From the IMG/VR virus record IMGVR_UViG_3300042293_000433: a stretch of DNA of 64,000 bases. One strand, given 5' to 3'. Positions 1 through 64,000 of the stretch are shown here, one piece after another; the stretch's first letter is position 1; the number at the start of each line of letters is the position of its first letter. The notes beneath the pieces were generated by a model. The model ran no database searches. It worked only from the letters and a program-made list of their open reading frames with translations, and was not told where the DNA came from. Source of the DNA: a virus. Taxonomy: Duplodnaviria > Heunggongvirae > Uroviricota > Caudoviricetes. The position numbers were made by a program, and so were the translations under genes.

Positions 1-432
1 ATATCCACGTGTTGCGTATATGTGGTCTCTTACCCCATTCTCATTAATCATATGATTTACTATTACCCAACTATTTAAATTTGTTGAATACATATCTAAT
101 CTATGAAAATATGCTGGTAATTCTAATAACAATAGTAACTTATCTTTTTTATCCCAATTTCGTTTTACAAAATCAAAAGCTTCTCTAACTGCTCTACCAG
201 TTCCGCCACCACTCGCTGCTTTGTTTTCTACCTTACATCCCAACATATCTGCCAATCTACTAGCATATGTAACTTCTAATGTGTTATCCCACCATACATT
301 ATATTTTTCTTTATAAACATCACGTACTAATGTTACCTTATCATCTGCATATTTAATAGTTTCTAATCCGCCACCCGCACTATGTGAACATCCGGTTGCA
401 AATACTATTTCTATGTTATGTTTATTTGTCAT
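1..432 (-). CDS. SGNH/GDSL-like hydrolase family paralog (partial, C-terminus beyond window start)
   Basis: Manual translation from ATG at 432-430 gives MTNKHNIEIVFATGCSHSAGGG..., matching the GCSHSAG block-I motif of the paralogs at 2682..3476; no stop before position 1; start overlaps stop of 429..641 (ATGA). Confidence 0.5.
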   Translation of the reverse strand, partial: MTNKHNIEIVFATGCSHSAGGGLETIKYADDKVTLVRDVYKEKYNVWWDNTLEVTYASRLADMLGCKVENKAASGGGTGRAVREAFDFVKRNWDKKDKLLLLLELPAYFHRLDMYSTNLNSWVIVNHMINENGVRDHIYATRGY

Positions 433-641
433 ATGAATTTTTTACACCTTTCGATTGATTCGTTTTCTGCTCTTGCTTTTGCTCTATACATTATTCTAAC
501 AATAGCACCTAATTGTTCATCGGTTAAATCATCATCTAATATTATTTCTTTACGAATTAATAATGTTTCTTTAGCTTCCTCTGCCCATGCTATTATTTCT
601 TTTGCGTAATGTTTTTCCATATTAATTAAACCATTTATCAA
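429..641 (-). CDS. hypothetical protein
   Basis: 70-aa ORF in same-strand tightly packed array; stop overlaps next start. Confidence 0.4.
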   Translation of the reverse strand: MINGLINMEKHYAKEIIAWAEEAKETLLIRKEIILDDDLTDEQLGAIVRIMYRAKARAENESIERCKKFI

Positions 642-837
642 ATTCAGTTGGCTCTGGTCTGTCTACTTTATTTGTGGGTGTTTTCTTTTTAGGTGTTTGT
701 TTCTTTACAATAGTGGGATTTAATTCTGCTTTTAATTGAATTTTCTCTCTCATTGTTAAATCGGTCATTCTATGATATTGTTTTAAATCCAATGCCGAGT
801 CAACTATGTAATATCCATCCTTATCTTGCTTCAACAT
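622..837 (-). CDS. hypothetical protein (Lys/Pro-rich C-terminus)
   Basis: 71-aa ORF, minus-strand array. Confidence 0.4.
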   Translation of the reverse strand: MLKQDKDGYYIVDSALDLKQYHRMTDLTMREKIQLKAELNPTIVKKQTPKKKTPTNKVDRPEPTEFDKWFN

Positions 838-1102
838 TGCTTTCAGTTTTAATCATTTGTTTATGTATTCTCGCTGCTACTTCATACCATTCATTTGTTA
901 CACATACTTCTAACATATCGGGTAACATGCTTTCATCAAACTCTAATTCGTTTTGCTCATCAGTATTTTTTTCGTATAACTCAATAAGTTCATCCATCAC
1001 ACCTTCCATAAACTCACTATCCTTTAATGTGTTTATAAGTTGCTGCATAAATAACTTTCTTATCTCACCATCTCCTTTGTGCTTATCACGTCTGCTTTTC
1101 AT
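821..1102 (-). CDS. hypothetical protein
   Basis: 93-aa ORF, acidic, minus-strand array. Confidence 0.4.
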   Translation of the reverse strand: MKSRRDKHKGDGEIRKLFMQQLINTLKDSEFMEGVMDELIELYEKNTDEQNELEFDESMLPDMLEVCVTNEWYEVAARIHKQMIKTESNVEAR

Positions 1103-1103
1103 A

Positions 1104-1658
1104 TTAGTTATTGGTTGTATCGGTTAAAGGAACTATTGATTGTCTATTTGCATCACCATCACTTATAACTCTGATTGAATTGATTTCAGCTAAATCCGTT
1201 AAAGTGACCTTTTCTATATTAATACCCCACTCTTTAACTTTAGCACCAATTGTTTTTGTTAGTTCAACTTCAATATCAACCAGGTCTTCCCAATTCCTTT
1301 CCTCAATAATTTCTCTAATCATTGCACCGGTTGTATCTACTAATACATCAGTTGGGTGTGCTAACTTAGTTAAGAATAAATATGCATCTTCAATATCATA
1401 TCTAACAATTGCTCTTACTACTATGTTTCTATAATCTAATGATGTGATTGATTGTGGATGTAAATGTATTGATTGTGTTACAACGGTTTGATGCCATATT
1501 GAATCTACAAATGGTATTTTCCAATGTAGACCTGGATCTTTTATATCATTAAACTTACCAAATCTTAACACCAATGCTTTTTCCCACATATCCACTACAA
1601 ATACGGGCATTATTGAATGTCCAAATTGTTGTATTACTGCTATTAATTTATCAAACAT
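1104..1658 (-). CDS. SPFH/band-7 (stomatin/prohibitin-like) domain protein
   Basis: 184 aa; ALVLRFGKF...PGLHWKIPFVDSI...RAIVRYDIEDAYLF pattern typical of SPFH domain; TCGTATCTTTA motif 15 nt upstream. Confidence 0.6.
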   Translation of the reverse strand: MFDKLIAVIQQFGHSIMPVFVVDMWEKALVLRFGKFNDIKDPGLHWKIPFVDSIWHQTVVTQSIHLHPQSITSLDYRNIVVRAIVRYDIEDAYLFLTKLAHPTDVLVDTTGAMIREIIEERNWEDLVDIEVELTKTIGAKVKEWGINIEKVTLTDLAEINSIRVISDGDANRQSIVPLTDTTNN

Positions 1659-1672
1659 ATTCTTATTTTATA

Positions 1673-1683
1673 TAAAGATACGA
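1673..1683 (-). promoter_or_regulatory. conserved upstream motif TCGTATCTTTA (sense), candidate promoter element
   Basis: plus-strand taaagatacga; 15 nt upstream of ATG of 1104..1658; same motif recurs upstream of at least 7 other genes. Confidence 0.4.
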
Positions 1684-1776
1684 TAAATTTATGAGAATAC
1701 CAAATCCTATTGAGATTTTCTATTCTTAGCTTTTACATCAATAGTGCCTTTGGTATTAGTTTTACCAACTGAATTA

Positions 1777-2046
1777 TTAGCTACTACCTTGTTCTGCTTC
1801 TTCTTGTCCGACTTCATTATGTTCTGCAATAGGATGTCCTTTTGACTCATTGATTTGCTCATATTCTAAATCTTGTATTGTTTCTAAAAATATATAATCG
1901 TTGGATGTTTTAGGTCTTACTATGTAATCTGCTCCATAATATTCTTTTGCCAATTCCAAATCGTTTATTCGTTCACCATTGATTGTTTTTTTAACGATAT
2001 ATAATTTATCATTAAACCGCATCAATTGTCTATTGAATTGAAACAT
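1777..2046 (-). CDS. hypothetical protein
   Basis: 89-aa ORF. Confidence 0.4.
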   Translation of the reverse strand: MFQFNRQLMRFNDKLYIVKKTINGERINDLELAKEYYGADYIVRPKTSNDYIFLETIQDLEYEQINESKGHPIAEHNEVGQEEAEQGSS

Positions 2047-2047
2047 A

Positions 2048-2251
2048 TTATTTAGATTTTGTTTCTTTTGCTTTTTGCTCTGCTAAATAATCACCTAATA
2101 CTTTACTACCTCTCTTAGTAGTCATTAATTCTTTTTGTGAAACTCTTATACCATTACGATATACTCTTAATTCTAGCTCCTCACCATTTTTTAACATAAA
2201 GAAATGATATTCAGGCTTAAAGAATTGCTTTATTTTTCTAAATATATTCAT
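2048..2251 (-). CDS. hypothetical protein
   Basis: 67-aa ORF, basic. Confidence 0.35.
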   Translation of the reverse strand: MNIFRKIKQFFKPEYHFFMLKNGEELELRVYRNGIRVSQKELMTTKRGSKVLGDYLAEQKAKETKSK

Positions 2252-2281
2252 AGTTTAAATATACAATAAGTTATCCATTAT

Positions 2282-2320
2282 ACCAAACAAAAATAGGGGT
2301 ATTTTTTAATTACCCCTATT
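2282..2320 (-). terminator. rho-independent terminator (minus strand)
   Basis: 9-bp perfect stem ataggggta/tacccctat (2293-2301/2311-2319) followed on minus-strand RNA by UUUUUGUUUGG; lies just downstream of the 3' end of CDS 2343..2678. Confidence 0.5.
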
Positions 2321-2342
2321 ATTTAATATAAAATATATAATA

Positions 2343-2678
2343 TTATTCTGCTACTTCTTCTGTAATTTCCACAACTGGTCCAACACCTGTCTCATGTACA
2401 TCTTCAGGTGCAATACCATTCACATCTTTATCCCAAACAAAACAATATCCAGGGTTTGCTACTGATGCTGCTGATGCTTTTACTTTATCATTTGGAGTGA
2501 TAACTAAGTATCTGTCGGTTTCAAACTCATCCATACTTAACACATCTGCTGTGAATATAGTACCATCTTCATTTACTAATGTAACACCAACTTGTCCAGC
2601 TTGAAATAATGCTTCGTTTGCATCTGATAATTCTCTGAATCCAGCGTATTTAACTTCTCTTGTTATTAATTCTGACAT
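2343..2678 (-). CDS. hypothetical protein
   Basis: 111-aa ORF, acidic. Confidence 0.45.
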   Translation of the reverse strand: MSELITREVKYAGFRELSDANEALFQAGQVGVTLVNEDGTIFTADVLSMDEFETDRYLVITPNDKVKASAASVANPGYCFVWDKDVNGIAPEDVHETGVGPVVEITEEVAE

Positions 2679-2681
2679 TTT

Positions 2682-3476
2682 TTAATCTCCGTTTTCTTTT
2701 ATATAAGTATTATGATTTATGTAATTAAGTATGTTTTTGGCTATAAATTTATGTCCAATTTCTCCAAAATGTGAATCTTTTACTATCTTAGTAGTTTCAA
2801 ATTCAATAATTAAATCAGTATTCCAATCTATATGATTACTACATTCATATGCTGTTTCTACAATACCTCTATCACATTCAAATTTAATTAAATTAGGAAA
2901 ATCTAATATAGTTGTATTTTCTTTTATACACTGCTCTATATTTGGATAACTCCATAAAAATACATTCTTAGTTATATTACTTTTAATGTAATTTAATAGT
3001 GATAATATCATTACAACTGAATTTATTGATATCCAATCTTCAAAATCTAAGTGTGCCATATAAAATTGGCGGTATTTATCATTATCATATTTTAAACCAC
3101 CACCTGCTTGAAATGCAGTAGTTTCCCATTTTCCGTCATCATTTTTATATGGAACTTCGAATCTATGATAATGTGTTAATTGAAATAATATAACATCATT
3201 TTCTTTTATGTTCGGTAAATCTTTTAATAACTTTTTAAATTGTTGAGAATTACTATCACCACCTTCGGCTCTTAATATCCAATCCAATTTCAATTCATCT
3301 GCTATTATTTCAAAAAATGGTATTCCCTTTCTACCCAACCATTTGGTATATTCGGTTTCCATAAAATTAATGTCATCTTTTATTCTTGGTAATCCTGGAT
3401 CTTCAAAATGTGAATAACCTAATAGATTGCCGGCACTATGTGAACATCCATATATGTATAACTTATCCATTTTCAA
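2682..3476 (-). CDS. SGNH/GDSL-like hydrolase family paralog
   Basis: 264 aa; N-terminal LYIYGCSHSAGN (block I GxSxxxG-like) and C-terminal DSHFGEIGH (block V DxxH). Confidence 0.55.
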   Translation of the reverse strand: MKMDKLYIYGCSHSAGNLLGYSHFEDPGLPRIKDDINFMETEYTKWLGRKGIPFFEIIADELKLDWILRAEGGDSNSQQFKKLLKDLPNIKENDVILFQLTHYHRFEVPYKNDDGKWETTAFQAGGGLKYDNDKYRQFYMAHLDFEDWISINSVVMILSLLNYIKSNITKNVFLWSYPNIEQCIKENTTILDFPNLIKFECDRGIVETAYECSNHIDWNTDLIIEFETTKIVKDSHFGEIGHKFIAKNILNYINHNTYIKENGD

Positions 3477-4188
3477 AATGTTTTATTATATAATCTGCCC
3501 AAAGTTTATGACCAGGTTCACCAAAGTGTCCATCTGGAATGGTATTGTTTGTTTCTTGTGCTAATGCCATTTTATTATCATACATAAAAGAACTAAATTT
3601 AGTGTATTTATCTGGCATTAAAAATATATTTGCATCATCTACTTCTATTAAATCGTTATCATGTGTCCATACACACACATTATCACATACTGAATTTAAT
3701 AAATACTTTATTGCTTTAATTTCTCGAATTAATCTATCTTTGAATACTTTATTATTTCTATTTAGTATCACTCCTAATAATCCACTTTTGCTTAATCCAT
3801 ACATTTCAAATACATCATCCGGTGTTGTTGATATGCTACCTATATTAGTTGGTTGTAATACGTCATTTATTAGTATATCAAATCTTTCAAAGTAAGATAT
3901 TCCAATTATAATATAATCATTTTTATTTATATCTTTTATATGTGCAAATACACTATCAAATATCATTTCATTTGATGCACCACCTCTAGCCGTATTAACT
4001 AATTCTAAATTGAAATGGTTAGACACATAATCAGGATAGATTAGAATTTCTTCTCCATCCTGTTTATTTAAATATTTTCTATATGAAAGTGTGGTCGGTG
4101 AATATGGGTTTTCTTTAGGTGAACGAATACACCCATCACCTGCGGTAAAAGAATCACCGAAACACCATAATTTATTTTGTGTAACCAT
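3463..4188 (-). CDS. SGNH/GDSL hydrolase family paralog
   Basis: 241 aa; canonical GDSFTAGDG near N-terminus, DGHFGEPGH near C-terminus. Confidence 0.65.
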   Translation of the reverse strand: MVTQNKLWCFGDSFTAGDGCIRSPKENPYSPTTLSYRKYLNKQDGEEILIYPDYVSNHFNLELVNTARGGASNEMIFDSVFAHIKDINKNDYIIIGISYFERFDILINDVLQPTNIGSISTTPDDVFEMYGLSKSGLLGVILNRNNKVFKDRLIREIKAIKYLLNSVCDNVCVWTHDNDLIEVDDANIFLMPDKYTKFSSFMYDNKMALAQETNNTIPDGHFGEPGHKLWADYIIKHFENG

Positions 4189-4205
4189 TATTTAGTATTA
4201 ATATA

Positions 4206-4553
4206 CTACCATTCAATCAACTTAGCAATAGGCCATGCTGGATTTGAAATACTTACTAAATGTGCTTCTTCTACTAATCTTTCTTTTAATTCATCATCTT
4301 CGATGTCTAAAAAATTAACATGTTCGTATTTCACTAATTCGTCTTCAGCAATTGTTATTGTTGAAAATGTATTATCTTTATTTAATACAATAAGTCCAAA
4401 TAATTTTGCTTCTACTAATTCTACATTTCCAGCGTGCTCTAAAAATGGTTCAAATGCTTCTAAATTTATCATTTTGTTTTGTTTTATATAAATATATGTT
4501 TTTATTATTACAATGTAACTACACCACGTTTTTGTACAACTTTTGTTGCACAA
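4206..4553 (-). CDS. hypothetical protein
   Basis: 115-aa ORF. Confidence 0.4.
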   Translation of the reverse strand: MCNKSCTKTWCSYIVIIKTYIYIKQNKMINLEAFEPFLEHAGNVELVEAKLFGLIVLNKDNTFSTITIAEDELVKYEHVNFLDIEDDELKERLVEEAHLVSISNPAWPIAKLIEW

Positions 4554-5239
4554 TCATTTGCGTATTCAATACTAACTTCTATACTTTTTGTTTTTAAATA
4601 ACTAATTACTAATGAAGCCATAAAGGTATCACCTGCACCACTCAAATCTCTAACCTCAATATCGTTGTTAACCGGATATGTAATACCATCATACATTGCA
4701 CCTCGTTCACTCATTGTTATAATTAATCTTTCTCGCCACATTTCGTATTCCTGTCCTTTACAATTTTCCCACTCAACTTCATTTATCTTAATGAATGTAT
4801 AATTACGCATTTCTGCTGATAATGGTTTCTTTGTATCTATAAAAGTTAATGGATGTGAATCACTAATCAATTTCAAATCTGATAATGATAGAAATCCTTT
4901 GTCATAATCACTTACAATAACTGCATCATAATCATTGAATGGAACTCTTTTAACATCAAATGAATTGCTAACCTTATCATTACTGTCAATTCTGATAATC
5001 ATATGATTTGCTTTTTCCTCTACATATCTAGTCTTTGTAATTTGTTCTTTGTTAGTAACCAACTCAACTTTCTCAGCTCCCAACGATTTAAGATTAGCTA
5101 CTACATTACCACTCATACCCATATTGGTAATTGTTCTACTCGGTTCAAATATTGGCACAGGTCCTTCGGGACATAATCTTTTACAATAACCATATACAAA
5201 TACATCAGTACAACTATCACCGATAACTAAAACTTTCAT
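4508..5239 (-). CDS. hldA: D-glycero-beta-D-manno-heptose-7-phosphate kinase (HldE domain I / HldA-like, PfkB fold)
   Basis: 243 aa; VLVIGDSCTDVFVYG..RLCPEGPVPIF, GMSGNVVANLKSLGA, VIVSDYDKG, DLSGAGDTFMASL align by eye to E. coli HldE N-domain blocks (VVGDVMLDRYWYG..ISPEAPVPVV, GGAANVA, LSDYAKG, GAGDT). Confidence 0.8.
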   Translation of the reverse strand: MKVLVIGDSCTDVFVYGYCKRLCPEGPVPIFEPSRTITNMGMSGNVVANLKSLGAEKVELVTNKEQITKTRYVEEKANHMIIRIDSNDKVSNSFDVKRVPFNDYDAVIVSDYDKGFLSLSDLKLISDSHPLTFIDTKKPLSAEMRNYTFIKINEVEWENCKGQEYEMWRERLIITMSERGAMYDGITYPVNNDIEVRDLSGAGDTFMASLVISYLKTKSIEVSIEYANDCATKVVQKRGVVTL

Positions 5240-5907
5240 AATAACGATTTCCTATAAGTATTAATATATTCAAAAAAATGATTAGCCATTCGTTGATGTC
5301 CTAACTCATTAAAATGTTTATCAATATTACCATTCGGTTCTATAATATGTTGTTCCTCTAATTGGTCTTGCCACTTTGTATAAAACGAATAGTTTGTAAA
5401 TTCGTTTGTTGAATTGGGTGCCGGAATAAAGTTTATAATTTCTTTATATTTTTTAAAATCTGAATGGGTTTGTCCTTCCGCACTCCAATAGTAAATTGGT
5501 ATTTTATTTTTAATGCACCAATCATTTACCTGTTTCTTAAACCATTTGTAATTAACATTTCGCATTTCTATTAAATTATCTGCAAATGTTCCATGATGTT
5601 TTATAAAGTATGCCTCCAAATCTATTAATTGTGCTTTTGTTGGATAAATATTATACCTATCAAAAAATGTAAATTCAAATACAACCTTATCACCTGGTTG
5701 AATTTCATCTCGCCTATCTATGAATTGCAATATAGATACCCAATTACATTGTCCAGGATGTGCACTATTTACTAATTCTAAATCTAATTTATCCGCTAAT
5801 ACATACGGCCAACTAATTCTTAATTTATCTTCATCCAGTGGGTCAACTAAATTCATTCCAGTTGAAAATGAACATCCAAATACCCAAAGTTTATTTTTCA
5901 TTATCAT
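5236..5907 (-). CDS. SGNH/GDSL-like hydrolase family paralog
   Basis: 223 aa; KLWVFGCSFSTGMNL and DKHFNELGH; same architecture as 3463..4188. Confidence 0.55.
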   Translation of the reverse strand: MIMKNKLWVFGCSFSTGMNLVDPLDEDKLRISWPYVLADKLDLELVNSAHPGQCNWVSILQFIDRRDEIQPGDKVVFEFTFFDRYNIYPTKAQLIDLEAYFIKHHGTFADNLIEMRNVNYKWFKKQVNDWCIKNKIPIYYWSAEGQTHSDFKKYKEIINFIPAPNSTNEFTNYSFYTKWQDQLEEQHIIEPNGNIDKHFNELGHQRMANHFFEYINTYRKSLL

Positions 5908-6043
5908 TCCAATTTAAAAAATCTTCACCTTTGTAATCGGGATGATTTTCTTTCATATAGTCAATACCTCTTACCCAAAAAAATGAAACGATTGCAGCCA
6001 TTATAAAGCTGCAACCGATTCCTATTACATAACTCATTATCAT
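5891..6043 (-). CDS. small hydrophobic protein (50 aa)
   Basis: Manual translation MIMSYVIGIGCSFIMAAIVSFFWVRGIDYMKENHPDYK...; one predicted TM; fills the gap between two genes. Confidence 0.25.
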   Translation of the reverse strand: MIMSYVIGIGCSFIMAAIVSFFWVRGIDYMKENHPDYKGEDFLNWNDNEK

Positions 6044-6046
6044 ATA

Positions 6047-6757
6047 TTATTCTTTTATTTCTATTGAACTCCAATCATTTGTTTCACTGTCCCATATCCA
6101 AATAGGATTAGCTAATACATAACGAATGTTTAATAACGATGCATTCAAACTTATCATACCTTCTAGCGGCACTTCGGTTTCCTCTTTAATCATTCCACCA
6201 CATTCATGTATGTGTCCAAATACGTGGACCTTAGGGTGTATGTCGTTGATTCTATTGGCTAACATTTCACATCCAACATGGTAGTTGCCTCTTACACTTA
6301 CATCAAATCTACCATATCTCGGTGTATGTGTCACTAACAAATCTACACTTCCGTCCGTTGGAACTTTTTGCCATACTTCATCTAACTCTGCGTTTCTTTG
6401 TTTCATAAATGCCCACATACCGAATACAGGAGACCATGGGCTACCATAGATACCTAATCCATCAATGTTTATAAAACTATCTTCTAAATAGGTAACTCCA
6501 TAATTGTTTGCTAATAACCAATTACGCCTATCGGTTTGCTGTAACACAAAATCATGATTACCCGCTACTAATACTTTATGTTTTGCATTTTGTTTGCTAA
6601 ACCAATTCATAAATAAATCGGTTTCTTCAAACTCACCATAACGAGTACAATCCCCACTATGCACAATAATATCTACATAGGGTAACTCACCATATAATTC
6701 AGTAATCTCAAGATGTCTACCATGAGTGTCACTTAAAAACATTATTTTCATAACCAA
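6047..6757 (-). CDS. calcineurin-like metallophosphoesterase
   Basis: 236 aa; ordered MPP motifs LSDTHGRH (DxH), HSGDCTRYG (GD), AGNHD (GNHD), GHIHE (GH). Confidence 0.75.
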   Translation of the reverse strand: MVMKIMFLSDTHGRHLEITELYGELPYVDIIVHSGDCTRYGEFEETDLFMNWFSKQNAKHKVLVAGNHDFVLQQTDRRNWLLANNYGVTYLEDSFINIDGLGIYGSPWSPVFGMWAFMKQRNAELDEVWQKVPTDGSVDLLVTHTPRYGRFDVSVRGNYHVGCEMLANRINDIHPKVHVFGHIHECGGMIKEETEVPLEGMISLNASLLNIRYVLANPIWIWDSETNDWSSIEIKE

Positions 6758-7886
6758 TTAATTTATCTATTTCTAATATTGTATTTGTAGGATTAAAACT
6801 ATCCATTATAAACTTATAATTCTTTTCTAATCTTTGTTGAACACTATCCGATTCATATATTGCCTTAACTTTATCAATTGATAATTCATTGATTCGTTTT
6901 AAAGCATCTACAAATAGTTCTATTCTTTGTGTTTCCGTTTTATTATCATCCCAACCAATTTCTAATCCAAATACATCTTCAAATGTTTCTATTCCATATT
7001 GTCTCAATGCTGAGTTAAATCCATTACATTGTAAAGATAAGAATATATTTTTACATAACCAAGATCTAATTGTTTTTTCTGTTAATCTTAAATCATCCCC
7101 ACTATCACCACTGCTCTCAATAGTAAATGAAATATATGAATCTAATGAGTTTGTATTGATACTATCATACATATCATTTGTATCTGAACTTTGTATTTGT
7201 CCTAATGCTACCGCATCTTTGTTCTCATATATAAAAAACTCATTTACAAATTGATTTAAGTATTCGATATCAATTACTAAATCATCATTACCACTACGTC
7301 CCCCACCAGGTCTATTTCTATAATTAATAAAATCTTCTATTGTAGAGAGATTACCAAACGTATCTTTTTTTATTATATTACCAAAGGTATAATAACATTC
7401 GTTTAATTCAATACCTTTTTTTTTGAGCAATTCAAATATTTTAAGTCTTCGTAAATTTATAGACCTATTAAAGAAATTAAACTTCTTTGTTCTATTATTG
7501 TTTGGTATATATGCTACTTTTGAAAACAAGTTTGTAAATGGATAACATCTATTTTTAAATGATATATCATTTTCAATACTATACACATCTAAATGCGTTG
7601 TTAAGAAATATATAGTATGATTTGTATTTCTATTTTCTACAATTGCTTTACGCCTATGTTCATTACAATATTCATGTTTAATAAACAAAAATATATTTAA
7701 TTTTAAATTTGGATTTACTGATTCATTTATCTTATCGATTGTATCTAATGTAATAAATAATACATCATTATCTTTAAGATTATCAATAAAACTAAAATCA
7801 TTATATTGTAATTCTATAAGATTATACCCAATTGATTCAAAATATTTAAAGTCTAAACCATAAATAGAATCGTAATAAAATGTCAT
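6729..7886 (-). CDS. GT10-like (alpha-1,3-fucosyltransferase family) glycosyltransferase paralog
   Basis: 385 aa; FTIESS...LTEKTIRSWLCKNIFLSL resembles FucT motif FENS....YxTEK(L/F)W; shares this plus FNFFNR..RLKIFELL block with 22263..23360 and 23353..24609. Confidence 0.4.
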   Translation of the reverse strand: MTFYYDSIYGLDFKYFESIGYNLIELQYNDFSFIDNLKDNDVLFITLDTIDKINESVNPNLKLNIFLFIKHEYCNEHRRKAIVENRNTNHTIYFLTTHLDVYSIENDISFKNRCYPFTNLFSKVAYIPNNNRTKKFNFFNRSINLRRLKIFELLKKKGIELNECYYTFGNIIKKDTFGNLSTIEDFINYRNRPGGGRSGNDDLVIDIEYLNQFVNEFFIYENKDAVALGQIQSSDTNDMYDSINTNSLDSYISFTIESSGDSGDDLRLTEKTIRSWLCKNIFLSLQCNGFNSALRQYGIETFEDVFGLEIGWDDNKTETQRIELFVDALKRINELSIDKVKAIYESDSVQQRLEKNYKFIMDSFNPTNTILEIDKLIGYENNVFK

Positions 7887-7887
7887 T

Positions 7888-8085
7888 TTATATTTTTAAA
7901 TCTTTAATCGTATCAACTATATCTGCTTCATCTTTATATATTTCATATACCTTATCCAATGCGTCATTATAGGCCACTTCTGCTATTTTATGTGCATCAT
8001 CTAATTTAATATACGAAAATGTATCACCATCTTTGTTTTTAAGCGAAAGGAAGCCAGTTGCTTTTAATTTGTTTTCCCATTTCAT
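7888..8085 (-). CDS. hypothetical protein
   Basis: 65-aa ORF. Confidence 0.35.
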   Translation of the reverse strand: MKWENKLKATGFLSLKNKDGDTFSYIKLDDAHKIAEVAYNDALDKVYEIYKDEADIVDTIKDLKI

Positions 8086-8090
8086 ATGTA

Positions 8091-8260
8091 CTACTTTTTT
8101 GAATAAGTATCATCCTTTGTAAGTTTCCGTAATAAATCTTGCTGACCCTTTGTAAAATTACCCTTCTCAGTAAGATGTTTATCTAACGATTCTAATAATT
8201 TAAGTTTGCGAGTAAAGTAATCTCTCGCTTGTTCTAATAGTAATCTATCGTATCTACTCA
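8091..8260 (-). CDS. small hypothetical protein (56 aa)
   Basis: Manual translation MSRYDRLLLEQARDYFTRKLKLLESLDKHLTEKGNF...; fills a 180-bp gap. Confidence 0.25.
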
Positions 8261-8263
8261 TAG

Positions 8264-9469
8264 TTATTCAAATGTATTTGTTACTAAATTATATTTCCAT
8301 CGGTGCACTTTACCATTTACAATTATACCATCTAAATAATAAACATTATCTTTCTGATATAAATTTAATTTAAACATCCATGCTTTTGAATTGGTTTGAT
8401 AGGTTGTGATATTGGTTTCTTTGAACGTTTTATAGTTATCAGTTGTTTTATAAACATTTAATTGAAATCCATTATACCAATTAGTGCCACTATCAATTGT
8501 TCTATTTAATAGAATTTCCGTTGTACCATCATTATCAATATCCGCTGCTACAATATCCAATACTAATGCCCATCCATTTGAATTAGGTTCACAAATAATT
8601 GTATTGTTACTAAACTCATTATTGTTATTCCAAAATATAGTAGATTTAGAATATCTATTTGAATTTGGAAATCCCTCAAATCCAGTCATTATAATATCGG
8701 GTTGTGTATCTTTATTTACATCCAATATTTCAATTGTTATATAACCAGAAGTTCCATTATATTTCCAATCAGTTGCATTAAAACTACCATCACCACTACC
8801 ATATAAAACTTTAATATAATTACCTGCGGTTACAACAATATCAATGTTTCCATCTTTATTTAGGTCACCACTTGCACCACCATGCCAAAACTTTTTGCCA
8901 ATATCAGGTAATGTTCCTAATTTATATTTGCCTGTTTTTTTGTCACTCAATAACAATGTGTTTGTTTCACCTGGCCAATAATTATTATCTTCAAATCCAT
9001 GATTGATTAAAAATAAATCCGGCAAGCTATCATTATTAAAATCACCTACAATTGTTTTACGGGTGTTTTGATTACCATTATACTCTAATGGAAGCATACT
9101 ATTATCTTTTGTATAAGAGTTGCCATTATTAATAAACACATCCGGTTTTGTATTAAATTCACCATCTGAACTATATGGATAAAATATGTCTTCTCTACCA
9201 TCGTTATTCATATCCACATATACAAATCCCAAATTATTAGTTCCATTATATCTACCTATATTTTTAATGCCAAATGTATTTCTAAGTGAATCAATACTAA
9301 TAAATTTATTAGTATTTTTTAATTCATATGAGGTTTTGCCATAATATACAATTTTAGGTAATTCCGTTGGTATTATTGGTGTAACTACAATTGGTTTAAC
9401 GATTATTGGTGCAGTTTTAGAACATCCAAATAAGGTCACTACGATTAATGCTAATATAATTTTTTTCAT
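8264..9469 (-). CDS. lipoprotein with FG-GAP/VCBS-type repeats
   Basis: 401 aa; signal plus lipobox LFGCSK; repeated DxNxDGxxD(I/L) segments (DMNNDGREDIF, DFNNDSLPDLF, GDLNKDGNIDIVV, DVNKDTQPDIIM, DIDNDGTTEILL). Confidence 0.55.
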   Translation of the reverse strand: MKKIILALIVVTLFGCSKTAPIIVKPIVVTPIIPTELPKIVYYGKTSYELKNTNKFISIDSLRNTFGIKNIGRYNGTNNLGFVYVDMNNDGREDIFYPYSSDGEFNTKPDVFINNGNSYTKDNSMLPLEYNGNQNTRKTIVGDFNNDSLPDLFLINHGFEDNNYWPGETNTLLLSDKKTGKYKLGTLPDIGKKFWHGGASGDLNKDGNIDIVVTAGNYIKVLYGSGDGSFNATDWKYNGTSGYITIEILDVNKDTQPDIIMTGFEGFPNSNRYSKSTIFWNNNNEFSNNTIICEPNSNGWALVLDIVAADIDNDGTTEILLNRTIDSGTNWYNGFQLNVYKTTDNYKTFKETNITTYQTNSKAWMFKLNLYQKDNVYYLDGIIVNGKVHRWKYNLVTNTFE

Positions 9470-9472
9470 ATT

Positions 9473-9823
9473 TTAATTTTTAACAAATAACTGAATACCT
9501 ACTATTATAAATCCCAATGCTAAACACAATCCATTCTTTAAACTTAATGGCTCTTTGAATAGATAGTGTGACATCAATGTAAATATAATTACACCGATAC
9601 CAAATCCTAACAAACGGGAAGGCCATATCTGCCCACCAAACCCAGCTATGAATGAGTTTACACTTTGTATGTAAACCCATCCTAGTGGTAATGATGCTAA
9701 TATAACCAACCATTGATACTTCTCATACCAACCATATTTGTAACTACCTTGTAATTGTAAGAATGTACCAATCTGTCCTAAGATACCAAATAAGATACCT
9801 ATGATTATTTTATTATAATTCAT
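9473..9823 (-). CDS. small 4-TM membrane protein (paralog of 38261..38605)
   Basis: 116 aa, four hydrophobic segments; shared motif GFGGQIWPSRLLGF vs GFAGSMWSNRFLFF; overlapping ORF 9480..9713 treated as artefact. Confidence 0.5.
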   Translation of the reverse strand: MNYNKIIIGILFGILGQIGTFLQLQGSYKYGWYEKYQWLVILASLPLGWVYIQSVNSFIAGFGGQIWPSRLLGFGIGVIIFTLMSHYLFKEPLSLKNGLCLALGFIIVGIQLFVKN

Positions 9824-10442
9824 TTGTTATATATTTTCTTTTCAAAATACATTCGTAATAATCCACAACCTCATCTTTGCCATCTTTACTACGAACCCAT
9901 TTTTGTCCAAATTCTTTTTTACATTGTTCTATTCTCTCTCTCTTTGATTTGGTTTTATCGGTATGATTTTTATAATATAACCAACTTGTCCAATAGTGGT
10001 CGTGGTAAGGACTATAAATTGTTATTGCTATTTGATAACCAAAGAATACAAATGATAAAACAGGATTCCATTCAAATCTATAATCCTTATCATTCCATTT
10101 TGTTTTCCAGCCCAACCCACAATAACTGAAGCCTACTTTAAGTGGTACTGCAAAGTTATAGTTTTTCTTTTCTTCAAATAACTCCTCAAAAGATTTTATC
10201 TTACGTGCATATTGAGGATTTAATGCATTGTATTTCTTTTGTGCTGCTATTTCCGATGTAACGGCTGCAGTTATCAGTTTATTATTTCCTTTAACCCATT
10301 TTCTAGGAAAGAAATAAGGAACACCTATTGCTATTTTACCGGCATAGAAACCAACTTTAAATGGTTTGAATGGTGCGTTTAATATTCCCAACCAACTGAA
10401 ACGATTTATTAAGTATTTTAATTCAAATTTTAACTTATTCAT
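9813..10442 (-). CDS. hypothetical protein
   Basis: 209-aa ORF, aromatic-rich. Confidence 0.45.
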   Translation of the reverse strand: MNKLKFELKYLINRFSWLGILNAPFKPFKVGFYAGKIAIGVPYFFPRKWVKGNNKLITAAVTSEIAAQKKYNALNPQYARKIKSFEELFEEKKNYNFAVPLKVGFSYCGLGWKTKWNDKDYRFEWNPVLSFVFFGYQIAITIYSPYHDHYWTSWLYYKNHTDKTKSKRERIEQCKKEFGQKWVRSKDGKDEVVDYYECILKRKYITNEL

Positions 10443-10443
10443 A

Positions 10444-10968
10444 TTACCTATTTAATTTTGTTATACATTCATCAATCTTATTTCTTAACTTACCTTTGAA
10501 TTGCATTTCACCATTTACTTTTACGTGTCTCCATTGTGGGATATTCATAAACTTAAAGTGTAATGCTACATTCAAATCATCAATTGCTATCCAATTACTA
10601 ATCTTATTATCTTTAACCCACTTTGCTATTTGTGCCGCTCGCATATAATCATTTGAACATCTACTCATCTTATACCACAGGTATTGATATGTTGTTGTAT
10701 CAATTAAGTGTGAACGATGTATTCCGTAGTGTTGAAAGATTGCTCCCATCTGGTCAAATGAAAAATGATTTCTCCAATCTGAGCTTAATACTAATTTTGC
10801 ATTTGTTTCATCTAATATAGTTTTCAATGCTTCACATTCCGGTATATCCCAAGCGTATGGTATTGTAAACGGCTTAACTATTCCTTCATCAATAGTAACA
10901 ATTCCATCACCCCAACTTCCCCAAGATAAAGGTCCATCTACATCTATGAATATTATTTTTTGTCTCAT
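10444..10968 (-). CDS. HAD-superfamily phosphatase-like protein
   Basis: 174 aa; N-terminal FIDVDGPL (HAD motif I DxDG), later IAIDDLN (motif IV-like). Confidence 0.5.
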   Translation of the reverse strand: MRQKIIFIDVDGPLSWGSWGDGIVTIDEGIVKPFTIPYAWDIPECEALKTILDETNAKLVLSSDWRNHFSFDQMGAIFQHYGIHRSHLIDTTTYQYLWYKMSRCSNDYMRAAQIAKWVKDNKISNWIAIDDLNVALHFKFMNIPQWRHVKVNGEMQFKGKLRNKIDECITKLNR

Positions 10969-10971
10969 AAC

Positions 10972-11277
10972 TTATTTGTTTGTTATTATATCGTAATCGT
11001 ACACTATTTCATTTAAGAATTTAATAAAACTAAATGGGTCAACCAATGTTTTAGAATCTATATCATATCTAATTGATTTACCACCATCTACTGCTAATCG
11101 TCCTTTAAATTTGTTTTTATCAAATTCATCTCTATCAAGTGTATATGAACAATCATTATCATAATTTTCATGTACAAAATTAAATCTATAAAAATCAGGT
11201 TCAGTTTGTATTTTCTTTATCTCAACCTGCATTGCATTGATTGGATATAACTTATCTATGTTTTTTATTGTTAGCAT
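10972..11277 (-). CDS. MLTIKNI-family small protein (paralog 1)
   Basis: 101 aa; N-terminus MLTIKNIDKL; DNA at start identical over ~22 nt to 12859..13182. Confidence 0.5.
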   Translation of the reverse strand: MLTIKNIDKLYPINAMQVEIKKIQTEPDFYRFNFVHENYDNDCSYTLDRDEFDKNKFKGRLAVDGGKSIRYDIDSKTLVDPFSFIKFLNEIVYDYDIITNK

Positions 11278-11278
11278 A

Positions 11279-11596
11279 TTATCTTACTTTTATTGGTTTT
11301 CTATATTTTTCTATTAAATAAATTATATCCGATATCAGTATTGATTTATTTTCCACAATAGTATTGGAAATCTTAAAGTATTTTGTTGGACTATATCTTA
11401 TACTATATTTACCCCCATCACGTTCTTTCATCAAGTCAATTCGGAAATATCTATTAATATCCGTATCTAAAACTGCAAATGAATATGAATTGGTAAAATC
11501 CTTAACTGAATGTATTTTATATTTGCCCAGTACTTCACCTATTACTTTATCTATATTGTGTATCTTTAGCATATTATTCGTATTCGTTTCTGTCAA
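11279..11596 (-). CDS. MLTIKNI-family small protein (paralog 2, N-extended)
   Basis: 105 aa; internal MLKIHNIDKVIG after a 9-aa extension. Confidence 0.45.
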   Translation of the reverse strand: MTETNTNNMLKIHNIDKVIGEVLGKYKIHSVKDFTNSYSFAVLDTDINRYFRIDLMKERDGGKYSIRYSPTKYFKISNTIVENKSILISDIIYLIEKYRKPIKVR

Positions 11597-12713
11597 TATT
11601 AATTACATATGGAAAACGGGGTATACCATCAGGTGTTAAATTAAAATACTTAATCGTTGCTTGCTTACCGATTAGTTTCTTTTTACTCTTTAACATCTCA
11701 GCCGTTTCATCCCAAGTTCCTTTTACATTTGATTTGAAAGGTTTACCATCAATCGTTTCAAATACCATATAACCAGCAGTTCCAGTTCTATTACCTTCAC
11801 CCTCTACGATATCTAAAATAGTATATTCATCATCAACAAACGATTTATGTTTTAATAAGTTCTTACTTCGTTTGTTTTCATACTTACCATTCGTTCTTAA
11901 CATCTGACCTTCGTAACCTTTCTCTACATACCCACCATATAATTCCATAACTTCATCTTCATTATCAACTTTATATGTTTGTACTATTCTACAATACTTA
12001 CCTACTTGTGAAAATGTTTCAAATAGTATTCCTAAATCATACATTCTTTTTACAAAGTTATTATCTGAACTAGGTAAATCGTATATGTGATACTCTATAC
12101 TTTTTTCACTTTCAATTAAATCCTCTTTAGTTGGTTTTGTTTTTTTAACCAAAGATACAATCTTATTGAAATCATTAGCGAACTTATCGGCATATAACTC
12201 ACCATCTAATATCAAATCAGGATTCATTACAAATACATGCCATAAGCTATACATGATATGTTGCGCTGAAAGAATAGGTTTACCATTTCTGCTAAACATA
12301 CCATCTTTTGTCACTATACAACGAATACCATCTAACTTAGCTTGCGAATAAATTGGATATGTAACCTTATCTTTACTATCTTCCCATTTAGCGGCTAACA
12401 TTGGTTCAAAGTATTGTGTTTTGTTTATGTGTTTGATATTCTCAAAGTAACCACTCTCTAACTTCTTTGTTCGTTTAGCTACCGCCTCTGCCATCGTTTG
12501 TTCTTTATCCGTAGTTTCATTTGCTCTACCAATATTCTTACCATAACAAATTGTCCACTCATTCGTAGTAATAGCACCGCCAACTTGTCCACTATGGGTT
12601 CGGTATTTATTACCTACTACTTCAATTGTCCATTCTTGCGTTGCACCGGTCTTTGTTTTTTTGTAAATAGTTTCTAATTTCATATTATAAATTTTTGTTA
12701 TATTAGGAGTCAT
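11574..12713 (-). CDS. lig: ATP-dependent DNA ligase
   Basis: 379 aa; adenylation motif I KLDGIRCIV (KxDG), YEGQMLR and downstream nucleotidyltransferase/OB-like blocks; true start may be the second ATG (12683) because the first 30 nt belong to a duplicated leader. Confidence 0.85.
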   Translation of the reverse strand: MTPNITKIYNMKLETIYKKTKTGATQEWTIEVVGNKYRTHSGQVGGAITTNEWTICYGKNIGRANETTDKEQTMAEAVAKRTKKLESGYFENIKHINKTQYFEPMLAAKWEDSKDKVTYPIYSQAKLDGIRCIVTKDGMFSRNGKPILSAQHIMYSLWHVFVMNPDLILDGELYADKFANDFNKIVSLVKKTKPTKEDLIESEKSIEYHIYDLPSSDNNFVKRMYDLGILFETFSQVGKYCRIVQTYKVDNEDEVMELYGGYVEKGYEGQMLRTNGKYENKRSKNLLKHKSFVDDEYTILDIVEGEGNRTGTAGYMVFETIDGKPFKSNVKGTWDETAEMLKSKKKLIGKQATIKYFNLTPDGIPRFPYVINIDRNEYE

Positions 12714-12753
12714 TCTCTCGACTCAATACATAAAGATACGACTTTATATTGGA
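12681..12753 (-). repeat. 73-bp duplicated 5' leader (copy A; copy B at 21569..21641)
   Basis: 70/73 identical to 21569..21641; sense strand ends exactly at an ATG and contains TCGTATCTTTA plus a GAGTC/GACTC inverted repeat. Confidence 0.8.
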
Positions 12754-12790
12754 TTGGCAATGCCCTAAGTGAACTAATTTTGAAAGTTTT

Positions 12791-12812
12791 TATTGGGAAT
12801 CAACGAGTTACG
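12791..12812 (-). promoter_or_regulatory. operator-like palindromic element (variant copy)
   Basis: plus-strand tattgggaatcaacgagttacg; matches 22-bp consensus cattgaTaatcaatTagttaRg at 16/22 (three length-conserved, weaker variant copies exist). Confidence 0.35.
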
Positions 12813-12858
12813 CCAATATAACCCTAACATATTAGGTATTTTTAATATATGATACCTA

Positions 12859-13182
12859 TTATTTAAAATTATAGTTATCCAATTTTGCCAAACATTTAGT
12901 TATCATAACTGCCAAATCGGCTGCACTTCTAACATCTGAATTATCTATTTCGACTTCGGTAGCTGCTGCCCATCCCATAACATATAGTTTATAATTACCT
13001 TGTGGTTTTTTATCTCTGTCTAAATAAACTTCACAATCCGGTTTGCCCGCACCATCATCTTTAAATACAAATACATAAGAATCATAATTCATTCTTTGAT
13101 TATGTAGATTATAAAATTCTTTTATGGTTCGGCTATTACACGTATAACCAACCATTTTTTCTATGTTTTTTATTGTTAGCAT
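12859..13182 (-). CDS. MLTIKNI-family small protein (paralog 3)
   Basis: 107 aa; MLTIKNIEKM. Confidence 0.5.
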   Translation of the reverse strand: MLTIKNIEKMVGYTCNSRTIKEFYNLHNQRMNYDSYVFVFKDDGAGKPDCEVYLDRDKKPQGNYKLYVMGWAAATEVEIDNSDVRSAADLAVMITKCLAKLDNYNFK

Positions 13183-13183
13183 G

Positions 13184-13483
13184 TTATATTAATTCATCTA
13201 TTAAAAATCGGATAAAGATATCTCTATCCCCTATACTCTCTATTGGTAGGTAGTGTCTATTACCTGTCTCTTGGCAATACATAAGATAATCACCATTGGA
13301 TGTCTTAACCCTACCAATGCTAAAGTTAAACATATCAAAGGGTGAGCCATTATGTACTACTTTAATAAGATAGTTATCCTTCGACTTAGTCACATAGTGT
13401 ATCTTCCAATGGCCAACGTATGTCCCCGTAAGAGAATCTATGTTTTTTATTGTAAGCATATTATAATTTTTCAAGTTTAGCAA
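13184..13483 (-). CDS. MLTIKNI-family small protein (paralog 4, N-extended)
   Basis: 99 aa; MLNLKNYNMLTIKNIDSL: the motif occurs twice; DNA around second Met near-identical to paralogs 1 and 3. Confidence 0.45.
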   Translation of the reverse strand: MLNLKNYNMLTIKNIDSLTGTYVGHWKIHYVTKSKDNYLIKVVHNGSPFDMFNFSIGRVKTSNGDYLMYCQETGNRHYLPIESIGDRDIFIRFLIDELI

Positions 13484-13724
13484 TTACATCCATTACATCT
13501 TCGGGTCTTAAATAACCAAGTACATCATTCGTAATCGGCGTATCGTAACATATTTCACCATCTTTGAAAATAGCTAATTCATACAATCCGATATCACCAC
13601 CATACGAGTGCGGACTTTGTACTACTGATACTTCATATCCATTATCTAATTTAGTTCTACTTACAATACCAAAATCAGCACCCATAGGGTTTGTTTTAAA
13701 TTCAATATCTTTAAATGTTTTCAT
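13461..13724 (-). CDS. hypothetical protein
   Basis: 87-aa ORF. Confidence 0.4.
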   Translation of the reverse strand: MKTFKDIEFKTNPMGADFGIVSRTKLDNGYEVSVVQSPHSYGGDIGLYELAIFKDGEICYDTPITNDVLGYLRPEDVMDVIAKLEKL

Positions 13725-13777
13725 AATTTGTTTTATTTAATCTATAAAGGTAGTTAATTTTTCTGATACTACCAAAT

Positions 13778-14128
13778 CTATTTATATGCTTTAATAGGTT
13801 TAATTTTCATTTGCCAATTATTGTTACCCGCCATTTGGCATATCATATAACCAAACCAATCTTTGTTTTTAATACAATTCAAAGTCACTTCGGTTCTTAA
13901 ATGAGATGCGTGTGTTTGATACATAACATAGTTACCACTATATTTTGCACTACTATCCCTTAATAAAGTAAATCCAATATAATCTTGTATTGTTCCATTT
14001 CCTTTTGTCAATGAAACTGTTATTGCATACTTTTCCGTACCTTCGTTTATATCCTCAATAGATAATGTATAACCATCACATTCAATATAATCACCTTTAA
14101 GTTCATTATAGTTTTTAATATTTAACAT
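13778..14128 (-). CDS. MLTIKNI-family small protein (paralog 5, divergent)
   Basis: 116 aa; MLNIKNYNELKG. Confidence 0.4.
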   Translation of the reverse strand: MLNIKNYNELKGDYIECDGYTLSIEDINEGTEKYAITVSLTKGNGTIQDYIGFTLLRDSSAKYSGNYVMYQTHASHLRTEVTLNCIKNKDWFGYMICQMAGNNNWQMKIKPIKAYK

Positions 14129-14131
14129 ACA

Positions 14132-14659
14132 CTATGGTTTAAGTAGTTTAATATGTTTACACGTTTGTGGTGTTTCTTTACTATATTGGTATGCAGGACA
14201 AGTACAACTCCAGTCACTCGTACCCAATACATTTTCTGTCACTTGATATAATAAATTAGGACCTGATTGACTTGCTACACTATGTATAATTTCGGTTAAT
14301 GTCATATCAGTCATGCCCATTGTATCAGGTTGTACCACTTCTAAATTAACTTTATTTGCCACATCATACATACTATCGATAACAAATTCCTTAAATCGTT
14401 CTATTGTTAGAATTGAATCTTTTACGATAGGTATATTTTCATGTATATACCAACCATCCATACCATCACCGATTGCACATATTTTAACATTATATTGGTT
14501 TTTATCCCAATTCATTTCAAACAATACACAATTACTCCAACTTCCGTCGTGTACTTGTTGAACAAAGAATCCCTCTTTACATACATCAATTTCAATTTCA
14601 GTATTTCCAAATTTAATTTTTTCGTTATCTACTTTGTGAAAGTTTTCTGGCTTTTTCAT
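14132..14659 (-). CDS. SWIM zinc-finger protein
   Basis: 175 aa; C-terminal WSCTCPAYQYSKETPQTCKHI = CxCx(n)CxH SWIM signature. Confidence 0.5.
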   Translation of the reverse strand: MKKPENFHKVDNEKIKFGNTEIEIDVCKEGFFVQQVHDGSWSNCVLFEMNWDKNQYNVKICAIGDGMDGWYIHENIPIVKDSILTIERFKEFVIDSMYDVANKVNLEVVQPDTMGMTDMTLTEIIHSVASQSGPNLLYQVTENVLGTSDWSCTCPAYQYSKETPQTCKHIKLLKP

Positions 14660-15060
14660 ATTTTATAAATTTTAATTTTTGTTAATTTAGTTTGTTTATC
14701 GTTTGCTCCAATTAATATATCAATTCGTTTCTTATATCGTTTGTTCATTACATCGTGAACTCTATATGTACCATCATATTTACCGGCACCAACAATTCTA
14801 ATCTTTTGTCCAAACTTATATTTCTTTTTTAAATCTCTACTAACTGCAATAATTCTATGTTTCTTTGGATTAGTAATCTTAAATCCACTCGCAGTTATAT
14901 TTGGTGTACTATCCGTTTCGGCTGCATTTGCTTTATATGTGGTTAGTGTCACTATTTCGGGAGTAATCGTTTCAATCATTGTGTTGATTCTTAATTCCTC
15001 TCGTTCCATTTCGTAAGGTAAACATACCATTGCGATTGCTAGTATTATATTGTAATTCAT
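14656..15060 (-). CDS. 3D-domain protein (MltA/YocH-like, putative cell-wall hydrolase/lysis-associated)
   Basis: 134 aa; N-terminal hydrophobic segment; ITASGFKI..RIIAVSRDL..FGQKIRIVGAGKYDGTYRVHDVMNKRYKKRIDILI fits 3D-domain pattern (tAsG..iAv..fG.ki.i.g.G.y.v.D.g..i.g..iDi). Confidence 0.45.
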   Translation of the reverse strand: MNYNIILAIAMVCLPYEMEREELRINTMIETITPEIVTLTTYKANAAETDSTPNITASGFKITNPKKHRIIAVSRDLKKKYKFGQKIRIVGAGKYDGTYRVHDVMNKRYKKRIDILIGANDKQTKLTKIKIYKI

Positions 15061-15063
15061 AAC

Positions 15064-15420
15064 TTATAATAATTTAGGTGTCCATTCATCCGTTAGTAAT
15101 TTAAGTTTGTCCATTAGACTATCCATATTGACAATATCTTCATGCTTTATCCAATAGGGATATCTTACACAATATGCTTCATTACTCCATTTTCCAATTG
15201 TATAATAACCATCCGATATAGCTGATGGGTTAAGTTCTACCGGCCTTCTATTTAATATAATGATATGTCTCATATTACCTCGCCATACATTAATTCTATA
15301 TTCATCTCTCCTTTCATCAATATCCTCAATGTAGTTTTTATCATCCCATTCTTTACGGAATAGTTTTTCAAAGTTCTTAATTGTTAGTTTCATAATATTT
15401 TCTTTTATGTCTTTCTTCAA
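15064..15420 (-). CDS. MLTIKNI-family small protein (paralog 6, N-extended)
   Basis: 118 aa; MKKDIKENIMKLTIKNFEKL. Confidence 0.4.
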   Translation of the reverse strand: MKKDIKENIMKLTIKNFEKLFRKEWDDKNYIEDIDERRDEYRINVWRGNMRHIIILNRRPVELNPSAISDGYYTIGKWSNEAYCVRYPYWIKHEDIVNMDSLMDKLKLLTDEWTPKLL

Positions 15421-15754
15421 ATTTATCTTCTACTAATTGTGCTGCTTTATTATATCCTTTATCTTTTAGTAATATGATTGCAAACATATCAGCCGCAACT
15501 TCATCACTTTCGTTTCTATCCTTTGTGTGTTTCAACATTATATGTGCTACTTCATGTGCTTCTACCCACCGCAATTCATCTTTGGTCAATTTCACTTCAC
15601 CATCTATGAATACACAACCCGAACTTGTCTCAGCGAAACCAAAACCACATTGTTCAAATAATGGTTTCATCACTTCATATCGGTAGTCATCTTTGGTTAG
15701 TATTGCAACTGCAACATCACTTTTGAACTCACTAAAATATGTTTTTGTTTTCAT
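15377..15754 (-). CDS. ImmA/IrrE-family zinc metallopeptidase
   Basis: 125 aa; HEVAHIMLKH (HExxH) followed by ESDEVAADMFA, the characteristic second block of COG2856/ImmA. Confidence 0.55.
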   Translation of the reverse strand: MKTKTYFSEFKSDVAVAILTKDDYRYEVMKPLFEQCGFGFAETSSGCVFIDGEVKLTKDELRWVEAHEVAHIMLKHTKDRNESDEVAADMFAIILLKDKGYNKAAQLVEDKFEERHKRKYYETNN

Positions 15755-16113
15755 TAACTTTTAATTAAATCGTTAAGCATACTTTGAATATTTACTACCG
15801 ATGATATTCTTTCCTTATCATATCCTTTATGGAATAAAGGTAGATATGAACCATTCGGTCGTTTTTCAAATAACTGAACTTCAATGTGATTATTTACATT
15901 GTTTAATGTAATATCCATTCTCATTATTTCCGGTACTGCAAATGTTGTTGGTAACCAGTTGAAATGAACTCCATATTTTTTATATGTCCCATCATTTCCT
16001 AAATCGGTCACTTTGGTGCATACATATTGTTGTGTATTTGCGGAGAACATACCAATAGTAAATACCTTATCCATCAACATCATTGGTCCTCTTGCCATTT
16101 TTTGAATACTCAT
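15754..16113 (-). CDS. hypothetical protein
   Basis: 119-aa ORF. Confidence 0.45.
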   Translation of the reverse strand: MSIQKMARGPMMLMDKVFTIGMFSANTQQYVCTKVTDLGNDGTYKKYGVHFNWLPTTFAVPEIMRMDITLNNVNNHIEVQLFEKRPNGSYLPLFHKGYDKERISSVVNIQSMLNDLIKS

Positions 16114-16131
16114 AACTTATTGTTTTTAATT

Positions 16132-16383
16132 TTATCTATATAATGTTACAAACTCACCGAACTCTCTATCAAATACTTCTATTAAATGGTCATAGTTACC
16201 CTTCATCATTTCTGCTTGAATAGCTTTACTATCTAATCCTAATTGTTTAGCTAATCTACTAGCCATACCAATCAATACAAACGCGTTACCATCAGGTCCC
16301 GTCAAATCGATTTCAATTCCTAACTTTTGTTCTTTACTTTTTATCATAACTTTTAATTTTATTTGTGTGTCTTTCCATTTCAT
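16132..16383 (-). CDS. hypothetical protein
   Basis: 83-aa ORF. Confidence 0.4.
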   Translation of the reverse strand: MKWKDTQIKLKVMIKSKEQKLGIEIDLTGPDGNAFVLIGMASRLAKQLGLDSKAIQAEMMKGNYDHLIEVFDREFGEFVTLYR

Positions 16384-16442
16384 GATGTTGTTTTATCCAC
16401 TCTCTAAGAATGAATAGAACTTTTGTTATTATTGTTTTCATA

Positions 16443-16820
16443 TTACCACCAACTTGTGTAATATACTGTCTTACCATTTGCTATTGCTTCCCTTGCTTTA
16501 GTAACAAATAACAAATCGTTTTCATTTTCTTCATCACCATTAGAACTCTCACCAAAAAAGAAACCGGATGTATCAGGCAAATTACCTTCTCTAATATCCG
16601 CTTCTAATGCATCTAAATCAAAAGTATCTAATACAACACAATCACCATTAAAACTATCCGATGTTCCACCCTTTGTATCATATATAGATTGCATCCATCC
16701 ATGTAAGTTAGGATGTTTTCTCCAATAGTGAACTTCCTCTGGTTTAAAATTCTTAGTTTCAAAGTCTACATCCGTTTTCGGTTTTGCGTTAGTAGAAAAC
16801 GCGTACATGTCTAATCCCAT
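16443..16820 (-). CDS. hypothetical protein
   Basis: 125-aa ORF, acidic. Confidence 0.45.
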   Translation of the reverse strand: MGLDMYAFSTNAKPKTDVDFETKNFKPEEVHYWRKHPNLHGWMQSIYDTKGGTSDSFNGDCVVLDTFDLDALEADIREGNLPDTSGFFFGESSNGDEENENDLLFVTKAREAIANGKTVYYTSWW

Positions 16821-16824
16821 AATT

Positions 16825-17163
16825 TTACTTTTTATTTTTTATTGATACAATATGTTTACAATCTTTACCTCGTCCGAAACCATGTGCCGGACAACTACAA
16901 CTCCAAAATCCTTCATCATTTACTACTTTGTATATGTTACCTTTACTACCCGCCACTTTAAACTCTTTAAGTTTAGTTTTTATTAGTTTAGGTTTTTTAC
17001 CATACTCAATTTTATCCCACATCCTTTCTAATTCATTCCAACTATACCATCTATTTACTTCTATCCACCCGCTGCTTTTTTCACCACCGGTACATACAAT
17101 CCATGTCTTACCGGATAAAGGTGATTCAAAACAAATAGGTGGTAATACTGATTTGATTCTCAT
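16825..17163 (-). CDS. SWIM zinc-finger protein
   Basis: 112 aa; WSCSCPAHGFGRGKDCKHI = CxCx(n)CxH; second SWIM protein in window. Confidence 0.5.
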   Translation of the reverse strand: MRIKSVLPPICFESPLSGKTWIVCTGGEKSSGWIEVNRWYSWNELERMWDKIEYGKKPKLIKTKLKEFKVAGSKGNIYKVVNDEGFWSCSCPAHGFGRGKDCKHIVSIKNKK

Positions 17164-17173
17164 AACTTATTTT

Positions 17174-17509
17174 TTAATATTGATAATCTGCAATCTTTTC
17201 AACTGCGGTGTCAATCGTGTCAATCAAACTATCAATGTAAACCATATCAAATGTTTTCTTAATTGAACTATCTGCATTAATTAAGTGTACTTCAAATGTA
17301 TCACTCCAATCTAATGTAATTAATACCCATCCTTTGTGATGATGTCCACTAACTTTAAATAATAAACCTTTATTATCTAAACTACTCATTTCACACATTC
17401 CCCAACTCCATACAACAGGACCAACGGAACGAATATTGGTTAATAACTCTGATACATTAAACTCTCTTTTAAGTAAAGAGAATGAAACTGATTTGATTTT
17501 ACTTGTCAT
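17174..17509 (-). CDS. hypothetical protein
   Basis: 111-aa ORF. Confidence 0.45.
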   Translation of the reverse strand: MTSKIKSVSFSLLKREFNVSELLTNIRSVGPVVWSWGMCEMSSLDNKGLLFKVSGHHHKGWVLITLDWSDTFEVHLINADSSIKKTFDMVYIDSLIDTIDTAVEKIADYQY

Positions 17510-17663
17510 AACTTATTTATTTTCTTTGAATACTCTTTGTTTATTATTATTGTTTCTATATCCGTATTAGTGGTCAATTGTGTAATATGTGAATAAGATA
17601 ATTTGTTTATATTTACCCTATCACCTAACTTTGTCACTATGGTTATATCGTAGTATGTTTTCA

Positions 17664-18068
17664 TTAGTCTAAATGATTTCTACCACCGGCACCCATTGTA
17701 CCAAATGATGCCGTACTCATAAATGTTTCAATACCATGTCTCTTAAATGGTTTTTCTTTCTTAGGTTTGATACCCATCTTACGATTGTATCTTTGTGTGA
17801 ATAACAATAACAAATCATAGAACCTATCTTTCCAAAACTCTATTGCTTTTGTTTCTACTTTATCGTACCTATCAACACGCTTTGCTCTACCATACTTAGT
17901 AACAATAGGCTCACCCCAAACAGGTGTATAACATTTCACTTTTGTTTCACCTTCCATATCCTTCTTTGTTAAGTATGTTAAGGCTTCATTACATAAGTCT
18001 AAGGCTTCTTTATGATAACCTGCTTTGCTCATCCATTTTGATTTCTCAATCGATTCTATTAAGTTCAT
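17664..18068 (-). CDS. hypothetical protein
   Basis: 134-aa ORF, basic C-terminus. Confidence 0.45.
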   Translation of the reverse strand: MNLIESIEKSKWMSKAGYHKEALDLCNEALTYLTKKDMEGETKVKCYTPVWGEPIVTKYGRAKRVDRYDKVETKAIEFWKDRFYDLLLLFTQRYNRKMGIKPKKEKPFKRHGIETFMSTASFGTMGAGGRNHLD

Positions 18069-18069
18069 A

Positions 18070-18285
18070 TTAATTATTTTTAAAGTTTAAGTTAGAATAT
18101 TTTTTCATATCGTATTGTCTCATTAAGTCACCCGCATTTAGTTTCAATGTTGGGTCCTCATATGATTGAGATATATTTAACTCCCGCATCCAATTCTGAA
18201 ATTCTAAACTGCCCATTGTTTCTTCTCGTTGTTCTTCAATTTCTCTCATTTTAAGAAAGAATTTCATTTTAATTGTATCTAACAT
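18070..18285 (-). CDS. hypothetical protein
   Basis: 71-aa ORF. Confidence 0.35.
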   Translation of the reverse strand: MLDTIKMKFFLKMREIEEQREETMGSLEFQNWMRELNISQSYEDPTLKLNAGDLMRQYDMKKYSNLNFKNN

Positions 18286-18286
18286 T

Positions 18287-18481
18287 TTATTTGTTTTTAT
18301 TTTTAAAAATTGCTTCTGTAATTATTAAGTAATACCATCTCGGTAAGTAAAATAAACATTTAATGAATACATAAAGATTGTATTTTACATCATGTTCTAA
18401 TGCTCTACCTTTCATTTGTTTTTTAATTGTATATAGTAACGGAAATAACGCTACAAAATATACTATCATAAATGTTCTCAT
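18287..18481 (-). CDS. small membrane protein
   Basis: 64 aa, hydrophobic N-half. Confidence 0.35.
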   Translation of the reverse strand: MRTFMIVYFVALFPLLYTIKKQMKGRALEHDVKYNLYVFIKCLFYLPRWYYLIITEAIFKNKNK

Positions 18482-18482
18482 A

Positions 18483-19169
18483 TTAACATCCCCTCAATGC
18501 ATACTTGCCGTTTAATTGTTTAGCTAAATACCAACCACGCTTTGCTGAATGTTTTGTTAATGATTGATGATGATGAATAAAACTGCCACCATTCAATATC
18601 GTTTTGTTACCCCTAATATCAACATCATAGTACGTTTTCAATTCAGTAAAACTTGCATCAAATCTATTATTCATAAACTGCCATATTTGTTTTGTAATCT
18701 GCCCATATGGTTGCTTAGAACGTGGATGAACTTTTGGTGTGTTTGTCACTACGGCTTTTTGTTTGTTTTGATAATATAAATTCATTATTGTTTGATACAC
18801 ATTACTACCTTTACCTTGTATCGTATTGTAATATCCATCTGCTAAACCCAATTTCATATTACCTAACATACGAGCAATAACTACATTATTATCATTCAAC
18901 TTCATATTCTGTCTATGAATACCTTTTGAACTATTGTAGTTTGGATTCTTAGGATGCAAATAGATGTCAATGTATGTTGCTTTACGCCAAGGTACATCAT
19001 TTTGTTTACCAACACTCCAATTTGTTACTACTGATTTTCGGTTATTATGTCTACCTTTCAATACTACCCAACCAAAGATTTGCTCTAATACTTTTTTAAT
19101 TTCGATAACTTGCTCCTCACTTTTCATTGGGATAGTTGCGATAAAGGTTTTTGTTCTATTGATACTCAT
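18483..19169 (-). CDS. hypothetical protein
   Basis: 228-aa ORF. Confidence 0.5.
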   Translation of the reverse strand: MSINRTKTFIATIPMKSEEQVIEIKKVLEQIFGWVVLKGRHNNRKSVVTNWSVGKQNDVPWRKATYIDIYLHPKNPNYNSSKGIHRQNMKLNDNNVVIARMLGNMKLGLADGYYNTIQGKGSNVYQTIMNLYYQNKQKAVVTNTPKVHPRSKQPYGQITKQIWQFMNNRFDASFTELKTYYDVDIRGNKTILNGGSFIHHHQSLTKHSAKRGWYLAKQLNGKYALRGC

Positions 19170-19179
19170 GTTGTTTGTT

Positions 19180-19530
19180 TTATTTTATATAAGAAGGTCC
19201 ATACTCACCCCATTGTGCAGTTCCATCTATAATGTTACCACGTGCGTGTTTTGCTGGTGCTTTCCAAGTTGCCGGTTTCAATAAGTCACCTTTCTTAATT
19301 GGTGCACCTTTTAAATCACCATCAACTCTACTAATGAAACCCCAACAAGTAGTTCCAGTCCATAAACGGATATACTTATTACCAATTTCAACTACTAACT
19401 CCTTATATTGTCTAACCATATCAGCAGTAGTATAATACTTTAATCGTTTTGCATTCACTTCATCAATAAATGTGGCAACAATAGGATTGCCTTTAAGATA
19501 CTCTATTGCTTTTGCATCGGTTGTTCTCAT
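19180..19530 (-). CDS. hypothetical protein
   Basis: 116-aa ORF. Confidence 0.45.
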   Translation of the reverse strand: MRTTDAKAIEYLKGNPIVATFIDEVNAKRLKYYTTADMVRQYKELVVEIGNKYIRLWTGTTCWGFISRVDGDLKGAPIKKGDLLKPATWKAPAKHARGNIIDGTAQWGEYGPSYIK

Positions 19531-19531
19531 A

Positions 19532-20020
19532 TTATCTATTTTGGTTTAAGGTAAATAATTTTTTATTGTTATATCTTTGTTCATCTTGTTTTATAGTATC
19601 TGCATAATTATTGAATGCACTATAATCTCTTTGTTTAGCATCTTCATCCGCATCTTCGTTTGATATTACTCTATACTCACCATTTACTATTCTATCATCT
19701 TCGGTAAAACCCGCACCATCATATTCAGGTTCAATTTCCTCATCAATAGCATTTTTAAGAATATCACGTTCTCTATCGTATTGTTCAGCATTAAACTTAC
19801 TTACATACTCTAATGCTTCATCTAAGCTTTTACACTCATCATATAAAGCAGTTTGTATTTTATCTCTCAATACTTCGGATTTCTTTAATTCATTAGTAAA
19901 GTATTCTATACTACTAATATTTGTACCCAACTCTTTTAAGTGAGATTCATTTTGTTCTACTAACTTACTAGTTGCATAATACAACTGATTCAATTCCAAT
20001 AATGTTAATTCTAAATTCAT
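19532..20020 (-). CDS. hypothetical protein (predicted coiled coil, acidic)
   Basis: 162-aa ORF. Confidence 0.45.
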   Translation of the reverse strand: MNLELTLLELNQLYYATSKLVEQNESHLKELGTNISSIEYFTNELKKSEVLRDKIQTALYDECKSLDEALEYVSKFNAEQYDRERDILKNAIDEEIEPEYDGAGFTEDDRIVNGEYRVISNEDADEDAKQRDYSAFNNYADTIKQDEQRYNNKKLFTLNQNR

Positions 20021-20050
20021 ATGTTATAGTTTTTAATTTAATTAATTTAT

Positions 20051-20284
20051 TTAAGCCGCTCTTAACCATTGTTGATAAATTACATCGTAGTCACATCCTT
20101 TATTAGATGCCAACTTCTCAAACAGGCGTTCTCTTATAATACTATCGTACACCCATAGGTAATCATATACATCACAATAGGTATTTAAGGTTTTCCATAG
20201 ACCATCAAAGGTAGCCATTGGATTAATACCTTTACCCATGTCATCGGTTGGGTAATTCTTTAGATAAAATTCTCTAATACTCAT
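20051..20284 (-). CDS. hypothetical protein
   Basis: 77-aa ORF. Confidence 0.4.
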   Translation of the reverse strand: MSIREFYLKNYPTDDMGKGINPMATFDGLWKTLNTYCDVYDYLWVYDSIIRERLFEKLASNKGCDYDVIYQQWLRAA

Positions 20285-20542
20285 ATTTTATAGTTTTTAT
20301 TTATTTTTACGAGCCCAATTCTTTTGAGCTTTTTTCTTTTTGTTTGGTACTACCTTTGGTTTATACCTACCATCAAACACACCCGCTTCTTTTTGGTCAC
20401 TTCGTTTGATAGTTCGTTCATACGCCGTTTTCATTATCTATCTTTTAATCTTACAAACACTTCTTTGATTTTTGGTGTTTCTAATCTTTTCAAAAATTTC
20501 TCTAATTTTTTATCTAAGAATTTCTTTTGTTTCTTTGTCATA

Positions 20543-21391
20543 CTATTTTACTTTTACTAATTTACTTTGAGCGGCTTTTGTTATCATTGGATTAACATCA
20601 TACACACTAAACTTGCTATCCATAGGGATAATGAATTTGTTATGTGCAGTATCAATCTTAGTTCTAACAAACTTAAACTTCAATCCTACAATTACACCCG
20701 TCTCATCTAAGTGTCTCATATCGTATGCATCACCATCAATTACTTTATAACCCATAAATGATATTGGTAATTGTTTACCTTCAAATACCATAGCAACTCT
20801 ACCTTTATTATTTTCTAATAACTCTAATGATTGTAACATATTGTAACCACTAAAAGAATAAGTCAAATCATAGTTAGAATACTTATCTAACAACTTAAAG
20901 CGATTAGCAACCTTAGTATAATCATAAAATGTCACTTCGTTGAATATATCGAAAATCACTTTACCATTGAATTTAAACAATGTTGGCTGAATATCGGATG
21001 TGCCATTTAATCTAACTGAAAATGTAAAACCTTTAGCAATTGCATCAGCTTTAGCTTTACTAATCTCAGCTACTAACCAACCCATAAAGAACTCTCTATG
21101 CTCAAAGAACAATTTAGTTTTTTTAATACGAGCTTTATTGATTGCGTTTTTCTTAACGTCAATTCTATTGTGTCCACTTTCAGTTAAACACGCTTCTCTA
21201 CATTCAGCCGTTGAACCCGGACAAACATTGTAACCACTTTGTTCAGCAGGAGCAAGATACAATATATAAGTCATTTCATTGTACTTTAAACCTTTAGCAA
21301 TTTTAGATGAACTTGCTACACTACCTAAATAAGATAAACCAGTTAACTTTTTAGCATTACCAATTGTTGTAAACTTCATTGTGTTATTCAT
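20543..21391 (-). CDS. hypothetical protein with Cx6Cx3C motif (possibly GP88-like phage protein)
   Basis: 282 aa; YNVCPGSTAECREACLTESGH cysteine cluster; family assignment is from memory only. Confidence 0.45.
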   Translation of the reverse strand: MNNTMKFTTIGNAKKLTGLSYLGSVASSSKIAKGLKYNEMTYILYLAPAEQSGYNVCPGSTAECREACLTESGHNRIDVKKNAINKARIKKTKLFFEHREFFMGWLVAEISKAKADAIAKGFTFSVRLNGTSDIQPTLFKFNGKVIFDIFNEVTFYDYTKVANRFKLLDKYSNYDLTYSFSGYNMLQSLELLENNKGRVAMVFEGKQLPISFMGYKVIDGDAYDMRHLDETGVIVGLKFKFVRTKIDTAHNKFIIPMDSKFSVYDVNPMITKAAQSKLVKVK

Positions 21392-21415
21392 ATTATTATT
21401 TTTAAATTTTAGAAA

Positions 21416-21601
21416 TTATTTACTATCGTTATGTTTAAATACTATTTCAAACTTTCTATCTTCAATAGAAAAACTATCTAAAACGATTTGTAATTGTTTA
21501 GAAAGATTATCTAATTTAGACTCATCCGTAAATTCAAACTCAATGTTGAACTGAAATGTTACATTACTCATATTATAAATTTTTGTTATATAAGGACTCA
21601 T
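21416..21601 (-). CDS. small hypothetical protein (likely starts at internal ATG 21571; first 10 codons lie in duplicated leader)
   Basis: 61-aa ORF MSPYITKIYNM...; N-terminus encoded by the 73-bp repeat shared with the ligase gene. Confidence 0.4.
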   Translation of the reverse strand: MSPYITKIYNMSNVTFQFNIEFEFTDESKLDNLSKQLQIVLDSFSIEDRKFEIVFKHNDSK

Positions 21602-21641
21602 TCTCTCGACTCAATACATAAAGGTACGACTTTATATTGGA
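21569..21641 (-). repeat. 73-bp duplicated 5' leader (copy B)
   Basis: 70/73 identity with 12681..12753. Confidence 0.8.
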
Positions 21642-21690
21642 CTTTGAACAGTCAAAGGTAACTATTTTTAGGTTTTTCAAAGATTTTTGA

Positions 21691-21712
21691 CTGACTATCA
21701 ATGAGTTACATA
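21691..21712 (-). promoter_or_regulatory. operator-like element (half-site copy)
   Basis: plus-strand ctgactatcaatgagttacata; right half atcaatgagtta matches consensus. Confidence 0.3.
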
Positions 21713-21758
21713 TATGATTTTTTTATATATGGGTAAAAAGGTGTAGACATAGATAACC

Positions 21759-21780
21759 CATTGAGAATCAATAAGTTATA
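21759..21780 (-). promoter_or_regulatory. operator-like palindromic element
   Basis: plus-strand cattgagaatcaataagttata, 18/22 to consensus. Confidence 0.4.
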
Positions 21781-21783
21781 ACT

Positions 21784-21805
21784 CTTTGATAATCAATGGG
21801 TTAGG
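21784..21805 (-). promoter_or_regulatory. operator-like palindromic element
   Basis: plus-strand ctttgataatcaatgggttagg; core ttgataatcaa is a perfect inverted repeat. Confidence 0.45.
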
Positions 21806-21861
21806 AATTTGAGTTATTATATTACATTTTTATATAATATCAACCCTTATTTTATGTATTA

Positions 21862-22266
21862 TTACCAGGAAATTTCCCAATCTTTAAACTCTGCCGCTAA
21901 ACAATCTATTTTATAATCCATTCTGCCACCAACAACTTCCTGAATTTTATTTTTTGCTACATTTCTGATACCATTAATACCATGTGTTAATTCTAAATTG
22001 TTTCCCTCTTTAATTCCTTTACGATAGTTCGATTCATTCTGCCAAATATGTGCATTGATTTGTGATAATACTACAATTGCTCTAATCGTTTCGCCACTAA
22101 TTGGCTTGTCACTATTATCTAAACACAATTGAATATCATGTACGATATCCGCAATTTCCTGTGCGTATTCTGCTTTGTGTTCAGGAATCTTTACTTCTTT
22201 TAATTGAGCTATACTCAATCTGTCAATTAACTCCGCTAATGTTGGGAGATATTTTCTTTCACTCAT
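21862..22266 (-). CDS. hypothetical protein
   Basis: 134-aa ORF. Confidence 0.45.
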   Translation of the reverse strand: MSERKYLPTLAELIDRLSIAQLKEVKIPEHKAEYAQEIADIVHDIQLCLDNSDKPISGETIRAIVVLSQINAHIWQNESNYRKGIKEGNNLELTHGINGIRNVAKNKIQEVVGGRMDYKIDCLAAEFKDWEISW

Positions 22267-23360
22267 AGTTGTATGTTTTTTAAATAACGAATTAATGTAT
22301 TTCTATTGTGTTCAAATTCTTCAAAGTTATCATAATAAATACTATGTAAATCGGAGTATGATAAACTAGCAAATTCATTTACCTTAGTATTAAATGCATC
22401 TAAATCATATCCCATATTATTACAATGATACAAAGGACATTCAAATGAAAATCCAAAGTATTTACTAAATTGTTCCAATGTATTTTCAGGTCCCCAAAAA
22501 CTAAATGGATTCATAAACATTAATGGTTTATAAATCTTTTCTGAATAGTGTAGTATATTACTTCTATCTGCGTATGGATGTACGGGTGTACGTGAACTAA
22601 ATCCTTCCGTTATAATTTCAAAGTAAGTATTATGAAAATGCGTTACGTTTGTATTTTGTGGTTGAAAGTAAACAGGATTTGCTATATGTTTAATATCATT
22701 TTCAAATACATAATTTGCATTGTTATCACCATCTAATTCTATTGGTAATACTTTATATGCATCTGATTTTAAAATATATTCCATATCCGAATTACTCACA
22801 TCATACATTCTACTATCAAACTTGTCATTAGCCAATGTCCAATTAAAACTAACTAAACCATCATCTAAATTATTATTGTTGTATAATGATTCAAATATTT
22901 TGAACCTTTCAGTTCTCATATGATGATTAAGAAACAAATATTTCTTTAATCGTTTTTTAGTTCTTAATACATCCCATTGTATAAATTTGTTTGATTGTGT
23001 AAACCCATCTTTTGTAAAGTTGTCTGCTAATTGTAAGGCGTGTAATGGAAAAAATACATGCGATTTGAATTGACAATTGAGTATGTTTACCGTCAGTATT
23101 TTAAGATTAAACCCACTCAACTCTGCTTCTAATCGTTTATAGGTATTTACATCAATATAACTTTCAGTAGAAATAAAATCTAAATATACGTTTTCAATGT
23201 TTTGTTTTTTTATGAATAATCCAATACGTTCAATTTTAGGACGAGATGAATCTTCCATTATACTTAATACTAAACATTCTTTTGTAGGTTTTATATAACC
23301 ACACGGTAAATGGTCATATTCTACAAACTCTTTATTCTCATATCTAAAATATTTATTCAA
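22263..23360 (-). CDS. GT10-like glycosyltransferase paralog
   Basis: 365 aa; FEIITEG...YSEKIYKPLMFMNPFSFWG and KKYLFLNHHMRTERFKIFESL blocks shared with 6729..7886. Confidence 0.4.
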   Translation of the reverse strand: MNKYFRYENKEFVEYDHLPCGYIKPTKECLVLSIMEDSSRPKIERIGLFIKKQNIENVYLDFISTESYIDVNTYKRLEAELSGFNLKILTVNILNCQFKSHVFFPLHALQLADNFTKDGFTQSNKFIQWDVLRTKKRLKKYLFLNHHMRTERFKIFESLYNNNNLDDGLVSFNWTLANDKFDSRMYDVSNSDMEYILKSDAYKVLPIELDGDNNANYVFENDIKHIANPVYFQPQNTNVTHFHNTYFEIITEGFSSRTPVHPYADRSNILHYSEKIYKPLMFMNPFSFWGPENTLEQFSKYFGFSFECPLYHCNNMGYDLDAFNTKVNEFASLSYSDLHSIYYDNFEEFEHNRNTLIRYLKNIQL

Positions 23361-24609
23361 CTGAAAACAATTTTATAGTATTAATCTTTTCTTTCTCTAT
23401 TAGTTTAACTAAAACATGATAGTTGTACTCACAATTAAAATAAGTTTCATCAACCAGTTCTCTTAACGTTTCTATATCCATACTTGCTAATTCATCCAAT
23501 ATCTTTAAAAATTTAGCAAACCTTCTTTTATAAAATATAGCCTTTGCGTTATCCTCATGTCTAACTTCATCCATTATCTCATAAAATTCGGTAGTATCAT
23601 CTAATATACTTGCATCATATAATTGTGGGAACAACTTAAATCCATATTCCTCTAATCCTTTATAGATACCCGCACTACCAAATATCAAAAATGGTTTCTT
23701 ACATACGATAGGTCTAAATGCCTTCTCAGTTAGTGAACAAAAATCAACCGGGTCACTTAGCGTTTCTATTACTAAATCAATTAATGCGTTATTATTCTTT
23801 TCAAAGTTTACCCACTTACAATTGTAATAGTGTCCACCTTCTAATTCATTTTGAAATACTCTAACAGGAAATTGAAATGAATCATCTATATCATCCAATA
23901 GTTTTTTATTACCATCTCGTTCTCTCTCTGAATATGTGATATACTTTTTACCATCATCCCAATGTCTAAAAAAGAAAGTTGCTTCACACTTACTTAACAT
24001 CCTATTATCTAATAAGTGTTTGTATAAGTGCATTCTTGCTTCTCTCGGTTGGTTGTTAGTAGTATAGAAATGTTTTTGTGCATTTGAACTATTAACTACA
24101 ATATTTTCTGCTTCTATTTTCTCTATATTGTTTTCCAAAAAGTAAGGTAAACATCCTAAGTTATAGATTACATTTATATTTTCCCAATCATGCGACCAAT
24201 TCTTTGATGCGATACTAATAAATACCTTATCAATTTGGTCACCGAAAAAACGATTAAGGTGAAATACCAATTCAGGTACAGGACCACCGACAGTAAGAAA
24301 GTCCATATCCTCACCATAGAATATGAACTTCTTTATAACACCAGTCCTAAGTTTGTCTAAAATTTCTTTTGATTTCTCTAATTGTAAGAAACCAGGTATT
24401 GCAGATGAAATTGATTCAGTATAGAACATACAATAAACTTCATCATCCTCTACAAATTTTATATCACCATACTTTTGTACGCTGAATATAAATTGTTTCA
24501 TATGTCCTTGTCTAATATAATTGTTTTGACCTTCCTCTGAATAGAAGTCTAAATCAATAACACCCCAATTGGATTTATATTCTGTAAACTTAATTTTAAT
24601 CTCTTGCAT
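23353..24609 (-). CDS. GT10-like glycosyltransferase paralog
   Basis: 418 aa; VIETLS..CSLTEKAFRPIVCKKPFLIFG resembles FENS...TEK fucosyltransferase motif. Confidence 0.4.
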   Translation of the reverse strand: MQEIKIKFTEYKSNWGVIDLDFYSEEGQNNYIRQGHMKQFIFSVQKYGDIKFVEDDEVYCMFYTESISSAIPGFLQLEKSKEILDKLRTGVIKKFIFYGEDMDFLTVGGPVPELVFHLNRFFGDQIDKVFISIASKNWSHDWENINVIYNLGCLPYFLENNIEKIEAENIVVNSSNAQKHFYTTNNQPREARMHLYKHLLDNRMLSKCEATFFFRHWDDGKKYITYSERERDGNKKLLDDIDDSFQFPVRVFQNELEGGHYYNCKWVNFEKNNNALIDLVIETLSDPVDFCSLTEKAFRPIVCKKPFLIFGSAGIYKGLEEYGFKLFPQLYDASILDDTTEFYEIMDEVRHEDNAKAIFYKRRFAKFLKILDELASMDIETLRELVDETYFNCEYNYHVLVKLIEKEKINTIKLFSVE

Positions 24610-25012
24610 ATGTCTTATAATAACTATATAAACTCATTAAATCTCCCCCACATTTTTCAACCGCTTCATCCCAAATATTTAAACCAAAGACGGTTTTAAA
24701 ATCATGTTCTAATTTATAAAGTATCTTTTGTTCGTCTTTATGTGCTTCTAATTCTAACTTAATGGCTTTTAATCGTTTCATTCTACTTGCTTCTAATGCC
24801 GATTCAACACGATTCTTTTCATCAGTACCACCATAGTTGTCATATGTTTGTTGATATGCCTGTTTTGCGGTTGCTCGCATTTTATCAGCTTCACCAAACA
24901 TGAACGAATAATCATAATCACCATTTTGTATCTTATCAAATAAAGGTGCTCTATCTGAAAGGGGTTTCTTTCTTTTACCTGTTGCCCACCATCTGAATTT
25001 GTTGTATGCCAT
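24596..25012 (-). CDS. hypothetical protein
   Basis: 138-aa ORF. Confidence 0.45.
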   Translation of the reverse strand: MAYNKFRWWATGKRKKPLSDRAPLFDKIQNGDYDYSFMFGEADKMRATAKQAYQQTYDNYGGTDEKNRVESALEASRMKRLKAIKLELEAHKDEQKILYKLEHDFKTVFGLNIWDEAVEKCGGDLMSLYSYYKTYARD

Positions 25013-25014
25013 AA

Positions 25015-25308
25015 CTAACCATTTAATTGAATATTCATAACTTGTCTTCGTAAGTAGATTTCGTTTAATTTATGTGTAACCTCTGATACTATTCTTTCGT
25101 CCTTTATAACTTCTGCTACCGCACTTTCAACATCAGCGGTACAAAAACGAGTATCATAGTAGGCATTTATCCTATCCATTGTTTCCTCTACTTTAGCTTC
25201 CCAATATTGCTCGGTTAATTTTGATTCAGATGCAAATTGTTCATATAAATAATCTTCATCACCACTTTCATTAATTGGTGTGTTTGTTGGTAGTTGTTGT
25301 TTGCTCAT
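25015..25308 (-). CDS. hypothetical protein
   Basis: 97-aa ORF, acidic. Confidence 0.4.
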   Translation of the reverse strand: MSKQQLPTNTPINESGDEDYLYEQFASESKLTEQYWEAKVEETMDRINAYYDTRFCTADVESAVAEVIKDERIVSEVTHKLNEIYLRRQVMNIQLNG

Positions 25309-25468
25309 AATATTCTTTTAATGTTTTTTCTATAAAGTGTATTCCCTCACTATCACCACTATATGCATCATATGAGGTGTAAAGACGGACAAACTTTTCA
25401 ATTCCATATGTTTCTAATTCATATATAACGGAACTAAGGTTTGATATTTGACAATGATTAAATCCCAT
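25271..25468 (-). CDS. hypothetical protein
   Basis: 65-aa ORF. Confidence 0.3.
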   Translation of the reverse strand: MGFNHCQISNLSSVIYELETYGIEKFVRLYTSYDAYSGDSEGIHFIEKTLKEYYEQTTTTNKHTN

Positions 25469-25793
25469 CTTTTAATCCTCTCTTTTTTATAAGTATATCC
25501 ATAGATGCACTTTCGTTTTGTTTTATAATCGGTTTTAAACTATCATACAACCCATCCTTAAACACTTCATCCGTTCCCTTATCACTATTTGCTACTGCCG
25601 TAGAAATGTGTGCAAATCGTTTTAATTTGTACGGAGAGAGTGGTACAATATGTTGTTTGAGACTTAGGGCTTTAGCATCCAGGTACTCGAATAATTCCGA
25701 GTCGGTCATTTGTTTTAGTTCCTCGTCTGTCTTATTAAATTCCATACTCAAATATACTAATAAATAATGAATTAAAAAAATAAAGGGGAACAT
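25458..25793 (-). CDS. hypothetical protein
   Basis: 111-aa ORF. Confidence 0.4.
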   Translation of the reverse strand: MFPFIFLIHYLLVYLSMEFNKTDEELKQMTDSELFEYLDAKALSLKQHIVPLSPYKLKRFAHISTAVANSDKGTDEVFKDGLYDSLKPIIKQNESASMDILIKKRGLKDGI

Positions 25794-25806
25794 TTCTGCT
25801 CCCCGT
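25771..25806 (-). terminator. rho-independent terminator (minus strand)
   Basis: stem gggga/tcccc (loop 10 nt) followed on minus RNA by UUUAUUUUUUUAAU; placed at the 3' end of CDS 25816..27663, overlapping the C-terminal codons of 25458..25793. Confidence 0.4.
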
Positions 25807-25815
25807 TTGTATGTT

Positions 25816-27663
25816 TTAAACTACATTTTGTGTAGATATATTCATTAATGGATTTTCCAAATCTAAATTATCAATTGTGTTAGTACCACGTTTTGATTTA
25901 GATTTAATATGTCCTTTATGTTTAGTATTCCCAAATAATTCTGCTTTTCTCTTTGAAGCATTTCCAAATGATGGTAAAAACGATGTGTATGAAGGCATAG
26001 TAGTTGCATCAGTCCAATTAATGTCACTAAAGTAACCATCCTCTTGCTTATTTTCCATTTTAGAAATAAAAGCACTTTTCAAATTTTCATTAACTACATT
26101 AACAATTGTATCGTGTTTATCATGCCATCCGGTTACAAAACTATCTCCAATATGTTTGCGAAATGCTTTGTCTATATTATTCTTATCATATTGTGATTCC
26201 TTACATTTTGTTTCAATTGATTTGAAGCTTTTCAAAAAGTTAGAATCATCCATTTCTTCTTTAGAGGTAAAATATCTTCGACTAGATTGGTTTACCTTAT
26301 CAAGTGTTTGTTTACCATCTTCTGTTTCCCAATAATATGTATTGATTGGATGCATTGGATTGTTATAATACTCACATATTGCAATAAAATCAGTAATAAC
26401 GTTTTCTAAATTACTTAATTCTATCTTTGGTTTCCATATTCTACCAGACGAATCCATATATTGAAATACTTTAGTTATATAGTTATATAAAAATATAGAT
26501 AAAATAAACATTGATGGTTTTGATATTATCGCAGTTAACGCTTCATTATTATTTTCGTTACTTCCAATTTTGTTAAAAACTTTAGCAACTTTTAATAAAT
26601 CTGATTTCATACTCTTTAAATCCGATTCGCTTATTTCACAATCTTTGCTTAAGATAGATGATAACATTTGTTGTTCATTCTTAAATCCAAATCTTTGTAA
26701 TTGCTTTATATCATAATAACATGTATCTGCTATAACTGATATGAGATATTCAAATCCACCATCTTTCTTTTGAAACTTACCTGTTCCAAATTTTACTGGA
26801 TTTGCTTTACCATATAACATCTCCAATATCCCACCTACTGAACTATCAGTTGTTTCTGATGCAATATTATCTCTAACAAAAATTGTAAATGGATTCTTTG
26901 TTAACTTAAACTTATGTAGAAATTCTGACCAACTAGTGGATGAATTACTATACCATATAAATTTGGCTATATCTTCAAATGAATCTGCTTCAGTAATTTC
27001 AATTATATTGATAGGGCATTCACTTAAATATTTTAAATATATATTCGTTGTTTCTTCAACTGAAAGTCCTTTGAATTCTTTAATTTGTTTTGAAGGATTT
27101 GTTGAGGTACATTTTGTTTCTAAATCTTTTAAAGATTCAAATTTTATTTCCTTATCATTAACTATAAATGGTGCAAATTGAATTTCAGCATTTGTTTTTG
27201 GTAATTTACCAGTCAAATCACTTATATATTGTGTCATTCTATGTTGCCCATTAACTGAAAAATATTTATCTTTAAATCTCTTTTCAGAAAAATAGTTAAT
27301 ATCATCTTTCAAATAAGCAATAGATGTATCATATATTGCCTTTTGCGATAATTCTGCATTTAATTTTGAAATTTCTTTAGTAGCTAATTCACTTTTCAAT
27401 ACTTTGATAATTGTTTTCGCTGAAATATAATATACCGGCGATGATGTACCAAATCCATTGGTAGCCGCCGTAACCATATTTTTACGAACTGCTTTCTTTA
27501 GTTCTTTAATATATCTATTGATTCTAGTTGAATTAATAAATTTATCTTTATTTTCAAATATATATCTTAAATCACTACCCAATGCTTCAACTGCAATTCT
27601 TAATGATTTTTTGATTTCTATTTTCTTTTTTCCATTTGAAATGGTAAAAATTGTTTTTAACAT
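25816..27663 (-). CDS. large hypothetical protein, possible DUF262/ParB-like nuclease-domain protein
   Basis: 615 aa; FSVNGQHRMTQYI resembles the (I/V)DGQQR(L/T)T motif of DUF262; weak, from memory. Confidence 0.5.
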   Translation of the reverse strand: MLKTIFTISNGKKKIEIKKSLRIAVEALGSDLRYIFENKDKFINSTRINRYIKELKKAVRKNMVTAATNGFGTSSPVYYISAKTIIKVLKSELATKEISKLNAELSQKAIYDTSIAYLKDDINYFSEKRFKDKYFSVNGQHRMTQYISDLTGKLPKTNAEIQFAPFIVNDKEIKFESLKDLETKCTSTNPSKQIKEFKGLSVEETTNIYLKYLSECPINIIEITEADSFEDIAKFIWYSNSSTSWSEFLHKFKLTKNPFTIFVRDNIASETTDSSVGGILEMLYGKANPVKFGTGKFQKKDGGFEYLISVIADTCYYDIKQLQRFGFKNEQQMLSSILSKDCEISESDLKSMKSDLLKVAKVFNKIGSNENNNEALTAIISKPSMFILSIFLYNYITKVFQYMDSSGRIWKPKIELSNLENVITDFIAICEYYNNPMHPINTYYWETEDGKQTLDKVNQSSRRYFTSKEEMDDSNFLKSFKSIETKCKESQYDKNNIDKAFRKHIGDSFVTGWHDKHDTIVNVVNENLKSAFISKMENKQEDGYFSDINWTDATTMPSYTSFLPSFGNASKRKAELFGNTKHKGHIKSKSKRGTNTIDNLDLENPLMNISTQNVV

Positions 27664-27717
27664 ACTTTTAAATTTTAGTGTTTATTAAATATACGAAATA
27701 TAATTGGATTTACCAAA

Positions 27718-28320
27718 TTATATATTTTGTTCTTTGTATAATTTCATATACTTGTCACTCATTTTTTTGTAGTTCATTCTGAAATTAGGGGGCATTGCTT
27801 CATAGATAGCTTTATTACTATATGGTGCGTTGCCTGGTCTACTCCATCTCTTTGAGTATCTCATCCAATTATAAAACTGAATATATGCATTTGCTTTCTT
27901 AATGTAATCGTTAAGGTCAATTGGTAGTTTCCATTTCTTAATTAACTTTACCGAGCGTTTCTCATTATCCAATTCTAAATCTCTACTCCATTCTATTGCG
28001 TTTTTAATGCTACGAATTTTCTTGCCACCCAACCAATCGTCTAAATGGGTCACTCCGGTCGAACCGGTTTTCCATATGTTAGTGCTCTTATCTTGCCATT
28101 GTGTTAAGTGTGCATATTCATGTGTTAATATACCTAACCAATCTTTACTTTTACCCGCTACTACTAATCTCATAGTTTCCTCACAAAAGTAACCACTACA
28201 TCTTATATTACCACTCAATACTAAATATTTTACAGGTCGTATTTGGCATCTAATCCCCACTTCCTTACAATGTCCTTTCACATGATTAATGAAAGCTCTT
28301 ACGTTTTTTGTTAATGCCAT
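27718..28320 (-). CDS. HExxH-motif protein (putative metallopeptidase)
   Basis: 200 aa; GILTHEYAHLTQW. Confidence 0.4.
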   Translation of the reverse strand: MALTKNVRAFINHVKGHCKEVGIRCQIRPVKYLVLSGNIRCSGYFCEETMRLVVAGKSKDWLGILTHEYAHLTQWQDKSTNIWKTGSTGVTHLDDWLGGKKIRSIKNAIEWSRDLELDNEKRSVKLIKKWKLPIDLNDYIKKANAYIQFYNWMRYSKRWSRPGNAPYSNKAIYEAMPPNFRMNYKKMSDKYMKLYKEQNI

Positions 28321-28335
28321 TTTGTTTTATTATTA

Positions 28336-28380
28336 ATTTAAAAAATAAAGGAGGGTACAAATTGTACCCCCCTTAGTTAT
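28336..28380 (-). terminator. rho-independent terminator (minus strand)
   Basis: 13-bp stem aaggagggtacaa/ttgtacccccctt (1 mismatch) with 1-nt loop; minus RNA continues UUUAUUUUUUAAAU; directly after 3' end of AAA+ ATPase gene. Confidence 0.55.
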
Positions 28381-28429
28381 TTAGGTATAGTCGTTATGAG
28401 TATGTATAAAACTATACCCTCATAACATA

Positions 28430-29662
28430 TTACCAAACAATAGTATCGTCATTCGCATCTTCCTCTTTCACTTCGTTGAATAACTTTTCACCTTCATTCT
28501 CATCTACTACGAATTTTTGTATAAGTTGCTTAATGTAAGTACGCTCACTATCCATACCACCATCTTGTGAATAGAACGGGAAGATTGCTACCTCAGCTGC
28601 TTCTAACAAACTGAAACCATCATACAACAAACCTGCCATCTCTACTGAAATACGAGTTGATACAGCAGTTGTCAATTTACCCGCCTCACCTTTGATTTGG
28701 TCTCTAGTGTGTGCCGCAATCTCTGCTACTGATTTCAAATTGTAATCATTCGTATCAGGATATAACATCTTTAACAATTCATATTCCTGCTCAGCATTCA
28801 ATACATCTACCTCAATTGTCACGAATCTATCTAACAATGCTCTATCCATTACACGCGTTGCAGTATATTCAGAACCGATGTTTGCAGTTGCAATAAAGGT
28901 AACACCTTCTGCCACCTTAACAATTGGTGAATTTTCTTGCTCATCTAATCGTAAGTATCTTTGTGTTTGGTCTAACACTGTCATTAGGATATTAGCGGCT
29001 TCTGGATGAGCTCTACTTAATTCATCTAATAACACAACTGCGTAAGGTGTCTTAATAGCTTTAACGAATGCACTCTCACTAAAATAAGTACCACTTGCTT
29101 TGTTAAAGTGTGTGTTACCAATTAATGCCGCCCTCGGGTCTTGCGTCGCACCTAAGTTAAAGTAATGAAACGGTCTTTTCAATGCCGCAACTAATGCTTT
29201 AGCTGCCATTGTCTTACCACTACCCGCAGGTCCTGTCATCATAATATTTCGCGCTCGAACCGCTGAACGTAATAAATATTTCCACTTCAACTCGTTCATA
29301 ATTAAGTTAGCAGGTTTTAACGCCATACCCTCTTTATGAATGAAATCGATAACATCTTTATGCTCCGTTGGATTTTCTACGATAGTTTCAGCGATATCCG
29401 TATTCATCGGCTTAACCAACATATCCGTATATTCTTGCATTTCTACCATACGATAGCTTTTAGCTCCGTTTTTGTTTACATGCGCACGAATTGCTTTATT
29501 TTGTGCTGATGCTTTTTTTCGTAAAGAACTACCTACTATTGTAGAATCTGAACTACTTAATACATCACCCGCAGTATTAACTAAGTTAAAACGGGATTTA
29601 AGATTTTCTACTTTGTACACTTCATTTGTGTAACCATACTCTTGTGTTGCTTTTTTACTCAT
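28430..29662 (-). CDS. MoxR/CobS-like AAA+ ATPase (AAA_5)
   Basis: 410 aa; Walker A MMTGPAGSGKTMAAKAL, Walker B VVLLDELSRAHPEAANILMTVLDQ. Confidence 0.8.
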   Translation of the reverse strand: MSKKATQEYGYTNEVYKVENLKSRFNLVNTAGDVLSSSDSTIVGSSLRKKASAQNKAIRAHVNKNGAKSYRMVEMQEYTDMLVKPMNTDIAETIVENPTEHKDVIDFIHKEGMALKPANLIMNELKWKYLLRSAVRARNIMMTGPAGSGKTMAAKALVAALKRPFHYFNLGATQDPRAALIGNTHFNKASGTYFSESAFVKAIKTPYAVVLLDELSRAHPEAANILMTVLDQTQRYLRLDEQENSPIVKVAEGVTFIATANIGSEYTATRVMDRALLDRFVTIEVDVLNAEQEYELLKMLYPDTNDYNLKSVAEIAAHTRDQIKGEAGKLTTAVSTRISVEMAGLLYDGFSLLEAAEVAIFPFYSQDGGMDSERTYIKQLIQKFVVDENEGEKLFNEVKEEDANDDTIVW

Positions 29663-29708
29663 AACTGAATTTTTAATGTTTATTGTTTAATTATTGTTTG
29701 ATATATCA

Positions 29709-29719
29709 TAAAGATACGA
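29709..29719 (-). promoter_or_regulatory. conserved upstream motif TCGTATCTTTA (sense)
   Basis: plus-strand taaagatacga 47 nt upstream of ATG of 28430..29662. Confidence 0.4.
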
Positions 29720-29802
29720 AATTCTGCCCACACTACCAAAACTATTTATAACCTATTGAATATCAACACATTATACACATCCATTTAGGGTAATGTATAA
29801 CA

Positions 29803-29824
29803 CATTGATAATCAATTAGTTAAG
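29803..29824 (-). promoter_or_regulatory. operator-like palindromic element (best copy)
   Basis: plus-strand cattgataatcaattagttaag; core attgataatcaat is a perfect 13-bp palindrome. Confidence 0.5.
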
Positions 29825-29837
29825 TTTTAGTGTGTTT

Positions 29838-31982
29838 TTACGCTTTTTTCATAAAAAGCTCATTCATTGTTTTAATGATAGGAACGATTTGTTTAACATC
29901 AATAAAACGGCTGTCACTTCCGTACATTGTTTTAAAGTTGTCAGATGAACTACTATATGAACTGCCACCAACAAAGTAACTCATAACTTGTATACCCATA
30001 TCTTTGATTTGTCCTACCATTTTCTTAGTGTGTAACAAAGCGTTTCTACCACTATAAGAACATTGTTGATTTGAGAATGTTGGCTCACCATCACATATGT
30101 TTAAGAAATAAGAATCCATATCTTTGTTGCTCTCTACAAAATGTTTAAGTATCGCTTGATAACATAAACCTTCAGGTGTTGTACCATTGGCGTGTAATGC
30201 AGGAAACAATCTCTTAACTTTCTCAAACTTATCAAATCTACTATCATACGCAATACATATGTAAGGTTTATCACCCCACGTACCTCTGATAGAAACTTGT
30301 ACATTTAAGTTACTTACCATTGATGCTGCTTTACAAATAGCAATTGTTACGGCTAATGTATCATCCCACACACTACCACTCATTGAACCACTACCATCAA
30401 TAGTAACGTGCAACATTACTTTCTTAAACCTATCTACTTCTTTGGTACTGAATACATTTACATAATCATATCCTAATGCTGCTACCATTCTCTTATCAAT
30501 TCTACCATTCTTTTGGCGTGGATTGATTGTTTCTCTTTCCTCACTACGAACTGCAATACGCTTACCTAAGATTGTACCCATTACGATACCTCTTTGTAAA
30601 GTATCAGCATTCCAGTTATTCCATTTATCATTCCAAAAACTAGCGAAAGGGAACGAACTATCTTGCATCAATCCTTCGGTCATTTTCTTAGATACGATAC
30701 ATTGAACCGGTTGAATATATCCACCATTCTCTAATTTAGTATCACCTACGGATTGCATTTCAGTTCCACTCTCAGCCATTTGGTCTAAGGTTTCATCCTC
30801 TTTCTTAGTTAATCCTTTCTTTTTGATATTGTTATTAACGAAGTCCTTTTGCTTTTGGATTTGTTTATCCAATTGTTTCTTAGCAGTATCACTCATTAAA
30901 TCTTTACCATTACCAGTTTGTGAAGCACCACTCGTAGAGTCACCTTTCTCACCCATCACAGGTGCATCACCACCACTACCACCCATTTCATCGTTTTGTT
31001 TATCACCTGCCTCTGCTCCAGTTTCATTACCTGCTTCGTTTACATCTGCAGGGTCACCATTACCCTTACCTTTACCATCTTTACTTAAATCAACTAAGAT
31101 ATGTTGTAAGATAGTGTTGGTAATCTTTTCTGCTACCTCTAATGAATCGGTTGTATTTTTTAATCTACTAATATTCTTAAGGTCTAATGTTTCGTAGATT
31201 TCTTTCAAACCTTTCAATTTGTTAAGGTCAGTATTTTGATTTGTGATATTGATAATACGGAACATATACGATTGTAATGTTTCATCCGTATATTCATCAC
31301 TTATCAATCCTTTGTCAATAGTCTTATCATAGAAATACTCATCATACAATGCTCTATAATAGTCTCTATAACCTGGACAAGTATTGTAGATATATTGGTC
31401 AATCCTTCTATCCTCTACAAAGTTTACCAATGATTTAACTACATCAAATAATTGTTCTTTGTTTCGATAATGTTGTGTACCATCAAAAGAAGGGTCATTT
31501 ACATCTAAACCCGCTGCTTTTGCAAAGTTATTAAACATTTCGGTTGGTGCAGAATAAGCAGGCATTAATTCAAAGTCCGTAAGAACAATGTGTGATGCTT
31601 CGTGCAATGCCAAACCTACCGCGATATCAAACTTTTCAGGTTTAACCTCAGCTGATAATACTACCGATTTACCATCAGTATAAGAATCACCTTTACGCGA
31701 AAACTTTACAGGAATGTTTTTGTTTGTAAGAATGTTCACAAAGTTAGCAATTGCTCTCCTATGTGCATTCAACTTAATAAGGTCAGCAGTACTGCTTTCT
31801 ACCTTATTGTACTCTTTTGGTTTCCAAGTATCACCACCCCAATATGTAGTAGGTGTGTCATAGGAACTCCATTCATCAGCCCAAAATGAACTCGCTGATT
31901 TTTTCTCTTTCTTTTTACTAGTGTACGAACCTTTAGTTAAATAATCTAAAGTACCCGTCTTAAAACTGTCATACCAACTCAT
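29838..31982 (-). CDS. von Willebrand factor A domain protein (CobT-like partner of the AAA+ ATPase)
   Basis: 714 aa; MIDAS motif HVTIDGSGSMSGS (DxSxS) in C-terminal third; central Gly/Asp/Lys low-complexity linker; immediately upstream of MoxR-like gene. Confidence 0.7.
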   Translation of the reverse strand: MSWYDSFKTGTLDYLTKGSYTSKKKEKKSASSFWADEWSSYDTPTTYWGGDTWKPKEYNKVESSTADLIKLNAHRRAIANFVNILTNKNIPVKFSRKGDSYTDGKSVVLSAEVKPEKFDIAVGLALHEASHIVLTDFELMPAYSAPTEMFNNFAKAAGLDVNDPSFDGTQHYRNKEQLFDVVKSLVNFVEDRRIDQYIYNTCPGYRDYYRALYDEYFYDKTIDKGLISDEYTDETLQSYMFRIINITNQNTDLNKLKGLKEIYETLDLKNISRLKNTTDSLEVAEKITNTILQHILVDLSKDGKGKGNGDPADVNEAGNETGAEAGDKQNDEMGGSGGDAPVMGEKGDSTSGASQTGNGKDLMSDTAKKQLDKQIQKQKDFVNNNIKKKGLTKKEDETLDQMAESGTEMQSVGDTKLENGGYIQPVQCIVSKKMTEGLMQDSSFPFASFWNDKWNNWNADTLQRGIVMGTILGKRIAVRSEERETINPRQKNGRIDKRMVAALGYDYVNVFSTKEVDRFKKVMLHVTIDGSGSMSGSVWDDTLAVTIAICKAASMVSNLNVQVSIRGTWGDKPYICIAYDSRFDKFEKVKRLFPALHANGTTPEGLCYQAILKHFVESNKDMDSYFLNICDGEPTFSNQQCSYSGRNALLHTKKMVGQIKDMGIQVMSYFVGGSSYSSSSDNFKTMYGSDSRFIDVKQIVPIIKTMNELFMKKA

Positions 31983-32013
31983 ACTCTTTAAGTTTATATG
32001 TGAATAAATATTG

Positions 32014-32064
32014 TTAGAAGATAGTAGGGGAATCGAACCCCTACCATGTTTCCAAAACTATCTT
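32014..32064 (-). other. tRNA-like fragment / hairpin (T-arm only)
   Basis: minus-strand sense contains GGTAGGGGTTCGATTCCCCTAC (canonical T-stem-loop GGTTCGATTCC) enclosed by a 9-bp stem gaagatagt/actatcttc; no D or anticodon arm could be fitted. Confidence 0.35.
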
Positions 32065-32301
32065 AGTTTATCTGCGAATTAAGCAGAAATCTTAGCTCTA
32101 CTAGCTAATTGTTGTAATCTTTGAGAATAGTACAACGCTCTACTTGTGTAGTAAGTACGCTTTTGCTCACTACTTGTAGTGTTTGCATTTGTTAAAGCTT
32201 CTGTCAATTGATTCGTGATAAATTCGAACTTTGATTTTAAAGTAACCATTTTGTGTTTTCCAGTTTTTTATGTGGTGGCTCCACGTTTATTAAAAAAATC
32301 T

Positions 32302-32601
32302 TTAATTGCTTTTCATACCTTTACATACCCCATATCCTTGTCTTTGTGATAATCTATATAATCGTGCAGCATCTGCAGCAGGCATAATTTGTATTTCGTT
32401 ACCCGTCTTATGATTTGCTATTGCAACCCCACCAACTTTTTCTACCGAACTACAATTGATACAATTTCGATATCCGTATTTTTCATATCTAAGTTGCGGC
32501 ATATCGTTTTTACATTTAATACATTTAATCATTAATAACTTACCCATAATTATTATTGTTTGATGAAACATAAAGATACGATAAATATCTGAAACCGCCA
32601 A
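32302..32601 (-). CDS. zinc-ribbon protein (probably starts at internal ATG 32547)
   Basis: CIKCKN...CINCSS paired CxxC; TCGTATCTTTA motif lies inside the long ORF at 32571-32581, implying the shorter 81-aa form. Confidence 0.45.
   Translation of the reverse strand: MAVSDIYRIFMFHQTIIIMGKLLMIKCIKCKNDMPQLRYEKYGYRNCINCSSVEKVGGVAIANHKTGNEIQIMPAADAARLYRLSQRQGYGVCKGMKSN
32571..32581 (-). promoter_or_regulatory. conserved upstream motif TCGTATCTTTA (sense)
   Basis: plus-strand taaagatacga 24 nt upstream of internal ATG 32547. Confidence 0.4.
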
Positions 32602-32677
32602 ACATTTTGGAAAGTATTTTGTAAGGTACTGATATTCAGTTAGTTACACATTAGCGTTTATTCTAATATAGATAAGT

Positions 32678-32699
32678 CATTGATTATCAATTAGTTAGG
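32678..32699 (-). promoter_or_regulatory. operator-like palindromic element
   Basis: plus-strand cattgattatcaattagttagg; 13-bp palindrome attgattatcaat. Confidence 0.5.
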
Positions 32700-33132
32700 T
32701 AAATTGGTGTATTTCGTTGTATCTATTCAATATAGACCTAATGTTTTCAGCACCTACCGGATTTGCTGAATGTATTAAATATGTAGGCATTGGTAAACCA
32801 TTTTCACTACAATATTCAATTAACCATTTTGCACAATCATATCCCGTTTTTTCTTTGAAATCTGCTTTTAATGGGTCAGGTGGATTTTCTCTACCACCAT
32901 TATCAAAATAGTAGTTTATATGTTCCTCACCTAAATCGTGGTCAAACGATACAATATTAGGGAGGCCATTAAGTGCGATTGTTCCTATAAATTCACCATA
33001 AGACCTAACTACTTTCCATTTTAAATCTTTATACCTACTATCACCACTTTTTTTAAAGGATGCTTTAGGTTCTCTAATATCATCTAAATATAAATTGTAA
33101 CTCTCTTGCATATCACGTTTCCATTTAATCAT
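32695..33132 (-). CDS. hypothetical protein (flavodoxin/receiver-like pattern)
   Basis: 145 aa; hydrophobic-DD (LYLDDIR), hydrophobic-D (ISFDHDLG), hydrophobic-S (LIHSANP) spacing reminiscent of a CheY-like fold; speculative. Confidence 0.45.
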   Translation of the reverse strand: MIKWKRDMQESYNLYLDDIREPKASFKKSGDSRYKDLKWKVVRSYGEFIGTIALNGLPNIVSFDHDLGEEHINYYFDNGGRENPPDPLKADFKEKTGYDCAKWLIEYCSENGLPMPTYLIHSANPVGAENIRSILNRYNEIHQFT

Positions 33133-33142
33133 TGGTTACCCC

Positions 33143-33177
33143 CATAAATAAAAAAGGGGATAATTTCTTATCCCCTT
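33143..33177 (-). terminator. rho-independent terminator (minus strand)
   Basis: 9-bp stem aggggataa/ttatcccct, 4-nt loop, then UUUUUUAUUUAU on minus RNA; downstream of small lipoprotein gene. Confidence 0.6.
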
Positions 33178-33185
33178 TATATAAA

Positions 33186-33344
33186 TTACTTAGTAGTAAT
33201 TGTAGAATCTACTTTTGTAGAATCCGTAACTACTGATGTTGAATCGGTTTGAACTGACGTTGAATCCGTTTTCACTTCTGTTGTTGTTGCTCCACCACAT
33301 GCTGTTAAAGATGCGATAGCAACAATTGCTAACATTTTTTTCAT
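33186..33344 (-). CDS. small lipoprotein with TDSTSV repeats (52 aa)
   Basis: manual translation MKKMLAIVAIASLTACGGATTTEVKTDSTSVQTDSTSVVTDSTKVDSTITTK; lipobox LTAC; followed by strong terminator. Confidence 0.4.
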   Translation of the reverse strand: MKKMLAIVAIASLTACGGATTTEVKTDSTSVQTDSTSVVTDSTKVDSTITTK

Positions 33345-33415
33345 TTGTTTTGTTTTTGTTATTGTTATTTAATGTTTATATGTCTAAGATACTTAATATA
33401 TTCGAAACTACCAAA

Positions 33416-33664
33416 TTATTTGGTTGTTTTCTTTTTTGCACTAGTTGTAGGTACTTTAGCCGTTGCTTTTTTAACTTTAGCCTCAACTTCAGCTACTTTA
33501 ACTTCAGCTACTTTTTTAACGTTTTTAACTTTGTTCAAATCGCTTCTTAAATTAGTTGCGGTATCTGGTGCTACTTTAGCTACGTCTGATACAAATGAAT
33601 CTACTTGTTTTTCTAATTCGGTTGCTTTTGCAAACAATCCTTTAATGAATGTAAATAATCCCAT
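33416..33664 (-). CDS. small Lys/Ala/Val-rich basic protein
   Basis: 82 aa; KVKNVKKVAEVKVAEVEAKVKKATAKV; TCGTATCTTTA motif 33 nt upstream. Confidence 0.45.
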   Translation of the reverse strand: MGLFTFIKGLFAKATELEKQVDSFVSDVAKVAPDTATNLRSDLNKVKNVKKVAEVKVAEVEAKVKKATAKVPTTSAKKKTTK

Positions 33665-33696
33665 AATTTTTGTTTTGTTTAATTATAAATATATCT

Positions 33697-33707
33697 TAAA
33701 GATACGA
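33697..33707 (-). promoter_or_regulatory. conserved upstream motif TCGTATCTTTA (sense)
   Basis: plus-strand taaagatacga. Confidence 0.4.
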
Positions 33708-33712
33708 AAGGT

Positions 33713-34030
33713 TTATTGATTTTCCAAATATTTTAACCCAAAAAATGCGTAATTATCGATAACTGATTGACGCTCACCCATTTGTATAGCTATTTCCTCA
33801 CTAGAAACAATGGCATCAACGGGACATTCCGGTAAACAAGCACTACAATCTATACATTCTATTGGATTTATGTATAATTGTTTACCTTTCTTATCCTCAT
33901 CACTCATTCCAATCGATTCTAATCCCATTCCTGTCGTATTTATCGGTCCATGTATACAATCCATAGGACAAACTTTTAAACACCCACCATCGATACAACT
34001 GATACAACTAGACGTAATTATAAAACTCAT
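33713..34030 (-). CDS. 2x[4Fe-4S] dicluster ferredoxin-like protein
   Basis: 105 aa; CISCIDGGCLKVCP and CIDCSACLPECP (two CxxCxxCxxxCP motifs). Confidence 0.7.
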   Translation of the reverse strand: MSFIITSSCISCIDGGCLKVCPMDCIHGPINTTGMGLESIGMSDEDKKGKQLYINPIECIDCSACLPECPVDAIVSSEEIAIQMGERQSVIDNYAFFGLKYLENQ

Positions 34031-34389
34031 AATATATCACCTTTGTATATTCTATAACTATCTGAATCAAAATGTTCCGTACTTACTTCAAATACTTCAC
34101 CATCTTCTAATGCTATCAATTGATGTGGTTGTCCTGGATATTGAGTAACTACATCTCCTACCTTTAAAGTAGTTTCTTCGGTAATCCCTCGTTCAGTATC
34201 TATCCATTTGTAAATAAAACTACCTTTGTTTACATACCAAGTTTCTTGTTTCAACATATGATAATGCATAGAGAACTTACATCCTTCTTTAAACACTAAT
34301 ACTTTTCCACAATATTTTTCATCATTGTAGATTATTAATTCATGTCCCCAACCTTTTGGTATTTTACAACACTCCGTTACCTTTGCCAT
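34027..34389 (-). CDS. cupin-domain protein
   Basis: 120 aa; GHELIIYN...HYHMLKQETWYV...GQPHQL pattern of cupin motifs 1 and 2. Confidence 0.5.
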   Translation of the reverse strand: MAKVTECCKIPKGWGHELIIYNDEKYCGKVLVFKEGCKFSMHYHMLKQETWYVNKGSFIYKWIDTERGITEETTLKVGDVVTQYPGQPHQLIALEDGEVFEVSTEHFDSDSYRIYKGDIL

Positions 34390-34780
34390 TATATAATTGA
34401 TTTATAACATTAGTAGAACTGAATCCTTCCATTTTAGGAAAATATACAATTTCACCAACATATTCACTTCCTATAATTTTTTTACCTTTGTATTCCTCAC
34501 CTATAACCATTATTGCAGGTCTCATGGTTTTGATAAGTGTTTCTAATTGCTCATCTGAATCAAATGCTACAACTCTATCTACATATCTAATAGCCTCTAA
34601 TAGTGTAATTCTACTTACTAAATTATTTATAGGTCTTTGTTCACCTTTTAATTCTTTAACTCGTTTATCACCATCAAGTCCTACGATTAGGAAATCGCCT
34701 AAGTCGGCTGCTTTCTTTAAGAGCTGAACATGTCCTAAATGGACTATATCAAATGTTCCGTTTACCCAAACTTTTATCAT
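34364..34780 (-). CDS. hldC: D-beta-D-heptose-1-phosphate adenylyltransferase (HldE domain II / HldC-like cytidylyltransferase fold)
   Basis: 138 aa; VNGTFDIVHLGHVQLLKKAADLGDFLIVGLDGDKRVKELKGEQRPIN and C-terminal FSSTNVINQL align by eye to E. coli HldE C-domain (TNGVFDILHAGHVSYL..LKGDSRPVN..CSTTNIIKKI). Confidence 0.8.
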   Translation of the reverse strand: MIKVWVNGTFDIVHLGHVQLLKKAADLGDFLIVGLDGDKRVKELKGEQRPINNLVSRITLLEAIRYVDRVVAFDSDEQLETLIKTMRPAIMVIGEEYKGKKIIGSEYVGEIVYFPKMEGFSSTNVINQLYNGKGNGVL

Positions 34781-35145
34781 ATTGTAATATTCCCAAAGCC
34801 TTCATCTCTTTTTACTGAGATTCCAATTGCTCTACTTACATCCGGTGTTAGTTTTTCACTATTATTAATTAAGTATCGTTCTTGTCTACCAATACCCATT
34901 AATAATTGATGATAACGAATACCAGCGGTTATCATTTGCATTTTAGTTATCAATTCTAAATCCCAAGGACGAGCCGTAGTTAATACAATGTGATGGCCGG
35001 CTTCATACCATTCATTCATTTTTTCACTAACACCCGGTAGTACAGTCACTACATTTGGGTCTAAATCTTCAAATCTAACTTGCTCTATTAAAGTACCATC
35101 TATATCAGAAAAGATGGTTTTATAATTATTATCAGTCTTCACCAT
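34777..35145 (-). CDS. HAD-like phosphatase
   Basis: 122 aa; IFSDIDGTLIEQ (DxDGT), VLTTARP; could play the GmhB role but does not align to GmhB. Confidence 0.5.
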   Translation of the reverse strand: MVKTDNNYKTIFSDIDGTLIEQVRFEDLDPNVVTVLPGVSEKMNEWYEAGHHIVLTTARPWDLELITKMQMITAGIRYHQLLMGIGRQERYLINNSEKLTPDVSRAIGISVKRDEGFGNITI

Positions 35146-35371
35146 ATAATGAGAATGTTTTTATTGGTTCATCGTATTCTTTAACTTCAAACACACTAAC
35201 TGTCCCATCTCTTGCATCTATAAAATATTGTGTATCACCATTAACTTGATAATACGCTTCTAATGCATCGGTAAGTGATGGATAAATTGTTGTTTTTCTA
35301 TCTGCAAATACCCATCTATCTCCAGGTGCAATTCTTTTAAGAACTACTATCGGGTTTGTTTCAGTTGCCAT
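35132..35371 (-). CDS. hypothetical protein
   Basis: 79-aa ORF. Confidence 0.4.
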   Translation of the reverse strand: MATETNPIVVLKRIAPGDRWVFADRKTTIYPSLTDALEAYYQVNGDTQYFIDARDGTVSVFEVKEYDEPIKTFSLYGED

Positions 35372-35373
35372 AA

Positions 35374-35601
35374 TTATTCAGCGTTTACTACTTCAATAAT
35401 TTTACTTTCTTTAGCACCGGTTACTTCATAATCAACGTTAATCGCTGAATCTACGAATAATTTAACTACTCTAGCTTCTGCTTCGGTTACACTCATTGCA
35501 TCTACTAAATAGTTTTCTTTTGTTTTCTTAATTTTAGATACACCTTTACCATTATCTACTTCGTGGTGCATCGTTACTTGTACTTCATAATACTTTGCCA
35601 T
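35374..35601 (-). CDS. hypothetical protein
   Basis: 75-aa ORF; variant motif TGTATCTTTA 30 nt upstream. Confidence 0.4.
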   Translation of the reverse strand: MAKYYEVQVTMHHEVDNGKGVSKIKKTKENYLVDAMSVTEAEARVVKLFVDSAINVDYEVTGAKESKIIEVVNAE

Positions 35602-35639
35602 AACTTTTATTTTTAGTTTGTTTATAAATTAAAGATACA

Positions 35640-36266
35640 TTAAATTTCTGAATCTTCCAAATCTTCTTCTATATTTTCTTCTTCATCCTCATCACCCACT
35701 ATACCCTGCTCCACATATTGACCATCTTTTGGTATTTTTCTTTTACCTATTAGTAGAAAGAAACAATTATAACATAGAAATCTTAGATTTTCTAATTTAT
35801 GGTTCTGCCAATTACCATCAAAGAAATCTAATAATAGGGGTGCTTTACCATCCGTTACTCTTACTTCCTCAAACCCACAACAGCTACATTGTTCAGGAAA
35901 CACATCATTTTTAATCAATCTCCTCTTTAGCTTATAGATAGGATAGTTCGGATGCATACCTTGTAGAATCTCACTTAAAGGGTATTTACCAACCGTCAGC
36001 TTTAATCTACGTTCAATAGGAACATTCGTAGGGTTATAATCAATTTCAAATATACCATACATCTTTGCATATTTTTTATATGTGTTGTATGATACACCCA
36101 ATGTCCTTGCCGTATCTTTTGCCGAACGAGACCTACCTTGTGCTTCCGTAATTTCGGCTGCTAATAATTGTCTACTACCTAATCCTCTTTTTAATGTTCC
36201 CCTAGATGAGTTATCTACTTTTTTATATGTTTCATCTAAATTGGGAAAGAAACCTTCATTTTCCAT
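35640..36266 (-). CDS. HTH plus HNH endonuclease
   Basis: 208 aa; HTH-like TARTLGVSYNTYKKYAK; C-terminal CSCCGFEE...DGNWQNHKLENLRFLCYNCF (HNH Cys/His/Asn arrangement); acidic tail. Confidence 0.55.
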   Translation of the reverse strand: MENEGFFPNLDETYKKVDNSSRGTLKRGLGSRQLLAAEITEAQGRSRSAKDTARTLGVSYNTYKKYAKMYGIFEIDYNPTNVPIERRLKLTVGKYPLSEILQGMHPNYPIYKLKRRLIKNDVFPEQCSCCGFEEVRVTDGKAPLLLDFFDGNWQNHKLENLRFLCYNCFFLLIGKRKIPKDGQYVEQGIVGDEDEEENIEEDLEDSEI

Positions 36267-36270
36267 AAAC

Positions 36271-36909
36271 TTATTTAAACTTCAACCCAGTCAATTTTTC
36301 TATATCAACTAATTCAACTTTGTTATTATATATTCCATCGGGTTTAGATTGGTCATTCTCAAATAAGAAAGCCATCCATTCATTTGATTTTTTATAGTAA
36401 ACCACTTTCCAACATTGTTTTGGAACTGATACTTTACCTATCTTTTTTATCTCTCCCACATTACCTGCCCATATATGAACCGAATCATCTTTCACTGCCC
36501 ACTCTCTAGTCATTACTTCTAATGATTTCCAATCTCCTGCATTTAGTCTATGTGTTTGTGCCGACATATTACTCATATAGAACGATTCAATTTGAACACC
36601 TGCCGTTTGACATTGATTGGATGCTGCAGGACTCATATGTCCTCTATCATATCCACTACCTACATAGTCTGCTTTAATATCGGTTTCAAGTATTGCTTGT
36701 GGGTCTGGCTGAAATGCATCTCTTCTAGGTAATGGATTTGGACAACCAACTTTTGCTTTAGTTTCCCACCACTCTACCATTACTGGATATTTTTTTGACT
36801 TACTAAAATGTGATGTATAGTTTGTATGTTTCAAAATAACTACATCTTGTGCTCTACCACCTATTGCAAAAAATACACAAATCGTAACAAGTAATACTAA
36901 TTTTTTCAT
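36271..36909 (-). CDS. secreted DNA/RNA non-specific endonuclease (NucA/Serratia nuclease family)
   Basis: 212 aa; signal peptide MKKLVLLVTICVFFAIGGRAQD; catalytic block GYDRGHMSPAA (DRGH). Confidence 0.7.
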   Translation of the reverse strand: MKKLVLLVTICVFFAIGGRAQDVVILKHTNYTSHFSKSKKYPVMVEWWETKAKVGCPNPLPRRDAFQPDPQAILETDIKADYVGSGYDRGHMSPAASNQCQTAGVQIESFYMSNMSAQTHRLNAGDWKSLEVMTREWAVKDDSVHIWAGNVGEIKKIGKVSVPKQCWKVVYYKKSNEWMAFLFENDQSKPDGIYNNKVELVDIEKLTGLKFK

Positions 36910-36930
36910 ACATATAAATATATACGAATA

Positions 36931-36960
36931 TAAAAAACCCCCACTTTTAAGGTGAGGGTG
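36931..36960 (-). terminator. rho-independent terminator (minus strand)
   Basis: stem cccccac/gtgaggg (the single C/A mismatch becomes a G-U pair on minus RNA), then UUUUUU; located between 36966..37148 and the nuclease gene. Confidence 0.55.
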
Positions 36961-36965
36961 TTTTA

Positions 36966-37148
36966 TTAGTTTGAACTTTTAGTTTCTTCTACCGAAGCTT
37001 GTCTATAATCAGTTACTAATTTCTTTAAGTCACCGATTGCAGTTCTTGCATTCTTTTGAGATACTTTTGTTGTCTTGTTGTGTTCTTCTTCAAATTTTAG
37101 AAACAATGATTTGATTGCTTCAAAAATTTCTTCTTTTTTACTTGCCAT
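36966..37148 (-). CDS. hypothetical protein
   Basis: 60-aa ORF. Confidence 0.35.
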   Translation of the reverse strand: MASKKEEIFEAIKSLFLKFEEEHNKTTKVSQKNARTAIGDLKKLVTDYRQASVEETKSSN

Positions 37149-37166
37149 AATTTTTGGTTTTGTTTA

Positions 37167-37472
37167 TTAATTGTTTTTAATATCCCAATACACCTGTCTA
37201 ACCTTAGCTCCTAATTCAGCATCGTTGGGTGTATCTAAAATTGTTCTACTATTTATTGTAATAAGATTTCTATCTTCACCTAAATAACATTCTCTACATA
37301 ATTGTCCTGCTCCATCTACATAACCATATCTAAAATCTACATGTGTTGATTTTAATATTGTAGTTTCTTTACTACACATTATACAATCTTCGTATAATTT
37401 ATGAACTGAATCATAACTGCCACCCATATCTGTTCCTACTGAATTTTGCGTTTCCATATTATTCTGTTTCAT
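37167..37472 (-). CDS. Cys-rich hypothetical protein
   Basis: 101 aa; CIMCSK...CRECYLGE. Confidence 0.4.
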   Translation of the reverse strand: MKQNNMETQNSVGTDMGGSYDSVHKLYEDCIMCSKETTILKSTHVDFRYGYVDGAGQLCRECYLGEDRNLITINSRTILDTPNDAELGAKVRQVYWDIKNN

Positions 37473-37776
37473 TTGTTAAAAAATCATTGAATTGTTTTGC
37501 TGCTTTTGGATTTACTTCCTCTAAATTTTGTAAACTTATTTCATATCTACCTAATGTATTATTGGAAATAAATGCCTCATCATGTAATGAATCAATTAAA
37601 TTTGTTAATGAATCGATATATTTTGCTTTTTCAATATCACCACCTTCTAAAAAACCAGGTGATATTGTATTTAATTCATTCTTTAATTTTTCATTTTGTT
37701 CTCTATATCCATAGACGGTATATAGTAATGCTAATAATGTTCCTGCTGTCAATAATGGTCCAAAGAATTTTTTCAT
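37459..37776 (-). CDS. membrane-anchored hypothetical protein
   Basis: 105 aa; N-terminal hydrophobic segment. Confidence 0.4.
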   Translation of the reverse strand: MKKFFGPLLTAGTLLALLYTVYGYREQNEKLKNELNTISPGFLEGGDIEKAKYIDSLTNLIDSLHDEAFISNNTLGRYEISLQNLEEVNPKAAKQFNDFLTNETE

Positions 37777-37778
37777 AT

Positions 37779-37921
37779 TATTTCTGTTTACGTTTAAATA
37801 AATCTTTTAATTTTTTTGCGGGCATAATTATATTTTCATTTTGGTCTACTAATGGTGCTCTCCAAATTTCAAATGCCATCCATAATGCAGTTCCTATTAT
37901 ACCTATTGCGAAATATTCCAT
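37779..37921 (-). CDS. small membrane protein (47 aa)
   Basis: manual translation MEYFAIGIIGTALWMAFEIWRAPLVDQNENIIMPAKKLKDLFKRKQK. Confidence 0.25.
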
Positions 37922-37923
37922 AA

Positions 37924-38223
37924 TTATATTTTAAATTTCCAAAATTGATACCATTTCTTTTTTGGGGGCGGCGTGCATAAACTAAATGGATTATCCCCAA
38001 ATGATACTGAATCTAAATACTTTGTCGATATCATATTTAAAAATACCTCATGGTACTTTTCAGGTATAGTATCAAAGTCTGCTTCAATCTTTATATCTAA
38101 ACTAATAGCCCCATCATTTGGTGTAATTAACTTTAAGCTATTCTGTACACTTACTATACTAGCGGTCTTAATATTAATATTACTACCCCCACCTAAATAA
38201 ATGTCCGTTTCTTTTTTACTCAT
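37924..38223 (-). CDS. hypothetical protein
   Basis: 99-aa ORF. Confidence 0.4.
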   Translation of the reverse strand: MSKKETDIYLGGGSNINIKTASIVSVQNSLKLITPNDGAISLDIKIEADFDTIPEKYHEVFLNMISTKYLDSVSFGDNPFSLCTPPPKKKWYQFWKFKI

Positions 38224-38260
38224 AATTCTTAATTATACTTAAATATACTACTAAGTTTTG

Positions 38261-38605
38261 TTATTTCCAAAAAATACTTACTAAAATTATAGATACGGCT
38301 AACATACATTGTACCAATACTTTAAGTGTAAATGGTTGATGAAAGTGATATGGATATAATATCATCCCCACAAATACCCCAGTAACAAAGAATAAAAATC
38401 TATTACTCCACATACTACCGGCAAATCCAGCTACACCATATTCGGATGCTTTAATCCAAAGAAAAGTACATACAACTGCTAATAGATAAGGTATTGGTGA
38501 TTTAATCCAATTTGGTGTTTTAAATTGCCAATACATAATATACCAATGTCCAAACCCACCTGCCATAAATAACAGGAATGATTGTAAAATTTTAATTAAA
38601 TTCAT
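38261..38605 (-). CDS. small 4-TM membrane protein (paralog of 9473..9823)
   Basis: 114 aa; shares GxxGxxWxxRxLxF motif and topology with 9473..9823. Confidence 0.5.
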   Translation of the reverse strand: MNLIKILQSFLLFMAGGFGHWYIMYWQFKTPNWIKSPIPYLLAVVCTFLWIKASEYGVAGFAGSMWSNRFLFFVTGVFVGMILYPYHFHQPFTLKVLVQCMLAVSIILVSIFWK

Positions 38606-39409
38606 TTATTTTCTTTTTATAAATATTGAAATACAATTACCCAATTCCGCATACAAATTAGTTATTTTACTTACTATAAAATCAGAATATTTAAACCCTA
38701 ATATTTTATTATAATATTCAGTATCATTTCCTATTATTGGTTCTAATATTTTCCATTTTTTTTTAAAATCTGTTTTTAATAATTCTGCTATTTGATTTTT
38801 CGTATAATATTTTTCAAATAAATAATTATTTTTATTAAATATTACATCATGCATTCCCAACTCATTCTTAATCAAATCAGATAAACACTCTAATTTAATA
38901 AATGTTACTTTATTAAAAAATTCATAATTTGTTATAAGATTGGTATAAAGCGATTCAAATTTTGGATAATAATGAGAAAACATTCCATTTGTATTTTGTG
39001 TATTATTTTTAAAATGAATAGGTTTGGCTAAATCGTCTATCATTTTTTTTAGTATATCATATTTTAATATATCTTCTTTTTCTTTAACTCTTATATAAAA
39101 ATTATTAATTTGTGTTTTCACTTGATTATCAGGATGTGTATCGGTAAGACCATTATGTTCAGTTAATACGGCAGATAAGAAATGCTGCATAGGTTCTCTG
39201 ATTATCCAGTATATTTTATCTACCTTATTTATGATATCTGAATCTCTATAATCGTATGATATAAATTTAGAAGAATCTGATAAAAATCTACTACCACATT
39301 TATTAGATGTTATTATTAACGTATTTTCAAATATAAAAAATTTAGTACCCGCTGAATCAAATATTTCCATTATATCAACTAGCTTATTGTCTAAACTATT
39401 AGATGCCAT
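38606..39409 (-). CDS. hypothetical protein
   Basis: 267-aa ORF, Asn/Lys-rich. Confidence 0.5.
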   Translation of the reverse strand: MASNSLDNKLVDIMEIFDSAGTKFFIFENTLIITSNKCGSRFLSDSSKFISYDYRDSDIINKVDKIYWIIREPMQHFLSAVLTEHNGLTDTHPDNQVKTQINNFYIRVKEKEDILKYDILKKMIDDLAKPIHFKNNTQNTNGMFSHYYPKFESLYTNLITNYEFFNKVTFIKLECLSDLIKNELGMHDVIFNKNNYLFEKYYTKNQIAELLKTDFKKKWKILEPIIGNDTEYYNKILGFKYSDFIVSKITNLYAELGNCISIFIKRK

Positions 39410-40247
39410 ACTTGTTGTTTATATTTTCAATAATTTGTTTAGCAATAAGTCTAGAACCTCTAATTGAATTATGCTCATCCACCTCTACTGAATTTGTATC
39501 TTTTGTGATTGTTGCTTTTTCATAATCTCTGTAATATTCTAACAACGATTTTATATCTGCTTTATCACTATGTGTAAATGTTATAGTATTTGGTAGTATT
39601 AATTTGTCAATTACATCTTTAATCTTATTTTCACCTACATATTTTAATGTAGTTTCATTTAATTGTTCTATCGGAAATTCATCTAATAAAATTAAATATT
39701 CACCACCATTTTGTTTAATATAGGATATAACGCCAATCAATGAATGTAAATCTTCTAAAAAAGCTATATCAGATGCAAAGAAGTTTGGTGCAAATTCATT
39801 AATTAATACTCTATGAATATACGGGTCCATACTATCGTAGTTATCAAAATTTGCCGTATAATTTACATATCGTTTTTGTAATTCAATATACATTTCACGT
39901 CTAACTCCAATCGGCCACTCTAATATGAATAAAGTATCTTTAACTAATTCATTATTATTTAGCATCCAATTCATTGTTTTACGAACTGCTCTTTGTAATG
40001 AACCACCATATATCGATTCATCTATTACATTGATACCATAATGTTCTTTTAATCTACCACCAATGTTAAATTTTTGCCTAACCCAATCGTAATTATTAAA
40101 TGGTGTTTTTCCGTTATAATGTACAGGATGTGATGTATCTATATCGTTTGTTTCTTCAAAAAATTGGAATGTATTTGGATTAGAATGTCCCATGCCCCAC
40201 ATAAACGAACAACCATTGAGATATATTTGTTTAAATTTAAATGACAT
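39399..40247 (-). CDS. SGNH/GDSL-like hydrolase family paralog
   Basis: 282 aa; IYLNGCSFMWGMG similar to GCSFSTG of 5236..5907. Confidence 0.45.
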   Translation of the reverse strand: MSFKFKQIYLNGCSFMWGMGHSNPNTFQFFEETNDIDTSHPVHYNGKTPFNNYDWVRQKFNIGGRLKEHYGINVIDESIYGGSLQRAVRKTMNWMLNNNELVKDTLFILEWPIGVRREMYIELQKRYVNYTANFDNYDSMDPYIHRVLINEFAPNFFASDIAFLEDLHSLIGVISYIKQNGGEYLILLDEFPIEQLNETTLKYVGENKIKDVIDKLILPNTITFTHSDKADIKSLLEYYRDYEKATITKDTNSVEVDEHNSIRGSRLIAKQIIENINNKYGI

Positions 40248-40998
40248 CGTTTTGTTTTAAGAAATTATACAACTTTTTAGCATATTTTTTATTATGCTCT
40301 GCTCCAGCGTGTTTTATATCTGCCGATTTATCTATGAAATTGTCATAATCACCATCAAATCTATTTTCTTCCTTAATTGTAGTATCATTTAAGAAACTAC
40401 CATTCCATACCATAGGAACATTATTTAATTTACAAAAATATGTAATCAATAGATGATTTTTATACCAATTAATTAAATCATTTTCATCTTGTGTAATTTC
40501 TAAAAAACCAGCATGCTCTTTTTTGCCCAAATCATCCTCTAAAAAATATCCCCAAGGATTAACGTGAAATGGTTCTAAGTCACCAGTACCTGTATAATAT
40601 TCTTTTCGAGATGGATATGTATACATTATATTAACTAATTGTGGTCTTGCTGTTTTAAAGTAAGTTTGTAAACATCTGAAAATATAGTCATTACTTCTAC
40701 CACCAAATCCAAAATTCAAATCTACTGCACCCGGTATAAGTTTACATAATTGATGTGACCATGTTTCCTCATCGTTAACACCAACACCTTCGGTATGTGA
40801 ATCACCAATACTCATAATTCTAAATCCATCTTTGTAAATAGAATCACCTCTATATCCTAATTCATTATAGGTATACCAGCAGTTGCCACTTTGGTCTGAA
40901 CCACTTCCATTAAATTTTTGATTAACTCGTTCGTGTAGTCGCCATTTACAGGTAGCAACATCAAAACCATCTTTTGTCCAAAACTTTATTCCTTTCAT
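40237..40998 (-). CDS. SGNH/GDSL hydrolase family paralog
   Basis: 253 aa; IMSIGDSHTEGVG (GDSxxxG) and C-terminal DIKHAG (DxxH). Confidence 0.6.
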   Translation of the reverse strand: MKGIKFWTKDGFDVATCKWRLHERVNQKFNGSGSDQSGNCWYTYNELGYRGDSIYKDGFRIMSIGDSHTEGVGVNDEETWSHQLCKLIPGAVDLNFGFGGRSNDYIFRCLQTYFKTARPQLVNIMYTYPSRKEYYTGTGDLEPFHVNPWGYFLEDDLGKKEHAGFLEITQDENDLINWYKNHLLITYFCKLNNVPMVWNGSFLNDTTIKEENRFDGDYDNFIDKSADIKHAGAEHNKKYAKKLYNFLKQNDVI

Positions 40999-41036
40999 AT
41001 ATAACTAATTTAATAAATAAAAACTATATTACCAAA

Positions 41037-41861
41037 TTAAAGCTTAGCTAATTGTATTCTAAACTTAACATTTGGATATTTCTTTTCTAATTGTTGAACT
41101 GCTGCCACATTTTTGGCTGAATCATCTATAAAGAATACATCATCATATCCTTTTTTAATCATATCTTCAATGTACTTTGCTTTCTTTTGTGGGTCACTAT
41201 CACCTAATGCCATTACATAGATACTACCCATACCAATATCTTTTAAGTATTGTTTAACAGGTGCATATGCTGAACGAGCAGTTAATATAGTTACTCTACG
41301 TTCCCCTTCACTACTTACAAATCTTTTAAGTAATTTTGTATAACCCAGTATTTGTTCGGGTTCGTTTACATTGTTGAAATCTGAAAAATCAAATTGGTCA
41401 CCTTGTTTTGGTGTATAAACTGCATATTCCCCAGGACTTAATTTAGATTTTTTTCCACCTCTATGTGTTACAAAAATAAATGATTTTGTTTTTACTAATG
41501 TATCATCGAAATCAAATATTCTTAATTTCTTATCTTCTGCCATTAAATCTCTTAATAACATTGATTCCTTTACATTCAACTTATCATCTTCAATATGTCC
41601 ATCAACTGGCTCATATCCTCTATTTATTTTATCTTTCTTTTTATCATATGGTTCTTGTACACCAGGTTCATTTGGTTCACCATCATCAGAATCAACCGTG
41701 TGTTTTTCTGCCGGTGCTCCCATATGTTTAGTATAGGTAGATGTAGCGTGATGTTGATTAAAATCACGTTCTGCTTCGGTTTTTTCAGTATCGGAAAGAC
41801 CTGTATTTAAATGCTTACCTGTATCTTCTAACAAATCTTTTAACTTTATCATAGTCCACAC
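41037..41861 (-). CDS. HAD-superfamily hydrolase
   Basis: 274 aa; RIFDFDDTLV (DxDxT), VTILTARS, VFFIDDS. Confidence 0.55.
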   Translation of the reverse strand: MWTMIKLKDLLEDTGKHLNTGLSDTEKTEAERDFNQHHATSTYTKHMGAPAEKHTVDSDDGEPNEPGVQEPYDKKKDKINRGYEPVDGHIEDDKLNVKESMLLRDLMAEDKKLRIFDFDDTLVKTKSFIFVTHRGGKKSKLSPGEYAVYTPKQGDQFDFSDFNNVNEPEQILGYTKLLKRFVSSEGERRVTILTARSAYAPVKQYLKDIGMGSIYVMALGDSDPQKKAKYIEDMIKKGYDDVFFIDDSAKNVAAVQQLEKKYPNVKFRIQLAKL

Positions 41862-42169
41862 ATTTTTGTAAATTCACCTCTATTATAAATAACATTCTCT
41901 TTATTGAATTTTTCAATCATAGAATGCAATACTTCTTCTCTATTTTTCATATCTCTAATCATATGCACAATTTCTGCAACACCCACTACCATATCTCTAT
42001 CGTTTTCATGTCCATCTTCTTCATTTACTTTTTTATTATCATGTCCACACTTGTGACAAACATAGATATTTTTTCCACCGTCTATAATATCCCAAGACCA
42101 CTTGCATTTGTCACAAATTATTTCTTTATTTGTTACAACTTCATTTAATAAATTTTTCAAAAGTATCAT
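41849..42169 (-). CDS. zinc-ribbon protein
   Basis: 106 aa; CDKCKW...CHKCGH. Confidence 0.4.
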   Translation of the reverse strand: MILLKNLLNEVVTNKEIICDKCKWSWDIIDGGKNIYVCHKCGHDNKKVNEEDGHENDRDMVVGVAEIVHMIRDMKNREEVLHSMIEKFNKENVIYNRGEFTKMCGL

Positions 42170-42384
42170 TTAGGATGTTTATTTAAATATCGTGTAAGTA
42201 ATATATAAGATAACCAAAAACAACCTGAAATTGAGTAAAAGATAACGTCTGCTCCCCAATACGAACCTGTCAATTCCATCATTAGTTTGAATAGTGCATC
42301 GTAACCCAGTGGTAGAAAGAACATCGCTAACATTAGTGATGTATCTTTTAAAACAGTTATTCTCTTTTTTGTCTGTTTTTCCAT
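42166..42384 (-). CDS. small 2-TM membrane protein
   Basis: 72 aa; chosen over overlapping 42179..42412 because of clean hydrophobic helices and stop/start coupling. Confidence 0.4.
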   Translation of the reverse strand: MEKQTKKRITVLKDTSLMLAMFFLPLGYDALFKLMMELTGSYWGADVIFYSISGCFWLSYILLTRYLNKHPK

Positions 42385-42443
42385 TTTTTAGTATTATACT
42401 ATCACCGTCCATTTAGGCCCTGATTTCGTTATTAATATTGAAC

Positions 42444-42764
42444 TTATCCATTCAATTGTTTCTTGTCTGATTTAGTTGATGTTTTTGCTAATTTTTCATT
42501 TTCTTTTGTAAGAAATTCAACTTTAACCGATAGTGCTGCTACTTGTTTAGTTAAATCTAAAATCATCATTCGTAAATCATCTTTTTCTTTACCGGCTGCT
42601 TCTAATAATCCTTCTAATTTAGCAATTCTATCTTTACAATCGTGTCTAATAAAATCTTCATCTCTTTCTTTATGCATTGCTCTTTTTTCATAGAATCTCC
42701 ATGCAGATGCTCCACCTAAAATTGAAATTGCGGTTATTAATACGGTATATGCGTTTTGGTCCAT
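42444..42764 (-). CDS. membrane-anchored coiled-coil protein
   Basis: 106 aa; N-terminal TM then heptad-like KLEGLLEAAGKEKDDLRMMILDLTKQVAALSVKVEFL. Confidence 0.4.
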   Translation of the reverse strand: MDQNAYTVLITAISILGGASAWRFYEKRAMHKERDEDFIRHDCKDRIAKLEGLLEAAGKEKDDLRMMILDLTKQVAALSVKVEFLTKENEKLAKTSTKSDKKQLNG

Positions 42765-42806
42765 TGTTTTTGTGTATTTAAGGGGGTTAATACTATAATA
42801 TAAATA

Positions 42807-43649
42807 TTAAATAATTGAATGAAATGATGTATAATATCCAGGATCATTTAATATACTATTATATATATTATCCGCTACAATTTCATGTGCTTCAAAATTA
42901 GGATGCGAATCATCTATTCCTAAATCATCTACTACTCTTAATTTATTTATAGTTACAAAATCAAAGATATTAGAAAATGAAATACCATTATGTTGAATTT
43001 TTACAAATATATTCTCATCAAATTTATCCAAATTTTCTTTGTAATCATCTGAATATGATATTACTTTTAATATAACACCTTTACTTTTTAAAATTTTATG
43101 TAGTATATTAATCTTACTTATAAAATATGCACTTTGATTTTTTCTCCAACGTACCTCATCTAATGTAAATAATTCTAATTCTAATTCTAACTTAGTTATA
43201 AAATCATTTTTATCTACAACATCTATATTATCTATTAATTCTTTTTTTGATTTTACAAACCCATCATATGTTTCAAAATCTAATTTATAAATCTTATTTT
43301 CGTATATAAAAAAATCTCTTGTAACATTTGTAAGTTGTAATATAACTACCTTTGGTTTAAAAAAATTATGGTCAAACTTGTCATCACCCGGTAAGTATAT
43401 AGAATTAGTTGATTTTTTTATAATCTCTAATCCTTCAAAAAAATTACTTGAACCTGAACTTGATACGATTTGATTAGGTAAATCTAATTTTTTAGCTAAA
43501 ATACTAGAGTATGAGTGTTTATAATTAAAATATAACTCATCAGTTGTAATTGTATTAAAATCTAATGGTAATCCTAGTTGTTTTCTTTTATAAAAGTGTA
43601 ATGCTAATCCATGTGTAAATGAAGTGCCCACTGCTAATATCTTATACAT
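42807..43649 (-). CDS. SGNH/GDSL-like hydrolase family paralog
   Basis: 280 aa; ILAVGTSFTHGLA and C-terminal DDSHPNFEAH (DxxH). Confidence 0.5.
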   Translation of the reverse strand: MYKILAVGTSFTHGLALHFYKRKQLGLPLDFNTITTDELYFNYKHSYSSILAKKLDLPNQIVSSSGSSNFFEGLEIIKKSTNSIYLPGDDKFDHNFFKPKVVILQLTNVTRDFFIYENKIYKLDFETYDGFVKSKKELIDNIDVVDKNDFITKLELELELFTLDEVRWRKNQSAYFISKINILHKILKSKGVILKVISYSDDYKENLDKFDENIFVKIQHNGISFSNIFDFVTINKLRVVDDLGIDDSHPNFEAHEIVADNIYNSILNDPGYYTSFHSII

Positions 43650-43652
43650 AAC

Positions 43653-44030
43653 TTATTTTAAAGTTAATAAATACTTAGTTTGATTTAATTTACCTAATAG
43701 TTCATCTCTTAGATTAAGTAAATCGGTATCTACTTTTGCATCAAGTGAATCTGTTAATTTTGTACACATATCAATTGCACCATCTACTACACTAATAACA
43801 TTTTCATCTGAAACATTTATGAATGTGTAACTTAATCCCGCTACCTCTATTCTACCATATTTACCCATTGCGATTTCAGTAAATTCATCTATGTTAGCTA
43901 TAATAGCATCAAACAATCCATCTAATGCAATATGTTTAGAATAAATTTTAGTTTGCCAATGAAAGAACTTAACTTGTACTTGTAATTGAACAATATCTTG
44001 TATGTATTGTTGTAAATCTTTATTTTCCAT
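43653..44030 (-). CDS. hypothetical protein
   Basis: 125-aa ORF. Confidence 0.45.
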   Translation of the reverse strand: MENKDLQQYIQDIVQLQVQVKFFHWQTKIYSKHIALDGLFDAIIANIDEFTEIAMGKYGRIEVAGLSYTFINVSDENVISVVDGAIDMCTKLTDSLDAKVDTDLLNLRDELLGKLNQTKYLLTLK

Positions 44031-45693
44031 TTGAATATTGTGTTTGATTTTCAGGTTTTGGAATATTATTTCCTAATTTTTTATCTTCCTGGTCATAATA
44101 TCCTTTTGATGCTTGAACAATATAGTTTTCTGCATTTGTGATATGGTCTTGTATCCATCCTGGAATATCTTTCTCTTGGTCACCTAATCTACCCATTAAA
44201 TCGTTTACTGCTTTACCAATACTCACCAATGATGCTTTTGCCATAGAAACTTCGTGGTCTTGTACACCATTACTTGCTACTACATCGCCACCTGGTTCTT
44301 GCATATCATCTTCGTTTAGTGTAGTTTCGTTTACGGATTCACCTAATCTATCAATCATTCCACTTACAACTCTGTTAGTTATTTTATGGTTATTATCATT
44401 AAAAGCTTTTAAAATCGCTTGATAAACACTATTACTACCTTTATAGTTGAACTTATCTATCTTTAGTTTTCTACCATTTTTTAATGTTACTAAAATATAG
44501 TCCGGTTTTACAAATTCATCCCAATCTTTGTAGAGGGGTGCCGCTTCGTTTACTATACTTTCACCGAACATACCTACGAAATCACCTTGATATCTATTAC
44601 CTGGTCTTCCTGACATTGCGGTTGCAAAATCTTTTCTAATTTTTTCTTTCCCTTTAGATATATAGTTAAAAAGTTTTTTAGAATTTAAATTATAATCATC
44701 TATAAATTTTTGTACTATACTATCACGTGTACCTGTCAATCCAGCAATTTCTTTTGCTTCTCTACCCGTTCCTTCACCCATTCTTCTTTTAACTATTAAC
44801 TCTTTTGCTTCTTTTCTAGGTTTGATTTCATTTTTATAGAATTCACTTAGTGTTGTATAAACAGTTTCATCAACATGCTTACCCATTCTCCATCCACCAC
44901 CTTTCTTTTCATACATCTTAACTCTTTCTGTCATTCCTCTACCTTCACATACTCTACCGGTTGCTTTCCACAAAATATCATTTGTTGGAGTAGGTTTTGT
45001 ATCTCTCATTGTACCCAATGGTCCTTCGTTTTTAGTTTTTTCACTTACACCCGGTATTACTGCTGATGGTAATGCATCTAAATCATTTGATGTTGGTTCT
45101 TCTGGTTTAGTTGTTACACTTCCTTCTTTAATATCATATGCCTTTGCATAATGTTCTAAATCTCTATTAATAGATACTAATGATGATTTATCATTTGGAT
45201 TTGCTCTTTTCATTTTATTTATAATACCTTGAAAAAATTTCTTTCTTCCACCTTCTAGTTTATTTACTTTATTTTCAAAATCTTTAACTATTGCTTTAAC
45301 TTTTTGTGGGTTTAATTTTCTACCATCATTCCAATTATTAAATGCATCTTTTGCATCTTTTGCTAATTGTGCAATTCCTAATGCTGATAAAACTGTCACA
45401 CCGGTTGCACCTAATGTTAAAAGCCATGCTAATACATGTAATCCAATTATTTGAAATGAGTTTAATCCCGCATCACTACACGCTTGCATAAATTCTCTAA
45501 ATACTTCTGGATTTATAGATTCATCAATGTGGTCAGGTAATCCTTTATGTTTTGTTGATGCGAAATCTTTAGCTGATTTATCACTCATATTATCGGCTGC
45601 TTTTTCTACTTCTTTACTTGCTGGTGTTTCACCTTTTTGTGCGGCGTGGACCATTCCCATAAATTTTTGTTGTGCTTTACTTACTGCTGGCAT
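44020..45693 (-). CDS. large hypothetical protein with one TM segment
   Basis: 557 aa; hydrophobic LHVLAWLLTLGATGVTVLSALGIAQLA near N-terminus. Confidence 0.55.
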   Translation of the reverse strand: MPAVSKAQQKFMGMVHAAQKGETPASKEVEKAADNMSDKSAKDFASTKHKGLPDHIDESINPEVFREFMQACSDAGLNSFQIIGLHVLAWLLTLGATGVTVLSALGIAQLAKDAKDAFNNWNDGRKLNPQKVKAIVKDFENKVNKLEGGRKKFFQGIINKMKRANPNDKSSLVSINRDLEHYAKAYDIKEGSVTTKPEEPTSNDLDALPSAVIPGVSEKTKNEGPLGTMRDTKPTPTNDILWKATGRVCEGRGMTERVKMYEKKGGGWRMGKHVDETVYTTLSEFYKNEIKPRKEAKELIVKRRMGEGTGREAKEIAGLTGTRDSIVQKFIDDYNLNSKKLFNYISKGKEKIRKDFATAMSGRPGNRYQGDFVGMFGESIVNEAAPLYKDWDEFVKPDYILVTLKNGRKLKIDKFNYKGSNSVYQAILKAFNDNNHKITNRVVSGMIDRLGESVNETTLNEDDMQEPGGDVVASNGVQDHEVSMAKASLVSIGKAVNDLMGRLGDQEKDIPGWIQDHITNAENYIVQASKGYYDQEDKKLGNNIPKPENQTQYSNGK

Positions 45694-45724
45694 ATTTGTT
45701 TTCCTCTAATATATAAATATAAGA

Positions 45725-46843
45725 TTAATTTACTTTAATTAATTCATTTTGATATTCATTGTAGTTTTTTATATATAGATTAAATATATCTATTTTGAAT
45801 TGCCCAATTTGTGTATTTTGTTTTAATACATATGGTACTTTCATTAAAAATTCTATGTTTTCGTTTGTTAGATGTTCTGCATTTATTGTCACAAAACTAT
45901 CATTGGTAAGTTCATCATTAATATCTTTTAACTTACTAACACCCTCAACTTGACCCAAATTATTAGTGTATATAGTTGTAAAGTATGGTTCTAAAAATAT
46001 AACTAAATCTTGTGGTGCATTATAAATGATTAACCCAATGTTATATTTTGGCATTGGAATTGGTTTGTGATTTATATCAAAATACCATATACACCCCCAT
46101 TTTCTAATATATTTTTTTGTATCGGTATCTATTCTACTTTGATAATCATCTTGTACTTTTTGTAAATCACCACCTTCAAATTTATGCCCTCTTTGTGTAA
46201 AATGATAAACTAATGCATCTCTACTTTGTATAATATCAAATCCACCAATTACCATTCTATGAAAAATATCAACATCTTCGATTGTTTGAAAATTTGTATC
46301 GTGTCCACCTAATATATTAATGTACTCATCTTTCAATACAAACCAAGGTGCAAATATACCATTGTTAGTTGTATTTTTTTCTATCGTTTCATAGAACTCA
46401 TCAAACTTAGATTGATTAAACTCATTTGGATATGTACCTGCATCTAATTGATATTTTTCCTTACCTGCTGGATGAATTGGTGGCTCTACACACATACCAC
46501 ATACGATTTTATTTGTTCCCACATACTTCAAAATATTCTCAAAGAAATTTTTGTGAACTATCATATCTGCGTGCAAAATCCCTATTACAGGTCTACTTGC
46601 TATTTGAAATCCATAATCGTATAAAACAGGATGTCCAAGTTTTTCACTATATATGTGGGTAATTGTATTTGTATGTTTTAATGATAATAACCATTCATTT
46701 GTTCCATCATTACACCCATCCCCATATAGTATAACTTCAATATCGTCAGAAATATCTCTAACTGATTTATATACTAATTTTAAATACTCTAAGTTATTAT
46801 AACTTGGTATTACTACTGAAATGTCTTTTAATTCGTAACTCAT
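45725..46843 (-). CDS. family-2 (GT-A fold) glycosyltransferase
   Basis: 372 aa; N-terminal ISVVIPSYNNLEYL signature and DGCNDGT. Confidence 0.7.
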   Translation of the reverse strand: MSYELKDISVVIPSYNNLEYLKLVYKSVRDISDDIEVILYGDGCNDGTNEWLLSLKHTNTITHIYSEKLGHPVLYDYGFQIASRPVIGILHADMIVHKNFFENILKYVGTNKIVCGMCVEPPIHPAGKEKYQLDAGTYPNEFNQSKFDEFYETIEKNTTNNGIFAPWFVLKDEYINILGGHDTNFQTIEDVDIFHRMVIGGFDIIQSRDALVYHFTQRGHKFEGGDLQKVQDDYQSRIDTDTKKYIRKWGCIWYFDINHKPIPMPKYNIGLIIYNAPQDLVIFLEPYFTTIYTNNLGQVEGVSKLKDINDELTNDSFVTINAEHLTNENIEFLMKVPYVLKQNTQIGQFKIDIFNLYIKNYNEYQNELIKVN

Positions 46844-47487
46844 TCGCCTACATCTTTTATGTGTCTACCCCACCCAGCATGCTTACAATATCCTTCTGTA
46901 AATGCCATAGCAAAGTATCCTAATGAATAATAATATTTACTTAATTCTAATTCTCTACCTATTGGTTTATACCCATCTTCTGGATAATCTTTCATTTTCT
47001 TTAGTGCAGGATTGAATGTAAATCCGTGCCAATGTCCATCAAATCCCCAACTTACTCTTTGTACTTTATTTCCCATTGGAGTTAAATATACATCAGGTAA
47101 AAGTGGATGCCCTATATCATTTGGGTCTCTTGTTTGAACACAAATAATCTTATCATCTAAATCTATAATTTCTAAACAAGCTTCTATAAATCCTTCTTTG
47201 TAAAATTCCCAATCTTCTTCCATATGAAAAACATACGGAGTAATTACATATCCATACATTTTATCAATAGTTGCAACCTGCCCTATGTTAGTAGGGTTAT
47301 ACCAAAAACTTACTGATGGGAATTTTTGTTTTAAATGGTCATTACATCCTACCACACCACTATCATCTATAACATGAAAGTAATCTAATTCAATTGGATA
47401 TGTGTTATATTTGAAAAAACTATCTAAGGTTTTCTCTAATAAATCTGGTCTATTACAACTTGTACAAACTACACTTACTTCTTTCAT
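46840..47487 (-). CDS. GT-A-like glycosyltransferase
   Basis: 215 aa; VSVVCTSCNRPDLLEKTLDSF and HVIDDSG (DxD). Confidence 0.5.
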   Translation of the reverse strand: MKEVSVVCTSCNRPDLLEKTLDSFFKYNTYPIELDYFHVIDDSGVVGCNDHLKQKFPSVSFWYNPTNIGQVATIDKMYGYVITPYVFHMEEDWEFYKEGFIEACLEIIDLDDKIICVQTRDPNDIGHPLLPDVYLTPMGNKVQRVSWGFDGHWHGFTFNPALKKMKDYPEDGYKPIGRELELSKYYYSLGYFAMAFTEGYCKHAGWGRHIKDVGE

Positions 47488-47966
47488 AATCTTATTATTC
47501 TTTGTACCATCGGTTTGATATTAATTAATGATGGTTCAAAATATTCTTTAAATTCTTTAAAACTTTTAAAACTTTTAAATGTATTTTTTTTATCAACTAT
47601 TTTTTTTAATTCATTATTTTTTTCAATAATGTAATTTGAATTATAATTTGGGTTATGTCTACTTTTAATTTGTATTTTTAATTCTTCTTCTTTCAAATTA
47701 ATTATTCCAAATTTAATATTTTTATAATAATGTTTACACTCTAATATAAAGTTTGGTGGAAATATATTTGTTAAATAAATCTGATTATCTTTATTAACCA
47801 ATTCTAACATAACATCTATTAATAATATTTCATTTTCATATTCACCATTTGGTAATGCTTTTATCACATCCCAATCCACTAAATCATAATCTTTTAATTT
47901 ATTATTGTTTAGTGAACAAAATGTTGTTTTACCACTACATTCGGTTGTGAAAATTATCCAATTCAT
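47484..47966 (-). CDS. hypothetical protein with P-loop-like segment
   Basis: 160 aa; IIFTTECSGKTTFC resembles Walker A (lacks first Gly). Confidence 0.35.
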   Translation of the reverse strand: MNWIIFTTECSGKTTFCSLNNNKLKDYDLVDWDVIKALPNGEYENEILLIDVMLELVNKDNQIYLTNIFPPNFILECKHYYKNIKFGIINLKEEELKIQIKSRHNPNYNSNYIIEKNNELKKIVDKKNTFKSFKSFKEFKEYFEPSLINIKPMVQRIIRL

Positions 47967-48592
47967 TATAACGTTTCGTAAAGAGCATTTTGTTTTTCTT
48001 GTCTTTCTATTTCTTTAATGTGTTTAATACAATATGTTTCATCTTGTGGAAATATTGTATAACTTTCAAATCCCTGTAATTGTTCATGTACTTTACCTGC
48101 CCAAAAAATAGATTGTTTGTTTTGATATAATCTACCTTGAACATCAGGAAAATTTACCCATCCTTTCTCATTTACATTCCATCTCCATTTTTGAATATGT
48201 GATTCTGTTAATCCATTCACTATATTAATTCTAGGAATAAAAAACATTTCAATAGTATCATTACCTTCTAATATATTTGATAATCCCTGTATTAATATTG
48301 GGTCTATTGTTTCGTCTGCATCTAATTGGAATATCCAGTCACCCGTACAATTTTGTGTAAGATGTTGTTTGTATGTTCCAAAATCTCCATTCAGAGGATA
48401 TCCAATTGTTTTATCAATTTTTTTGTCAAATGTCAAATCATTAAGATATTCAAGTACTTCAACCGTCACTTTTTGATTATCATATTGAACAACAATTTCA
48501 TCTACTTCTCTTTTGTTTTCTATTAGTAGTGGTAATAATGTTTGTATTTCTTTTATTTCATTTACAACCGTAATTGCATAACTTATTTTCAT
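47966..48592 (-). CDS. putative GT-A-like glycosyltransferase
   Basis: 208 aa; ISYAITVVNE N-terminus and FQLDADETI (DxD-like). Confidence 0.35.
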   Translation of the reverse strand: MKISYAITVVNEIKEIQTLLPLLIENKREVDEIVVQYDNQKVTVEVLEYLNDLTFDKKIDKTIGYPLNGDFGTYKQHLTQNCTGDWIFQLDADETIDPILIQGLSNILEGNDTIEMFFIPRINIVNGLTESHIQKWRWNVNEKGWVNFPDVQGRLYQNKQSIFWAGKVHEQLQGFESYTIFPQDETYCIKHIKEIERQEKQNALYETL

Positions 48593-48593
48593 A

Positions 48594-49139
48594 TTATATT
48601 ATTTCTTGTTCATCTGTATTAAAATTTTTGAATCCTAATTTTGGTTTTAGTTTAGATACATCAAAATACAACTCTTTAATCATCTTTACATTTTTCTTTT
48701 TGTAAGTGCGATATACATCATATTTTTGCAAATCTCTATTATTTTTAACTGATTTTTTATAAAAGGTTCTACCACTTTTATCAATTAAGATTGCTTTCCT
48801 ACCCGTGTCATATCCTAAATTTTCATTAAACGTTGCATCTTTATCTTCGATTTCTTTAATTAATTCACGAGTGTATGCTTGGTTTTGAATATCATCATAT
48901 AATTTTAAAAATCTAGTTAATGGTAGTTCATTTAATTTTATACAATGTATCAATCCTTTTTGTGAATTTTTACCTAATACCAATAACAATGGGGTTGTTG
49001 CGGCACTATATGATTCACTTACTCCTGTATCTTCATATTTGTAACCATATAATCTATAAAATCCGCCATTCTTAACTTCATTAATAGAGGTTACTATTTC
49101 TTTATAAAAATATTTTCTATAATGATGTATCTGATTCAT
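48594..49139 (-). CDS. hypothetical protein
   Basis: 181-aa ORF. Confidence 0.45.
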   Translation of the reverse strand: MNQIHHYRKYFYKEIVTSINEVKNGGFYRLYGYKYEDTGVSESYSAATTPLLLVLGKNSQKGLIHCIKLNELPLTRFLKLYDDIQNQAYTRELIKEIEDKDATFNENLGYDTGRKAILIDKSGRTFYKKSVKNNRDLQKYDVYRTYKKKNVKMIKELYFDVSKLKPKLGFKNFNTDEQEII

Positions 49140-50406
49140 TTATCTTAGTAAGGGTTGGTAAATTCAATGGTATAAATTGTTTTATTGTTGGAACATATTG
49201 AGTTAAAATAGTGTCAAATGATTTAGTCATTTTTTGTAAACTAAAATTTTCGTTATTATACTTACCCAATTTTTTAGATTCAACTTTATATGTGTTGTAG
49301 TTCTTATAAATATCTTTTAACTTATTAATTGCATTAGAATAATTTACATAAAACCATTGACTACCATCTATAATAAATTGATTTTGTGCCGATTTATCTA
49401 CGGGTTTTAATTCACCCTCTAATAATACTGCACCACTTTTTAAGAAATCTAAATGACCACTCCAATTAGATGCAATTACCGGCTTACCCGTCAAACTGAA
49501 TTCTAATAGAGGTCTGCCGAATCCCTCACCATGTGTAAATGATACCATTGCTTTTACTTTTGGATGTTCATATAACCCATGCATTTCGGTTTCAGTTAAA
49601 TCACCATGTAGTAAATAGATTGAAGGACACTTATCACCAAATTCATTTGTAAGTGTTTCTATTCTGCCCGCCATATCTTCTCTATCTCTTACACTAAACC
49701 CAGCGGATGATGTTTTTAATACCAATGCTGGTTTTTGTTTTTCATTACTAAAAGCGTGACAAAAACTTTTGATTGTCATTCCAATATCTTTTCTATCATG
49801 TCCTAATTGACCTTGTAACCAGTGCCCGGTAATTAAGAATGCAAACTCTTCTTTGATTGCATCTAATTCCGTAATATATGGAACTTCTGCCGCACCAAAT
49901 GTTGCATCATTAAATCCTTCAAATAGAACTTCAATTGGTTTTGTAATTTTGAAATTATTAATAACTTGTTGTGTTTGATTATTTTTTTCTACATACGATG
50001 TTTTTATTAATACATCTTTAGAAAATTCAGATGGAACTATAATCAAATCCATTTTATTACAACCATGTATCCAATCAATAGGACAAACCGTTGTTTCTAT
50101 ACCTGCTGAAATACCGATATTATATGTTCCTTTTCTTTCAAATTCATTAGGAACTGTAATTTGAATAAACACATCGGGTGTTCTATCAATAGGTAATCCA
50201 ATTCTATCTATGATTTGTTTATCACTATCATTTTTTGCATTTAGACCATTCATAGGAGTACTACCCCATCTCATTGATACAATTCTAATATCGTATTTAT
50301 CTAAACTAATTAAACTTCTAACTAAATCTCTACTATGGTCTCCGTAACCACTTCGCGTTGCTACCGGTCCTTGAACTACTACTAAAGGTTTTTTAATTTC
50401 TGCCAT
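49117..50406 (-). CDS. GT4-family (GT-B, glycosyl transferase group 1) glycosyltransferase
   Basis: 429 aa; HGEGFGRPLLEFSLTGKPVIASNWSGHLDFL = E..G...lE....G.PvIas signature. Confidence 0.7.
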   Translation of the reverse strand: MAEIKKPLVVVQGPVATRSGYGDHSRDLVRSLISLDKYDIRIVSMRWGSTPMNGLNAKNDSDKQIIDRIGLPIDRTPDVFIQITVPNEFERKGTYNIGISAGIETTVCPIDWIHGCNKMDLIIVPSEFSKDVLIKTSYVEKNNQTQQVINNFKITKPIEVLFEGFNDATFGAAEVPYITELDAIKEEFAFLITGHWLQGQLGHDRKDIGMTIKSFCHAFSNEKQKPALVLKTSSAGFSVRDREDMAGRIETLTNEFGDKCPSIYLLHGDLTETEMHGLYEHPKVKAMVSFTHGEGFGRPLLEFSLTGKPVIASNWSGHLDFLKSGAVLLEGELKPVDKSAQNQFIIDGSQWFYVNYSNAINKLKDIYKNYNTYKVESKKLGKYNNENFSLQKMTKSFDTILTQYVPTIKQFIPLNLPTLTKINESDTSL

Positions 50407-50409
50407 AAC

Positions 50410-51813
50410 TTATTTTATTTTGAATAATTCGTATTTTTTTCTAGGTTTCCAATTCGTAAATGCACCATCCATTCCATTGATTAAAGTTTGACACATATTT
50501 TGTACACTTAATCCACCAACTCCTAGTGCAAAATCTCTACCTAATATTCCTTTTTCTTTTCTTTGTTCTCTACTCATATCATACCAATGACGGATTGAAT
50601 CTGCTACTTCAACATAATCAATATGGTCTTCAAATATATAAGGTGTAGGTACTGAACCTGTAAATGAACGAGATGTTGGCCAAACCGGTGTCACCCAATC
50701 TCCCCACTTTAATTTATCTTTCCATAATCTCCAATCATGTAGAGTACCCCACTTAACATAATCCGATGGTCTTGTATAATCCCAATTGCCATGCACATCT
50801 TCATTTTGGAATACAAATCCACATTGGTCTTGTATACCACCCGTTACATTTACTATAATTGGTGTTCCTGCCATAATAGATTCTGCAGTTGCTAATCCAA
50901 ATCCTTCGTTAGATGCTATATTAATTGTAACATCTGCAATATTATAAAGATAGTTTAATTCAGTTTCATTCCATCTACCTGTATCAAATACTACATTGAT
51001 TTCAGGTGCACAATCTGCAATAACTCTAGGTAAATCTGTACCATTATCATCCACCGGTTGGGTATGCATTAACAATACGGTCTTTTTAGCTTGCTCAGGT
51101 GAAAGTGTTGCTACAAATTCTTTGAATGCGTATATAACTTCAATCGGTTGTTTTCGTCTGATATTTCTATTACTCCAATACAATACGAAATCATATGTTT
51201 TATCCCCAAATATTTTCTTTTTGAAATCGGCAGGTACATCTGCTACTTTATAATCTTCCGGATTAATACCATGTGGTACATAACTCACTTGCCAATTTTC
51301 AGGTTGTTTCCATCTATCTTTTGAGGTTAAACTCCAAACTCTATTTGTAATACCAAATGTTTGTTTTGAAATAGTACCTATCCAATCACAACTTTCGTAG
51401 TAATCTCTATTGTACTTAGGGTCTGGTAAATCATCCCAAATGTGGTAAAAGAATATTGGTGTATGTTGTCTGATTTCATGTTCAATATCATATAACCATA
51501 TCCAATATCTCGGGTCTGTAAAGTGTAGAATAGCATCAGGTTTTTCAATTTCTAATATTTGTCTTAACTTTTCTGCCGTTCCATACCCTGTTGATGGATA
51601 AATTTTTAGATATGCATCTTCAATTCCGGTTCTACCACGAACATCATCACATAAATCTAAAATTTTACCTTCTTCTGGATGTGTTACTGCTGCACCCAAT
51701 TGAACCCAATCATAGTGTTGTAGTGAACCCATTACTAATTGTTTACTCATATTAGCAATACCACTACTCATTCTTAAATCATCTGCCAATAACAGGATTT
51801 TCTTTTTTGCCAT
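50410..51813 (-). CDS. GT4-family glycosyltransferase
   Basis: 467 aa; SNEGFGLATAESIMAGTPIIVNVTGGIQDQ. Confidence 0.7.
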   Translation of the reverse strand: MAKKKILLLADDLRMSSGIANMSKQLVMGSLQHYDWVQLGAAVTHPEEGKILDLCDDVRGRTGIEDAYLKIYPSTGYGTAEKLRQILEIEKPDAILHFTDPRYWIWLYDIEHEIRQHTPIFFYHIWDDLPDPKYNRDYYESCDWIGTISKQTFGITNRVWSLTSKDRWKQPENWQVSYVPHGINPEDYKVADVPADFKKKIFGDKTYDFVLYWSNRNIRRKQPIEVIYAFKEFVATLSPEQAKKTVLLMHTQPVDDNGTDLPRVIADCAPEINVVFDTGRWNETELNYLYNIADVTINIASNEGFGLATAESIMAGTPIIVNVTGGIQDQCGFVFQNEDVHGNWDYTRPSDYVKWGTLHDWRLWKDKLKWGDWVTPVWPTSRSFTGSVPTPYIFEDHIDYVEVADSIRHWYDMSREQRKEKGILGRDFALGVGGLSVQNMCQTLINGMDGAFTNWKPRKKYELFKIK

Positions 51814-51829
51814 AACTTATTTTATTTCA

Positions 51830-52027
51830 TTAAAATTGTGAACCACTTACTTGTAACTCTGAATGTTTTGTTAAATTGTCTCTATATGAATTATCTGTCA
51901 TATATAGGTTTAAACTTCTATTAACTAATTTTTGTAACGTAATCCCGTCAGTTATCGTATGAATCTTAAAGGATTTGTATAAATCAGTTAATATTTTTAC
52001 AGATGTTAATTGTGTTTTGTCTGCCAT
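51830..52027 (-). CDS. hypothetical protein
   Basis: 65-aa ORF. Confidence 0.35.
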   Translation of the reverse strand: MADKTQLTSVKILTDLYKSFKIHTITDGITLQKLVNRSLNLYMTDNSYRDNLTKHSELQVSGSQF

Positions 52028-52066
52028 AATATTTTCCTTTTGTTTTATATATGTATATATATATAA

Positions 52067-52939
52067 CTATTTAAATAAAGAACACAATTTTCTCTCTTTA
52101 AATTCACACCATCTACAATTTTTATTTTTCTCACCGGGAACTGGCTCAAAATTTGCTTGTAAATTATAATTACCATCCTCTAAAAATACTGAATCTACAA
52201 ACTGCATAAAATCCTTATATCCTTTTAATGTAGTATTAGTTCCATGCGCAGGTACAAATGCTGACATATGTGGAATTGGAAATTCGTAATCTTTGTTTAT
52301 CTTTCTTTTGATGATATGATATTCTACTTTAATTTTTTCAATATCTATCTTATACTGAATAGATAGGAAATATTTGTAAAGTAATAATTGATTGATTTTG
52401 GTTTTATCCTTCTTCATATCTTTTGTCCAACCACCTCTACTTGTCTTAAAATCTATAATATAATATTCACCACTTTCTTTATGCTTCAAAAGTACATCGA
52501 TGAATCCCATATAACTTACATTCTCTTTTACTTTTAAGTTAAGTGGTTTTTCTACTCCTACTAACTCCCATCCTTTCTTTGAGAACAATCTATCACCATG
52601 TTTCCTAAACCAATTTAAAATCTCAATACCATCCCCATAGAACTCCTCTAATTCTTCTTTGGTACAAACTACTTCACCATCACTAAACTTCTCTTGTTCC
52701 TTCTTAAAATTAGATTTAAGAGATTCTAATAACATTAGGTTTAGGTCTAATTGATTTGCTTGTTTTTTACTTACACCATAGAAAACCGTAAGGTAATGTT
52801 GTAAAACCTCGTGCATGGCCGTCCCAAATACCATATTGATATTTGATTTAGACTCACTTAGTTTATCTATGTATGCTAATTTGTATTGTTGTGGACAATT
52901 TGCCCACATTGTGTATTGTGAATAACTTACTCTTGCCAT
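52067..52939 (-). CDS. Cas4/RecB-like PD-(D/E)XK nuclease with Fe-S cysteine set
   Basis: 290 aa; N-terminal Cys (WANCPQQY), IIDFKTSRGGW (D..K core), C-terminal CRWCEFKERKLC (CxxCx7C). Confidence 0.6.
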   Translation of the reverse strand: MARVSYSQYTMWANCPQQYKLAYIDKLSESKSNINMVFGTAMHEVLQHYLTVFYGVSKKQANQLDLNLMLLESLKSNFKKEQEKFSDGEVVCTKEELEEFYGDGIEILNWFRKHGDRLFSKKGWELVGVEKPLNLKVKENVSYMGFIDVLLKHKESGEYYIIDFKTSRGGWTKDMKKDKTKINQLLLYKYFLSIQYKIDIEKIKVEYHIIKRKINKDYEFPIPHMSAFVPAHGTNTTLKGYKDFMQFVDSVFLEDGNYNLQANFEPVPGEKNKNCRWCEFKERKLCSLFK

Positions 52940-53011
52940 ATACTCTAATATACGACTATTTACTTAATAAACCAAAAAATTAATAGAATATCAATTACAT
53001 ATTATAAAAAA

Positions 53012-54613
53012 TTATAATACCATTCTAGAGCCTATCTGAAAATTACTCAAAAATGCGGAATATGCTTTAGTATTACCACTCATTTTATAGTTAAACGCAA
53101 ATCCAAATCTCTTACTAATTTTATAATCAAATGCGGCGCCTAATAAAAATCCCATATGTCTATTTACCGTTGTTTCACCACTTACACTATTATAACTAAT
53201 TGGTGAGAACATTGTAAATACTTGTGGTGATATAGTGAGTTTTTTTGAATACTGATAAGGTTTAGTCCAAAATACAATTGCCGATGTTGCCATATTGTAT
53301 TCAAACCCACCCGTCTCATCGTTTTTAAGGAATAGATTGATTACACCCACATTATAACCATATGTTCCTTTTTTTGGTGTTGGTTTAATATAGGTATATC
53401 CTAATAAGTTCATATAGTTTCCGGCTAAATATGCAAATGCCGTTCCGTATGAGTGTATTGCATCTAATTGTCCATCTTTGGTTAATCCCATTTTTGTTAT
53501 ACCACCGGTCATTACAATAGAACTCAAATTACTATTTATCATCAATCCTGCACTATAACTTATATCACCTGCTAAAGATGATTTACTAAGTCCCATTGAT
53601 ATAGCTGCTAAATACTGACCTGCACTTGCTTCTGCAACAGTTACATCTGATGCTAATAATGTTGGGTTTGTTACTTCTTGTTTTTTCTTTTTCTCTTCCT
53701 CTTTTTTCTTTTCTTCTTCTTTCTTTTTCTCTTCCTCTTTTTTGGTTTCTTCTTTCTTTTCTTCCTCTTTTTTAGCTTCTTCTTTTTTCTCCTCAGTCTT
53801 TTTTTCTTCTGATTTCTTTTCTTCGGTTTTAGCTTCTTCTTTCTTTTCTTCGGTTTTAGTTTCCGTTTTCTTTTCTTCCGCTTTTTGTTCAGCAGGTTTT
53901 GCTTCTGCGGGTTTTGCTTCTGCGGGTTTTGCTTCCGTTGATGATGAACTACCACCCGATGAACTACTACCACTTGCTGGTGGTGGAGATGATGAACCAC
54001 CACTTGCTGGCGGTGGTGTATTGGTAGGAGGTGGTGCTGATGCCGGTGGCGGCGGTGGAACATTTACGGGTGGCGGTGGTGGCGGTGCTATGTTTATTGG
54101 TGGTGGTGTTGCTGCATTTGCTGCCGCTGAACTCGCTGCTCCACTTGCGGCGGATGATGCGGCACCACTGGCCGCTCCACTCGCTGCATTTGCTGCGGCT
54201 TTTGCTGCGGCATCTGCGGCTGCTTTTGCGGCTGCATCTGCGGCTGCTTTTGCTGCGGCATCTGCGGCTGCTTTTGCGGCGGCATCTGCTGCGGCTCTCG
54301 CTGCGGCATCTGCGGCTGCTCTTGCGGCGGCTTCTTGTGCTAATCTTATGTTATCGTTTACCGGACAAGGTGTTGCAAATACACTATTTACCCATTGTTG
54401 AAATGAACCATTATTCATATCTGCTAATGTTACAATTTTAGATTTACCTCTAATAATTGCAACGGTTTGATTTTGTCCGAATGGAATTACGACAACATAT
54501 ACTTTGTTATCACATGGGTCAATGTAAGTTTGGGTAATAGTTTGCCCTTCTGCTTTAAATGCAGTTAAGGTAGTAACAATTAATAATAAAATAATTACTA
54601 ACCATTTCTTCAT
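53012..54613 (-). CDS. secreted low-complexity repeat protein (Ala-rich, Pro-rich, Lys/Glu-rich tracts plus C-terminal beta-rich domain)
   Basis: 533 aa; signal peptide; (AAAKAAAD)n, PPPPPVNVPPPPP, (EAKPA)3, (EEKK)n; TolA-domain-II-like composition. Confidence 0.55.
   Translation of the reverse strand: MKKWLVIILLLIVTTLTAFKAEGQTITQTYIDPCDNKVYVVVIPFGQNQTVAIIRGKSKIVTLADMNNGSFQQWVNSVFATPCPVNDNIRLAQEAAARAAADAAARAAADAAAKAAADAAAKAAADAAAKAAADAAAKAAANAASGAASGAASSAASGAASSAAANAATPPPINIAPPPPPPVNVPPPPPASAPPPTNTPPPASGGSSSPPPASGSSSSGGSSSSTEAKPAEAKPAEAKPAEQKAEEKKTETKTEEKKEEAKTEEKKSEEKKTEEKKEEAKKEEEKKEETKKEEEKKKEEEKKKEEEKKKKQEVTNPTLLASDVTVAEASAGQYLAAISMGLSKSSLAGDISYSAGLMINSNLSSIVMTGGITKMGLTKDGQLDAIHSYGTAFAYLAGNYMNLLGYTYIKPTPKKGTYGYNVGVINLFLKNDETGGFEYNMATSAIVFWTKPYQYSKKLTISPQVFTMFSPISYNSVSGETTVNRHMGFLLGAAFDYKISKRFGFAFNYKMSGNTKAYSAFLSNFQIGSRMVL
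53650..54345. repeat. coding tandem/low-complexity repeats (GC-rich island)
   Basis: 24-bp units gcggctgcttttgcggcggcatct x~5 around 54170-54330 and gaa/aag-rich repeats 53650-53900; generate spurious ORFs on other frames. Confidence 0.7.
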
Positions 54614-55467
54614 TACTTATTGTTCAGTCCGATTGAAATTTGAGAATACCCTCTGATTGGGTCTGTGTCTATTTTTAATGTAACAAATTTGAAATCTCTT
54701 ATTATACCAATTTTAAATGTAGTAAAGTTTGCATTTGATTTTGGAAATGAGATACCACCTAAGTCATCTTTACCTTGCCATCTGATAATTTCATGTCCAA
54801 ATCCTATCATACCATGTATTCCTAATTTACCAATTCTTTTACCACCACCAACATAGAAAGTTGACTCTTTTTTCCAATCTTCTTTACTAAGTGGAAAGTC
54901 AACATTGTTAATTTGACCATATGGATAATAGCTGTTTTGGTCTATTGCATAAGTCATTACATAATCCACAATAAAATATCCTTTATTACCACCAATCAAC
55001 CCCCAAAATGCAGTTTGTTTATTGTTAGTGTGTCCTATACCTGCTGAAAATAATACAGGTGTTGAAGCAATCGTATCTCTCCTACCATTTTCATATATTC
55101 TAACTACACTTCTTTGTCTCCACCCAAAATCATCATACCAAATATAAGGATATGGTTGGTAATATCCATATATTCCATATTGTAAACCATACGGATTGTA
55201 TGTTGTAGGTCTATATCTTCTTACTAATGGTTGTCCTTCAAAATTATCACCTGGTCTAATTGGTGCAGTTTGTGTTCTCCAACTACTCACATTATTTTGT
55301 TGTGGTATGGATGGTTGAACTCTTGTTTGAGTTGATTGTGATGTTTGTGATGATGCTGGAACACTTCCACCAGTTTGTCTCCAAGTTGATACTTGTGCAT
55401 TTAACATAATTGCACATATTAAGACTAACAATATTGTTAATCCACCAATCAATACTAGTTTTTTCAT
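54613..55467 (-). CDS. signal-peptide outer-membrane protein
   Basis: 284 aa; signal peptide ending NAQ; Tyr/Gly-rich beta-strand pattern. Confidence 0.5.
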   Translation of the reverse strand: MKKLVLIGGLTILLVLICAIMLNAQVSTWRQTGGSVPASSQTSQSTQTRVQPSIPQQNNVSSWRTQTAPIRPGDNFEGQPLVRRYRPTTYNPYGLQYGIYGYYQPYPYIWYDDFGWRQRSVVRIYENGRRDTIASTPVLFSAGIGHTNNKQTAFWGLIGGNKGYFIVDYVMTYAIDQNSYYPYGQINNVDFPLSKEDWKKESTFYVGGGKRIGKLGIHGMIGFGHEIIRWQGKDDLGGISFPKSNANFTTFKIGIIRDFKFVTLKIDTDPIRGYSQISIGLNNK

Positions 55468-55700
55468 ATTATCTCCTTTTTACATATTCTATCCAATTCC
55501 TCTGGTCTTAATGCGAATGTTTGTTCTTGATTTCCATTTTCTGAAATCATGTTAACTATCCATAATCCCAAACGTTTTTCTTCAATCTCTATTTTTTGCC
55601 CTTGTATAAATCCCATATCCATTAATCGTAATCTTAAACATGGTGTACATTTTTCACAGGGGTCATTTGCAGGTACATCTATGACATCGTAGGTTTTCAC
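55464..55700 (-). CDS. FeoA-domain protein
   Basis: 78 aa; LRLRLMDMGFIQGQKIEI matches FeoA core (l..RL.elGl.pG..i.v). Confidence 0.5.
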   Translation of the reverse strand: MKTYDVIDVPANDPCEKCTPCLRLRLMDMGFIQGQKIEIEEKRLGLWIVNMISENGNQEQTFALRPEELDRICKKEII

Positions 55701-55818
55701 TACTTCAATTTTTGTAAGATAGCTAAGTTCTTTTTTATTTGTTCTGCTGTTTTAACTCCAGAACGTTTACTTCGCATTGCTCTTTTTTTCTTTGGTGCTG
55801 TTCCCATTTGTATAAATT

Positions 55819-56538
55819 TTATTTTGTGTAAATACCTTTTTTAATCATTCTACCCAATATTCTTGCACACGCAATATCCAATGCCTTTTTAGTTGCTATT
55901 GAAATTGTTGATTGATTGAATTTAACTTCATCAATCGTTGCATCTGAAAGAAAAGTTAATTCTCTTTTAGTTGTTGCTTCTCCTAATCCACTTGCTGCAA
56001 ATATCTCACCTGTTTCTGCATCGGTAAAACGAACTTGTAAACCAATACGAGTAACCACCATATTTTTAACACCATTACTTAAATTTACTGTCTCATCTTC
56101 TGATACTGAATAATCATAACATTCTATCTCTACGAAATAATGTGCTAATCTAATTTTACCCCTACCATCGAGCTTATCTTGCGATATACCGCTCTGCGAT
56201 GCTTGAAACTGCTTAACCATGCGATTTTTAATTTCAGTTTTATCTTCTGTAAATGTAAATCTATTAAGATTACTAAGATACTCCAATGTAATATTAGCCA
56301 CACCGAGACCGACACGTTTTTCTTTAAGTTCCGGATATTGTTCGTACATTTCTTCACTTATACCACATTTTAAAATTTGAATTGGAATGGTAGGCCCGTC
56401 ATAATCCATATATTGGCTTATGTCCACTTTGGTTTCAAAACTTGCTTTGTATTGTTCTGTTTTAGTTGAACCTATATTCTGACTACTTGCAACAAGACTT
56501 ACCAAACAAAAACTTAATAAAACGAATAAACTTTTCAT
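55819..56538 (-). CDS. secreted hypothetical protein
   Basis: 239 aa; signal peptide MKSLFVLLSFCLVSLVASSQ. Confidence 0.5.
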   Translation of the reverse strand: MKSLFVLLSFCLVSLVASSQNIGSTKTEQYKASFETKVDISQYMDYDGPTIPIQILKCGISEEMYEQYPELKEKRVGLGVANITLEYLSNLNRFTFTEDKTEIKNRMVKQFQASQSGISQDKLDGRGKIRLAHYFVEIECYDYSVSEDETVNLSNGVKNMVVTRIGLQVRFTDAETGEIFAASGLGEATTKRELTFLSDATIDEVKFNQSTISIATKKALDIACARILGRMIKKGIYTK

Positions 56539-56581
56539 ACATTCTTACTTTTTATATAAATATAGAATTTTATCATTATAA

Positions 56582-56611
56582 ATAAAAAACCCCCACCGAT
56601 TAAGTGGGGGT
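56582..56611 (-). terminator. rho-independent terminator (minus strand)
   Basis: stem cccccac/gtggggg, loop cgattaa, then UUUUUU on minus RNA; 3' of lipoprotein gene. Confidence 0.6.
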
Positions 56612-56629
56612 TATCATATTATTTTGTTA

Positions 56630-57832
56630 TTAATTACCTTTTGTTGGAAATCTAGTCCAACCACTAATCCATATTGGTTTGGATAATATTTCCATTTCAG
56701 CTTTTGTATAAGATACTTGTTTGTTACCTTCTGATAAAGCTTTTGCCTTCATATCAGCTGCAGTAAATACAATTGATGTTGATTTGAAATTTAATAATGG
56801 GTCATACGCCTGAACCTCATTGTTTTGGAATTTACTTACACCATCTTTATATGCTTGTGCAGTTTCATTACTTTCCATTGAGAATCCCCCTTTTTGATAT
56901 CCAACAATCTTTGAGTTAGTAATTGTGAATTGAGTTGCTCTCCTCCATCTTAAACCTAAATTATGGTTTGCTAATGAAGCCACATCAAATGGTCCAACTA
57001 AAATCATATTATCTAATTTAGGATGTGTAAATGGTTGTGCAGATGTACCTGTTCCATCATTATCACATTCTACACCATTTCCAGCATCACCAGCATCTAC
57101 GAATTGTGGGTCTCTCTTTGAAACTGAATACGATACTGAACCTCTATATCCAAAATCAAAATCGTAATCATCATCCGCAGTTGCATAAGCGTATAAGTTT
57201 TTTGCATTTACAGTTCCACCAAAAAATTCAAATGCATCATCGTTAGCGTAAATAGTTTGAACATTCTCAATGATTGTCCCACTACCAACTCCACCTAATG
57301 TTAGTGCGTTGATTTCAGAGTTTGGCATTGCTGCGATACCAGCGTATTCAATTCTTACATATTTTAGAACACCACTATTATCCAAATCGTTAGTACCACC
57401 ATAAGGTCTACCAATACCACCTTCAATAGTTGGTTCGGAAGTTCTATTAGTAGTTGCTCTACCTAACAATACAACACCACCCCAATCACCAGGTGTTCTT
57501 TCACCAACTGCTTTACCTGATGTAAATACAATTGGTTTTGTAGAAGTTCCCTCTGCAATTAGTTGTGCACCTCTTTCAATAATTAGTGCACCTTTCTCTG
57601 CAATATCAGAAACAATTGTTGTACCCGGTTGGATAATAAGTTTAGCACCATCGGTTACATAAACATATCCTTTTAATGTCCATGTCTTGTCCGATGTTAA
57701 AGTTGTTGTTGTGTTAATGTTTCCACTTAATGTTGTTGTAGTTGGAACATTGATAGGCGTTACATCGCCACCTAATTCTTTTTTGCAGCTGAATAATCCT
57801 AATACCAAAATAAGCCCTAATAATTTTTTCAT
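56630..57832 (-). CDS. lipoprotein
   Basis: 400 aa; signal plus lipobox LFSCKK; Gly/Thr-rich; stop/start overlap with upstream TonB-dependent receptor (SusC/SusD-like gene order). Confidence 0.55.
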   Translation of the reverse strand: MKKLLGLILVLGLFSCKKELGGDVTPINVPTTTTLSGNINTTTTLTSDKTWTLKGYVYVTDGAKLIIQPGTTIVSDIAEKGALIIERGAQLIAEGTSTKPIVFTSGKAVGERTPGDWGGVVLLGRATTNRTSEPTIEGGIGRPYGGTNDLDNSGVLKYVRIEYAGIAAMPNSEINALTLGGVGSGTIIENVQTIYANDDAFEFFGGTVNAKNLYAYATADDDYDFDFGYRGSVSYSVSKRDPQFVDAGDAGNGVECDNDGTGTSAQPFTHPKLDNMILVGPFDVASLANHNLGLRWRRATQFTITNSKIVGYQKGGFSMESNETAQAYKDGVSKFQNNEVQAYDPLLNFKSTSIVFTAADMKAKALSEGNKQVSYTKAEMEILSKPIWISGWTRFPTKGN

Positions 57833-60108
57833 AGATTCAAATTTAATGTTAAAGAAATTGTTCGTTCGTTGTTTGTTTTTATCAAATTTCGGTTTTGTAA
57901 CTTTTGATAATAGATTGATGGTTGACCTAACACATCACCTATTGCCAATTTTATTTCACCTTTATTTAATTTATGTAAAAGGGTAACATCCAATACATCT
58001 CTGCTGTTTTCAAAAATGTCTGGATAACCCTGAAATCCTATTGCTGATATTCTATCTCCTACTCTATTGTAAGTTATGTTAAGTGTGTTTTTCTTTTTAT
58101 GTATATTCACGCCACCATTTAATACATAGTTTGATTGTCCTTGTAATTGTCTTTTAACTCCTTTCACGTTTACTTCCGAATTCATTACCGAAGCGTTTGT
58201 ATAAAAATCAAACCATTCAGTTACCTTTTTACGAAATTCTAATTCAACACCATAAAGATATGCGTTATCAGGATTTGAGTAAGTTAATAATAAGTTTGAT
58301 GGAACTGAACCATCAGCTACTACTTGCTCAATTGGTTTTATGAAGTTCTTACCAAATAGGGATACTGAAATATTCTCTCCTACTTTTGGATATAACTCCC
58401 ATTTCAAATCTAAATTATATATGTCAGATTTTTCCAATTTAGGATTACCCAATAATTGTGCGTTTCTTACAAAATCATAATAAGCAAAATTAGCTACTTC
58501 TCTAAACTCCGGCCTTGCTAATGTTTTACTTAATGAAAATCTATACTTCGTTTTTTCTAAATTGTATGAAAGATTTAATGATGGTAATACATCCAAATAC
58601 TCTCTATTAACTTTAACTTTACTTCCACTAAAATCTGCGGTAGATACATCAAATAAATTATATTCGGTTCTAACACCCGTATTTAATTTCCATAAACCAA
58701 ATTCTTTATCCAACATTACATACCCACTACCTAAATCAAAATCAGCAGTGTATTTGTCTGTGTTGTTTGTTATCTCGTCTAACATATCAGTTGAAAGATA
58801 ACGAAATATTCTTGCGTTAAATCCTCTAATTTTTTTTAAGTAACCACCACCAATCTTAATATCACCAAATGATTTGTTAATGTTACCACTAAAAGAGTTT
58901 TCATCCATCACACTCCAAAAACGATATGTATCTCTCCATGCGGTAGCATAGGGTTCGTTTACTCCCAATGATTTTGTAATTGGATTAACTCTATAATCAG
59001 GTTGCTCTCTAAAGATAAAATTGTATCCTAAATTAAAATCCCAAGTTTTAAGTTTACCATCAAATTGAGAATTAACTACAATGTTGTTTATATGGTTAGA
59101 TGAATTACTATGAACATTTTGAACATTATCATAGTTCTCACCATTTCTATTCATATAAGAATCATCAGCTTGATAGTTCACTAATGTTTTCCAACTATAT
59201 CGGTTCTCACCTAAATAAGTTAAATTCAATAAACCATTTGCGGAAAATCTTTTTGTATATAATGTATCTTTATAATCGTATGCTAATTCAGTTGAGGATT
59301 GATAATCTATTCTATCTATGTAATTTAATCCATATGAGTTTCTAATAGTTGAACTGAATAAAGCATTGAATTTATTTTTCTTTACACCAAATGATAAACC
59401 ACCATTTAAGTTTGGAGATGAATTAAATCCATCTACTATTGGATTACTAAATTGCTTTGTATATAATCTTTTATCACCATTACTACTAACTCTATATCCG
59501 TATGTAGATGGGAATGTGGAAGGGAATTCAGTAGCTTGAACTAACTTAAAATCCTTTAAAGTTGAAACCAAACCCCAACCACTTCCCAATGAGATATTGA
59601 AGAAATTATCGGAAACTTCTTTTGTTGTAATTTGTACCAAGCCACCACTCCAATCTCCTGGTTGATTTGCTGATGCTGATTTAGCAACTATAATATTATC
59701 AATTAAAGCTGTTGGAATTATATCAAATGAAAATGCTCTCCTATCAGGTTCAGTTGATGGTAGGAGTGTTTTGTTTAGGATAGCCGAATTGTATCTATCT
59801 GCTAATCCTCTTACTAATACAAACTTATCGTTTTGTATTGTTACACCACTTACTCTTTTAAGTGCATCACCTACATTTCTGTCAGGTGTTTTTTTAATAA
59901 ATTCTATGGATACACCATCAGAAACTACCGATGAATTTCGGATAGTTGTTATTACTGCTACTTCGGTAATTTTCTTACCCGCTGAACGAACTGTAACTGT
60001 TGTTAGTTTTTTTGAAAATAGAGTGTCTTGTGAAAATGATATAAATGGTAAGGATAAAAGGACAAATAAAAATACTCTCATAAACATATTAGGGTTTGTT
60101 TTCCCCAA
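57829..60108 (-). CDS. TonB-dependent outer-membrane receptor
   Basis: 759 aa; signal peptide; plug-domain-like N-terminus (DRNVGDALKRVSGV...VRGLADRYNS...FDIIPTALIDNIIV) then long beta-barrel-like region with aromatic-rich C-terminus. Confidence 0.65.
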   Translation of the reverse strand: MGKTNPNMFMRVFLFVLLSLPFISFSQDTLFSKKLTTVTVRSAGKKITEVAVITTIRNSSVVSDGVSIEFIKKTPDRNVGDALKRVSGVTIQNDKFVLVRGLADRYNSAILNKTLLPSTEPDRRAFSFDIIPTALIDNIIVAKSASANQPGDWSGGLVQITTKEVSDNFFNISLGSGWGLVSTLKDFKLVQATEFPSTFPSTYGYRVSSNGDKRLYTKQFSNPIVDGFNSSPNLNGGLSFGVKKNKFNALFSSTIRNSYGLNYIDRIDYQSSTELAYDYKDTLYTKRFSANGLLNLTYLGENRYSWKTLVNYQADDSYMNRNGENYDNVQNVHSNSSNHINNIVVNSQFDGKLKTWDFNLGYNFIFREQPDYRVNPITKSLGVNEPYATAWRDTYRFWSVMDENSFSGNINKSFGDIKIGGGYLKKIRGFNARIFRYLSTDMLDEITNNTDKYTADFDLGSGYVMLDKEFGLWKLNTGVRTEYNLFDVSTADFSGSKVKVNREYLDVLPSLNLSYNLEKTKYRFSLSKTLARPEFREVANFAYYDFVRNAQLLGNPKLEKSDIYNLDLKWELYPKVGENISVSLFGKNFIKPIEQVVADGSVPSNLLLTYSNPDNAYLYGVELEFRKKVTEWFDFYTNASVMNSEVNVKGVKRQLQGQSNYVLNGGVNIHKKKNTLNITYNRVGDRISAIGFQGYPDIFENSRDVLDVTLLHKLNKGEIKLAIGDVLGQPSIYYQKLQNRNLIKTNNERTISLTLNLNL

Positions 60109-60162
60109 TAACTATGAGAGTATTTTAATTAAATATTAAGTATTAGATTAACTTTATGTTAA

Positions 60163-60426
60163 CTATCCTAATTCTTCTTCCTTCTTAGGTTCTTCTGCTT
60201 TTTTACTAGTAAATTTATCCAAAGTATCTGCACCCATACCGATAGCAGTAATTACCATTACGGCATTTACTAATTCAGCGGCTGGTTTGAAATGGTCTTC
60301 GGAAAATGAATTAGCCAACATTGTACCACATAAGAATAACGCACCTACGAATGCGATTACTGGTTTTACGGAAATTGAACCCCTTTCATCTTTGAAAATT
60401 TCAATTGCCCACTCTTTAAATGTCAT
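60163..60426 (-). CDS. small 2-TM protein, holin-like
   Basis: 87 aa; two hydrophobic helices and charged C-terminal tail KKAEEPKKEEELG. Confidence 0.35.
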   Translation of the reverse strand: MTFKEWAIEIFKDERGSISVKPVIAFVGALFLCGTMLANSFSEDHFKPAAELVNAVMVITAIGMGADTLDKFTSKKAEEPKKEEELG

Positions 60427-60476
60427 AATTACTCCCTTTATTTTTTTGTTATGATTACTTTTTATTTAATACCCTA

Positions 60477-60830
60477 TTACCATTTTGGTGCATCTTCCTT
60501 AAACTCATCACCTTCTTTCTTTTTAGGTTTTGGTGCTGCTGCTGCAGGAGTTGCATTTTTTTCTTTGATAATTACAGTTTTAGTTCCACCACCTGCTGCT
60601 TGTTGTTGAGCCGGTATGTTAATGTTGATTGATTGTGGTTGAACCTGCTTATCACTATCTTTTGGTTTTTGTAAGTAGGACATTAAGAATGTACCACCAC
60701 CCACTACCAATGTACTAACTGTACCTATAAGAGTTTTTTTCAAACCACTCATTGTACCATCATTATGTTTTTCGTTTTTAGCCATTGCAGCTTCTTCCGA
60801 TGTCTTTGTTGTTTTTGTTGCCTTTGCCAT
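60477..60830 (-). CDS. single-pass membrane protein, Ala/Lys-rich
   Basis: 117-aa ORF. Confidence 0.4.
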   Translation of the reverse strand: MAKATKTTKTSEEAAMAKNEKHNDGTMSGLKKTLIGTVSTLVVGGGTFLMSYLQKPKDSDKQVQPQSININIPAQQQAAGGGTKTVIIKEKNATPAAAAPKPKKKEGDEFKEDAPKW

Positions 60831-60831
60831 A

Positions 60832-61200
60832 TTATATTTTATTAAAGTCTGTTATTCCTAATTGATTTCCTTTATCATCAAACAATGCAATTCTATATGC
60901 AGATGATGGTAATGCTGATGTATATACTTTTAATATATTGTCACCAACTTTTACTTCACTTGTTGATTTAGATACTACTCTATTTGAGATATCGAATATT
61001 TTTATTGTTACCGTTTGTGCTGTTTCACTTTTAACATTCATTGCTACTTGTGATGTTACAAAGGGTGATTCTAATTTAATACCACTTACACTATTAATTG
61101 CCAATTCAGATGGTACTTGATTTATTATAGTTGGTATATCTACCTTTCTGCATCCGATAAATGTTATAGCTACCAATGCTATTAAAATTGTTTTTTTCAT
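60832..61200 (-). CDS. small lipoprotein
   Basis: 122 aa; lipobox FIGCRK. Confidence 0.45.
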   Translation of the reverse strand: MKKTILIALVAITFIGCRKVDIPTIINQVPSELAINSVSGIKLESPFVTSQVAMNVKSETAQTVTIKIFDISNRVVSKSTSEVKVGDNILKVYTSALPSSAYRIALFDDKGNQLGITDFNKI

Positions 61201-61201
61201 T

Positions 61202-61546
61202 TTACTTTACTATTATTGTTGTTTTACCTACTTTATTTTTACTCTCATCTTCCAATAACAAATATAAATATTTAATTTCTAGTGTATTAGTGTATATTTT
61301 CTTTTTATTTATTCCAATTTGTCCTTTAAATCTTTCTCTTGTCAAAACTTGGTTGGTTGTACTATCACCTATTGTTAGAGTATATACACCATTTTTAGTT
61401 AAATCAAATTGTATTTCTTGTCCGTTTTCAACACTACTTTGTGCAACACTAAATATTTTTACATTTTCAGGAGGTGGAGTTGGTATAACTTCTACCTTCT
61501 TACATGCGGCTAAACTTAAACACAATATGAATAATATTTTTTTCAT
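61202..61546 (-). CDS. small lipoprotein
   Basis: 114 aa; lipobox LAACKK. Confidence 0.45.
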   Translation of the reverse strand: MKKILFILCLSLAACKKVEVIPTPPPENVKIFSVAQSSVENGQEIQFDLTKNGVYTLTIGDSTTNQVLTRERFKGQIGINKKKIYTNTLEIKYLYLLLEDESKNKVGKTTIIVK

Positions 61547-62451
61547 TAAAATTGAAAGTTTGTTCCTACCATAAATAGAATTGGGTTACTCTTTTTATAT
61601 CCAACCGATTCACTCAATTTATCCCAAGTTGTGTTATATCTGATGTTAGTATTCAATACAAATCTTTTAGTTATTTTCCAATCAATAGATGTACCATAAT
61701 ATAAGTCCAAATTGAAATCATCTACATACGCTAAATCCGATTCAGTACCATCTTTAAATACTTTATAAACATCACTCATTGCAAATATTTGTGGTGATAC
61801 GTTTACTCTTTTTGTTTTTAGTGTATACGTGTACATCACCATACCTCTATAAGTAAGTTCAGATGATGCTGGCATTTGTGGATATATTAAATCTTTAAAA
61901 TCACCGTTTTCGTCCACAGTATATTTTCCTTCCCATTCACCTTGATAAGTTCCCCAAAATGATTTTGATGCTGTTAAACTATAACCAAATGTCCCATATT
62001 TTTTTGTTCTAAACACATCTATAAACGATAGTGTAATATCTTTTTGGAAATCAAAATCAGTTGAGTAAAATGTTTGGATTGTAGTTGTTCTTTTTTCTGT
62101 GTTTCTACTAAGACCATAACCCACACCATAATAATTCCATATAGGATTTATTGATGCTGCAAATGAATGACCCCATTGACCATTTAAAGACGATTTATGG
62201 TATCCTAAATTAAGTGTAGTTGATATTTGCTTTCCAATAATTCCTACTGAAAGGTTTGATGATGAAAGAACATCTTTTGAAAAATTAACATAGGATTGTA
62301 ATATACCCACATCGTTCCAATCATCACTTTCTCCAAATAATTCTTTTGGTGATAATTGTAATGTATCGGGTTTTTGTATCTGTGCGTTTGTAACAAATGT
62401 TGTCAAAATTAGTGACAAAACTAATAGTATTTTTTTCATTAGTTTAATCAT
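61546..62451 (-). CDS. outer-membrane beta-barrel-like protein
   Basis: 301 aa; signal peptide ending TNAQ; alternating aromatic pattern, C-terminal NFQF. Confidence 0.5.
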   Translation of the reverse strand: MIKLMKKILLVLSLILTTFVTNAQIQKPDTLQLSPKELFGESDDWNDVGILQSYVNFSKDVLSSSNLSVGIIGKQISTTLNLGYHKSSLNGQWGHSFAASINPIWNYYGVGYGLSRNTEKRTTTIQTFYSTDFDFQKDITLSFIDVFRTKKYGTFGYSLTASKSFWGTYQGEWEGKYTVDENGDFKDLIYPQMPASSELTYRGMVMYTYTLKTKRVNVSPQIFAMSDVYKVFKDGTESDLAYVDDFNLDLYYGTSIDWKITKRFVLNTNIRYNTTWDKLSESVGYKKSNPILFMVGTNFQF

Positions 62452-62704
62452 TTAAGTATTGTTTACAAACATCACAACCACATTTTTCTCTTACCTTTTT
62501 CCAATCAATATCTCCACAAACATCTTCAAATCTATGATTTATTTCACGATGGTCGTGAATGTACCTTATTGCTTTATCGGTAAGTCCCATCCACATATCA
62601 CATCTTGAAGCGTTGCCATCACCACCAGAACTATACATTCTTACCTCATTTTTATTACAATCTGAACAATGAAATATTATTCCGTCTCCGTTTTTCTTTG
62701 GCAT
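62444..62704 (-). CDS. Cys/His-rich small protein
   Basis: 86 aa; HCSDCNK, CDMW, CGCDVCKQY. Confidence 0.4.
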   Translation of the reverse strand: MPKKNGDGIIFHCSDCNKNEVRMYSSGGDGNASRCDMWMGLTDKAIRYIHDHREINHRFEDVCGDIDWKKVREKCGCDVCKQYLND

Positions 62705-62717
62705 AATTTTCTCCTTT

Positions 62718-64000
62718 TTATTTCATTCTAATTTTTAATGTTGTTCCTGCTTTATTAACTGCATCCATAAATCCAACCGAAACCAATCCCAATATATTAT
62801 CCAATTTTGTTTTAGTTGTAAATGTAATTTTATATTCCGTTGTATTATTCAAAACACCACCATCGGTAATTAATGAACCAAAATTTACATATGTTCCTTT
62901 ATCCGTTCCGTAGTTAGTTGGTGAACCTATTGTTTTATAAGATACATTCATAAACTTTAACAAACTATTATCATAATTTAAGTGTAATTGAGTTCCTACT
63001 AATTCTTGTTGTAGTGGGTCTATTGTAATATATGCATAAACACTATCACCCATTATTTCAGTTATGATTGATGCGTTGATTTCGTTTGATATTGATAAAC
63101 TCATTGTTTTAATACCCATACTTCTAACCGAATTGCTTGCGGTTGTATTAATCACAGGTATTGCTGAATGTGAAAGGTTTACATCACCTCTCCAACTTAC
63201 ACTAACATTATATGTGTTATTAAGTGTTCCAGTATTTAAACTGAATGGATATAAACTTCTCGTTGAATTGAATTGTGTATTCCAATTTGATTTTGTAATC
63301 CCATCATATTCCGATTTACCATATAGTTTCATCAAATATGTTAGGGTTGAATATTGTGTAAGTGATTCTACACCTGTTAAGTGTTGTAATAATTTATATG
63401 TATCTGCTTCATTAAATAAACCATCACCCGTTACATCTGCGTTCATATACTGAATACCATATCCAAATTCATTACCTGTTTCATTGCCAAATAATCCACG
63501 ATTTGATAATTCTTTAAATGCCAAATATACATCTGCAACACCAACGATACTACTATACAATGTGTTTAAATCCGTTTGATTAGTATATGATAAATCAATT
63601 CCATGTTGTTTGAATGCCAATATTGGTGAGAAAGTAAATTCGGCTCTAGTTCCATACCAACCATCTTGTAATCTTAATTGAGCTTGAAATGTTGATGAAG
63701 TTATTTTGGTTGTTAAATTACCAGGCATTACATATGTTTTCCACCAACCACTTACACTATAAACACTAACAGGCCCATCGTATATATCAAATAATTTAAT
63801 TGATGTTATATCGTTTGGAGATACTCCTGTTCCATCAAATTCTCTTTCATCTATTAATAATTGATGCCCACCTAAATTTGCATCATATGGATTTATTATT
63901 GCCCATTCAACTTGTCCGGCCGCCGTTGTTGCTTTAATACCACCACCACTCACCTTTAAGGTATCTAAATCATTTGTAATATCCGTTTTACCTAATCCAC
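62718..64000 (-). CDS. large surface/structural-like protein (5'-partial; N-terminus beyond window end)
   Basis: frame stays open upstream of the GTG reported at 63953 (…TDITNDLDTLKVSGGGIKATTAAG…); contains dockerin/EF-hand-like ADVTGDGLFNEADTYKLL. Confidence 0.5.
   Translation of the reverse strand, partial: GLGKTDITNDLDTLKVSGGGIKATTAAGQVEWAIINPYDANLGGHQLLIDEREFDGTGVSPNDITSIKLFDIYDGPVSVYSVSGWWKTYVMPGNLTTKITSSTFQAQLRLQDGWYGTRAEFTFSPILAFKQHGIDLSYTNQTDLNTLYSSIVGVADVYLAFKELSNRGLFGNETGNEFGYGIQYMNADVTGDGLFNEADTYKLLQHLTGVESLTQYSTLTYLMKLYGKSEYDGITKSNWNTQFNSTRSLYPFSLNTGTLNNTYNVSVSWRGDVNLSHSAIPVINTTASNSVRSMGIKTMSLSISNEINASIITEIMGDSVYAYITIDPLQQELVGTQLHLNYDNSLLKFMNVSYKTIGSPTNYGTDKGTYVNFGSLITDGGVLNNTTEYKITFTTKTKLDNILGLVSVGFMDAVNKAGTTLKIRMK

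Follow-up and report, generated by a model that had tools for sequence, protein, structure and literature searches.

Introduction

IHF recognizes the sequence WATCAR-N4-TTR, a consensus defined in E. coli, and kinks DNA at two steps that are 9 bp apart. One of the kinks is located inside the WATCAR element and T44, the central T of TTR, is positioned 6 bp from the nearest kink. At IHF-assisted promoters, e.g. lambda pL, Mu Pe, ilvPG, and sigma-54 promoters, the bend is placed upstream of the core promoter and acts in a manner that depends on the helix face. IHF sites also serve origins and cos sites, and they occur subterminally in IS10, IS1, and Mu. RIP/RIB elements, i.e. the IHF-binding BIMEs of enterobacteria, are reportedly high-copy extragenic IHF sites that are often located 3' of transcription units. 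In phages, TF1 of SPO1 is a DNABII homodimer of the HU/IHF family that is encoded by the phage itself and has preferred sites at phage promoters.

IHF-type sequence-specific bending is regarded as a proteobacterial speciality. Bacteroidetes have an exclusive IHF-alpha-like clade and no IHF-beta, and the oligomeric state and the specificity of these proteins have been posed as a question (2025 preprint). The IHF/HU protein BHFa from B. thetaiotaomicron participates as a host factor in CTnDOT integration.

Here, we analysed 64,000 nucleotides of DNA from a virus of the Caudoviricetes (IMG/VR record IMGVR_UViG_3300042293_000433), referred to as the window, which carries a repeated dyad with an IHF-type consensus in both of its halves. 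A literature search for the core sequence itself yielded no relevant paper. Sites of this kind are already known, but the dyad-symmetric form, the lineages in which it is at home, and its use as a module by phages appear to be undescribed in the literature searched.

Results

The window is part of a large uncultured phage

The window has a GC content of ~30%, all of its plausible genes are on the minus strand, and 2956 bp (4.6%) are non-coding. It encodes a MoxR-like AAA ATPase, an ATP-dependent ligase, GP88-family and cREC_REC proteins, glycosyltransferases, and an outer-membrane beta-barrel protein, and many of its proteins are shared with IMG/VR contigs of 57-251 kb. Based on this gene content and on the shared proteins, the window is part of a large uncultured phage. 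Window proteins also occur as exact copies in the JGI metagenome samples 3300042563, 3300042567, and 3300042892, in ENA and Logan assemblies, and in one NCBI assembly. The phage has no close cultured relative; cultured phages contain no DNA near-identical to window positions 20-34 kb, and a protein search of cultured phages with the 714-aa gene gave two distant matches only. A PHROGs search with the ten largest ORFs was uninformative.

Neither ARAGORN nor Rfam called a tRNA or RNA family in the window. The gap 31983-32078, for which both call nothing, contains a tRNA-like T-arm and 3' end (GGTAGGGGTTCGATTCCCCTACTATCT) that may be what is left of a tRNA, or else an att-like fragment. Six ORFs of the region 10972-15420 (at 10972, 11279, 12859, 13184, 13778, and 15064) encode paralogous proteins of ~100 aa with N-termini like MLTIKNI[D/E]K, a family for which no Pfam match was found.

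A 25-bp dyad is repeated in four intergenic gaps

When the intergenic gaps are read on the sense strand the element is a 25-bp dyad, TAAC-N3-TTGAT-W-ATCAA-N3-GTTA. The window contains eight copies, six of them full and two of them half-sites combined with an A-tract, in four intergenic gaps that are located upstream of the ligase gene, a gene for a 61-aa protein, the MoxR gene, and a zinc-ribbon gene. The copies and the boxes or promoters predicted downstream of them are as follows:

12731..12739, minus strand: -7 box of the ligase gene (GTATCTTTA), no TTTG -33 element
12786..12810: upstream of the ATP-dependent DNA ligase gene, asymmetric (TAACTCGTTGATTCCCAATAAAAAC), less than 8 bits with the symmetric matrix
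21619..21627, minus strand: -7 box of the 61-aa gene (GTACCTTTA), one TTTG candidate at 21656-21653
21684..21708: asymmetric site, promoter-distal half perfect (TAACTCATTGAT), proximal half an A5 tract (GTCAGTCAAAAA), 8.7 bits
21754-21778 and 21779-21803: two abutting full dyads, centres 25 bp apart, 1 and 0 mismatches, 31.2 and 32.4 bits
29709..29740, minus strand: predicted Bacteroidota-type sigma-A promoter of the MoxR gene, -33 TTTG at 29740-29737, -7 TATCTTTA at 29716-29709
29749..29773: proximal dyad of the MoxR pair, 2 mismatches, 22.6 bits
29798..29822, sense strand TAACTAATTGATTATCAATGTGTTA: full 25-bp dyad, distal of the MoxR pair, 0 mismatches, 31.2 bits
32571..32602, minus strand: predicted promoter of the zinc-ribbon gene, -33 TTTG at 32602-32599, -7 at 32578-32571
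32622..32646: proximal degenerate dyad of the zinc-ribbon gene (TAACTAACTGAATATCAGTACCTTA), 17.8 bits
32673..32697: full dyad, distal of the zinc-ribbon pair, 1 mismatch, 31.9 bits

Exact matches to the 13-bp core ATTGATWATCAAT are found at 29804-29816 and 32679-32691, and matches with a single mismatch at 21760-21772 and 21785-21797. With up to one mismatch allowed, the core is found five times in the window against 0.87 expected matches, and the 25-bp pattern TAAC-N3-TTGAT-N-ATCAA-N3-GTTA, with up to three mismatches, is also found five times (0.31 expected). A weight matrix built from relatives, with Markov shuffles as background, gave seven matches of at least 8 bits (0.27 expected), and six matches of at least 16 bits as compared to none in the shuffles. 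All dyad copies are intergenic, against the non-coding share of 4.6%, and the copies at the ligase and the 61-aa gene count as one event, as they belong to one duplicated module of ~150 bp. The dyad is real and under selection. The fifth core match (59298-59310) lies inside a 759-aa ORF, has one mismatch and no flanking arms, and looks like a chance occurrence.

The initial annotation had described a 22-bp palindromic element. The element is indeed real and repeated, but the 22-mer is one side of the 25-bp palindrome, the right arm of which had been missed in every copy. Similarly, the 13-bp core is present at the places named there, but the copies 29749-29773 and 32622-32646 had been overlooked. 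The assignment to the gaps upstream of the four genes holds for all eight copies, the restriction to intergenic DNA agrees with the matrix scan, all seven matches of which are intergenic, and, as noted there, no coding feature accounts for the element. A box with the sequence TCGTAYCTTTA is located downstream of the sites in each gap, and the site centres are 44-139 bp away from it.

At the MoxR gene the centre of the proximal dyad (29761) is 44 bp upstream of the G of GTATCTTTA, i.e. at about -57 relative to the predicted transcription start. At the zinc-ribbon gene the right half of the proximal dyad is a perfect WATCAR-N4-TTR and its centre is 55 bp upstream of the G of the -7 box at position 32579, while distal dyad and stop codon of the cREC_REC gene (32695-33132) overlap, an arrangement also seen in another viral locus (L044). 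The zinc-ribbon ORF (32302-32601) was mechanically called with a TTG start that overlaps the predicted promoter of the same gene; translation probably begins further downstream, at the ATG of MGKLLMIKC (MGKLLMIKCIKC...).

The abutting dyads 21754..21803 are located in a gap of 260 bp, upstream of both the 61-aa gene and the GP88-family gene, and dyad sites are also found upstream of GP88 homologues in two other viral loci (L056, L018). The same gap contains the asymmetric site 21684-21708, of which 12786-12810 is a duplicate. The duplicated module of ~150 bp (12670-12830 and 21558-21720) heads the DNA ligase gene and the 61-aa ORF, respectively, and comprises half-site and A-tract, a promoter that has no -33 element at the proper spacing, the 5'UTR, and codons 1-11 (M[T/S]P[N/Y]ITKIYNM). 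From TCCAATATAAAG through these codons the two modules are ~96% identical over ~75 nt, and a 10-bp indel, located between site and promoter, distinguishes them. The A5-tract variant is the promoter-proximal site in three other viral loci (L003, L006, L010) as well.

Together with its surroundings the abutting pair (21749-21808) forms a larger imperfect palindrome with the outer arms TAACCCATTGA and TCAATGGGTTA, which was not seen in the abutting pairs of the relatives examined. As it could fold into a hairpin of -23 kcal/mol (z = -6.7), one may ask if the element works as nucleic-acid structure, i.e. as RNA hairpin, terminator, or DNA cruciform. Single sites, however, reach only -1.7 to -8.9 kcal/mol, with a 1-nt centre and no U-tract, whereas the real terminators of the window are GC-rich hairpins followed by T-runs. 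Moreover, the complementarity of the spacer positions ±6 to ±9 is 0.45, 0.36, 0.56, and 0.69 as compared to the expected 0.41, 0.28, 0.53, and 0.65, i.e. there is no covariation, and Rfam gave no match. A structural role is thus very improbable, and the hairpin/terminator reading was rejected because of the weak folding of single sites and the lack of spacer covariation.

The dyads are located upstream of predicted Bacteroidota-type promoters

In sigma-A promoters of Bacteroidota the -33 element is TTTG and the -7 element, at -12 to -5, is TAnnTTTG (PMC9723704). The TCGTATCTTTA box of the dyad gaps corresponds to this -7 element, being TAnnTTTG-like and having TTTG ~20 nt upstream. At the MoxR and the zinc-ribbon promoters, which are predicted from the sequence, the arrangement is TTTG-N20-TATCTTTA, the last base of the -7 element being A and not G, and the architecture TTTGG-N-TCGTATCTTTA recurs in dozens of relatives. 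The TTTG candidate at the 61-aa gene is ~26 nt upstream of the -7 box and therefore outside the range of about 19-21 bp by which the -33 and -7 elements are separated in Bacteroidota promoters.

The dyads are located upstream of the -33 element, with site edges at least 8 bp away from it. In the phages the distances from the proximal site centre to the G preceding the TA of the -7 element cluster at 43-44, 53-55, and 65-68 bp, and the site-to-box distances show a suggestive periodicity (Rayleigh p ~0.003 at 11 bp and 0.017 at 10.5 bp; n = 19, strictly dereplicated), a modest statistic for which several periods were tried. The proximal distances in the window are 44 bp (MoxR), 55 bp (zinc ribbon), and 59 and 69 bp for the ligase and 61-aa-gene duplicates, which are one helical turn apart from each other but out of phase with the 44/55/66 series. 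Neighbouring sites in viral loci (81 pairs) are most commonly spaced by 25 bp (17 pairs), followed by 27-30 bp (16 pairs) and 48-49 bp (11 pairs), whereas bacterial loci favour 44-50 bp and never show 25 bp.

Just like at the IHF-assisted promoters, an architectural bend upstream of the core promoter, dependent on the helix face, may be proposed. In contrast to these systems, however, the dyads accompany -33/-7 promoters of the Bacteroidota type and are arranged as pairs or triplets with spacings of 25, 27-30, and 48-49 bp.

The arrangement also bears on the idea that the dyads are cis elements for replication, partition, or packaging, e.g. an origin enhancer, a centromere-like site, or a cos-like bend, perhaps operating via an IHF-like protein. 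The largest non-coding gap (21602-21861) indeed combines three copies with AT-rich DNA, and in other systems IHF sites serve origins and cos sites. In two viral loci (L006, positions 6400-6480, and L114) two perfect DnaA boxes in tandem (TGTGGATAA, TGTGGATAAGTTGTGGATAA) come immediately after a dyad pair, upstream of a promoter, and this arrangement resembles the IHF-plus-DnaA-box architecture of an origin. In the window, however, the copies are spread over four gaps, each having its own promoter, the distances to the -7 box are preferred and roughly helically phased, and the gaps showed neither DnaA boxes nor iterons. A role in replication or packaging is thus improbable.

Both halves match the IHF consensus

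Read outward from the centre, each half of the dyad is W-ATCAA-NNNN-TTA, i.e. it equals the E. coli consensus WATCAR-N4-TTR in exact register. The half-site logo of 119 non-exact viral copies consists of W at position 0, ATCAA at +1 to +5, a weak N4, and TTA at +10 to +12. The search pattern placed no constraint on the centre, which nevertheless is A/T in every one of these copies, and the G at +9 is the least conserved of the specified bases. Among 175 copies from a Microscillaceae genome position +5 is A (0.75) or G (0.25) and +9 is uninformative, and therefore the informative positions are exactly those of the IHF consensus. All nine of them agree with WATCAR-N4-TTR, the consensus defined in E. 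coli, in identity and register.

As the IHF kinks are 9 bp apart and T44 is 6 bp from the nearest one, the dyad of the IHF-DNA complex falls on W, the centre of the palindrome. Judged by this geometry, the register of the palindrome would fit the IHF complex, with the T of TTR at +11 corresponding to T44. The consensus is, in contrast to E. coli IHF sites, present in both halves, as expected if a homodimer and not an alpha/beta heterodimer made the contacts on both sides. The asymmetric sites (21684-21708 and 12786-12810, and those of L003, L006, and L010) resemble E. coli IHF sites in yet another way, as their non-consensus half contains an A-tract, and those with an A5-tract have the same layout and spacing as the canonical lambda H' IHF site.

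The dyad is widespread in phages and in Bacteroidota chromosomes

A scan of IMG/VR with the exact pattern yielded at least 118 viral loci, 36 of which encode homologues of window proteins. Viral copies with up to two mismatches are mostly fully intergenic (163/208), as compared to an ORF coverage of ~81%. Seven relatives, the MoxR proteins of which are 57-84% identical, keep a site pair or triplet in the gap that separates the 714-aa gene from the MoxR gene, while the bases around the sites diverge. One viral locus of visibly higher GC content and with sigma-70-like promoters (L018) has four site pairs, each of them between a terminator and a promoter.

Some viral loci show further features next to the sites. 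In one viral lineage, comprising L010 (1789-2620) and ~17 other viral loci, a site pair directly follows a Mom-family (PF25680) gene, and these loci also encode a DruA-like protein and a DNA polymerase of family B. In L111 a non-coding region of 550 bp (7450-8000) contains six dyads, which are CAAC/GTTG-flanked variants with a second repeat, (C)TGACTACAT(G), interspersed among them.

In species-representative bacterial genomes a scan yielded at least 120 loci. Among the matches listed 96 of the 120 are from Bacteroidota, eight are from one NPL-UPA2 MAG, and six from Fibrobacterota; the rest comprises four loci of the PVC group, five of other phyla, and one unclassified locus. Gammaproteobacteria are not represented among the matches listed. 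When two repeat-rich MAGs are left out, 75 of the 81 exact bacterial sites among the matches listed are outside ORFs.

A Microscillaceae MAG contains 210 copies in 204 kb (~1/kb), 193 of them intergenic. Strong IHF sites in E. coli are far sparser than that. In this MAG sites are present in 63-73% of the tandem, divergent, and convergent gaps (19/26 for the convergent ones) and are found between housekeeping genes, e.g. frr, pyrH, trpC, tsaB/D, and acrB. As the motif also occurs between convergent genes, it is not intrinsically a promoter element. In this regard the dyad resembles the RIP/RIB elements, but it has no flanking REP palindromes, its flanks are not conserved, and in phages it is tied to promoters. 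A MITE/REP/BIME-like repeat, considered as the motif is high-copy and intergenic in one MAG, was rejected since only the 25-bp site is conserved and the flanks are merely AT-rich.

In the NPL-UPA2 MAG-914 (L119, L121, L130, L137, L140, L175, L216, L226) the exact site is part of an identical repeat of ~55 bp at contig ends, TACTG-[site]-CAAAAAGGGTGCGTAACTCGTGT, which is followed by unique DNA. As judged from its sequence, the repeat is probably the end of a multicopy IS/transposon with a subterminal IHF-type site. Like IHF sites, the dyad is placed both upstream of promoters and next to probable ends of a mobile element.

This distribution also bears on the proposal of the initial annotation that the dyads belong to the regulon of a dimeric regulator, i.e. 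that they are operators of a repressor or activator encoded by the phage that co-regulates phage genes. Conserved dyads at several promoters of one region (12.8-32.7 kb) and their retention at the orthologous promoters of relatives would suit such operators, and the fixed pair spacings of 25 and 48-49 bp, found in phages and not in bacterial loci, could reflect the cooperative binding of a phage protein. Nevertheless, the motif is dense in bacterial chromosomes, occurs at mobile-element ends, and is present in phages of unrelated gene content and promoter type, and the sites are clear of the -33/-7 elements. Additionally, neither a helix-turn-helix nor any other DNA-binding Pfam family was found in 75 small ORFs (E<8e-4) or next to the sites, and, among the families listed, Pfam reveals no clear transcription factor for all 111 ORFs. 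Operators of a phage regulator are thus unlikely, the odds being only slightly better than for a role in replication. What persists of the proposal is a dyad-symmetric putative protein site that is reused near promoters; a phage-specific regulon is at odds with the pervasive occurrence of the motif in Bacteroidota chromosomes. A phage-specific promoter class, also put forward there, is not borne out either, as the TCGTATCTTTA box is an ordinary sigma-A -7 element of Bacteroidota and the motif is found in phages with another type of promoter as well (L018).

Discussion

Based on the agreement with the IHF consensus we lean towards the view that the dyad is a candidate high-affinity site for a homodimeric IHF/HU (DNABII) protein, which would bend the DNA upstream of promoters. 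The most plausible binder would be the 'IHF-alpha-like' protein of a Bacteroidota host, or else a DNABII protein encoded elsewhere in the phage genome. A search for DNABII genes (six-frame HMM, phmmer) found none in the window or in ~14 kb of flanking DNA. Among all viral and bacterial loci searched, only L015/L112 encode an IHF-like DNABII protein, ~2.7 kb from the site; a tblastn search of cultured phages with this protein yielded enterobacterial, Burkholderia, and Bacillus phages, and no Bacteroidota phages are among the matches listed. The hosts of the dyad, i.e. Bacteroidota and other members of the FCB/PVC groups, differ from E. coli in that they are reported to lack IHF-beta.

If bound by a DNABII protein, the dyad would share with TF1 of SPO1 the combination of a homodimer of the HU/IHF family with preferred sites at phage promoters. 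TF1 differs, however, in that it prefers hydroxymethyluracil DNA, overlaps and represses early promoters, and has no crisp consensus, and, in contrast to SPO1, no DNABII gene was found in the window.

The most serious rival is another conserved regulator or nucleoid protein of FCB/PVC hosts that does not belong to the DNABII family, the match to the IHF consensus being coincidental. A winged-helix dimer, for example, might read TAAC and GTTA in major grooves two turns apart and contact the AT-rich core with its wings. The two blocks are ~21 bp apart and on the same face of the helix, which suits a helix-turn-helix dimer, the chromosomal abundance and the taxonomic restriction require only some conserved host protein, and the assignment to DNABII is itself based on sequence. 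On the other hand, the inner blocks are 6 bp apart from centre to centre, which does not suit a classical dimer and its two recognition helices, all nine half-site positions fit WATCAR-N4-TTR in register, the A-tract variant mimics canonical IHF sites, and the copy at mobile-element ends fits the known usage of IHF. Thus, we regard such a protein as unlikely, albeit clearly less so than the operators or cis elements discussed above.

For a homodimeric DNABII protein the following scheme may be envisaged. The two beta-arms would insert their prolines at the TT|GAT and ATC|AA... steps, 9 bp apart, and read the minor groove of WATCAR, while the flanking TTA/TAA (TTR) would be clamped to the body of the protein on both sides, resulting in a sharp U-turn. 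The phage would place one to three such sites just upstream of promoters used by the host RNA polymerase (-33 TTTG / -7 TAnnTTTA), the sites tending towards a fixed helix face, their centres being near -57, -68, and -79. Binding might then shape the architecture of the promoter, for instance by folding the upstream DNA back onto the polymerase, and the effect, the sign of which we infer, would most likely be a stimulation of these promoters, which are predicted to serve genes of DNA metabolism and auxiliary genes, i.e. those for the MoxR ATPase, the ligase, the GP88-family protein, and the zinc-ribbon protein. Abutting sites with a distance of 25 bp would be tight for two proteins with footprints of more than 25 bp.

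In a more general view, Bacteroidota, and probably other FCB/PVC bacteria, may possess a sequence-specific homodimeric IHF-like nucleoid protein with the site YAA-N4-TTGAT-W-ATCAA-N4-TTR, which would be pervasive (~1/kb) in some Cytophagales and which large phages may have co-opted as a paired, helically phased upstream promoter module, including the phage-specific abutting pairs of 25 bp. We put the chances of this proposal at slightly less than even.

A symmetric IHF consensus is under strong selection in intergenic DNA of Bacteroidota, at the ends of mobile elements, and in promoter regions of phages. If the proposal is true, it would answer whether the IHF-alpha-like protein of Bacteroidetes is a sequence-specific homodimer, and the 25-bp site TAACTCATTGATAATCAATGAGTTA as a probe provides a concrete and cheap test of the specificity of this protein. 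Moreover, the dyad is a ready-made annotation feature for promoter regions of uncultured jumbo phages, a possible marker for phages of FCB/PVC-group hosts, and a candidate part for promoter engineering in Bacteroidota.
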